Below are positions 1-64,000 of a stretch of 64,000 nucleotides of DNA, in pieces. The DNA lies in NCBI GenBank assembly GCA_977030845.1, contig OZ365113.1, positions 38,316,001 to 38,380,000 of the forward strand, in the 5' to 3' direction. Source of the stretch: Fimbriosthenelais zetlandica (lineage: Eukaryota). Numbering within the stretch: the stretch's first letter is position 1; each line of letters starts with the position of its first letter. The position numbers and the translations under genes were made by a program. A model generated the notes under the pieces. That model saw only the letters and a list, made by a program, of their open reading frames with translations. It did not search any database and was not told the DNA's origin.

Positions 1-12100: not shown

Positions 12101-15100
12101 TATTATATCAACTTCTCGGATCAAATCGTGGATGACTTGAAGCTTGAATTTCCAACACTGGTAGGCCTATCTAGACTGAACTAAGCTAGGCTAGTTATAA
12201 TTTCTATATTTTCCTTGTTTTTGCCTCTACTATTGGTAATAATTTTTGATATAGTGGAGCAGGTGGTGTTTTAACCATGTCTATGAGCAGCTCTAACCAG
12301 GCCTGCATGGGTGTGATATGCAGGGTGGCCTGGATGCATCTACATGTATTGATCCATTGACAAGTCTCCCTATATTGGATAGGGGAGCCATCTGGTCCAC
12401 TTCCAGCTGGGTGTGAACTAACTCGTAACCTGGCTGGAAATGCATCAGTTCTGGCTCATTAGTGAATCAGCATGAAAACTAGCAGAAATCTTCTGCCCGC
12501 AATGATAACAGTGAGGGATCGTGTTTCCCCATAATTTATAAGGCAAAAATATGAAAAAGGATGGGGGTTTAAATTAATGAATGTTTCCGCTGACATTTGG
12601 TCAGAAGATGAAAAGAACAATCGCGCTGGATTTATTCTCCAATATGTAAAATGGAACTAATGCATCAATGTCCACCCACACATTTCCTCAAACCATAAAG
12701 AAATCCTAAAGGAACCCTCCCACACACATCTTAATATGAAGTTACCATCGATTTTTCCTTCTCAAGGCAAGTGTACTTTTTGTTCAGTGACAGTCCTTTC
12801 AACACTGAACATCTGAATCTAATATGAATCTAATTCCAGAATACCTTTCTATTCAAATAGAAAAAATTAAGAAATGTTGAAACTCCACAAGGTCTAGACC
12901 TAGAAAGCAATCCAATCTATACCTCATTTCCCCCTAGTAACTTTCCATGTACCTCGACTCAAAATATTTTTCTTGCATTTTGATGGTTTGGTTATAAGTT
13001 AAGGGTGAATGATGGGGAGTGTGATCCCCCCTGATTACAGTGGCTCTGCCTCCTGATCCGCCCGCCACCCGGGCGGGAAGCCTGTAGTCACACCCCGGGC
13101 ACCCGGGAGGTGTTAAAGCCCACAGAGAAGTAGTGGTACTAACCAATTCACAGAGATTGCTCTATTTCCCGTTGTTTAGCTGCAGGCGGGAACAGGTCCC
13201 TTATGGAAAAGAAATAGCGATCGACAGGCAGATGTAGATCAGGGGCTGTGTCCCTCTGGGGACATGAGATGTGGTGGGCAAATCGATGGGAAGGGAGGAA
13301 TGTAGAATTGAGGGACTCGGGCAGGTAGCATGATGGGTATTGGAGGGACTGGTGAGCAACTCCTGGAAATGTGCTTGTCTTACACTATTCATGTCCAGAT
13401 TAAGGACGAGAAGTGGCAGAGTGAGACATCGTTGATCAATATATCTCCAGCCAAATCTGAGTTTACCTTATATTTTCTGCTGATTTCCCCTGGGGATTTT
13501 GGCCGATATTATGGGTAGGAAATATAGTTCTGTAAGAGGCTTTTAAAGGGTTGAATCTACAGATTTGTGAAAAAAATCTAAAATTCAAGCAGAATCTCAG
13601 AGGTAAAATATTTAGAACTATCACAGTTCCATACAGATATTTGATATTTCCAGATCTCGGAGGTAAAATATTTAGAACTATCACAGTTCCATACAGAATT
13701 TTGATATTTCAATAGATTTAACTTTATGATATAACTGCACATAGGAATAAGTGTAAAATTAGGTATGTAGAATGACGCACGTACAAATGTCTGACATGTA
13801 GTACATTCAAATTCCCAATTTGCCACATAATATATAGCCGCAATGTTAAACTATCAATCTTTGGCTGTTTCAGAGCCATTTAACAATAGTTACTTAATGA
13901 TTCAGTCTCTATGGGGGGTTTAGGAAGGTTCATTTTACTGGGTCTTCATACCAAACTAACAAATCATGAATGGTTTGGAGCAATGATAGCACCTGTTAAT
14001 GGGGAATGAGCAAGGTGTGACCAGACTAAATGAGTATAATAAAGAGCCCTTAGTCAGTAGTAGGTTAGATCAACGATGGATGAAGTAAACTACACAATAG
14101 GTATATAGTGGTATTGATCTATTGACTGTGGAGGAGAGGCTAGGACCAGCCATGGTGTGCACGTAGTCAGTGGTTAGAATAGCTTAAGTAATGTAGAGCC
14201 TGGCTTAAAAGTAGGTCCCTACCAACCCCTTCCACAGACAGGGAATCCTGAAAATATTTACTAGGCCGCCGGGGATTTATTTAATCTCTGAGATCAACTC
14301 TAAAGTCTGTAAATCGTACGATATGAACATATTTTTACTATTATCTGAAAACTTTCTGTTACCAAACCTAGTACTGATGGAATGGTTGACAGGGTAATGT
14401 ATAATCCGACGGTTGGTCGGCTTAGTGTATGAGGACCTTTAAGTATTGTACTAGAGAGACTGCCTAATGGTGGATTATGAAGCTCACAGCTTGAGACCTG
14501 TGAACATTCATATAATATATAACCCCCTCCCACGGGAGGGTTTATCACTCACCACTTACTGCCCCCTAGACGACAGTACTTTACGGGCTGGGATGTTCAT
14601 GTGAACAGGTGTTCTAGTTCCCTGTTTTAATACGTTATAACGTTTTGTAATATGGACGACTATGTGTCATGGATTTTCATTTCAGCTGTGGCAGGTGTTC
14701 TGGTTCAATATATCTATTTGCCATGTTCAGATATTTCTTTTCAGTTTGAATATACATGTCTGCCCTACAAAGTCAATTTTCCATCAAATATTTTTTGTCA
14801 AATTCAAAACACGTCATTTCTTCCAATATGTCATCTCAAAACATTATATATTATGAGAGTATTATGATAATATATGGGAACACTATATGCCAGCAGGTTA
14901 TATAATTATAATATATAAGGGAGGCATGTATCTAGTTCAATCTCATATTGCCATCAAGCTTAAGGTTAAATATTCTGGCGATGGTAAAGGAGCTGCAGAG
15001 ATAGCAATCTGTAGTGAATCATATTTCTCAGACCACGACCAGATGCTTCAATCATAGGTCGGCAACCTCTGATCTGAGCGAGATCAGAGGAGGCACATAT

Positions 15101-16097
15101 AAGCCTGGAATACACTGAACCGACTACACAACTGACCCAAGCATCCAATCATGCTGGCATGGCGTTAAACCAGTTACTCCTTCAAGCTAAGAAAACCAAA
15201 TACAGAAAAATACAAAAAAAGCCTATGGTACCATGGTAAACTACTCTGGAACAATCTACCATACGATACAAGAAAAATCGAAGACTATGACACGTTTAAA
15301 TCATTTACTAAAAAGCTGATGTTAAAAAAAACTCTAGATCACTGTAATTAAGTTTCAAATCATGATAGCCTCAACTTGATCAAAGTGATAACACCTCATT
15401 AACCAACATCCCATCTCATCTCATCTCACCCGTTTCTTCTTTTTTTTCCCCAATATGTTGTTATATATATACTATGTTTGTCTTTCACTTTCATTTTCCA
15501 ACTGAAGAAGTCAAAAAATTAGTGTTACATTTATATAATTATCTCCTTTTCCTATTGTATACATACGGATAACAAATATTACCTTGCAACAATTACAACT
15601 GGATATTTTGAAAACCTACTTACTGTAGAAAATTTCCAGAATAATTCAAATAAAAAAAAAAAAAAAAAAAAAAATTCACTATCCATCCATCCATCCATCC
15701 ATTCATTCATTCATTCATTAATTAATTCATTCATATCATGGTATGAAGTTCAACCACGCTCAATGCAAAGAAATAAAGGTTTAAATTACAAGGCTATTAT
15801 CTGCAGGGATATAAAAATATGAAACATAAAACATCATAATTACATGGTCACTCATTATAACAGATATCAAATCAGTGCGGACTAGCCCTTAAGCTCGCAG
15901 CTTCACTGGAAAAATAATTTATAATCATACATGAGGGATTCACTTGGGAGGAACAAAGCCAGGAGGAATTCAATACCACATTACCATGATGATCATAAAA
16001 ACAGGGGTAGGGGACCATACAGATAGACAAGCGGGAGGATGGTGGCTGTGACTGCCTGCATCAACTGCATACACAGTTTGATGGTACAGCCTCCCAA

Positions 16098-16128
<31 letters not shown>

Positions 16129-19100
16129 GTATCCATCCTCCAAGTCAGCATACATGTGTATGTACCTAGTCGCCAGCCAGATCTATGAATAGGCCAACCC
16201 ATGCAGACAGAATATCACTGACACACCGCCTGCCATCTCCCCCTTCCCATCTCTGTCATTATTGTATCGAAAAAAATGTTTTAACACATTTACAAATGTT
16301 GATGCCCGACGAAACGGGAGATATATGGAGGAGGAAAGATCGATTCTATAGGGGTGTGAGGGGTCTGAAAATAGAGCCCCAGGTTGTGCAGCAGTGGAGT
16401 GTTGGACTTTTTTTGCTGGCTTGAAAGTTTTGTCTCCATCGTCAGTGTTATTTCACCGATAGAATGATGGAGTAGGGCTGTCACAAGCCTACAATTTGTA
16501 AATATATTGATCAGCCATCAAGTCGAATGCTATCATCAGGCTGTATATTGCCAAGGAAAGCAATTTACGTCCAATGTTCAATTCTGGTGGCATTATTACA
16601 TCCCCTATCGGACTATATATAGTTCACAGAGACAATGATTTATGAATGTGATATTTTAATTTAACTGCAGACTGAATTTTTTGTGGGGTGAAATTACAGT
16701 AAAACAGTAAATATTGATTCATTGGATATGCTGGTATCTGTTTAATTTCTGGTGGTCAAAATGACAACTTGTGAATTTCATATCACACTGCACTGTAAAT
16801 CAATATTTGAATTAACTGTTGCCATCATGTCAGAAAATAAAACTGCTAGAAATACTAGTATAACTTCATTATATTGATAGCAAAATTATATTAATTGATA
16901 GGACCAATAAGCAATATGGATCCTCTCTTTAGGTTCGACTTAAATAGCACACCAAAATATGGGAACTCTCCCTGGGGTAGCAGGTGTCTTGTTCTAAACT
17001 AGGATTGCTGGGATCGAGAGAGAAAGGGAATGAGGTGGGGAGCAGGCAGGTGACATTTCTGGGGGAAATCACTCATGCTTGGATTACTGCGTGTACATTC
17101 TTAGGCAATACATCAAAAAAAGCCCGCATGCACCGTGACAATATGAACATGAATGAGGTAAAACTTGGATTCTACTGTAAAATGGCTTGAGAAAGGAACT
17201 GCCTTAAAAATTGCGATGGAATTACACCACTAAAAGAGAACAGGGTCTCTTATAGTATACATTTTGGAACCTTATTTGCTGCCATTATTATTTTTTCAGT
17301 GTAGATTCCTGAATTATTCGCGAGCAGTAATTATATATATTTATTTTCCTGAAAATGACTGGTACCTGGGCCATGAGGGTTCCATAATGAACTCCAAAAA
17401 TAATCAGAAACATTTCAAGACAAAATCAGTTATCGAGATAGACACGGAATTCTTCCGTTAATTTTAATGGCAGCAACTTTTCAAATCAAATGGGGGGAGG
17501 GGAAAACGTCCTGTCAATTAAATCCTTGGGCAGACATTAAAAATGGGAGAGCAATGAATCATGATTTGACATTTTCCTCGTCAAGCAAGACGGCTCAATA
17601 CTTGCGTTCATTAATAATTGGAAGAGATACACCCACGATAAGGCAGCCACATAGTATTCAACATGATATTAGTAAAACGGGCCTTCCCGGGGAACTTTAA
17701 ATAATTAAGAACCGGCAGAAAAATTAAAAACCTCCCATGCATTCAAAACAAGATACTCCATCTTGCATGAGGACTTTCCACAAATTGCCTATTCGGGGCA
17801 ATATTGATGCTTTTGTGATTTTGACAAAGAAAAGGCCTTTTAGCCATGAAGAAGTGGCGGTTCTCATTCAGATGTCTTTTTCTGCCTTTGTTACACGGTT
17901 CCGTTTCTTAATTGGGAGCACGATTCCATTTCACTCTGTAGTGACACTGGCCGGAAGAAAGGATTTTCCTACATTACCAGCCAAAGAAAATAGGAATCGC
18001 TGGAAAGGGGTGGGTCATTATTTAGAAACTCTTTCTAAACTCCCATCTTTCCAGCAGGATTTCCTTTTATTTTGTTGTGAATTCCCCACAGCTACAATTT
18101 TAAATCAATATACCTTCATTTCTTTGAAAAAATATATATTTATCAGCGTTGGATATATAGCAAAGTAAGTGTATACTTCAGAATTCAAGACCTGGCATTA
18201 TTATGGATAATATGGAGATACAGTTGTATATTGTCATATATGACGAATACACAAAATGCAAGTCCTCATGCCTCACATTATGCATGGCCATGGTATGAAA
18301 TTTAATACAGTGAATGGCAGCCCTGGGTAGTCCCCACGAGAAACAACTAGTTATTGATTGCCTAACACCGGTACTGATAATTTTGTAGTGGGAGAATGGG
18401 GGCTTCGGGATCCGGGGTGTATCAGGGTTTGTGTTAGAAGCCGGGACCCGAGGAATATTCCTCGCCTACTTTAGTCATTGGACTCGGCTACTCTGTCAGC
18501 ATCAAAAATGTTTTTCAACCGAGACATTTTCCCAATAATACTGCCCTAACCATAATTATCACCTCTATCTTGAAATTTCAAAGTCTACAGGTCATTTTAA
18601 TGTTGTTTTCAAGTTTGTGTTTTCATTTTCGGCCACTAAATTTTTGTTCTTCTAAATGTAGCCTAGATTGATATCTTTGATACCATAATAAAGCTAAGGT
18701 AATGGCACTTACTGCAGAGATTCCATCTCATTCTCTTACCCGGCAATGCTCCTCCCCTCCCCCTTGATTTTCTGCCCCTCTCTGGGTTACTACATATACG
18801 TCAGACATTTTTTTTCATAGGGGTTGACAGAGAAAAGTGTCCAGAAATGTTCTTAAAAATCCTTCCAGAAGCTGAAGCCATGAGCTTCCGGGGGCTTCGC
18901 CCCCTGGGCCCCCACAAAGGGCTCTGTCACTGGCCCCAGTAGGCCTAGGCTCCTAAGGCGGCACCCCATGCAGGCGATTTTCCGATTCTTTTCCCAGTTT
19001 AGATTCTTTTGCTAAGTTTAGGCCTACTGACATAGTGCGTTACTCTAATCTATTTTGAAATATCAAAAATAGGCCTAGGCCTATAGAACATAGATTGATT

Positions 19101-21693
19101 TGAGAAAACAATTTTATTAAGGGCAACCAAGTGTTGGTAAGGGCGACCATGGATTTATAGTATAGGTCGCCCTGCTTAGGGAGTCTGGCTGGACCCCTGC
19201 AATAGGCCTACCTAGGGCTAGGCCTACTATTTCTGGTCATTTCAATTTATGCCTCTATATGTTCAAATAACTAGTAAAACCCCGCTAGGCGAGTTCACAG
19301 GCATCAGTCATTTTCTGCCCAGGTGCTGGGAAATTGCATCTCCGGGCTTCTAGATTTCAATTTTTTTCAGTTAGGCTATATCATGACGGTGCCTATTTGT
19401 CAGTGAGCCCAATGCTAGGCCTATTCTATAGTGCTGTCTCATTGAGGTATCATGCCACCAATAGGCCTACCTAGGCTAGGCCTACTTTTTCGGATAAGCC
19501 TATTTTCAATTAAGCCTATGTCTCTATGTTCAAATACCTAGTAAACCCCCGCTAGGCGAGTTCACAAGCATCAGTCATTTTCTGTCCCAGGTGCCGGAAA
19601 ATCGCATCTCCGGGTTTCTAGATTTCAAAAATTATTTTTTTTACCCCCCGGTGGGTGCCTACGGCGCTATCATTTACCCCCTTCCGCACTCGCCAGCCCC
19701 CCTCGAAAAAATCCTGGCTACGGCCCTGATAATTGCCTGGACAATTAAAGCAATAGGCTATCTCCTGTGGTGCTAACCCAAAAGAACTGATAAAAATATC
19801 TGGTATAAAATACATCAATATATGTTTCGTTAACTGTGTTTTGGGCTCATGAATATTTAGTTAATGTCAGTCCAATTTATGCAGGGGATAAAACCCCTAA
19901 ATTTCGAGTTCGGGGCCCGCCTACTTCGTTCAATAAATCGTCTACTCTAAATCTTAACAAAAACCCTGTGTATGGGTGTGTGTCTAGTGTTCAGGTTAAT
20001 TATTATGGATAGAATGACAAAGGAAATCTAACCTTGACACAGGTAGGTGGATATAGATGACCTGAACTAACGGCCAATGATTCGTGAGTGTATCACTGGC
20101 TTTTCCTTAAGAATTGAAAGTTGGGGTCTTACGAATCAAAATATCGACCTTACATGCCTTAATATGGCATACCGTACCTTTCATTATGTAGCCACGTCTC
20201 ACTATAAAAGTCAAAAAATGATCAGTGGATGCATGATTATTTTAATTATCATCACTGACCTTTCCGTAAGAATTTAAAGTTGGGGTCTTTATTGGTTCAG
20301 GAATCGACTATTGTATCGACCTTACAGGTAGATTAAAATGACATACAGTACCGGTACCTTTCATTTAATATCGACGGGTTACTATAAAAATCAAAATGAT
20401 CACTGAGTGAAGATAGAAAAGTAAGTCATGATAGACCAGCGGTCAAGATTAGGTGGGATTAAATGAAGCAGAAGTAAATCGCTGAATACACAATCCCTGT
20501 TGTCTGCACTTGTCACAGCAGAAACTTCTCACATGTTAACACAGTATAACTTCAAAGGAGAAGGGCAATGAGAGGGAAAGTCAGAGCTCACGTGAAGGCT
20601 TTAAGACATGTGTATTTAGCCTGTGAGAAACCATTATACTATGTACACCTGCCCTAGGCATATTATAAGGCACTGACTTAAGGCATGTCCACAAGGATTA
20701 TGGGCAATCATAACACTGGCTTTGAGGAATTAAAGTTTAATCTGGCATTCTAAACCCCCTGATTACCATGGATTAGTGCAAGGATCTGCAATGATCTTTG
20801 AAAATAATGACAGTTTTAGACTTAGGCAAGTCTTGAGGACTTGTGATTAATATCTTTTGAAACTGCCATAGAGAGATACACATAATTTTCAAAAGTAAAG
20901 AAAATCAAATACATATGAAAATGTTAGTCTCACTTAAAATTAAATTAATAGCCTCATAAGCCTACTGACAGGTGGTACATGTAGGTCCTAAAACCCTATT
21001 AAAAATTATGTTGTTGACTTCACTACCGTACAATACTCAATAGGCCCACAGATAGGCCTTATCATATAACAAACGATAGTTTCTCTAAGTAAAGACGATG
21101 ATATGAAGTGACAAGGAAATCTTTGCCACATCAATGTCAACATGACATTGCGTGATGGCATCAGTAGTAGCAGTCAGTCTCTGCCTCTTCTCTTTCTCAG
21201 CAGACTAATCATGCACGTTCACTGCCAGCCCACTGCGTGTTTACATTGATGGCCAACCCAATACACTCCCAGCTCAATGCATCCAAACATAAGGCCAATT
21301 ATTCTTCCCAAAGCAAAACCCGCCACAATGCTCCTCATTGTATATTCATAAAATATGAACATGCAATTGTTTCAGACTTGAGAGAAAAATATATGCATAC
21401 CACGAACAGCGGTAGTATATCAAATGAACGGGGAGAGATGCAAAGGCACTGCACCCAGCCAGCAGCCGATCTCCCCTTAGCCTTACGAGCGGCATCCCGA
21501 CCACATCCCGCTCCCTTTCCGATGCTTATTCCAACAGATCAGAAGTAATATTTACAAAATAAACCGCAGATCTGAACGTTATTGAATAATTAAAGTCTAC
21601 TCACATGGCTAGATCCGGCCATTGGCCGTGTATCCGACATAAGAAGGAAAAGAGTTGCAGCAAGACAAGGGTAAGGACTCCCGTGGCCGCCAT
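164..21693 (-). CDS. CACNA2D: Voltage-gated calcium channel alpha2/delta subunit (alpha2delta-1/2-like), 5' portion; gene continues beyond the left edge
   Basis: Coding exons (minus strand): 21693-21605 ([29 protein letters not shown], signal-peptide-like), 2352-2271, 1623-1507, 1099-1040, 866-731, 611-480, 272-164. All have GT..AG ends and compatible phases. The spliced product contains [35 protein letters not shown] and [27 protein letters not shown], matching the alpha2delta Cache/VWA-start motifs. Confidence 0.96.
1143..1497 (+). repeat. (GGAT)n/(GAAT)n microsatellite blocks filling most of CACNA2D intron 3
   Basis: Perfect GGAT runs at about 1296-1358 and 1417-1484, with degenerate copies from about 1143 and a GAAT run at about 1358-1372. 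These generate the spurious MDGW/IHPS ORFs. Confidence 0.97.
3682..3877. mobile_element. Non-autonomous DNA transposon (MITE), 196 bp
   Basis: Perfect 13-bp TIR CAGGGTATAATTT (3682-3694) / AAATTATACCCTG (3865-3877), flanked by the direct repeat AATGC (3677-3681, 3878-3882). Internal 12-bp hairpin at 3809-3839. Confidence 0.85.
3990..4070 (-). mobile_element. Degenerate tRNA-derived (SINE-like) head
   Basis: On the minus strand, A-box-like TTACTCAGATGG (4057-4046) and B-box GGTTCAATTCC (4014-4004) are 31 nt apart. I could not fold a complete cloverleaf. Confidence 0.4.
4150..4853 (-). mobile_element. Possible highly decayed LINE endonuclease remnants
   Basis: Short minus-strand peptides TFIDLTLC and GGGLVYV...[10 protein letters not shown] resemble APE-endonuclease motifs. 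Frames are broken by stops. Confidence 0.3.
7183..7314 (+). repeat. Degenerate ~21-22-bp minisatellite (~6 units)
   Basis: Units such as aggaccagtcttgcctataag, aggacctattattgcatataac and agggcatatacttgccta. Confidence 0.55.
13594..13713 (+). repeat. Tandem duplication of a 60-bp unit (2 copies)
   Basis: atctc(a/g)gaggtaaaatatttagaactatcacagttccatacaga...gatatttc recurs at 13594 and 13654 with few mismatches. Confidence 0.92.
15181..15674 (+). mobile_element. 5'-truncated LINE (CR1/L2-group-like) 3' end with poly(A) tail
   Basis: Frame from 15181 reads [42 protein letters not shown], the typical LINE ORF2 C-terminal LWNxLP...FK motif. It is followed by an AT-rich tail, AATAAA (15649) and A23 (15652-15674). 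Confidence 0.75.
15681..15734 (+). repeat. (CCAT)n/(TCAT)n microsatellite abutting the LINE poly(A)
   Basis: atccatccatccatccatccattcattcattcattcat directly visible. Confidence 0.9.
16097..16127 (+). repeat. (CT)n microsatellite
   Basis: ctctctctcctctctctctctctctctctct directly visible. Confidence 0.9.
19201..19628 (+). repeat. Dispersed direct repeat, two ~160-170-bp copies (19201-19360, 19460-19628), within a cluster of interspersed-repeat fragments
   Basis: Shared blocks: aataggcctacctagg, tgttcaaata.ctagtaaa.cccgctaggcgagttcaca.gcatcagtcattttctg, gcatctccggg.ttctagatttcaa. CAGGG-type termini occur nearby (about 19196 and 19725). Confidence 0.85.
20108..20405 (+). repeat. Degenerate direct repeat, two ~120-140-bp copies
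   Basis: taagaatt.aaagttggggtctt...tatcgaccttaca...gtacctttcatt...actataaaa.tcaaaa..tgatca at 20108 and 20267. Confidence 0.75.
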
Positions 21694-21904
21694 CTTTGTT
21701 TCTAAAAGTGTCGTCGATGCAGCTGCCTCGTTTTCACCTAGCGCTCGAAATGACTTTTCTATTTTGGATGTGGCCAAGGTATGGAGCGCCACTCCCGGCT
21801 CCTCCGCTCCGCGTTACCGTTGGATATTACACTCCATGTGGAGTATAATATCTCAGTCAATTGTTATTAAAATTAATTATGAATTTTAAATAGTTTTTAT
21901 CCCG

Positions 21905-22760
21905 TTAGGCCAAGGCCTAGGCAATGAGCTGAGTAAAATTGATCTAGTCTATAGACTACCGGGGTACCTCTATAGAGGCCTTATGTTTGGAAGGCTTTTG
22001 GACATTTAGCCTAGGCTAGAGGCCTAAATAGTCCGTACGTAGGCCTATAATCCTGACTAGATCACAATAATTTAGGCCTAAAACTAAAAGTCCATAGGCT
22101 ATCTTAGGCCCTACATAATAGCTAGGCTTAGGCCCTACTCTATTTACAATTTTTAAACTCCAACTATCCTTGCTTTTACCCCACATAGGGCCTATATGGG
22201 GGGCCGTTAAATACCCGGTAGTCTAGGCCTATAGGCCTACCCCGAGAAGCTAGGGCCTATAGGCCCAGCTAGGCCTACCGTAGGCCTAACTATAGGCCTA
22301 ATGTTGGCAGGGTACCGTACTCACAGGATTTTAACCTAGAATGTATCTAGAGGCCTAAAGCATCTCAGCACTTAACTGGAAAATATAGGCCTAGGCCTAC
22401 TAGGCTAATGTTACACACAGCTAAATGCTCAATGGCATTGCATTTCATTGGAAATATGCATACTTAGCCTATATTTCAACAACAGTTCGGCCTATAGGCC
22501 TATAGGCCTAGGCCCATTGATTTGGAATTTAAGCCCTAGCATATAGGCCTAAGCCAGGCTAAACAAAAAGTGTTGGCCTCTAGAGGGCAATCATGGGCAT
22601 GCCAGCAGCCATTAGGCCTATTCTTATATCGATTCTTTCCCCTCTAGACCTACTTCTCTGAATTAGGCCTACTTCCCTTCCACTGTCCTTATTTCTTTAT
22701 TAAATTTTGGTTAATTTATAATTCATTCTTCTATCATTCTGTAATAGGCCTAGAGCCTAT
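21905..22760. repeat. TAGGCCTA palindrome-rich tract upstream of CACNA2D
   Basis: Well over a dozen AGGCCT hexamers in ~850 bp, often overlapping (taggcctaggccta, taggcctataggccta). Confidence 0.85.
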
Positions 22761-25251
22761 TTCGAAGCGTTGGGTTCAATATTTCCGTCGTCTCCCTACG
22801 ATGCTGGCAGCTGAATCCCTACTACTCAGGTCCTGTACTAAGTACTAGGATCCAACTTTTACATGTAACCGGGAGCCAGCGCCCTAGTTTCTCCGTTATT
22901 TATTCTCTATTCCTTCTGCGACGTTTCTAACTCATTATTAATTGAATTTCACATTAGTTTTTCCATTGGAATTTGAAATTTCGCGGCTCTGGGGCCAATA
23001 TTCGCTTTACAAATGACTGTTTTCTGTTGGAGGTCCCTCGGGCGTATACACCCTCATAGAGTTATCATTGGGTGTTCACTCTGTGGCATCGCCCTGTAAA
23101 CAGTGCCGCCGGCTGGTGTTTTCTGTAGGAACTACGGCGTGGCGCTGGAGGTAGTTAGTTCAGCTGTAAACCACCAGCCGGCATAGTCTATCTAGCGGTC
23201 CCCCACGCCTCCACCTGCACGAAAGCACAGTCCCAGCCCTCAAGCGGACGGGAGTGGTACTACAGCCGGCAGTAGGCCTACCGAAATACAGCCAAAATTC
23301 AGGTCTCAGATCAACAAATAATGTTATTTACGAACGGATTCAATTGGAAAGCGTTTAAAATTCGCTAAAATATTTTCTTTACTGCCATTTCATACGAAAA
23401 ATATCAATAATTTTCATTCTAAGGAAACATTGTATTGCTATGCTATTAAAAGTAGGACTAATTTTACATTATATGTGTCTGTAGGCCTACTATTATACTA
23501 TTAAAAGATCCACCTTCAGATCCACCCTTGATCATATATCAGATCTTATCACAGCTAAGCTGTATAGAAGGAGTCGACCGAAGGATAAGGACAAAAGATA
23601 AGATTAGGCCTAGGCTACTGGTAATTAATTGTAGGTCCATACAACATAATGTTTTAATGCGTAGTAGGCCTAGGTCTAAAAATTGTGTTGTTCAAAATGA
23701 TTAAAGGTAGAAAAATGCCATGTTATTCAAGAGTGCTTATAATAGGGCCTTGCCCATTGCATAATCTAAACTCCTATAGCCTACTAGGCCTATCTGTGGT
23801 CAAATCAAAGATAGGGCCTATAGGCCAGACATATTCGACTTGTAAACCAGACATTTTTGTTTAGATCATTTCATATGTTCTTAAATAGGGGAATTTTCCA
23901 CCGAGAAGGTAAGTATAGCCTAATTCCGAAAGTATGAGCTCGGTTTCATTATAGGCCTTCTTAGGCCTATTTTAACCCATTGATTGCCGCTTAATTCAAC
24001 CCTACTATAGGCGTACATAATGGAAAATATTCTTCCAAATTTTAATTAAAACAGAGCAGGAAAATATTATTAGGTTTTTATTCATGACAACAACAGAAAA
24101 CCTACTAGAAATTGCATTACGGTGTGCATCAAATAAGAGCAGACAAAAATGTTAGTTTATATAGGCCTATTATTAGGTCTATAGGTCTACATAACATAAT
24201 ATTATCAACCTTTACCCGTCTAATCCTACCGATATGAGTTCTACAGTAAGATAAATATGAATTATCTAAACTTTCTTAAATTTATAAATAGATAAAACGT
24301 GAATGCCAGCATTGAAATTCTATTTAAAACAATTAATATACTTTAACTCATAAAACACATATTATAGGCTGTACAAACATTTTTAAAGAAACAGTATAAA
24401 GTCGTGTGTTTATAGGCCTATGTATAATAAAAATGTACTTTTCTTAACATTAATTGTATTGAGGTATTTATAAAGCGCACATGCTATCGAAATAGGTGTA
24501 TAGGTCTATAATATATGTAGGCCTACATACATGTACAGAAACATAACCGATATCACTGACCCAAACCTGTGTCTGTCCCTGGATCTTTTACTAACATCTA
24601 AATTGCATTTAACTTCAGTAATACTATAACTATAATAACTATAATATTAGGCAATGTGTACATCATCCTATATAATAATATTATTACTTCAATCGGCTGC
24701 ACATTATCATAACATTTCACAACTTTTCTCTGAAAAAGAACGCTTGTGTAACCAAGCACATTAGAATGTTTCTTTCAACACGAAAGTACTTCACTGAATA
24801 CAGTGCCGAAAAATACCTTTAGATTATTTCACTTATGAAAAGGTACAGAAAGAAACATAGGTGCTTGTTGATGTAGGCCTAGTCAATAAAACACTGTTCG
24901 TCACATAAGACAGATCTAGCATGCAATAATTTGCGGTATTTCCCATGGGGATGTAGTCCTTTTTATATATCTTACAAATTGTAAGAAAATAAAAAATGGG
25001 ATTAGTGTAACCACAGCATAATAACAACATGCAATTCTTTGCAAATAGATTAAAATAAAAAAGGCTTCTGTCATCTAAAAGATATGAAGCAGTCTAATGC
25101 CCTTTTAATGGATGTCCTTCCCCATGCACATTACTCCCTAAATCCGACCGACAATATTAACATAATTTATACAATAATAAATCTACAGGTAGAGTAGACC
25201 TGTACCTGAAAGACTTTACACAAATGCGAGCTTGACAAAATCCTTGTTTCA

Positions 25252-28200
25252 TCATGAAATGTAATGTCTGTTGAATTCAGTTATAAGTGTGGAGAGATTA
25301 CAGTCAACTAATGCCCTGTGTATCGTGGATAAACCGGCAGAATAACCTTTCCACACTCTCCAGGCTCTCAGACCTTGTATTGCTCTCTCTTGAAGGTCAC
25401 CACAGAGATCAAGGCCATCAAGAATGGCTTCTATCTCTGAAAAGTCTTTGCCCTTGTACAAACAGCGCAAAAAAGTCTTGTAATTATGCCCTAGTCTTCG
25501 GGAAAGGAACTGAAAGGCATCTTCCACTAAAATTTTGTTTTTCTTCCTCATTTGTTTTCTAACTTCCAATGAAAGCACTTCATTCCCGTTGCCATCAAAG
25601 GCACTGGCATTGTAAGTTGAGCATGTGCAGTTGGAGGTAGTTGAATCATGCCGAGTTCCTGATACGGTATTCAGGTAGTTTTCGATTGGCACCAAACTAT
25701 TGTATGAAGTGTCCTGAACTGGAATGTTGTACACATAGTTTGGCCATTCAGAATGCTCAACTGCTTCTGCCTTTTTTTGCTTCCTCTTCCGCCTCCCCCT
25801 TCGTTTTTTGACTCTTGTGGCCACCACACTTAAGCTTGTGTTAGTGTCCATTGCATCCATCAGCATTGCTTTGCTTCTGGAGTTTTCTGGTGCCAAATGT
25901 TCTGCAGTATATCTTGCTATATTCTTCAGTCTTACATTGGCACCCTTCTTTAGAAGCATCTCCACGACCTGATGGTTGTCTGACTTGGCAGCAGTGTGCA
26001 GCATACTATTGCCATCTTTACCCTGATGATCCAGATTCGCACCTTCCTCAATTAAAAATTTCACCAGGTTTTGTCGATCTTCAGAACTCATTTCATCATC
26101 AGTGGGTCGGTATGATGAGTCCCCAGAGGCATACTGAAGGATGGTATGACCGTTGCGGTCAGTGGCATCCAATTTAGCATTTACTGTCTTTAGGAATTTG
26201 ATGAGGCATTTCCTTTCTGACACAGACCTTGGGGTGATTATAGCATGGTGAACAGGTCTGAGGCCATGATATCCTGGGGTGCTAGGGTCAGCCCCATACT
26301 TAATCAGCATTTCAAGTATCTTAATGACAAGTTGGGCATTCAGTTGACTCCTGATGCAGAAATTGATAGGACTATGGCTATATTGTTCGGGAGTTTCCTT
26401 GGGATCAGCTTCATGTTCAAGGAGCATTTTCACTGCGGAGTCATCACCCATTTCAATGGCAGTGTACAAAGGTCTGCGTCCACCTTGTCCTGTCACATTG
26501 CAAGGAGCTTTTGTCGTTTCTAAGAACAAGTCGAGAATCTTGTGTTGCTTTTTTCTGATGCACACCTCCATAATTTCACTCTTAATGTCAGGTTCGATGT
26601 TCAATTTCCGCTTGAGAAAAAGCTGCATGATCTCAAATCCATTCTGTGGTGCATGTCCAATTTCTAGCAAAGGGGTTTTGTTCTGACTTATCTCTTCATA
26701 TTCATCGCAATCTCTGTCCATCTTGTTCAAGGATTCCTGCCATTCTACATAGTGAAGTTCCGTGGCTTGGCAGATTTCCTCAGTAACTCCAGCATCATCG
26801 GCTTGTGAGAGTACATTCTCACATCTTTGAGGATCACCGACTTTAATCGCTTTTATAAGGCGGTCGGTAAGATTCAGTTTCTCACGCGATTTGCAGACGA
26901 CACTTCCTTCTGATGACTCTGTCTGATGTCCTCTTAATTTCCGCTTGTGAGTTTTTAGGATCTGCACTATGCTTTTGTGATCAGAACGTTCCGCATCCCT
27001 CATAGGAGTATTTCCGCACCTGAAAAGTAACAGCACCCGATATGAATATTGCGTCTGCAATGATAATAAACGTATTTAACCGTTGAAATTGATTAGAAAT
27101 TGATTTGTTTCAATTGAGCGTTCTAGAATATTTCTAGAATACACACCTGTCCACTGGTCTATAGCACTCAGGGTGCACCTTCAAGAGATAGTTTACAATC
27201 TCGGTATGTCCCTCGCTGCAGGCAAGGTGTAACGCAGTTCGACCATCGTAATCTGCTTCAATTGGATCAAAACCCCTTTCTACATACCTGGAAAAACGAT
27301 ATGAGGACATGCATTAATTGATTTATAGGCCTAGAATCCATAAAGTTATATTTCACTATACTTAAACATTCAAGATTGAACTCAACTGTATGCCTGTTAA
27401 GTATTAAGAGCTTAGTTGGGCTTATATCACTTGAAAACAACTCACTCTTGGATAGTTTCTAATTGTCCCAAAGCTGCAGCTTCGCAAAACTTGTGACCCC
27501 ACTCCAGACTTGTTTCATCTTGATCAATATCCAGCAATTTGCCTTCTCGCTGTCTTTTGATGAAAGAGTTGATATACTCAATAATTTCCTTGTTGTCTTT
27601 CTTCTTTGCAATATCAAGAGGAGATTCTCCCCATCTGAAAAGTAAAGGAACCATTAATTAAAAGGCTATCCTTGACTGCTTGATTTCCTTATTCTGTGTA
27701 CAGTGAAACAGGATAAAAGGACACTGGAACATGTTCTATGAAATGACAGTAAAATGAAGTGATTACCTGTCCAACTGGTTATGAGGGACCCGACATTTCT
27801 CCAGAAGGTACTGGACAACGTGCAAGTGATTCTCATCAACAGCAAGATGTAAGGGAGTGCGATAGTCATAATCTCCAGCCGCGAGATCAAAACCGACATC
27901 AGCCAACCTACACCAGCAAACAAAGGATATATAAAGTAAATCATTTCTTCCCTTTCTCTTCAGTTTTCAATACCTCCAACTCTATGTTAAATAAACGGTT
28001 CATATAACCAAAAGTGATAAAATAACAATCAGACTCTACTTTCTTCTAGCTTTAACCTTATGAGATACAGTCATGTACTCACAATTTCAGGCGTTCAACG
28101 TTGCCTTGAGACGCAGCTTTGGTCGTATCTGAGGCACTTCCTGAAGAAGTTCGACTGCGGCTTCGACGTCTACATTCTTTCTTCCTCTCCTCCCTATTCA

Positions 28201-28464
28201 GATCAGCATCGGTTACTTTAGCCTGCAATTAAACATCCAAATAAAATGTAAAAGCAAACAAAAAAAGCAAATGCAAACAATTTGTGGTAAAAAAAAACTG
28301 TTAAGATATGAAGGCAATGTTAATAAGACACAAACCAATTCTTGCAAGCTTGTCAACAAGGATTCAATAGATTTGCGCATCTCGCCCAAAGGTGTGTCTA
28401 ACAAGCTATCACCGAGACAATGGGGAACATCCCCAATATACGTATTATCCCATTGATGATCCAT
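25252..28464 (-). CDS. Ankyrin-repeat and death-domain protein (~835 aa) with two glutaminase-type ankyrin cassettes
   Basis: Exons (minus strand): 28464-28336, 28222-28083, 27907-27767, 27634-27446, 27287-27147, 27019-25252. Phases are compatible; total 2508 nt. Motifs: GDYDYRTPLHLA..DRWGESP, DYDGRTALHLACSEG..DRCGNTP, several further ankyrin repeats (GRRPLYTA, GNSMLHTAA), KKRRGRRKRKQKK, and a C-terminal death-domain-like segment (LSRRLG...LQERAIQGLRAW...ALVDCNL). The first exon is less certain (weak GTTTGT donor). Confidence 0.88.
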
Positions 28465-31400
28465 TTCAAAATTAAAAAAATATTATGTGGTGAATGACTG
28501 GATGCTACGATTGGAACTGAACAAATGAAGGCTGGAGGATATGTGTATCTATTTCTAGAATGATTTCATCACAATAATGTGTAAATCAGAGCATGGCAAG
28601 AGGAATTCAGACATCACGGGACTTGGTCTGTGAGTGGGTGGGGTGGGAGTGAGATTCGTGGCGGGAGGGGGGATAAGGAAGTTTAATTAAACCACGTGCT
28701 TCAACAAATCAATACACATGGGGATACCTTACTACAACCAACACTACTTTCCCCCTGTAATAATATTTTATGCTTTAATATACAGTTGTTCTAAAGTATT
28801 ATTTCTAAAAGTTAATCTGTTTAATATCTGGATTTATTATAATCTATATGTTGTAACTAATAGGAATGTGGAGAATGTCTTAGGGTGTGCCAAACAGTAC
28901 TGGATGGATGGAGGTCGAGCGGTCAAGGGTACCAAAGTACAGCTACCGTAGCGGGGATTCCAATAAACGATAGATAATAAGATCAACACACTTCACCCGT
29001 TTTAATATGGTTTCGAAACCGAAGGCAACTTTTTCCCAGTGTATATTGTTATCCTATCATTTTTTATATTCATTACGGATTCGATCAAATTATTTTTTTA
29101 GATTCGTATAAGATTCAAATATAAATATTATGAAGCCGAACCACATACAAGGATATAAACAAATATATTTGTTGATATACATATGAATTGATATATAGAA
29201 GGCCTGGTTCAGAACTCTTCCGGGGATCAAATTCATATGACAAACCAACACACGTACATCTCGTACGCGTGATCGAGTTAAAGTGAAAGTAAGTATATAG
29301 CGCTTCTTGGAAGTGTATGAATCTACATGAGATTTGCCTTTCAACATTATAAAATACAAAGACAGCCATTCACAGACCCATGAACACGTAGGCACTATAT
29401 AATTGTGACATCTGCCAGTCGATGGATATATTGCTTATTATCCACTGAGTAGCAAATGGGAAAATTCAATGCATTAGCAGACGTCTAGACGCTAATTGTA
29501 TAACGCATATTATGTATGTTGTGAAATGGGTCCCTTCAAGTGGCCCCCCCCCCCCCCCCCGAAAAAAACACCCCAAAAAACATATTTGTCTAGACATATT
29601 TTTTTCGTTTTCTGTCTTACATTTGTCATTTGTTTGAGATGCATTTTTTGTTTAAAAAACAAAAGTAGGTACCACGACTCATAATGCTTGATGTCGGGGT
29701 TTTCCCAAACCAGTCAAAGCTAGGCCGGTCCGTTTCAGGAAACTATACATATTCTATACAGAGGCCTAGTACACATACTGTCCATTGATAAGGATATCAT
29801 TCACAAATGTTGTCCAATCAAATTGCTTCCTGCTACCACGTGAGTGTGCATACATTTATTACATTGTATAATGGTAGACATTTTAGTGGATATCTCCCCA
29901 CAGAAGATCCGCTTTAATCGCCCATTGAAATTAAATATCCACTGGTTACACCAGGATAGTATAAAATGAAACGAGCTTGACTTTCTTGAACAACCATATT
30001 GTGATTTACATGCACATATTTTGTAATGGATTATTTCAAGTTATTCAACTCTTCATCGATAATGATCAATTAATCACAGTTAATGTAGATCTCAGCATTA
30101 GTATTGTGTATTAATTAAGTAAATAAAACCCGGTAAAAACCCATGAAATGTTATTTTGGTATCAACATACCTTGCTTTCAGCAGTCTCACTAGTGTCATG
30201 CCCATCCAAAGTGGTCACTGGTAGTATGCACATTGTCATTCTCCTCACTTTCCTATTTTTTGTCTCCCTTCTTGCCTTGCAATAATCGACAGTGGTTCTT
30301 CACAAGTAGATTCCTTTCATGTCAAATACTTGACACTTAGGTTTAGTTTTATCGTCGATTTGCAGAAAAAAATGAGGTAGCTGACTAGTAGCTGTTTTGG
30401 AATTAATATGTTCCTTCCTCTATGGCTGGCCGCGCTCATCTGACGAAGGACAGAAGGCGCGCACGTATAGGGATTACATTTTTGACCTCCTTCTCTTATC
30501 ATGGATCTATCAATTACTCGGCTGCAAAACAAACTTTTGGTAATAATATTGCATCGGGAGCCTCTTCAGGTTGTTCTGTTAGTCTAATCAAATTTCATCA
30601 TCCTAAAATTGTGGGACTGTTTCATAAGTATAGTGCTTAAAACAGCAGACTATAGAGGTTCAATCTATGGAATAAAGAGCGCATCTTTCTTTTGAAGCGC
30701 GCCCCTGATGTCAGTACTTTGCTCAGAAGGAGGGGCCACATTATCATAGTGAAGAGTACTGATAAGTAGAGAGGCAGGTGGGGGAAGATTTAGATTTAGG
30801 TCTTGTAATATCTCAGTGATTTCATATTAAAAAAATGTGCTGGCTAAAACGTATTGTTTTTCCCAGAAAGATTATATCAAAATTGTAACAAGTAGGAGGT
30901 CAATGGGTATAGTCTGACTGATAGACATTGGCAGATATGCTTATCACCTGGAAAAAAAAATGACGTTAAACAACCATACAATCAATCATAGAATCAATCG
31001 GCAAAAAAGGTAAACAATCATTAGGTATTGTTGTAAGAAAGTAATTCAATTTGGTGGGCAGCTTCCTAATAATTATATAGGCTCCTATAATTATTCTAGG
31101 CTCCGAGCCCATATACCATTCATTTAACATAGTCCAGATGGTCTCTGAATCTTCTATATTGGCATTCCAATACATTATGCCTCAAGTATATAGGGGAGCC
31201 CCCAGGGCATGATCCCGATTATACCGCGAGTAAGCCTATTACGTTCGCATTTTTGTTGAGATTAAATAGATTTTAATGAATGACACATGAAATCTGTCAT
31301 AACGAAAACTTCAGAAGCGTTCATTATACCTTCATAATATAAATAAAATGACAATCTGACCCATATATATATTATATATATATATAATATATACTACTGT

Positions 31401-34400
31401 CGGAAAATGCCCATGTGACGTACCATGCTGTTCCGGAGGCCTAATTAACTGGTGGTGTCTGCACGTACGTATAGGTCAATTGCGGGAAACGGGGTAATTT
31501 AAAAAGAGTGCATCAACTAAAGTGCGCAAAACACCCCCTCCCCCGATTTAGAACAAAGTTGAAAAAAATTGGTAGTTTGGGAAAAGTTTAGGAAAGCCTA
31601 TGAAAAGTTATGGAAAATCAACATTGTGCCCCAAACCCCGAGAAAACGGTATGTATTTTTGGCGGGGTTTTGGTAAATCATGGAAAAGATTTTCAGATTT
31701 CGGTGGGCAACCTTGTACTCACTTCTGTTTTACAACCACTTTGGCTTCAGGGCTGATTCAGGGTGCCTTCCCCGGGCTCAAATTATGCCTTAATTATTTT
31801 CGGCGAGGGCAATAATTTATTGTCTCTGCAAAAATAAGAAAGTTACATAAATCCGAAGGAAACGTGTTCATTTCATCAAATCCCATAATAAGTGCTTATA
31901 AGTATAGCCGGCCATAATTCTAAAATAAAGGACAGGAAAAACAAGAGTGTGACCTATAGGGACAAAGGCTGACAAAATGGTTAATGGTTTAATAGGTGTA
32001 GGTAATAATTGAACCCCACTTCGGAATAACCCCTGTTTATGATCGATGGTGGACCTGGGATAGTCCCTCCTAAAGTGGAGCAGACACCTCTGTACATGAT
32101 TATAGATCAATCTCCACCCCCACATTCAGACGCAGACGAGACAAACAAAAACGAAAGAAAATGGAAAAAATATAATAATATTTACGAGTCAAAAACTAAC
32201 GTGTCTGCATGGAAACCCCCACAATGTTTTCTGCGCAGTGTAGAATTCCTTTGGGACCGGTATATTTTAGAGCAGGAAGTTGAAATAATGTTGGTCAACG
32301 CCCCAAAACGCCCAAAATGCCATTTCCACATTTGAATGCGATAATCATCTCATGATTTTGAAGGGGGGGGGGATGATGGATAAAATAGTTACTCTTCACT
32401 AGAATTATTCAATATAATAATTATCATGTAATTAGCCTGGCCTATACATGAAATTGAATTCGAGTGACAATGAGATTAACAGCTCACGAAAATTTCTTAT
32501 TAACCCAATGCACTTTGTCCTCTCTGAAGTGTTTTGATCGAAGGTGTGACAAAGTAAATATGACGCTCACCTCCTTCCAAAGATCACCCGAATTCATTAA
32601 CTTGTATGGACTGAAATAACGTTAGAGCCTGAGAAAAGTCAATAAAGGCAGCATATCAACATGCATGCGTCTATGGAAGTCATGGTAACGAGAAATGTGG
32701 GAGAAGGATGCCATTTTTTCTTCATAAAGATGGTTGATATTCTTATAAATTCGTATATAAGGTACCTCCAAAGATGATTACATCAATTAATGACTGAGGA
32801 AATATAAAATATGCTTCATAAATTGATAATGGTTTATAATTAAATGTAGGCTTATAATTAATATATTCTTTAAACATTGATTCGGCAATATCATATTGCT
32901 GCTGTTGCAAGAATTGTATTAGTTCGCCCATACAGGAAGTGGGAATCGCTGATGTATATCAACAGAATATTCTATTATTAGCATCACGAAGATTATTGGC
33001 CGAAATAAATCCCGAATAGGAGTGCAGATTCCTGTGTTTGGTTCACAAAGTAAAACAATACTTCTGCATAATATTGACAAATGATGGTTGAATGGTAAAT
33101 GGCATGGATATAGGCCCTATGTGTGCACACATAGGGCCTATACATGTAAAGGATTGAACGGAAAATGATATCAGACATTCTTTGAACGACTGAAATGTTA
33201 CTGATATAAATAGCTATTTAGCTAATTTGGCGATGCAAACGCATGAGAAAAGCAAGACGAGACATCATTTCCTTTGCCGGATATCACCTGATGTGAAAAA
33301 TAAAATGTGAAAATAATTATTTTCCGGTGGCACGTGCACCGTAATTTCCTATGTGCTCACTTTGATATATCACATGATTCAAAGCCGGACATATCCCGCC
33401 CTAACCCAATAACGATAACTCTTCCTAAAAAGGGTTCAATGATCAAGTATGCTGCATTCCTCTATAGGACTATAGTTCAAGGGGCAATACAAGGTGTATG
33501 CATGTGTGGTGGTAGGCGGGGGGGGGGGGGGGGGTGCAGGGACCATGGCCATACTTTGGAGATGTTTGTCGCTAAAATCACATATATCCGAAGGCCTTTT
33601 TTTGTATTTTGCAATGTTGTCAATGGGTGTGCATGAACACTGCTTGTTAATTGAGTGCACGGGGTCGTCACGATGCCCACACTGCATCTTCCTCTTGAAA
33701 CAGATTCCGAACCGGACAGGAAATTCGTGATTATTGAGGAAAGGAGTGGCAGTGATTAGAATATTGTACATACCATCCAATCACTTATTTTCTTGGTGGA
33801 TTGTTGTACAGGATGAAAATATTATATCATATTAACTAAACTGACAGGAATTCACAGTTAATAATTAAAGATTTAGTGACAGTAATGTATTACTTATAAA
33901 TTTCTCTACTTGTATCCTCGATCTATATATTTCAATCTGAATATTCTAAAGTTCTTTGTACATTTTCGGAACATTTACTTTTGTTGTATGTACATTTTTA
34001 AGAAGCTACCGGTACCAATTTGGTCAATGTGGCTAGAGTAGGGTAGCTAGAACAGTTTGTGGTAGATATGTATAGCCTATAGATAGGCCTATATGTAATC
34101 TGATGAGTACACTCATTGGTGGTGTACCTCATCTGTCAATCATGCACGTCAAGTATCAATGCAGAAAATGCACTCACTGATATTGACTGATGTGTTTTAC
34201 CATAGGCTGATGGTCGGGGGATGGAAAGACATTTTCAAAACAAGTTGATACATTAATGTTCTTTCAAACTCAGGGATATTTGTAGGAACATGAATTGGGG
34301 TGAGGCTATTACCCTTTGAATCGATAATCGTTGAGTGATTAAACTAACAGTACGGGGATTGTGGGATTTTCCAAGGATAAAATCACTTCAGTCAAGGTTA

Positions 34401-36379
34401 CTTCTCAGATACAAGTACTTCACATTTAATGTGTAAGATGTATTAGACCCGCTGTCATGAACTGCGAGAATTAAATGCCAGATAAATTTACTGAGAAAAG
34501 ATAACAAGACTCGAAGAAGTGTCTTCTTATAGACAGCGTGACTAAGCGAAAATGTCGATGGGCCTACTGTAACAACTAATGGGCGAATATTTAACTTCTG
34601 GTCACCAATTTTTCACTATCTCAGGAAGAGAAGGAAACATGCTGTCGGCTCACATTGATCGACTCTTCTCGAACGGCAGCAATGGTTAAACAGGGGTGGC
34701 CTAAACCTTTGATATGATTATGCCAGTTATACTAAAGCACGTGCGGCCTCGAGTACATGTCTAGGCTAGTCTATCAGTGGACCACAGTTCTATAGAAGAA
34801 AAAAATGTCAACTCCGGATACTTCTTCCATCCGATTGAACTTTGCTTCTAACATAAGGGAAAACTTTTTGGAAATCAATAACTGGTTCAAGCGATGTCAA
34901 TGAGGTACACCACAACCCAATGAGTCCAGTTTGACTAAAATACGGTAAACGTTATCTGTATTGGCCTCTTCAAACATCTCTCGGGTAGATTCTGCGGGAA
35001 ATCTTTAAGATATCTTTAAGTATATCATAGCAAGGGTATTCCCAGATCAGTTGATTATTTACTCATATACAATTTTTATATAGATATTTTGTATTATAAA
35101 TAAATTTCCATATACACTTACATTGTAACATATTTTACTTCAAGATTATCTCCCAAACAGATCCAAAAAGTCATCCAATACACCCCCATTGTTCATTTTT
35201 TGGTGGTAGCTAACCCAGCCGAGCCAATCACAATTAAAAGTCGGTGTGTGGAGGATGAAGCTCGCCTTGCTAATTTCTCTCGCTCACTAAAAACCTTAAT
35301 GATATTTATCCAAAAAGATAATGTCACTACCAGTACACTTTAACCCTGATGAGGGGAGAACCCTTCGGAAACCACGCCCGAATTTTTCACCGGAGGTTAA
35401 CAATGTCTATGTTGACATATCTATTGTAGATTTACTACAAGAAAAATAAAAGTTTTTGTAACAAAATGACATAGACCCAGGAGTCCTGAAGGCCTGGGAC
35501 ACACCCTTCCCAGAATCACCCCTTCCCAGAACGGGACCCCTGCCTGTATTTTGGGGGCGACAAAGGTATAATATGGTGATCTAGAAAGTCCTGCATTCGA
35601 ACAACTAGTATCCCCCAATCTACATAAACAAGTTAAAATAGCCATAGACCATTGATTTATGTTTATGAAATAGCACAACAGATGTCTATAACGCAACTAC
35701 ATCATATACTTCAATTACTATTTATAATGTCAATAAAAACTTGTTTTGATTCGGAACTAAAGTTTTGATGGGGACTCAGCCAGGGACCTTTATCACCCAT
35801 CATCCTGAAATAGTGGGAGGAAAAGTCCCTGGCCTCCTTCCAACATTCCTTATCCTCCACTTTCCTGCCATTCAGCATTTAACATCGATCCATGTAGACT
35901 GTACTAAACATTGCTGGAATGGTACAATACTCGAGGATATAATATTATGATAAGATATCAGGGGTATTAGACAAGGACAAGTAGTCTATTTTTGTTGGTT
36001 TATTACTTCATGAATATCATGGTATTTATAATGCACAAGTTTCAATATTTCTTATGTCAAATACCTGTCCTATAGTATACAATATTATGGAAAACATGTT
36101 AGTTCATATTCTTACATTTTTTCAAAGTTACCCTCCCATGCCTCCATTTAAATAGATGTTCATATTGAGATTTAACAGCCATGTTATTCACTTTATAGGT
36201 CAAACCTGCTGTTTCAAGGACCTCCTGGTTCCAAAAGAAAATATGCGAAAAAAGTTTCATTCCACAGTGATAGAAATATTACAGGTTCCTTTAATAGACC
36301 AAGAGATGATTCTTTAAACTAAATCATAAGAAAAATCTCTAATAAGAAGATTTTATAATTAACAAAATTTATAATGAGT

Positions 36380-39833
<3,454 letters not shown>

Positions 39834-41972
39834 ATTGTCACTATTTCTCTACGCAACAAAGAACGGCTGGTCACTCTGAGCGATAATACAGCACCTGTTT
39901 GATCTCGTACGTTCTCGCGTGAGTTGGACGAGACTTTCCTGAATAAGTCACTAGGTGTCGCCCCTATCAGTTTCCCGCCACAACTGCACGAACATGGCTC
40001 GCGCTCCTTTAGTGTAGTCAGGATAATCATGAGCTGTGTTGGATTGCGGCATACGTTATTTCAATTGATGAGAAATAAACATTTTCAAAACCTATCAAGG
40101 ACTAGGGCCTAGGTCTAATAATTTCTGTCCCTTCTAAGTCTGTCCGTGCCGGACTCTTCATAACGAGGGTCTGACTCTAGCAGACTATTCTGAGTAGGCC
40201 TAGCCCTAGGCTTAGTAGGCCTCGACTAGTCATGGGCCGAGGTTTTAGCACAATGTAGAAGTCAGGGACTAGGCCTGTAATATTAAATAGTATTATAAGT
40301 ATAGGTCTATAATTTAATACAAATGAATTTATCTAGGACTAGGAAATATCCTGCAAACAGTGGGCATCCTTGCACCATAGCCTATATATCATGCAAGACA
40401 ACGAGGGGAATATATGTATTGGCCCTAGCCCTTTCAACAGTGTCACTTAACTAACTAGGTCCATATTTGAATCTAGCAACGGATACTCTCAAGTGTTTTT
40501 GCCTCGGGCACAGGTTAAAGGAAGGTATACTTTTCTTAATGAGGTGTGGAGTCCATAAATCATACACACGTCAAGTCCAAGAGTGAAGGTTTTATATAGT
40601 GTGGATACCACCAGCGGCTGGAAGGACCAAGACAGAGATGCCTGGGGTGGAAAGTGGGGGAAATTAGCATCATTATCAGAACTACACACATGATAACATC
40701 AGTAGACTGATTTACAAGAGATGCATGAAATGAAATTAAACTCTTTTAAATTGCAGTGGGATTGATAATTAACACAAAAGAAAAAGTAATATATATCTGA
40801 TCAATATAGGTATTATATATCTTGATACGGAAATTTAATATTGAACTTGTCACGGAAATTAAACTTATTATTTAGCAAAATCCAAAATTATTTCATATAA
40901 TATAGAGATAGACAATGTACAGCTTTAAAAATCTTTGAAGTCTATAACATTTGGGTATATAATTATGAAAAAGGTTCCCAGGCATGCACATAATAGTGAA
41001 TCCATCATGACCCCTACCAGGGTATAGAGAATGTTTATTATAGGGTGTTTTTCCCCTCTCTGTTCCCACAGACAGACATCCCACCGGGTCCAGCGCCCGA
41101 GGCTACATATTTGTGGGGGTAAGGGTGATTATGACTACCTGACAATCACGACACTTCTGAGAAGAAAACAAGAAAATAACAGGGGCTACCGATACTTCTA
41201 TACAAAAGGACGGGGCAGTTTAGGGCAACTGATGTCAATCAAAGTCACACCTCGGTCCAATAGCGTTGAATAGATGGAGAGTTTTGGGCGTGGCTAATTT
41301 GAAACAACACCAAATCAGGAAGCATATGAGGTTACCTGAGCTCTAAACAGCGTTCCCCGAGACATATTGTAAGAGAAGGAGATATAGTCTGTAAGGACAT
41401 CAAGTAGGTCTACCGATATTCTAACCTACACTGAAAAAAATACAGCACTGATGGAATTGACGAGGACATTATTAAGCATATCGCGTCTATTATCATACCC
41501 TATAATAGTTGTGTATCCATAACTTCATAATATTACAAACGGATTTCGTCGACCCCAGGATTCATGGATTTACGTTTTCAGGGATCTGTGACAGATGACA
41601 CAAAGTCATGTCAATAGGACATATATCATGATGTCAATGACAAAAAGGTGTACATGAGCCGAAAAATAGGAATTTTAATGTATTACCTTATTGGATATAG
41701 ACTGATCGGCTGTCTCTAGATATATGTCTTTAGATGTATGAAGGCATCTCATTTTGTCCAAGGAATACAATCATTATACGGTATTCATTTTCCTACAATT
41801 TATCCTATCTCCTATATACCTGGGTACCTAAAATATACCAGCCACACCAACAATTAACGACCATAAATTTACATTGATTGGATACACCAGAGAGGATACA
41901 TACACCCTATATATGGTCTATATTTATTATCTGGATTTTGTTCACACATCTTCTGGATTTTGATTAGTAATT

Positions 41973-42359
41973 ATGTCGGCCTCAGAAGATTCTGTCGAGA
42001 AAGAATCCACCCAGCGTCGGAAACGCCAGCGTCGTCGTCGTATGTTAACGGGCGTCAGCCGACAGCGTCGGGCAGCGAACGCTCGAGAACGACAACGGGT
42101 CCAAGGTGTAAATGAAGCCTTCATGGAACTTAAATCTATTATACCAGTCACCAAACCAGAAGATGTGTCAAAGAAGGAAACACTAATATTAGCTGCCAAA
42201 TGGATAGCTTACCTAACCACTGTGCTAATTCAGGATGATGAACGACGAAAAGAGACATCCGATCGCAGTTCCTCTAAAAGACTCCCTGAAAAAATACAAG
42301 AAAAATTCACTGAACTTCTTAGCTTTGACATTGAGAATTTTGTAATAATCCAAAGGTGA
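41973..42359 (+). CDS. Class A (Twist/Atonal-superfamily-like) bHLH transcription factor, 128 aa, orthology unclear
   Basis: RQRRAANARERQRVQGVNEAFMELKSIIP...VSKKETLILAAKWIAYL gives a basic region, helix 1, loop and helix 2 in a single open frame. Confidence 0.9.
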   Translation: MSASEDSVEKESTQRRKRQRRRRMLTGVSRQRRAANARERQRVQGVNEAFMELKSIIPVTKPEDVSKKETLILAAKWIAYLTTVLIQDDERRKETSDRSSSKRLPEKIQEKFTELLSFDIENFVIIQR

Positions 42360-42990
42360 TATAAAGTGAGAATACAATTAAAATTCGTTTTAGAAATGTG
42401 ATAGGAATATTAAGAAAAAATACTTATGATGATTAAAATCATCATATCATGCATGGTTGCAATGGATCGAGGAAAGAGGCGTTTTTAGATATGTTACAAT
42501 GATGCGATTTGAGCTATAGGGAAACAAAACAATCAATTGAACAATGATATTATCAAGAATAGTATAGTTAGTTTGTATATTTATAATGCGTTTTATCTAA
42601 CTACGATGTGACTACTATATACGCGATATAAATGGTAGATGTATTCCAACAATTCCTTACAGGAAATGATTCATGACCTTATAGTAAGATAAACCGAAAC
42701 ATCATCTGGAAACAAATCACTCTTTAATTTGCTTTATTTTGTGTGGATACACTAAATTGAGTGGAAATCATTTTAGACCCGCATGCAAACTACAAATACA
42801 CATGTATATCAAAATTCTATTCATGTTCAAGTGACCTTGACTTAAGAATTGAATTAAATTCGAAAGGAAACCAACGAAAGAATTAGGTGATGTTTTGAAA
42901 TAGACCTCTTTGTTAAGAATAAAAAAAAGTCGGGGATGGTTTTTACTCGATCTATAATTTATATTCTTTGCACGCCTCCATTCTAACCGG

Positions 42991-43081
42991 GGGCCAGTTT
43001 CATAAAAAGGGTGTCCTGCATGTATTAGTCAATAGTGTTTCTATGGGCAAATGTAATATAATTCTATTATGAAACAGGCCC
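42991..43081. mobile_element. Short MITE-like element, copy 1
   Basis: TIR GGGCCAGTTTCATAA / TTATGAAACAGGCCC (14/15 match). No clear TSD. Confidence 0.6.
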
Positions 43082-44240
43082 TAGATGAGGAAAGGGAGAA
43101 GTAGAAGGCGCACCTGGTTCCAGCCCCGGGCCCACGTATACTTGTCGGGGTATATGATCGGTGAGCAAGACGGAGGCTCCCCGTTGAGCCCTGACACTAC
43201 CTACCCCCCATCACTGTCAACCTACCTGGGCCCCCGACCAGGCCCACTGCTCATTGCCAGCCGGGCCCTGGCACATTCTATAGCAGAACTTCACCAATAG
43301 TGTTATTATGGTAACAATGGATGGGGATATATTGAGTAGCAGTCTCTTCAGGGTTTAAATGGACCAACTACAATATGTCCTAGATTTTCTAGGTCGGTAG
43401 CTTTCGAAATGATATGACCATTTATGAAGTATATAAGAAGAAAAAGACCAAGTTATTTCTATTTAAAAAAAGCTTCTTCCATACCAATAATATTATCTTT
43501 TTCAAGAAATTCATCTCTCCCCTCACAAAACTATACATGTATTTGGCTTATATTAAAAAATTCCACATATATATACTATAGGCTTACACATATAGTGAGA
43601 AAATTACCTCTTTTTTCATGCATTGACCATGCCAAAGAGATTACACCCCCAAACGGCCCAAGCTCTCTGACCGTTTACCATATACATGTGCATAATGTAT
43701 ATGAATATCTGGCCGGTCTACGACTATACATACAAAATTTGCGACTCGTTCCTCGGTGCCAAAGATCACTCATGCATTGTAAACGTTATCTTATCTGGTG
43801 CTTCAAGAGCTCTGTACCCTTCTGTGATACACCTCGCCCCCCAAGTCCCGGATAAATACAACTGTCCCGTATCACGATCATAGTTATTAATGCTTCAATC
43901 CTTATCTCCATAAAGATATAAAGTATAGGCATATCTCCTGTCCAATCCAAGATAGCAGAGTATATCCCACAGATAACCATAAAATAGATCTGATCGTATT
44001 AGGAATACCAGTCGATGCCACCTTTTGTCCAGATTTATCAATTGTATGGGGACCATGCTCTATTTTGAAGCAAATCTCATATGGGATATATCAACCAGCA
44101 GTGGAAATATATTTTCCTTTCCATTTCTGTCATTGCTTGACCAATATTATCTTCACGTCAAAAGATCATTGGACCGTGCTGTGAACATCACCCTCTTTTT
44201 GAACAAATGAAGTACTATTGGTGAAGAAATTTAAACAATA

Positions 44241-47200
44241 ATGGACGTTGACACAGCACTCGCCACTGTTGGTGGCTACAAGAGGTGGCACTTGGCCATG
44301 TTCAGTTTCCTGGGCATATCCGGATTTATGCCATTGTGTTGGCAGGGATTGTCCATAGTTTTCCTTGGTAAGTAGCATATAAATTTATACATGTACATAT
44401 AAATTTGGGGCTATACGGTAAAATGTAATCAGAAAAAGTGCGTGATTATAAATACGGCTATCCAGAGACAGGAACCTTTCAATTTGCTTTCAAAATATAA
44501 ATTTGCTTTCATTGCTTCAAAATAATATCGATCCACTGTCCTTGCGCCTGTACATAATATTTAACTGTATACACGTAGAATGAAACATATTTTATTAGTT
44601 ATAAATATGGATAAATTAAATGGACACTATTTTACACAAGAAAAAATGAGTAAAGTCTACTATTCATTTTGTAGAATTAAGATTTTGCTATAATTTTGAA
44701 GAAAAACCACAACTGCAAAATACCTGCTCATAGAAATATAGCAAGTAGAAAAATGCCCCCGTTTTGAATTAATTCCTCGGATAAATTCCCAGGAATATCT
44801 CCGGATCACCATTGTAAAGTACCAGAGGGCAGCACTCTCAATCAATCCATACCCTGGATTGCGGCCAAGGGGGATACAAATGGTCACTGGGACAAGTGCA
44901 ATGAATACACGAATAGCACCATAGATAATACCACCAAGGCCTGCTCCAATGGATGGACTTACATGAAAGAAGATTATGAAAAATCCATTGTTACTGAGGT
45001 GAGAACTGATATTGTATCAGTTTTGTTTAAGATTTGAATTTAACAATTTGAAGTGAAATTCGTTTTTGGCAAATTTATTTTTAACATTCCAGTGGGACCT
45101 TGTTTGTGAGAAGGATTATCTGGGAGAACTGTCCCAGTCAATCTATCAAGTGGGTGCTCTTCTTGGAGAGATACTATGCTCGGTTTTAGTAGATAAATTC
45201 GGAAGAAGGTTATCGTACCTAATGGGTACGGTAATAATAATTATACTGGGATCAGTTACAGCATTTTCCCCACATTATATATTTTTCTGCGTTGTCAGGG
45301 CTTTCATGGCGGCTGCAGTACTTGTGAGTAAAAATGTTTTGAAAATACTACATTTTTGTTATTTTTAAATTTATCTTGAATTTATTATTAATAATTTGTA
45401 TCTGTAGGCCTATAGTTTTAATATTTCTCATTCATAATAGTTATACTGTAACATAATAGCATTCTTTGTACTGATTTCTTGGAGATGTTGTAGGCCTAGT
45501 TCATAACTGAATACATTAATTACTCTGCAGGGCCAGTGTTGGGCGGCTGAAACAATAATGATGGAAATATTTGATTCAAAAAGACGAGCTTTTGCTGGTA
45601 TTGGATTGGAGGCATTGTGGGTCATTGACTATATGATCTTGGCAGGACTGGCTTACCTACTACAAAACTGGCGACACCTACAACTAGCTATAAGTGTACT
45701 ATTGCTGCCTGCCCTAGTAGCCGTCTGGTCAGTACAACCCTTTGACAATATTTGTAGGCCTAAAATCTAAAGAGTTCTAAAGTAGAGATCTTTTCAGTTT
45801 ATCTACTATAACATTCATAAAAAATATTTTTATCAAATAAGACTCACGTCTGTAGGCCCTACTATATATATAACTATAGGTAGTAGGCCTATTTTGAAAA
45901 GTAAATTTATATTTTAGCGACAAAATATCTTCTCTGACCCCCTCCATGCAATTTGCCTCCGACATGCACGACCTTCTTAAACTCTTTCTGACTGAAAACA
46001 CTATATAACTTCTAAGGCTCGAATATTATTCGACTATTCTTGATTGTGAAAATTAGGATTCTACCTGAGTCACCGATGTGGCTGGTTGCTAATGGAAAAG
46101 TGGAAGAAGCTGAAAAAGTTCTTCAGGATATGGCGCGGAAAAACGGCGTGAAGATTTCCAGAAGACTACTCCCACCGTCAGATCACCAGACATCGGAGAT
46201 GAACTCTCTCATTAGGGAGAATCAAAATGGAAACATTCACGAACCTTTGGAAAACTCACACGGAAATGTAAGATCAGAAAAGCCACCGATGTATTCATGG
46301 ACAGACTTATTCAAGGACCCAACCTTACGACGACTGACAACAATATCCAGCCTTTTATGGTATATATCAAATTTGATTTAAGCTCTAAAAATTATGACGA
46401 ATTTCTCTTTGACCGAAATTGAATCCCTAAATCAACTCCATGCATTAACCATGAACTTTTCTCGTTTTAACAGGTTTGGGAACAGTGTGGTATACTATGC
46501 CCTAATATTAGCAGCCCCATCCATGCCTGGTGATATCTATATTAATTTCTTACTGGGAGCAGTCATCGAGATTCCTGCTTACTTCGTCACTTATCCTATA
46601 GTAGTTAAGTCAGTATACTTTTCCAAAATATTTTGCAAAATAACCTAGTGCTATATCTTTGTATATTCTATTGACGTACAGATAATCATTTTTTTAACAG
46701 GTTTGGTAGACGAACACCTACAGTGATATCACACATCGTGGCAGGGGTCTTTTTAGGAGCTATTGTTTTTATACCAGCTAAAACAGGTACACATCCCCAA
46801 TAGAGCCTGTCATACGGTAGACTCAGTATTGTAGACACAATAAAATGAAACACTAGAATCGGTTAAAACTAATAATGAATCACAAGCATCTGTGTGATTG
46901 ATTCCAGAATCAGGAACAGACCTGGCCATGCTTCATGGTGCTTTTGCTCTTCTTGGTAAATTCTCCATTACCATTTCCTTCGCCATTATTATTCTCTATA
47001 CAAAAGAGGTGTTTCCAACTAATCTCAGGTAAATACATTTATAATGTATAATACGTCTTAAAAAATATCATTTTACAATTCAGACAATTAATGTGCAGAC
47101 ATCTTGGCTTTAACACACATTTTCCCATCTAAAAGGGCAAGCAGTGGAGGCATATGTTCGGTTCCAGCGCGGATAGGCACAATGTGCGCACCTTTTGCCT

Positions 47201-47642
47201 CCTATGCGGTAAGAAAATGCTTCAGCTTCTTAATCTATATAGGCCTATAGCTGACTCGGAAGGTTTCTTATCACATGTTAAATATAAACATGGCAAATCC
47301 TGCAGCCATAAATTAGGATAAAATCTAATTTACATGACACACAGATGTCTAATTCCTTTTCAATAACGGCTTTACATGGAAATAGACTGATTCAAAAGGG
47401 GTATTTGTGTCTTTCAGGCAAAGCACATCCCATGGCTATCTAATACAATAATGGCTGCCATATCCCTGATAGCGGCAGCCATCACTCTACTCCTCCCAGA
47501 AACAATGGATGTTCCTCTTCCTCAGACTATTGAGGATGTCAAGAAAATGTACATCGGACATAAAACGTTGTCACTTCGCAGAACACAAAAGCTCAGTCCA
47601 AAGAAGACAGATCTAAATGAGAATAAACCTACCAGAGCGTGA
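44241..47642 (+). CDS. SLC22: SLC22/Orct-like organic cation transporter, copy 1 (567 aa)
   Basis: Ten exons: 44241-44367, 44793-44998, 45093-45323, 45531-45727, 46057-46359, 46474-46608, 46701-46786, 46908-47028, 47136-47208, 47418-47642; 1704 nt, open. Four-Cys extracellular loop ending SIVTEWDLVC, plus DKFGRR, PESPMWL, EVFPTNLR and LLLPET. Confidence 0.95.
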
Positions 47643-48263
47643 ACTGGTATATACTGATATATTTAAAAAATATAAATATATAAAAAATATATAAAAATAA
47701 TTAATGATAACTTCGAAAATAATACCAAGCAAGTCCGAACCAATAAAACAATAAATTATTATATAATTAAAGACAGCGTGCAAAATTGTTTTATCATATA
47801 TATTATATTTAGTTACATAGCATATAGACCCACTATATAGGTTACATGTACATTGTTTTATGGTGCCAGCGTACATGCAGGCAACTTATTTTGTTGTCCC
47901 CTTCTGTCATCGTCACTCATTAGCACCCTACCCAGTTTATCAGATGTATACAAGTACCATATTTATTAAAAGCCCCACATTCACCCTACAACCGGCGAGT
48001 AGTCATAATTATATGTGATGTGCGAATGGCACTGCAGGATGGAATGGGCATATAATAAATAATCAGCACATAAGGCTAATGAAGCCTTTGATATGTTGAC
48101 ACCAGTAGGGGTGTCTGGTGGGGGAGGGGGGCATGCAGTGGTGAGTAAATCTAGTGAATATTCAAAAAGAAGGACGCGGGGCAGTTTAGGGCATGTGGTG
48201 GGATGGTTTTATATTTCCTCTGATGAAATAGACGCCCCTAATATGGGTATCCCTGGAATCCCG

Positions 48264-48378
48264 GGGCCAGTTTCACAAAAAAAATATGCCATGTACGGGG
48301 TGTATGCATTAGCCAACGGTGGTTCTATGAGCAAATGAAATCCGGGATGAAATGTACAATTCATATGAAATAGGTCCC
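48264..48378. mobile_element. Short MITE-like element, copy 2 (homologous to 42991-43081)
   Basis: GGGCCAGTTTCACAA ... ATATGAAATAGGTCCC, with shared internal tgcat..tag.caa...ttctatg.gcaaatg. Confidence 0.55.
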
Positions 48379-49381
48379 ATGAAATGTATAGGCCTACAAT
48401 GAGACGTGGAAGGCGAACGTTACCTTAAGATAATATTCAAGTATAGGATCATCCTCATTTTTTGTGTGTTACTAAAGCGTTCCACCAGTGTTCCTAAAGA
48501 AAAGTGTCATACTCCGTGGATTTAGGTAAGTAGGTTAAAAAACAGTAGAAATATATTGGGGGCATCTTTAAGGTTTTCCCAGTGGATATTGCCCTGATTC
48601 ATTAGCTGGGACAAGGCCTTGACATGACGTTAAGTCATAAGGTGTGAACTATATCCAAAAAAGGAAACGCTATATTACGAAGAAGGTGTAAACTGTTACT
48701 AGAAGGGAAATGTTTTTTAAAATTAACAATCCTAATAATCCATCCTAATAAACGACTAGAACTAGACTAGAACGACTATGCCAAAGGGTCTATTGTAGAT
48801 CAGCATTTTGTTTTTTGGGTGTTTATGGGTTCCACGCCATCTACTCATTTATATCTTTGTCCAGCACATTGGGTGAGTTTGAATTTGTTGTCAACTATTA
48901 GATAACACAAAAAAATTAACGCCATACCATTTAACCCACGCAACTTTTAGTTGAACTATTATGACTGTATTACTATAATAGCAATGCAGGGTGAATACTT
49001 GTCAAGTTATACAAATAGTAGACAGAATTGTCTATTATCATAGGCACCATTATATAGGCATTCACAATTGGGGTACCGTTTACTGCATTTGAAGGTCTGG
49101 GCATTCCCAATCCCCAACTTATTTACCAACTCATAAAAAACACATTCATTTTGCCTGAGCTACGTTCTTCTGTACACATCGGGGATCTCATACCCAATAG
49201 GTGGGGTATATTTAGGTCTATAAATGTCTCGGTCCTAACAATATAGTTGCTCTACATGGTTTCCCGTTCAATTTCTGTCACTGCATTTAAACCAAAATTA
49301 TCTGGATTTCAATGGAATGCTGTGAACAAGATCCTCTTCTTGAATATAGGAGAGGAAGTTTGTGAGGAACGCTAAACAATA

Positions 49382-52300
49382 ATGGATGTGGACACGGCAC
49401 TCGCCACTGTTGGTGGCTACAAGAGGTGGCACTTGGCCATGTTCAGCTTTCTGTCGATTATCGGATTTATACCTATGGGTTGGCAGGGACTGTCATTCGT
49501 TTTCATTGGTAAGTTGTCTATAACTGAGCTAGAAAATGGTCTACAAGAACTTTCTCCTAAAATAAAATGCAAGAATTAAAAATGTGAACCTTTCTATTTG
49601 CTATTACCTAAAATCTATCGATTCAATGTCTTGTCCTATCCATAATATTGCCAAAAATATGTTCAACTATAATGATATTTCATAATCATTTATAAACGAT
49701 AAATATTCAGTTTCATTGGTCGGGATTTTAATAAAGAAAAGTAATAAACTTGGTCTACTGCATGTATTATTTGCAATTAAAAATGGTTGTTGTAATACAT
49801 ACATACGTACCATTTCTTTAATTAAACAATATAATTTCCAGCATTAACTCCGGATCACCATTGTAAAGTACCAGAGGGCAGCACTATCAATCAATCCATA
49901 CCCTGGATTGCGGACAAGGGGGATACAAATGGTCACTGGGACAAGTGCAATGAATACACGAATAGCACCATAGATAATACCACCAAGGCCTGCTCCAATG
50001 GATGGACTTACATGAAAGAAGATTATGAAAAATCCATAGTTACTGAGGTGAGAAATGGTATTGTATATCAGTGCTATTTAACATTAAGAGATTTGAATTT
50101 GAAAATTTGAAGTGAAATTCGTTTTTGGCAAATTTTATTTTAAATTTTCAGTGGGACCTTGTTTGCGCGAAGGATTACCAGGGCGAACTGTCCCTGTCAA
50201 TCTATCAAGTGGGCGCTCTTTTCGGAGAGCTGATAGGCGCGGCTGCTGTGGATAAATTCGGAAGAAAGATATGCTTCCTCGTGAATGCTGCAGTGATAAT
50301 TATACTGGGATCAGTTGCAGCATTTTCCCCCAATTACATATTTTACTGTGCTGTGAAGTTCTTTCTGGCGACTGGAGTACTAGTAAGTTAAAATATTTTG
50401 AAAAGTCAATACATTATTTTAGATTTCTATTTTCCTTACTTTTGGATTTTTATCCGATTTTTTAACTTCCATAGCTGCCAACTGAATCATTTCTCTGCAG
50501 GGCCAACTTTGGGCGACAGAGATTATGCTGATGGAATTGTTTGATTCAAAGAGACGAGCTTTCGCTGGTATTGGATTGGAGGCATTTTGGGTCATTGACT
50601 ATATGATGTTGGCAGGAGTGGCTTACCTCTTACGAGACTGGCGACACCTACAACTACTTATAAGTGTTGTATTATTGCCGCCCGCCCTTGCCGCCATTTG
50701 GTTAGTATAACCCTCAAGAATACTAAAAGTCAACGTTTTTTTCATCCTATCCATTTATCATTCATAGAAACTATCGAGTTAGTTCAGCAAGTGACAAGTA
50801 TTTATAGGCCTAAGTGTTCTAAAGGCAGGATATTGAAAATCTCTCTCCCTCAACCCCTTTCTCTCTCTCTCACCCCGCCCCCTCTAGGCCTCTGACATGT
50901 GTATTATACCCAGAATTTCGTTGGATCAAATACTATTGTGCTCTTCATGATTGTGAAAATTAGGATTCTGCCTGAGTCACCGATGTGGCTGGTTGCTAAT
51001 GGCAAAGTGGAAGAAGCTGAAAAAGTTCTTCAGGATATGGCGCGGAAAAACGGCGTGAAGATTTCCAGAAGACTACTCCCACCGTCAGATCACCAGACAT
51101 CGGAGATGAACTCTCTCGTTGGAAAGAATCAAAATGAGAACTCTCTCGTAGGAAAGAATCAAAATGAAAACCCTAGTGTTTTTTGGGAACACTCACAAGA
51201 CAAGATAAGAATAGAAGAGGCGCCGATTTACCCATGGTCCGACTTATTCAGAAACCCTACGATGCGACGAATGACAGCATTGTCAAGCTTTTTATGGTAG
51301 GCCCATATACAATTTGGTTTCAGCTTCAAAATGTCTGAAGAATTTCTGTTGCATGTAAATTGAATCCCTAAAGAAATTCAATCCCTAAAGAAATTCAATG
51401 CATAACCATGAGTTTTTTTTCGTTCTAACAGGTTTGGGAACAGTGTGGTTTACTATGCCCTAATATTAGCAGCCCCATCCATGCCAGGTGATGTCTATCT
51501 TAACTTTTTTCTCGGAGCAGTCATCGAGATTCCCGCATACATCATCACCTATCCTGTAATGCTTAAGTCAGTACATTTTTTCACAATACTATCCTGATTA
51601 CTAAATTCCCTAAATAACATTCGAAATTGTTAGTATTTCTGAATATTGTAAGGTGATTTATGATTCTTTTCACAGGCTTGGGCGAAGAGCATCTACAGTG
51701 ATATTTCACATCCTGGCTGGGGTCTTTTTAGGAGCAACTCTTGTCATACCAGCAAAGACAGGTTTATGACCTTTAAGGCTTTAAACTGACGACATGGACA
51801 ACTTCGTATAGATATTCGCCGTATCATAATTGTACTTCTATTGTTCATTTCAGAATCGGGAACAGATCTTGCCTTACTTCATGGTGCTTTTGCCCTTCTT
51901 GGAAAATTTTCCATAACTGTGTCCTTCGCCATTATTCTCCTCTATACAAAGGAGATATTCCCAACTAATCTCAGGTAAGTATATCCGACGAATAAAAAGG
52001 ACCCCTCACTATAAGAATTTTATTCATTTTACGGGAAATTAAACAAATGCCTTTGACGCTGAAAGGTGTGCATTTCCCCTTCTAACAGGTCAAGCGCTGG
52101 GGGTGTATGTGCTATCCCAGCCCGAATAGGGACAATGTGCGCTCCTTTTGCGATCTATGCGGTGAGGATCTTCCAACATTATTAACATAGTGTATAGTTA
52201 AACTTGAAAATCTGTCATCGTATGTTACACATAAACATTGACCTACAACTTACTGTGTCCACACACTAATCCGATTCTCTATTCGGTTTCATTCGAAGAT

Positions 52301-52643
52301 ATCCGATAGAGTCTGCTGTCCAAATATACTATATTCTATTCAAACCAAATGTTTGTCCATTAATTACACCTCATAAAGTTGGGATCGTGACTGTTTGTTT
52401 CAATATAGAAATTAATATACTGTAGAACTGATTGTGTCTTGGATTTGTGTCTTTCAGGCAAAGCACGTGCCATGGCTCCCTAATACAATAATGGCCTCAA
52501 TATCTATAATGGCTGCCGCGATCACTCTACTCCTCCCAGAAACAATGAATGTTCCTCTTCCTCAGACTATTGAGGATGTCAAGAAAATGTACATCGGACA
52601 TAGAACTTTGTCACTTCGCATACCTACCAGAGCACGATCCTAG
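49382..52643 (+). CDS. SLC22: SLC22/Orct-like organic cation transporter, copy 2 (565 aa)
   Basis: Ten exons: 49382-49508, 49842-50047, 50152-50382, 50501-50700, 50964-51296, 51432-51566, 51676-51761, 51854-51974, 52089-52161, 52458-52643; 1698 nt, open. Same intron positions and phases as copy 1. Confidence 0.95.
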
Positions 52644-54858
52644 ACTTACCTATATATTTTTCATAATTTGTAATACAATGGTAGGCCTATAATTCTGAAA
52701 TATTCTGTTCCTACAAAGTGCATTCCAAGCAAAATGCATGAGATTACAACAGAGTGAAATGCAGCGTGCACATTGTTTTATCAGGGATTATAGTGAGGGA
52801 AATGTTAATATTACATAGAGTACAATTCAGCACTGACTCGTCAAAATTAATGAAATGTTATGTACGTTATTTAATGAGCCGTTATGGACCAGTAGTACGT
52901 GGACATGTGACGGGTGGGAGGTGGGGGGGGGGAGGGAGGGGGGAGGGGGGAGCGGTCACCTGCATCACCAGGCTCAGGCATGGTCATGTAGAGAATCGAG
53001 AATTAAGCTTGAGCTTTGGCATTTAATGTGTTCTCTTGAAACTCAAAGGAAAGTCCATTTTAGCCAGGCAAAAACCATACGTACTACAGCGAAGTTATAA
53101 GCATATAGATGGAAATATTCTGATATGCACTGTTATAAGTAAATGATGATGCATAGGCACAGAAATACCATGCTGACAGGAAACTTGAAATTGGATTTAC
53201 TTTCAACTGCCTGCATGGGACTATTGTTCGAAGTGTGAAGGTTGAGGTTATTCCAACGAAAGGTAATTTCTGGAAATCATTTACTCTGAACTAAATATCA
53301 CATATCATAGAATGTAATTACATACGAACTATGTGCCATTTTCGTCATCATCTGAGGAGTTTAACCCAAATTAATATTACTTTGAATGAATATGGTCCCT
53401 CATATGGCCTGGTCTAAAATTTCTTGCAAAATTTCACATAGTGTTTGAATATATATTATTACATTGAATTATGTCCAAGTCTGCACAATTTTAAGATAAT
53501 GTTCTGTATAAAATACATAATATCAAAAAAATATTGACATATAATTCAATCAGAATACTATTTAGTGTGTATAGGCCTACTCAAATTGCATGGCGTTGAT
53601 TTATAATTAAAAGTATGTCACTAAGCTGGTATATATGAAGTAGGAATTATGTATGGTAAAACTAATGTACTGTGACCAGCCACCAGCTCGTTTCAGCTAG
53701 TATAAGCCTTTTTGGTTATTATTAAAGTGGCTTCCACGCTTCCTAACAGAATAAGAGGATATGGCTTATAGCTTAATCAGGCCTGAGAACGTTACATCAT
53801 ATTGTTGAGATTGAAATAATAGAGTATAATATGGTCAGTGCCCCAACTTCATTTATGAAATGAAGGGAAATAATAATTTTGGTTGTATAAAACATCTGTG
53901 CGAATGAACTCCACTAAAATCAATGATTATACTCGTTGATTCAATAAAGCTAAATTTTAAACAAGTCTATAGTATCTACTTCGCTCAAAAGCCTCACTAA
54001 AGCCAGTCGAATGCCACCCGCCGAGCCGGTTCATCCATATACATGTATATAATTAATGCAGGGGCCTGGCACAGTAGAAAAATGAATTACATTAACACAT
54101 TACTTGACATGAGTCATAATGTACCAGAGCTGAATTATGAAACAATCCCCAGGTTTGAATAAGGTTATGAATCATTGTGAAGAAGCTAACGAAATGTTCC
54201 AAATGAATTTGGCATTCAACAGCTAAGTGATCAGGTTTGTGGGGAATTTTAAGAAGAATAAACTAACGGATCACTGAATTGCTCAGTGAATTGCTTTTGG
54301 CAAGGGAATGAATTTGGAATGCTTCATGTAGGTCCAGCCAATGGTTACGGACTAGAAATAATAGAAGAGGCAAAAGGCACTGCTTTTCTTATTGAGAGAA
54401 CTATCATTATGACACCACTCATAATTATCTAGATATAAACTCGGCATTAATTGAAGAAACTGTGCAATAACCATGGATCTTTTGTATACTAAATGGACAC
54501 TTATCACACAAGCAAATGTGTTTCGAAGGTAGGATTTTCAACCGCATTTTCACACAAAATATTCCTCGATTGGAAGTCAAATTTGCTGTTGGTGATATAA
54601 TATTATTGATGCTCATCGGCCATTCGCGACTGAATAGGCTAACGGTTTATGAAATACACAATTATTTCATGTCATGTTTGATGTTATATTCTAAAATTAT
54701 ATATTCTAAAATCTGTATTCTAAAATCTGTACTTTATTTAATTGCAGGAATCAATAATAACCCACATACCCAGTGGCCACTTCTGGCATATTCCTTTCTT
54801 TCACTGTTATATAGACCTAATGTTCTCAATTCAATTTCTACTTTGTACAGGACGATCA

Positions 54859-56001
54859 ATGGCCGCCATGAAGGAGGGCGGTACCCCAGGTATTGATTCA
54901 AAGTCGGTTGTGGATGTAGATATAGGATCTGCCAGTTGTAAAGGCGGAGACATGGTGAACAAGACACGCAGTGCACCCAGCAGTCTCGGTGGCGATCGCC
55001 AGAAATGGACCAGCTCCAGGAACAACGCCCTCAAGGAGATCCAAATCTGGGCGACCGACGGTCGTGAAAACGACTCGTCTGATTATGCCAGACATTCAGG
55101 CCAGCTTATGGACAATGTAACTGAACAACGTATGCTCCAGTCTAAATTGTTGGAGCTCTCAAAGGAAAGACATAAATTTCTCACACAAAATGCATATGAG
55201 AAAAAAATATTCCTTGATCGCCAACAGCGCAAAAGCAATGCTCTTCGAGAGATGTTGGATGGTCTGTCTCACGACGGTCGTCGGCTATCATGGGGGGAGG
55301 AAGCAATGAAACGAAGGGCTAATATCGAAAATGAAAGCGTTGGCTCAGCTAGGGTTGCTTTACTCAACAGAGTGGATCCAAGAAAGAGAAGAGATCGACC
55401 TCGTGATGCTAATATGAAAGATGCAGATAGTCGACATAGCTCTTGTCCAACACCATCGGAATCTGGTCGCAAGACTCAACTCTCCTTCCCACAAGTCGTT
55501 CCCTCTGTGATCTCAAGTCCTCGAGACAAAAGACTGGTTTTCCACACTGAGCCGAAAACAGCAATTCGCACAGACAGACCGAAAACTTCATACGATCGGA
55601 TGACCAATACAGTATTACAAGTGGCCGATCATCCCCCGACCACTGTGAGATTTGCCGATTTCGATGACACTGATGGACCAACACTAGACATGAAAAATCC
55701 ACTGATATCCAAATGGTCAACCACTTCAAGAATGATGAACAGGCCTTCCTGTCAATCAGCAAGAAGTCGAAGTAGTTATGGAGAAGCAAACTGTTCGACC
55801 CCCTCAGTTGATTCACGTTATGTGATGCTGAAAAAATCCCTTTCGGATAATTATCTCAAGAATGGCGGCCATGTGGATGTTGTGCGAATCATAAATCGGA
55901 TCGAAGCACTTCACATGCCCTCTGCAAGGGCTAGCGAATTGAAACCACGAATGGGACAGAAAATCAAAGAATTCATTAGGGAAAGAGGACTTCAGATATA
56001 G
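54859..56001 (+). CDS. Uncharacterised 380-aa protein, single coding exon, with an N-terminal coiled-coil-like segment (possibly CCDC190-like)
   Basis: A long hydrophilic ORF follows the acceptor ttgtacag (54850) and ATG 54859. The track start at 54742 is a TTG in intron-like sequence. Helical block NVTEQRMLQSKLLELSKERHKFLTQNAYEKKIF. Family assignment is only a recollection. Confidence 0.8.
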   Translation: MAAMKEGGTPGIDSKSVVDVDIGSASCKGGDMVNKTRSAPSSLGGDRQKWTSSRNNALKEIQIWATDGRENDSSDYARHSGQLMDNVTEQRMLQSKLLELSKERHKFLTQNAYEKKIFLDRQQRKSNALREMLDGLSHDGRRLSWGEEAMKRRANIENESVGSARVALLNRVDPRKRRDRPRDANMKDADSRHSSCPTPSESGRKTQLSFPQVVPSVISSPRDKRLVFHTEPKTAIRTDRPKTSYDRMTNTVLQVADHPPTTVRFADFDDTDGPTLDMKNPLISKWSTTSRMMNRPSCQSARSRSSYGEANCSTPSVDSRYVMLKKSLSDNYLKNGGHVDVVRIINRIEALHMPSARASELKPRMGQKIKEFIRERGLQI

Positions 56002-56019
56002 CCTAGTTGAAATGATCAC

Positions 56020-56760
56020 TTTTTATCGGCCTATAGGCCCGTAGTTGGCCTACCGTAGGCCTAATATTAAAAATATCTAGGCCTATTATAACAATCATTA
56101 TTAAGCCTAGGCTAGGCCCATAGGCCTACTCAACTGGTAGGCCTAGCCTACAAAGTTTATTCTAGGAGCATAATTATGACCTGCTTTGTGATACCCGGTA
56201 GGTCCTAGGCCTTTTTCGATTTTGACTTCTATAGATCGATTTTGACTTAGAACTATTGATCTATAATTTCTAATTAAATAGCCTATACTATAGAAATTAT
56301 AGGCCTATTTAGGGTTATATTCCAAATAAAACGCGTTTTCAATACATTTGGGACTGGGTTGTTTTTAGACAGACCGAGATATAGGCCCTATTGGTAAAAG
56401 ATTTTTATAGGCTAGGCCTAGGACTATGTAGGCCTAGGCAATAGGACCTAGGCCTAGGTTCATATTATAGGCCTTAAAATAGCCANNNNNNNNNNNNNNN
56501 NNNNNNNNNNNNNNNNNNNNNNNNNNNNNNNNNNNNNNNNNNNNNNNNNNNNNNNNNNNNNNNNNNNNNNNNNNNNNNNNNNNNNNNNNNNNNNNNNNNN
56601 NNNNNNNNNNNNNNNNNNNNNNNNNNNNNNNNNTAATGGCCTGACCGACACGCGTTACGTAATGTTAGATCATAGACATAGAACTATAGGCTAATTTTAG
56701 GCCTAGATTAGAGGCGCCTTGCAAAAACCATAAAAACTTTGTTGTTGTAGGCCTAGCCTA
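56020..56760. repeat. TAGGCCTA-rich tract spanning the assembly gap
   Basis: About a dozen AGGCCT hexamers in total, on both sides of the N run. Confidence 0.8.
56486..56633. other. Assembly gap (148 N)
   Basis: Run of n characters. Confidence 1.
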
Positions 56761-56959
56761 AACAGGTCAATCGTAAATAAAGATACGGTACGGTACCGGT
56801 ACTCTTTTCAATATCATATCGAGTTTTTGTGAACACCAACCTTGCTCAAGTATGAAAATCCGCTCTTCCTCTCCTATATTCGAGCTGTGATTCGAGTGAT
56901 GATTTGGCCTGTGCCTCCATGATGAGTCCATGTTGGATTTGATGTCAGTGGTGCCATTA

Positions 56960-57164
56960 GTGGTAGGGAGATGAACTACCTTCCGGTGTAACGGGTTATA
57001 AGTAAGTCACGTGCTGTGTTTTACATTTTTCCCGCACCAGCTGTAACTTCCGGGACATTGGGAACTTGCAGTAGACGAATTCTTCTGTTGAAGAGCAAGG
57101 TCAAAAATTCCGATTGCATTATTTCTCAAAAAGATAAGGATCGATTCCTTGGTATCCCGGCAAA
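56960..57164. promoter_or_regulatory. Probable promoter of the STMP1-like gene, possibly bidirectional
   Basis: ETS-type CTTCCGG twice (about 56979 and 57046) and E-box GTCACGTG (about 57006) immediately upstream of the ATG at 57165. Confidence 0.5.
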
Positions 57165-57814
57165 ATGAGCTTGTTTAAGCGCTTGGTGAGTTGGTTCATA
57201 ACATAGCAGATTTCCTACCTCATACCCGAGATTGCGTAGCTCGCGCGGTAGGTCGGGGGCAAGGCCCACTGACTGAGGGCAGGGCCAGGCCAGGGGTTAG
57301 GCTAGATAGAGCATCTATCCCTCTGCTGGGTGGAGCCTGTGTAACCCTAGAAGGGGCGATCATATAGGCTATGGCTAGGCTAGCTTTAGTACTGGTTTAG
57401 AACCATGATTTATCTGATTCTCACCAGAATTGTTCGTATTCCACAACTATTTAGCCTACTTAACTTTGTATAACTGATCATATAACTGTTCATTGATCCA
57501 CTTCCCCCTTTTACAGTTGACGTTTGGTGTTGGTGTCTATGCAGGGCTCTACATAGATCAACATTATGAGGTATGATGAGGTCTTACTCACGACAAATAG
57601 GTCATTTATTATAAATTTTCCGTTTGTTTGAAAAAATGTTAATGGGAAATGATAGGCATTGTGCAATTTATTATTGGAAATGATTAAGCATAACTTAATA
57701 CTTTATAAATATTTTCTGCCGCAGTTTCCCCGAGTTGACGACCCCGCCAAATTACTGGAGAAATTTAATGAATGGATGGAGCAATACAAGAGAGATAAAC
57801 CAAAAGGCGACTGA
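57165..57814 (+). CDS. STMP1: Short transmembrane mitochondrial protein 1-like microprotein (54 aa)
   Basis: Exons 57165-57185, 57517-57570, 57725-57814, all phase 0 with strong splice sites (TTG|gtgagt, ttttacag, GAG|gtatga, ctgccgcag). Product: MSLFKRLLTFGVGVYAGLYIDQHYEFPRVDDPAKLLEKFNEWMEQYKRDKPKGD; the GxxxGxYxxQxY pattern matches STMP1/C7orf73. Confidence 0.88.
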
Positions 57815-58625
57815 TGAAAGGACAAAATCAATTAAATTTATTATGATTAGTCTACATCTTCAAATAACTTATTTCCATAAAAACTGTATGCGGTATGGAC
57901 TGCGTGCCGATACACGTGCCGATCGACTTGCCAATCGGCTCGAGTTGGGTTCTGGTTTAAAAGTGTGATAAAATTCTGTTTTGTTTTTTTTTACATAAAT
58001 AATACATGGGAATCTCTCCAAGTGTCCAGTGTAAGAATATTAGAGTGTTCATTGTATAAATGTGTCATTTGTAAAGATACATATTTCGAGTACAATAACG
58101 GTATCTGAAATATAATCATTCCAGTCAATATAAATGAAATGTTTAAACAAAGGGATTAAAAACTGAAGTGATAGGCTATACATCTGTGGTTGAGTTAAAT
58201 TGATCATCAAAAGCTTGAGAATTGCAAAGTTGTAAATATTTACCATCAAATGTATAGGATATGCTTTTTAAAAAGTACTTTTAAAAAAAATATTTCTAAT
58301 TCATGAGACGGAATTAATCTGAGTTTAACAGGCTTCTATATTTATAACGTCCATGGTGGTAGAGATATTCTGAGGGATTACGGAATACAAGACTTGGCAC
58401 AGAGCTAGAATCTGACTTGTTAATACCTCGATCAGTATGCTTATGTAACACTTAAAATTTGAGCGGGTAACATGTATAGAAAAACTAATATATACTGGCA
58501 TATATTCCATCAGCATGCTTTGGTATGGAATAATGGATCGATATGTAATAAATTACTTATAACTAATCGTTTTTCTAAGAACAATTAACATGTTATTCTC
58601 ACCAAAATAAAATGAAAAGTGTCCC

Positions 58626-60655
58626 TCAGGAAACCTTGATTTTTTGTCCAAAATAATGATCACACAATAATAGCGGACAGTCATTGAAGTCTAGCTTGTA
58701 ATCATAATACAAGTTCAGCTCTTGAGGGTTGTCTTGAGTTGCACCTGGATAGCCGCACTCCTCCAGGCTTTTGTGAGCTGGTAGCAGGGATTTGGTATCT
58801 CTGGATCGCTCGGTAAAGAGCACCATTTGTGAGGTGATACAGCCTGTTCTCTCAACGAGGAGCTGAGCCAAGCCTTCAACTGTGATGTGAGAATGCACCA
58901 GCTCCGTCATGTGCGCTGGATGGGGTTTGGTAGGCTCGAAATTTACCAGATACATCGATACGAGAATGTACCTGGAAAAAAATACAATTCAGTCAGTACC
59001 CTGGGGAAATTTCGGAACTCGTTAGCTTTAAAAGGAATATGAGTTTAATACAAGGTGACAAAGAGTGCTCGCATGATGATATAAATTAGAAAATCAAATT
59101 ATAGCGCGTAAAAAAATGTTAGAATAAAAAGTAAGTTTACCTTGGATATGCTTGCTTGTATGGTTCCCCATCCCAACGCGCTACTTTACAATGTGGACAG
59201 CGTTTGAGTTCTCGGTCTGATAGAATTATTCTTGGACGAATGTCTTTGGGTTTGTATGCCTCCTCCTGTTTCCTGTAAAAGAAAACAAAATCCATATTAT
59301 AAAGAGAAAAAAAGAGAGCCTGTTCAAATTTTGATAATTTAACATATTTGCCGGACAACAAATTTCACCTTGCAATGACCATTCCTTCACGAACGTCATG
59401 GTAGTCCACTTCGTCATTATCGTACTTGTCAAATATGACACAAAATAAATGAAGTTCAACTTCATTGCAAGGCATTCCCAAATCTCTGAGGCCTGAAATA
59501 TATATGACAAAATAATTAATGACAATTGATTTAATTTAGATGTCTTGATAAATTAGCACCTCTGATTAGAATCCGAATCCATTTTAGGATAATGGATATA
59601 TAGAAATAATAAGGAACTGTGCGCTTACTCACATGATTTTATTTCGTCAAAAGAAAGTACGCCTTCCCCATCAACATCAAACTTCCTGAACAGGTCAATA
59701 GATCTGTTGGAATTTTCCCGCAGCCAAATGTCCATTCGAGAGAGAAAATCTCTGTACGGCTCCCCACTTTTTCGTAGAGTGTTGGCTTCACTGTCCAGTT
59801 TTGCCTGTTGAAACATACATTATTTCTTTATATAAACATTTTGCCAAGTGAGTTAATTTTTCTAAACTATTATTTCTAATGAAATACAACCTACTCTCAC
59901 ATCAGGGTTTTCCTATGCTATGGGTATTAAACTGTGCAAGACTTTATATTACAATAAGTACCGGTCGCTAGGCTTACCTTTGCCTTTTCTGCACTCGATA
60001 CTTTGCCTTTTTTCTTCTTTTTGGAACCCTTCTCAGATTTTGCGGATGAGGTGGGCTGATGGACTCCGACCATTGTGACAGGGTCGCTCGGCATTGCTGC
60101 CACCTCGGACATGGCCGGACTCCTGAAATAAAAATTCTTAGTCCATGATAACGTGTTTATGGTTGGGTAGACCTAGATAAAATAGAATAATTTGATCATT
60201 AACGGTTCGAAAGATACTGATTAAAATTCCGAATAAATTATACATGTATGTGTACATAAGAATAATCATATAGAAAGTAAAGTCGACATTCTCTCCATGG
60301 TGATATGGAACAATGTATTCGTTGATAATTTAGTACTGTGTATTAGCATGAAACATGTCATTCACCACACCGGTTAGTATTCACACTTAATATACATTTT
60401 TTTCCTTTTTGTTGTAAAAAAAATAGCAAATAAAAGATTCTTTTAGATGGAAAAGTCATGTTATATATCAACATTATTAAAGGAACTATATAGAGGAAAA
60501 AACCTGTCAATAAACCTTAATATAGTCATTTGATTTGCCAGTTGCAGTGTTTCCACTACAGGCTTTGTTCGCTGTTCTTCCTTTGCCTGGCTTTGACTGC
60601 TTGGACTCCTCTTGGGCTTTTTGGACTTCTTAACCTTGCCCTTGGATTTTGGCAT
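58626..60655 (-). CDS. Uncharacterised EF-hand protein (~356 aa) with lysine-rich N-terminus
   Basis: Exons 60655-60504, 60122-59978, 59804-59633, 59492-59369, 59272-59141, 58971-58626; 1071 nt, open. EF-hand loop DVDGEGVLSFDE and a degenerate second loop DKYDNDEVDYHD. A probable non-coding first exon ends at 61108 (gtgagt donor). The donor after the first coding exon is weak (GTTTTT). Confidence 0.85.
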
Positions 60656-61377
60656 ATTGATGATTTGATGAGATATCTATTTCTAAAAGAAGACTCAAGG
60701 ATTATGCACCATGATTAAAAAGCATAAACATCGACAACAGAGAAATTCCATTAGTATTTAAAGGCATAGTCTACCACCAATATTTTCAGCAAAGAAAGTG
60801 AAACAAGTCGGTTAATTCTTATTTAGGCCTATTATTTTTTATAGATAAAATGAACCATGCACTTCAAATTAACTTTTTTTCATAAAACAAAACCACACAT
60901 GTATTTGCCTTAGACTAATTATGAAAAATACTCAATGTAAAGTAGTATCCACGATCAGTAGCACTCAGAAAAGCACACGTCAACGAGAGCAAAACACAAG
61001 GCCGTCATTGGCGTCAAGGGCCCAGACCCCCAGTCACTGACCATGGAGTCAGATCTATGATTATGAAGTATGATCAGTGTAAATGCTTTTGTCAGAAGTG
61101 AACTCACGCTGATCCTCCCCTTGACCGCATAACTTTATCTAGCTACAAACCGAACGTCTGGAATGTTTGTTCCCAATATTAGAATGTATATTCCTCGTAA
61201 ATTGTTCTATGATTTTGCTCCAGACAGAAGTCAGTCAAGGCCGTGCCCCTTTGTTTACATCGGCGACCAGGTTGCCCCGACAGACCGCGCCATCTACTTC
61301 CGGTCAATTTTAGGTGTCACTGCAGTAAATTTCGCACGTGGCTTTCCACGCCCCTTTCTTCTTGCTGTTGCCGGGGG

Positions 61378-62150
61378 TTAAAGACCAGGAATTAATTTCA
61401 AGCATTCTTAACATGTATTATAGACACTAAGTGTGACTTACTGAATACAGCAAGAAGAAGTTAGGAAAGTGGCGGAGTTTAATTCCCTGTGCCCATCCCT
61501 AGAAATTCAGGTCTTGCAACTCAAGATAATTTTTATTGGTCTCTAAAATCGTGTGAAAAGACCAGGACTCGATTTCAAATCTTTCTTATCATGCGTTTAC
61601 TTCCTAGATTATAGAGATTAGATATGGCTTATTGAATATAGCAAGAAAAAGTTAGGAAAGTGGCGCAAATTTTATCGTGGAATAAGTTCCTGTGCCCATC
61701 CCTATCAATTCAGGTCTTGCAATTCCAAATAATTTTTTATCTATAATAGAATAGAGCCTAAAAAGGTTAGACACAAACTTTAAAAGTTATCATATTTGTA
61801 TATCATTCTAATTTAAATTATTCCATACACAAAATACTAAATACGACAGTTACACTTACAATACTCCAGGACGCTGGAAATGTTATCGTAGGGCGATTTC
61901 ATATCGCAATCGCTTATAGGCCTAATTCAGGTCTTGCAACTCAACATATTTTTTATTGGTCTCCAAAATCGTGTTAAAAGACCAGGAATAGATTTCAAGT
62001 CTTTCTTATCATGCGTTACTTCATAGTTTATAGTTATCAAATATTGCTTACTAAATATAACAAGAAAAGGTTAGGAAAGTGGCACAAATTTTATCGAGGA
62101 GTAGGCCTAGGCCTAATTTCCTGTACCCATCCCTATCAATTCAGGTATTG
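61378..62150 (+). repeat. ~195-bp repeat unit in about three partial or complete copies
   Basis: caagaa.aagttaggaaagtggc, cctgt.cccatccct and aattcaggtcttgcaa recur at about 61450, 61640 and 62060; aaagaccagga...gatttcaa.tctttcttatcatgcg recurs at about 61557 and 61977. Confidence 0.85.
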
Positions 62151-63579
62151 CTATAACAAATATTATTCATTACAATAAAATGAAAAGTTAAAAATATATT
62201 ATTTGCCAAAAATTAACATATTAGCATTTACGGTCTTGGAATTTAACGACAAAAGTTTATTTTATTTGTCCGATACTTTTATTTCCACTATTTCATTAAA
62301 AGACATACATTATGATTGATCATGGTTAATTAACAAGAAGCAGTAAATAAGGCCGTATAGATCTAAGATGACAACTCCTCACAGCACATTAACTAGAGCG
62401 GTGACACACAAAGGGGCAATGATATCTTCCTCTGATAAGTTATCATTGATTAAAACCGAGTCAGAATAATTACATGCGCAGGGGATGTTAAACGGTAATA
62501 ATTAATAAAATTGAAGAAGTGACATCAATATAATAATTATCTGGATCTTTCTCAAACATGTCTACGATAGGAAACCACTGGACAAGAATGTGCCAGTACT
62601 ACTACTCATCGTACCTGACGTAATATTCAAAACATGCAAAAAATAAAATGATATCGTCAACAAAAATGAAGTGAGTTAAAATTGATTGCGACTATTCACC
62701 AAATTTTGGACTGAAAATAATTGGACAAATTTCTAATTTGCATACCCCGAATATGACACATGTAACTATATTCTATCAGGCCTAACACGTAATTTGATAG
62801 AAAGCGTTCTCAGTTGGCACAGAACATCAATTCTAGGTCTAAATAGATGCCGAAGACTATAGCCTGGCCATAGGGGCTGTCTATTAGATCTGTATATGAT
62901 CAATTTAATGGGCCAATCTAGCTGGATATAAGGTACCTAGTACAGTGTAATCTAAACTAAGATCCTTCTTTTAGCGCAACATAAAAATGCCCCCATTATT
63001 TCGACAACTTCTCTCATATTCGCGCTTTTAAAACTTAGAGAGTACCAAAATAAATCCGGGACTTTCAGTCACTGTAAATGACTTTCATGATTTATATCGA
63101 TACGAGGATGACAAAAATATAATTACATTCCCCGAGCACATGATAATTTTCAGCTCCCGGGGGAATCACACAATACCTTTGGTTACATTATTTTTCACAG
63201 AATATTCTTTTCAATTTGTTAAGTGCCTAGTCCCTTGATGTTTTCATTCACCGCACAGGTATACTGCGACAAAGGTACTTATTATTAGAGCTACATGCAA
63301 AATCATTGTGTAAATAAAAACTTGCTAAAATGACGGTGGTGATACCGGAAGGACTGCTGCCATGCCAGTCTGTAATGATGACGTAACACAGCCAGACCAC
63401 AGTGGTGCCACCAGTGGCGTCTGCCAAACCTGTTAATTGAGAAAAATGGTAGATGCTGCGAAGGTTGTTACTGTATGGAAAGAGTAAGAGGGCCGCATGA
63501 TTGATGTTGAGATGGGGCTTGGTCGTGACCTGGGGGCACCAGGAGTTGCGCATCTGCTGCCAGAGGGCGCAGAGTACAC

Positions 63580-64000
63580 TCAGTAATAGGTCTCCTGCTC
63601 CACCCATCCACCCGGGTTCCGACGTAGGATGTACTTCCGGCCCTCGTCGTAGATGAAGATAACGAGGGAAAAAGGCATGGGAGGGACCCACCATGTCCAC
63701 CTAAGGAAAGAACAAAATGTACAACATTTAGACATTATGGAGAAGGCAAATAAGCTTAGTGAATCTTTCTGAAGTATTTTAAAATGAATGTTAATTTTAT
63801 AGAGCAGTAAAAACTGATTAGAATTTTATCAGACTTACCGGAGGGGGTACATACGAAGGCCCTTGTCTAAACCCGGACAATAGGCCAAAAACGCAGCCAG
63901 TGCAGTCTCGAAGAAAAGCCCAAAAGTCATGTGATGGTTTAACATGCCCTGATGGATGATGGAATTACGACGAGTCTTGCAGATCATCAGATCGGCCCAC
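63580..64000 (-). CDS. ATP1A: Na+/K+-ATPase alpha subunit, last two coding exons (gene continues beyond the right edge)
   Basis: 64000-63839 encodes [54 protein letters not shown]. 63700-63580 encodes [39 protein letters not shown], the hallmark ETYY terminus. Confidence 0.98.

Follow-up and report, generated by a model that had tools for sequence, protein, structure and literature searches.

In mammals, GLS2 and the KGA isoform of GLS carry a C-terminal ankyrin domain (Pasquali et al. 2017, J Biol Chem 292:11572, cited as reference 33 of PMC10912226), and each dimer shares one ankyrin bundle (PMC10912226). These modules self-associate, restraining both enzymatic activity and filament formation (PMC10912226). 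A second group of proteins combines ankyrin repeats and a death domain in a single chain, among them NF-kB p100/p105, DAPK1 and ankyrins 1-3. In ANKDD1A and ANKDD1B, a death domain closes the chain after an array of ankyrin repeats, and ANKDD1A is described as an interaction scaffold (PMC6318269). A third point of comparison is the ASPG-type asparaginase/60-kDa lysophospholipase, whose C-terminal ankyrin repeats bear the signature DYDGRTALH..DR(Y/W)GxxP, shared with the cassettes described below.

The locus studied here lies in a 64,000-nucleotide stretch of the Fimbriosthenelais zetlandica genome (the window) and combines features of the first two groups. It encodes two cassettes, each homologous to the whole three-repeat glutaminase unit (GAxxGD.. 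/ DYDGRTALHLAAAEGH..DR / W..TP.DDA..). Unlike the module in glutaminase, they occur twice in tandem, stand at the N-terminus rather than the C-terminus, are fused to another protein and lack a catalytic domain. The remainder follows the ANKDD1A/ANKDD1B order, with an ankyrin array recognized by Pfam and then a C-terminal death domain supported by structural models. ANKDD1 proteins are not known to contain glutaminase-type modules. The earlier note on this DNA had left room for the architecture being a family already named; its ankyrin/death-domain part is indeed known from ANKDD1A/B, and only the glutaminase-derived addition is new.

Gene model and exon layout

The locus is a conserved protein-coding gene with a predicted product of about 835 residues. 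Rebuilding it from the sequence gives six predicted exons on the minus strand, with GT-AG introns throughout and a joined frame that stays open over 835 codons until a TGA at 25254-25252. G+C content is 39-49% in the exons versus 27-34% in the introns. The features are as follows.

28464-28336, minus strand: putative exon 1; ATG at 28464, 43 codons, weak donor GTTTGT, phase-0 open frame into exon 2
28222-28083, minus strand: exon 2; basic, Ser-rich stretch REERKKECRRRSRSRTSS followed by the opening helix pair of cassette 1, AASQGNVERLKL
27907-27767, minus strand: exon 3; middle exon of cassette 1, 141 nt, ankyrin of glutaminase type (..DYDYRTPLHLAVDENH..LDR at the exon end; Pfam Ank)
27634-27446, minus strand: exon 4; third repeat of cassette 1 with glutaminase-like tail WGESPLDIAKKKDNKEIIEYINSFIKRQREGK, a linker, and the first helix pair of cassette 2, CEAAALGQLETIQE
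27287-27147, minus strand: exon 5; middle exon of cassette 2, 141 nt, ankyrin of glutaminase type (YVERGFDPIEADYDGRTALHLACSEGH..VDR at the exon end)
27019-25252, minus strand: exon 6; 1768 nt
27019-26929, minus strand: opening part of exon 6; encodes repeat 3 of cassette 2 (CGNTPMRDAERSDHKSIVQILKTH..), with the remaining protein in the same open exon
26913-25834, minus strand: exon 6 residues 36-395; about eight ankyrin-like repeats preceded by a helical cap (Pfam Ank_2, E=3.6e-24; AlphaFold2 model)
25833-25573, minus strand: exon 6 residues 396-482; linker predicted to be disordered (pLDDT < 50)
25569-25255, minus strand: divergent death domain at the C-terminus, a predicted six-helix bundle (profile and fold evidence)
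25109-25104, minus strand: ATTAAA, a possible poly(A) signal by sequence pattern, 143 nt past the stop

The 5' end of the model, and with it the true N-terminus of the predicted protein, is provisional. What points to putative exon 1 is its open frame, its composition (G+C 0.43 versus 0.27 for the intron) and the weak GTTTGT donor. No conserved 5' exon was found by local alignment against shuffles or by tblastx of the 5.8 kb upstream against two orthologous loci, L031 and L032, which are genomic contigs of two other species. From exon 2 onward, the layout is shared. The acceptor and peptide of exon 2 are kept at both loci, as is exon 4, which corresponds to the last exon of the copied unit fused with its first. 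The long exons of L031 and of L032 (encoding protein P0245) likewise open with the second half-cassette. As a separate observation on this assembly, COX1 on the mitochondrial contig (C79) uses TGA as a sense codon ten times.

Each cassette is spread over three exons, and the last third of cassette 2, modeled by AlphaFold2 as two helices, opens exon 6. The cassette/adaptor junction sits within this exon and is therefore independent of splicing. Separate transcription of the two parts becomes largely moot, because a single open exon holds the end of cassette 2 together with the ankyrin/death-domain part, and because the exon order is kept in three species. The earlier note had proposed four small exons with two cassettes, spliced in frame to a 1768-nt exon that adds further ankyrin repeats. 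The length of the last exon, its in-frame splicing through GT-AG introns and its Ank_2 repeats all recur in the rebuilt model, and exons 2-5 do carry cassette sequence; the count of small exons is five, however, and cassette 2 reaches into exon 6.

Glutaminase origin of the two cassettes

Both cassettes contain the motif AAxxG..DYDxRTxLHLA..DR(W/C)GxxP, interrupted by an exon boundary directly after DR. Searching the whole 447-Mb genome with exon 3 places the ankyrin exons of five glutaminase loci as the five best non-self matches (ranks 2-6, E 9e-10 to 1e-6), while the first generic ankyrin follows at E=0.003. These matched exons lie 0.6-1.5 kb downstream of five loci of the glutaminase catalytic domain, PF04960. 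For exon 5, the best non-self match is the C21 glutaminase at 70% identity, followed by other glutaminase and ASPG-type loci. Genome-wide ranking thus puts the cassettes closer to glutaminase ankyrin repeats than to other ankyrins of the same genome, with ASPG-type loci mixed in for exon 5. Searching the PDB by phmmer with single 46-residue cassette exons is uninformative on glutaminase specificity, as its ranking is dominated by designed or long multi-repeat ankyrins through summed repeat scores.

Gene structure adds a second line of evidence. The cassettes share four features with the four glutaminase paralogues on C1: an acceptor one base and 11 codons before DYD, a donor inside the Arg codon after Asp (GAC AG/GT), the intron phase, and the exon length of 141 nt. 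The acceptor, the donor and the boundary of the preceding exon are also identical among the two window cassettes, the four glutaminase paralogues and both orthologous loci; the 3' end of exon 2 matches the glutaminase exon ending ..GAxxGDxxxxRR in position and phase. Moreover, tblastn of exon 4 against the last glutaminase exon aligns the post-ankyrin tail of cassette 1, KRQREGK, with KRLKEGK of the C1:49.08 Mb glutaminase. The two ASPG-type loci, both on C11, rank directly after the glutaminases with exon 5 and score below the best glutaminase copies. At C11:51.05 Mb, the repeats are contiguous, without the post-DR intron common to the cassettes and the C1 glutaminases.

These results support the view that the cassettes are specifically glutaminase-type rather than generic ankyrin repeats, and they make an origin by exon copying clear from the sequence comparison. 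A chance ankyrin resemblance is ruled out by the intron structure shared with glutaminase genes, and a glutaminase pseudogene remnant by strong constraint together with the lack of catalytic exons. Pfam finds no PF04960 domain in any exon, nor does the domain occur in the window or on its contig (C19): the genome has 18 PF04960 matches, every one of them on C21 or C1. The earlier note's proposals of glutaminase-type cassettes, of missing catalytic exons upstream and of an exon-shuffled chimera are accordingly borne out, the last by introns held in common with the genome's own glutaminases. The outcome that it had named as refuting, cassettes grouping with generic ankyrins rather than GLS/ASPG, is not what the genome-wide ranking shows: glutaminase loci rank first and ASPG-type loci next.

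The copies have diverged considerably. They share 38-49% identity with glutaminase modules, and their branches exceed in length those that separate most of the glutaminase paralogues. Cassette 1 shares 49% identity with the C1:49.08 Mb copy and 34% with cassette 2, and the two cassettes may differ in function. The genome carries five glutaminase paralogues, an unusual number. A tree of about 90 aligned columns singles out none of them as donor, and it does not separate derivation of cassette 2 from cassette 1 from a second capture.

Ankyrin/death-domain part, relatives and conservation

No exon contains a Rel homology, kinase or ZU5/UPA domain by Pfam. The linker of exon 6 holds a basic cluster, KKRRGRRKRKQKK, at 25771-25809; basic clusters stand at the matching place in P0245 and in P0241, a second unannotated relative, and this one looks like a candidate nuclear localization signal.

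Several lines of evidence support a divergent death domain at the C-terminus. The Pfam Death profile (PF00531) gives 13.7 bits (E=0.069) on the window protein and 13.8 and 20.2 bits on the orthologues. It is the top family in all three, and every score is below the gathering threshold of 22.6. A profile built from the three orthologous sequences matches only death domains in the PDB, with RIPK1 best (E=2.1e-4) and the top 26 places held by RIPK1, TRADD, FADD, THOC1 and Fas; adding paralogues brings FADD to E=1.3e-11. AlphaFold2 models the domain as six helices with a pLDDT of 82. The top 34 Foldseek matches to this model in the PDB are all death domains, although with modest E-values (from 5e-3); FADD aligns with a TM score of 0.76 and an rmsd of 2.3 Å over 84 columns. 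Fold matches in AFDB-SwissProt are THOC1, RIPK1, ANK1, TRADD and FADD. The death domains of ankyrin-1 and ankyrin-G are among the best fold matches, and those of ANKDD1 are missing among the best in AFDB. At least 29 other loci in the genome match Death.

A feature-based Atlas search names ANKDD1A/B as the clusters nearest to exon 6 (score 0.96). HMMER and word-based searches found no sequence link to ANKDD1 beyond generic ankyrin similarity, returning generic ankyrins after the two orthologues. A closer counterpart lies in the same genome. The C25 paralogue (6228987-6230882, minus strand) is a single ORF of 632 codons, in which ankyrin repeats accompany a Death domain that passes Pfam (E=2.9e-13). 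It is collinear with the long exon through cap, ankyrin array, linker and death domain: exon 6 residues 43-391 align by BLASTP at E=1e-21, with 24% identity over 350 residues, and the death domains share 27% identity. Unlike the chimeric gene, the C25 paralogue is intronless and has no glutaminase-type cassette, none being found upstream of it. A single ORF likewise encodes each of its orthologues, P0121 and P0122. Their identity to the paralogue is 66% and 44%, versus 48% and 37% for the chimeric gene and its orthologues, so the paralogue is the slower-evolving of the two. The recipient gene is likely best represented by this C25 paralogue.

Run exhaustively over 1.84 billion representatives, HMMER returned only two full-length relatives, both unannotated, with 48% and 37% identity to the last exon. 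Non-exhaustive protein searches, with exon 6 or with the three-orthologue alignment, turned up nothing but generic ankyrin proteins, with neither P0241 nor P0245 among them. The family looks narrowly distributed, in keeping with the earlier note's suggestion of lineage specificity; the note's death-domain-like C-terminus has likewise held up, being below the Pfam cut-off yet backed by the orthologue-only profile, the six-helix model and the clean paralogue.

Conservation extends to the gene's structure. Exons 2-6 of L031 and L032 keep their order, their frame and their AG/GT boundaries, with exon 3 at 141 nt in both and exon 5 at 141 and 144 nt. The exon 5 sequence is 74% identical to that of L031, with a dN/dS of about 0.09; in the comparison of the window with L031, synonymous sites have reached saturation and pN is 0.18-0.32. 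In the tree, cassette 2 of all three species groups as one clade (support 99/99), and so does cassette 1 (81/73). The signatures DYDxR(T/S) and DR(W/C/F/N)G are strongly constrained. Judged by these substitution patterns, the gene is retained under purifying selection in at least three species.

Assembly, proposed function and competing readings

These observations show a chimera of two older units, probably acting as a death-domain adaptor with a self-paired cassette head. Unit 1 is the C-terminal three-repeat ankyrin module of glutaminase, to which three exons contribute in this genome: the closing stretch of one (..GAxxGDxxxxRR), a second of 141 nt (..DYDGRTALHLAAAEGH..DR) and the last (W..TP.DDA.. 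plus tail). The gene carries two tandem copies of this unit, and every inherited intron position and phase is retained. The last exon of copy 1 is joined to the first exon of copy 2, giving exon 4, and the last exon of copy 2 is joined in frame to unit 2 within exon 6. Unit 2 is a single-exon gene of the C25 type, in which a helical cap precedes about eight ankyrin repeats and a basic, disordered linker leads to the C-terminal death domain. In the resulting protein, the predicted death domain would enter homotypic death-domain assemblies, with client proteins bound on the ankyrin surfaces. The two glutaminase-type modules would most likely pair within one chain, mimicking the ankyrin bundle shared in the mammalian glutaminase dimer, and would form a rigid N-terminal head rather than a glutaminase-binding site. 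We infer this intramolecular pairing of cassettes 1 and 2 purely by analogy with the enzyme.

The cassettes could instead have kept their self-association surface, pair with the ankyrins of one or more of the five glutaminases, and so recruit the enzyme to death-domain complexes or alter its oligomerization and activity. True homology to the glutaminase module, five glutaminase paralogues in the genome, the self-association seen in GLS2 and KGA, and the fact that cassette 1 is still closer to glutaminase (49%) than to cassette 2 (34%) all speak for such a tether. Yet identity to the modules reaches just 38-49% on long branches, and tandem copies in one chain favor mutual pairing. Mammalian glutaminase is mitochondrial, whereas putative exon 1 has no evident presequence and the basic clusters conserved in this family resemble localization signals. 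We regard the tether as unlikely. Binding to glutaminase, and any metabolic link to death-domain signaling, would be a speculation drawn from ancestry. In a bolder and quite improbable form of the idea, the tandem modules mimic the ankyrin bundle of glutaminase and insert into or cap its oligomers, so that a death-domain complex directly switches glutamine catabolism, or the reverse, in this invertebrate lineage with its five glutaminase genes.

A reading in which the cassettes are simply extra repeats, widening the client-binding surface of an ordinary ankyrin/death-domain adaptor without mutual pairing, seems about as improbable as the tether. In its favor, ankyrin repeats serve as binding scaffolds of a generic kind, exon 6 falls beside ANKDD1A/B in the Atlas search, and the cassettes have strongly diverged from each other. 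Against this, both cassettes contain the full three-repeat unit, the flanking linkers are kept in three species and the signatures remain under constraint, which suggests that each cassette has been kept as a unit. Finally, the locus might be two separate transcription units or a pseudogene left by partial duplication of a glutaminase, an idea encouraged by the lack of conservation of exon 1 and by an internal ATG six codons into exon 6. We consider this highly improbable: the third repeat of cassette 2 is physically within the long open exon, the acceptor and upstream exons are conserved in frame across three species despite differences at 37-63% of residues, synonymous sites are saturated while dN/dS is only about 0.09, and 835 codons run without a stop.

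If the head still recognizes glutaminase, the protein would wire glutamine metabolism directly to death-domain signaling; if not, it would be a lineage-restricted but otherwise ordinary adaptor. The gene also presents the glutaminase ankyrin domain in a naturally doubled form, of interest because the part this domain plays in regulating the mammalian enzyme is still being worked out. As an example of exon shuffling it is unusually clean, with a three-exon module of a metabolic enzyme copied twice and joined to an intronless adaptor gene, and it offers a dated, testable case of a death-domain adaptor gaining a new head.

A conserved chimeric gene

The chimeric gene lies on the minus strand from 28464 to 25252, where six predicted exons with GT-AG introns throughout give a joined frame open for 835 codons:

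28464-28336, minus strand, exon 1 (putative)
28222-28083, minus strand, exon 2
27907-27767, minus strand, exon 3
27634-27446, minus strand, exon 4
27287-27147, minus strand, exon 5
27019-25252, minus strand, exon 6

Introns have a G+C content of 27-34%, against 39-49% in exons, and an ATTAAA lies 143 nt 3' of the stop codon. Exons 3 and 5 share a length of 141 nt as well as their entry and exit phases. Exon 6 as rebuilt has exactly the 1768 nt given in an earlier note. Pfam identifies ankyrin repeats in exons 3, 5 and 6 and no other family above threshold in the gene's exons. The chimeric junction is independent of any splice: a single open exon carries both the last repeat of cassette 2 and the ankyrin/death-domain part.

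An exhaustive HMMER search with exon 6 against 1.84 billion representatives revealed two full-length, single-stretch relatives, P0241 (48% identity) and P0245 (37%), followed only by multi-repeat ankyrin proteins. Both come from unannotated assemblies, in one case run ERR14368249 (a Logan contig), in the other ENA analysis ERZ25767047 (a contig of 665 kb). P0245 starts, at its N-terminus, with a half-cassette. Upstream of the long exon, both orthologous contigs carry equivalents of exons 2, 3, 4 and 5 in unchanged order, joined in frame at AG/GT boundaries. The length of 141 nt is kept by exon 3 in both contigs and by exon 5 in one of them, the other exon 5 having 144 nt. Comparison with these loci found no conservation of putative exon 1 (ATG at 28464) and no alternative upstream first exon. 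Between the window and L031, one of the orthologous contigs, synonymous sites are saturated (pS 0.72-0.92) and pN is 0.18-0.32, with a dN/dS of 0.09 for exon 5. On this comparative evidence, the predicted chimera is a real gene, conserved in other species. A word-indexed protein search missed both orthologues, and a blank from such a search should not be taken as absence for proteins of this kind.

Source of the cassettes

A search of the 447-Mb assembly, in which the window lies on contig C19, with the glutaminase catalytic family PF04960 found one locus on C21 and four on C1. It gave no match on C19. The related loci are as follows:

C21:25.89 Mb and C1:35.84, 41.40, 44.99 and 49.08 Mb, five glutaminase loci (L020-L024), catalytic exons and C-terminal ankyrin module
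C11:15754778-15760000 (L025), asparaginase (PF00710) with DYDGRT-type ankyrin repeats downstream, of the ASPG / 60-kDa lysophospholipase type
C11:51050799-51054200 (L026), asparaginase of the same type and layout

The four C1 glutaminases fall within a 14-Mb span of that contig. The ankyrin part of L025 contains stops in the frame read, which may reflect decay or exon-intron borders.

The glutaminase ankyrin module is itself well known, and both cassettes point to it. When the 46 residues of exon 3 were compared with the whole genome in six frames, the top five non-self matches were the exons just downstream of the five PF04960 regions (E 9e-10 to 1e-6), ahead of the gene's own second cassette (E 3e-4) and the first unrelated ankyrin exon (E 0.003). 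The ranking for exon 5 was the same, with the C21 glutaminase first (70% identity) and the ankyrin tails of the two ASPG-type genes on C11 mixed in among the glutaminase loci.

The exon-intron organization is decisive. Three exons encode the module in each of the four C1 glutaminases: one ending ..LLFGAxxGDxxxxRR, a 141-nt exon, and a last exon starting W/Y..TP.DDA. Window exons 3 and 5 share with the 141-nt exon its acceptor (one base and eleven codons before DYD), its donor (GAC AG|GT) and its length, and exons 2 and 4 end at the same boundary as the exon preceding it. Unlike the C1 genes and the window cassettes, the C21 glutaminase and the ASPG-type gene at C11:51.05 Mb lack the module's second intron. 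Cassette 1 even retains the short post-repeat tail, which reads KRQREGK there and KRLKEGK in the glutaminase at C1:49.08 Mb. Judged by this structure, both cassettes were copied from the ankyrin module of glutaminase, and the resemblance proposed in the earlier note holds in both genome-wide ranking and exon organization. It follows that exon 4 arose by fusion of copy 1's last exon with copy 2's first, and that the last exon of the second copy forms the start of exon 6.

The long exon and other loci

In the model of exon 6, two helices (the third repeat of the cassette) lead into a helical cap and about eight ankyrin-like repeats, after which a disordered linker of roughly 90 residues, carrying a basic cluster, connects to a death domain. 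Because the tail scores only 13.7 bits against Pfam Death, it was assessed in three further ways. When only the three orthologous tails were built into a profile, its leading PDB matches were death domains without exception (RIPK1 first, E=2.1e-4, then TRADD, FADD and THOC1). AlphaFold2 predicted a six-helix bundle (pLDDT 82), and the first 34 Foldseek matches of this model in the PDB were all death domains (FADD, TM 0.76, rmsd 2.3 Å), with the same outcome among Swiss-Prot models. The death-domain-like C-terminus described earlier is thus upheld.

Exon 6 has one distant paralogue in the genome, on contig C25, listed here with other features of the window and assembly:

C25:6228987-6230882 (L019:2967-4862), minus strand, single-exon ORF of 632 codons, ankyrin and death-domain paralogue of exon 6
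Window 41973-42359, plus strand, ORF with helix-loop-helix DNA-binding domain (PF00010, E=4.8e-13)
Window 46040-46381 and 50899-51300, plus strand, two ORF pieces matching PF00083 (sugar/MFS transporters), which probably belong to one or two transporter genes as exons
Window 54742-56001, plus strand, 419-codon open frame with no Pfam match
Window 56486-56633, run of 148 N, 3' of that frame
C79:10682-12022 (L033), mitochondrial COX1 with ten in-frame TGA codons

The paralogue combines ankyrin repeats with a clean full-length Death domain (PF00531, E=2.9e-13) and is collinear with exon 6 residues 43-391 (E=1e-21) and again in the tail. The upstream DNA examined holds no glutaminase-type exon. 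Orthologues of the paralogue (66% and 44% identity) are present in both assemblies that contain P0241 and P0245, and the chimeric gene evolves faster than the paralogue does. The COX1 codons mean that TGA is a sense codon in that mitochondrion, and C79 is presumably the mitochondrial genome.

Assembly, function and novelty

In the simplest history, partial duplication of a C1-type glutaminase gene would have put a copy of its 3' end upstream of an intronless ankyrin/death-domain gene. Loss of the stop codon of the last glutaminase exon would then have fused it with the downstream ORF, and the three-exon unit would have been duplicated in tandem. In the module tree, the three cassette-2 copies form a clade (support 99/99), as do the three cassette-1 copies (81/73), so the cassette duplication is older than the split of the three species; the tree fixes neither the order of fusion and duplication nor the donor paralogue.

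From its parts, we infer that the protein is a death-domain adaptor, and the conserved basic clusters may point to a nuclear phase. The ankyrin modules of the two subunits in a dimer of mammalian GLS2 or KGA come together in a single shared bundle, which restrains activity (PMC10912226). By analogy, the most natural partner of each cassette would be the other one in the same chain, and this intramolecular pairing ranks ahead of the earlier suggestion of docking onto glutaminase.

Architectures with a death domain after an ankyrin array are already known, and ankyrins, DAPK1 and NF-kB precursors combine the two as well; by protein-language features, the named clusters nearest to exon 6 are ANKDD1A/B. 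Neither word-indexed protein searches nor the exhaustive HMMER search turned up the same layout in any protein that is named or annotated. What is new is the combination of a glutaminase module with an ankyrin/death-domain unit, together with an intact record of its assembly. Functionally, the finding is of low-to-moderate value until a partner is found; as an evolutionary case, its value is moderate.
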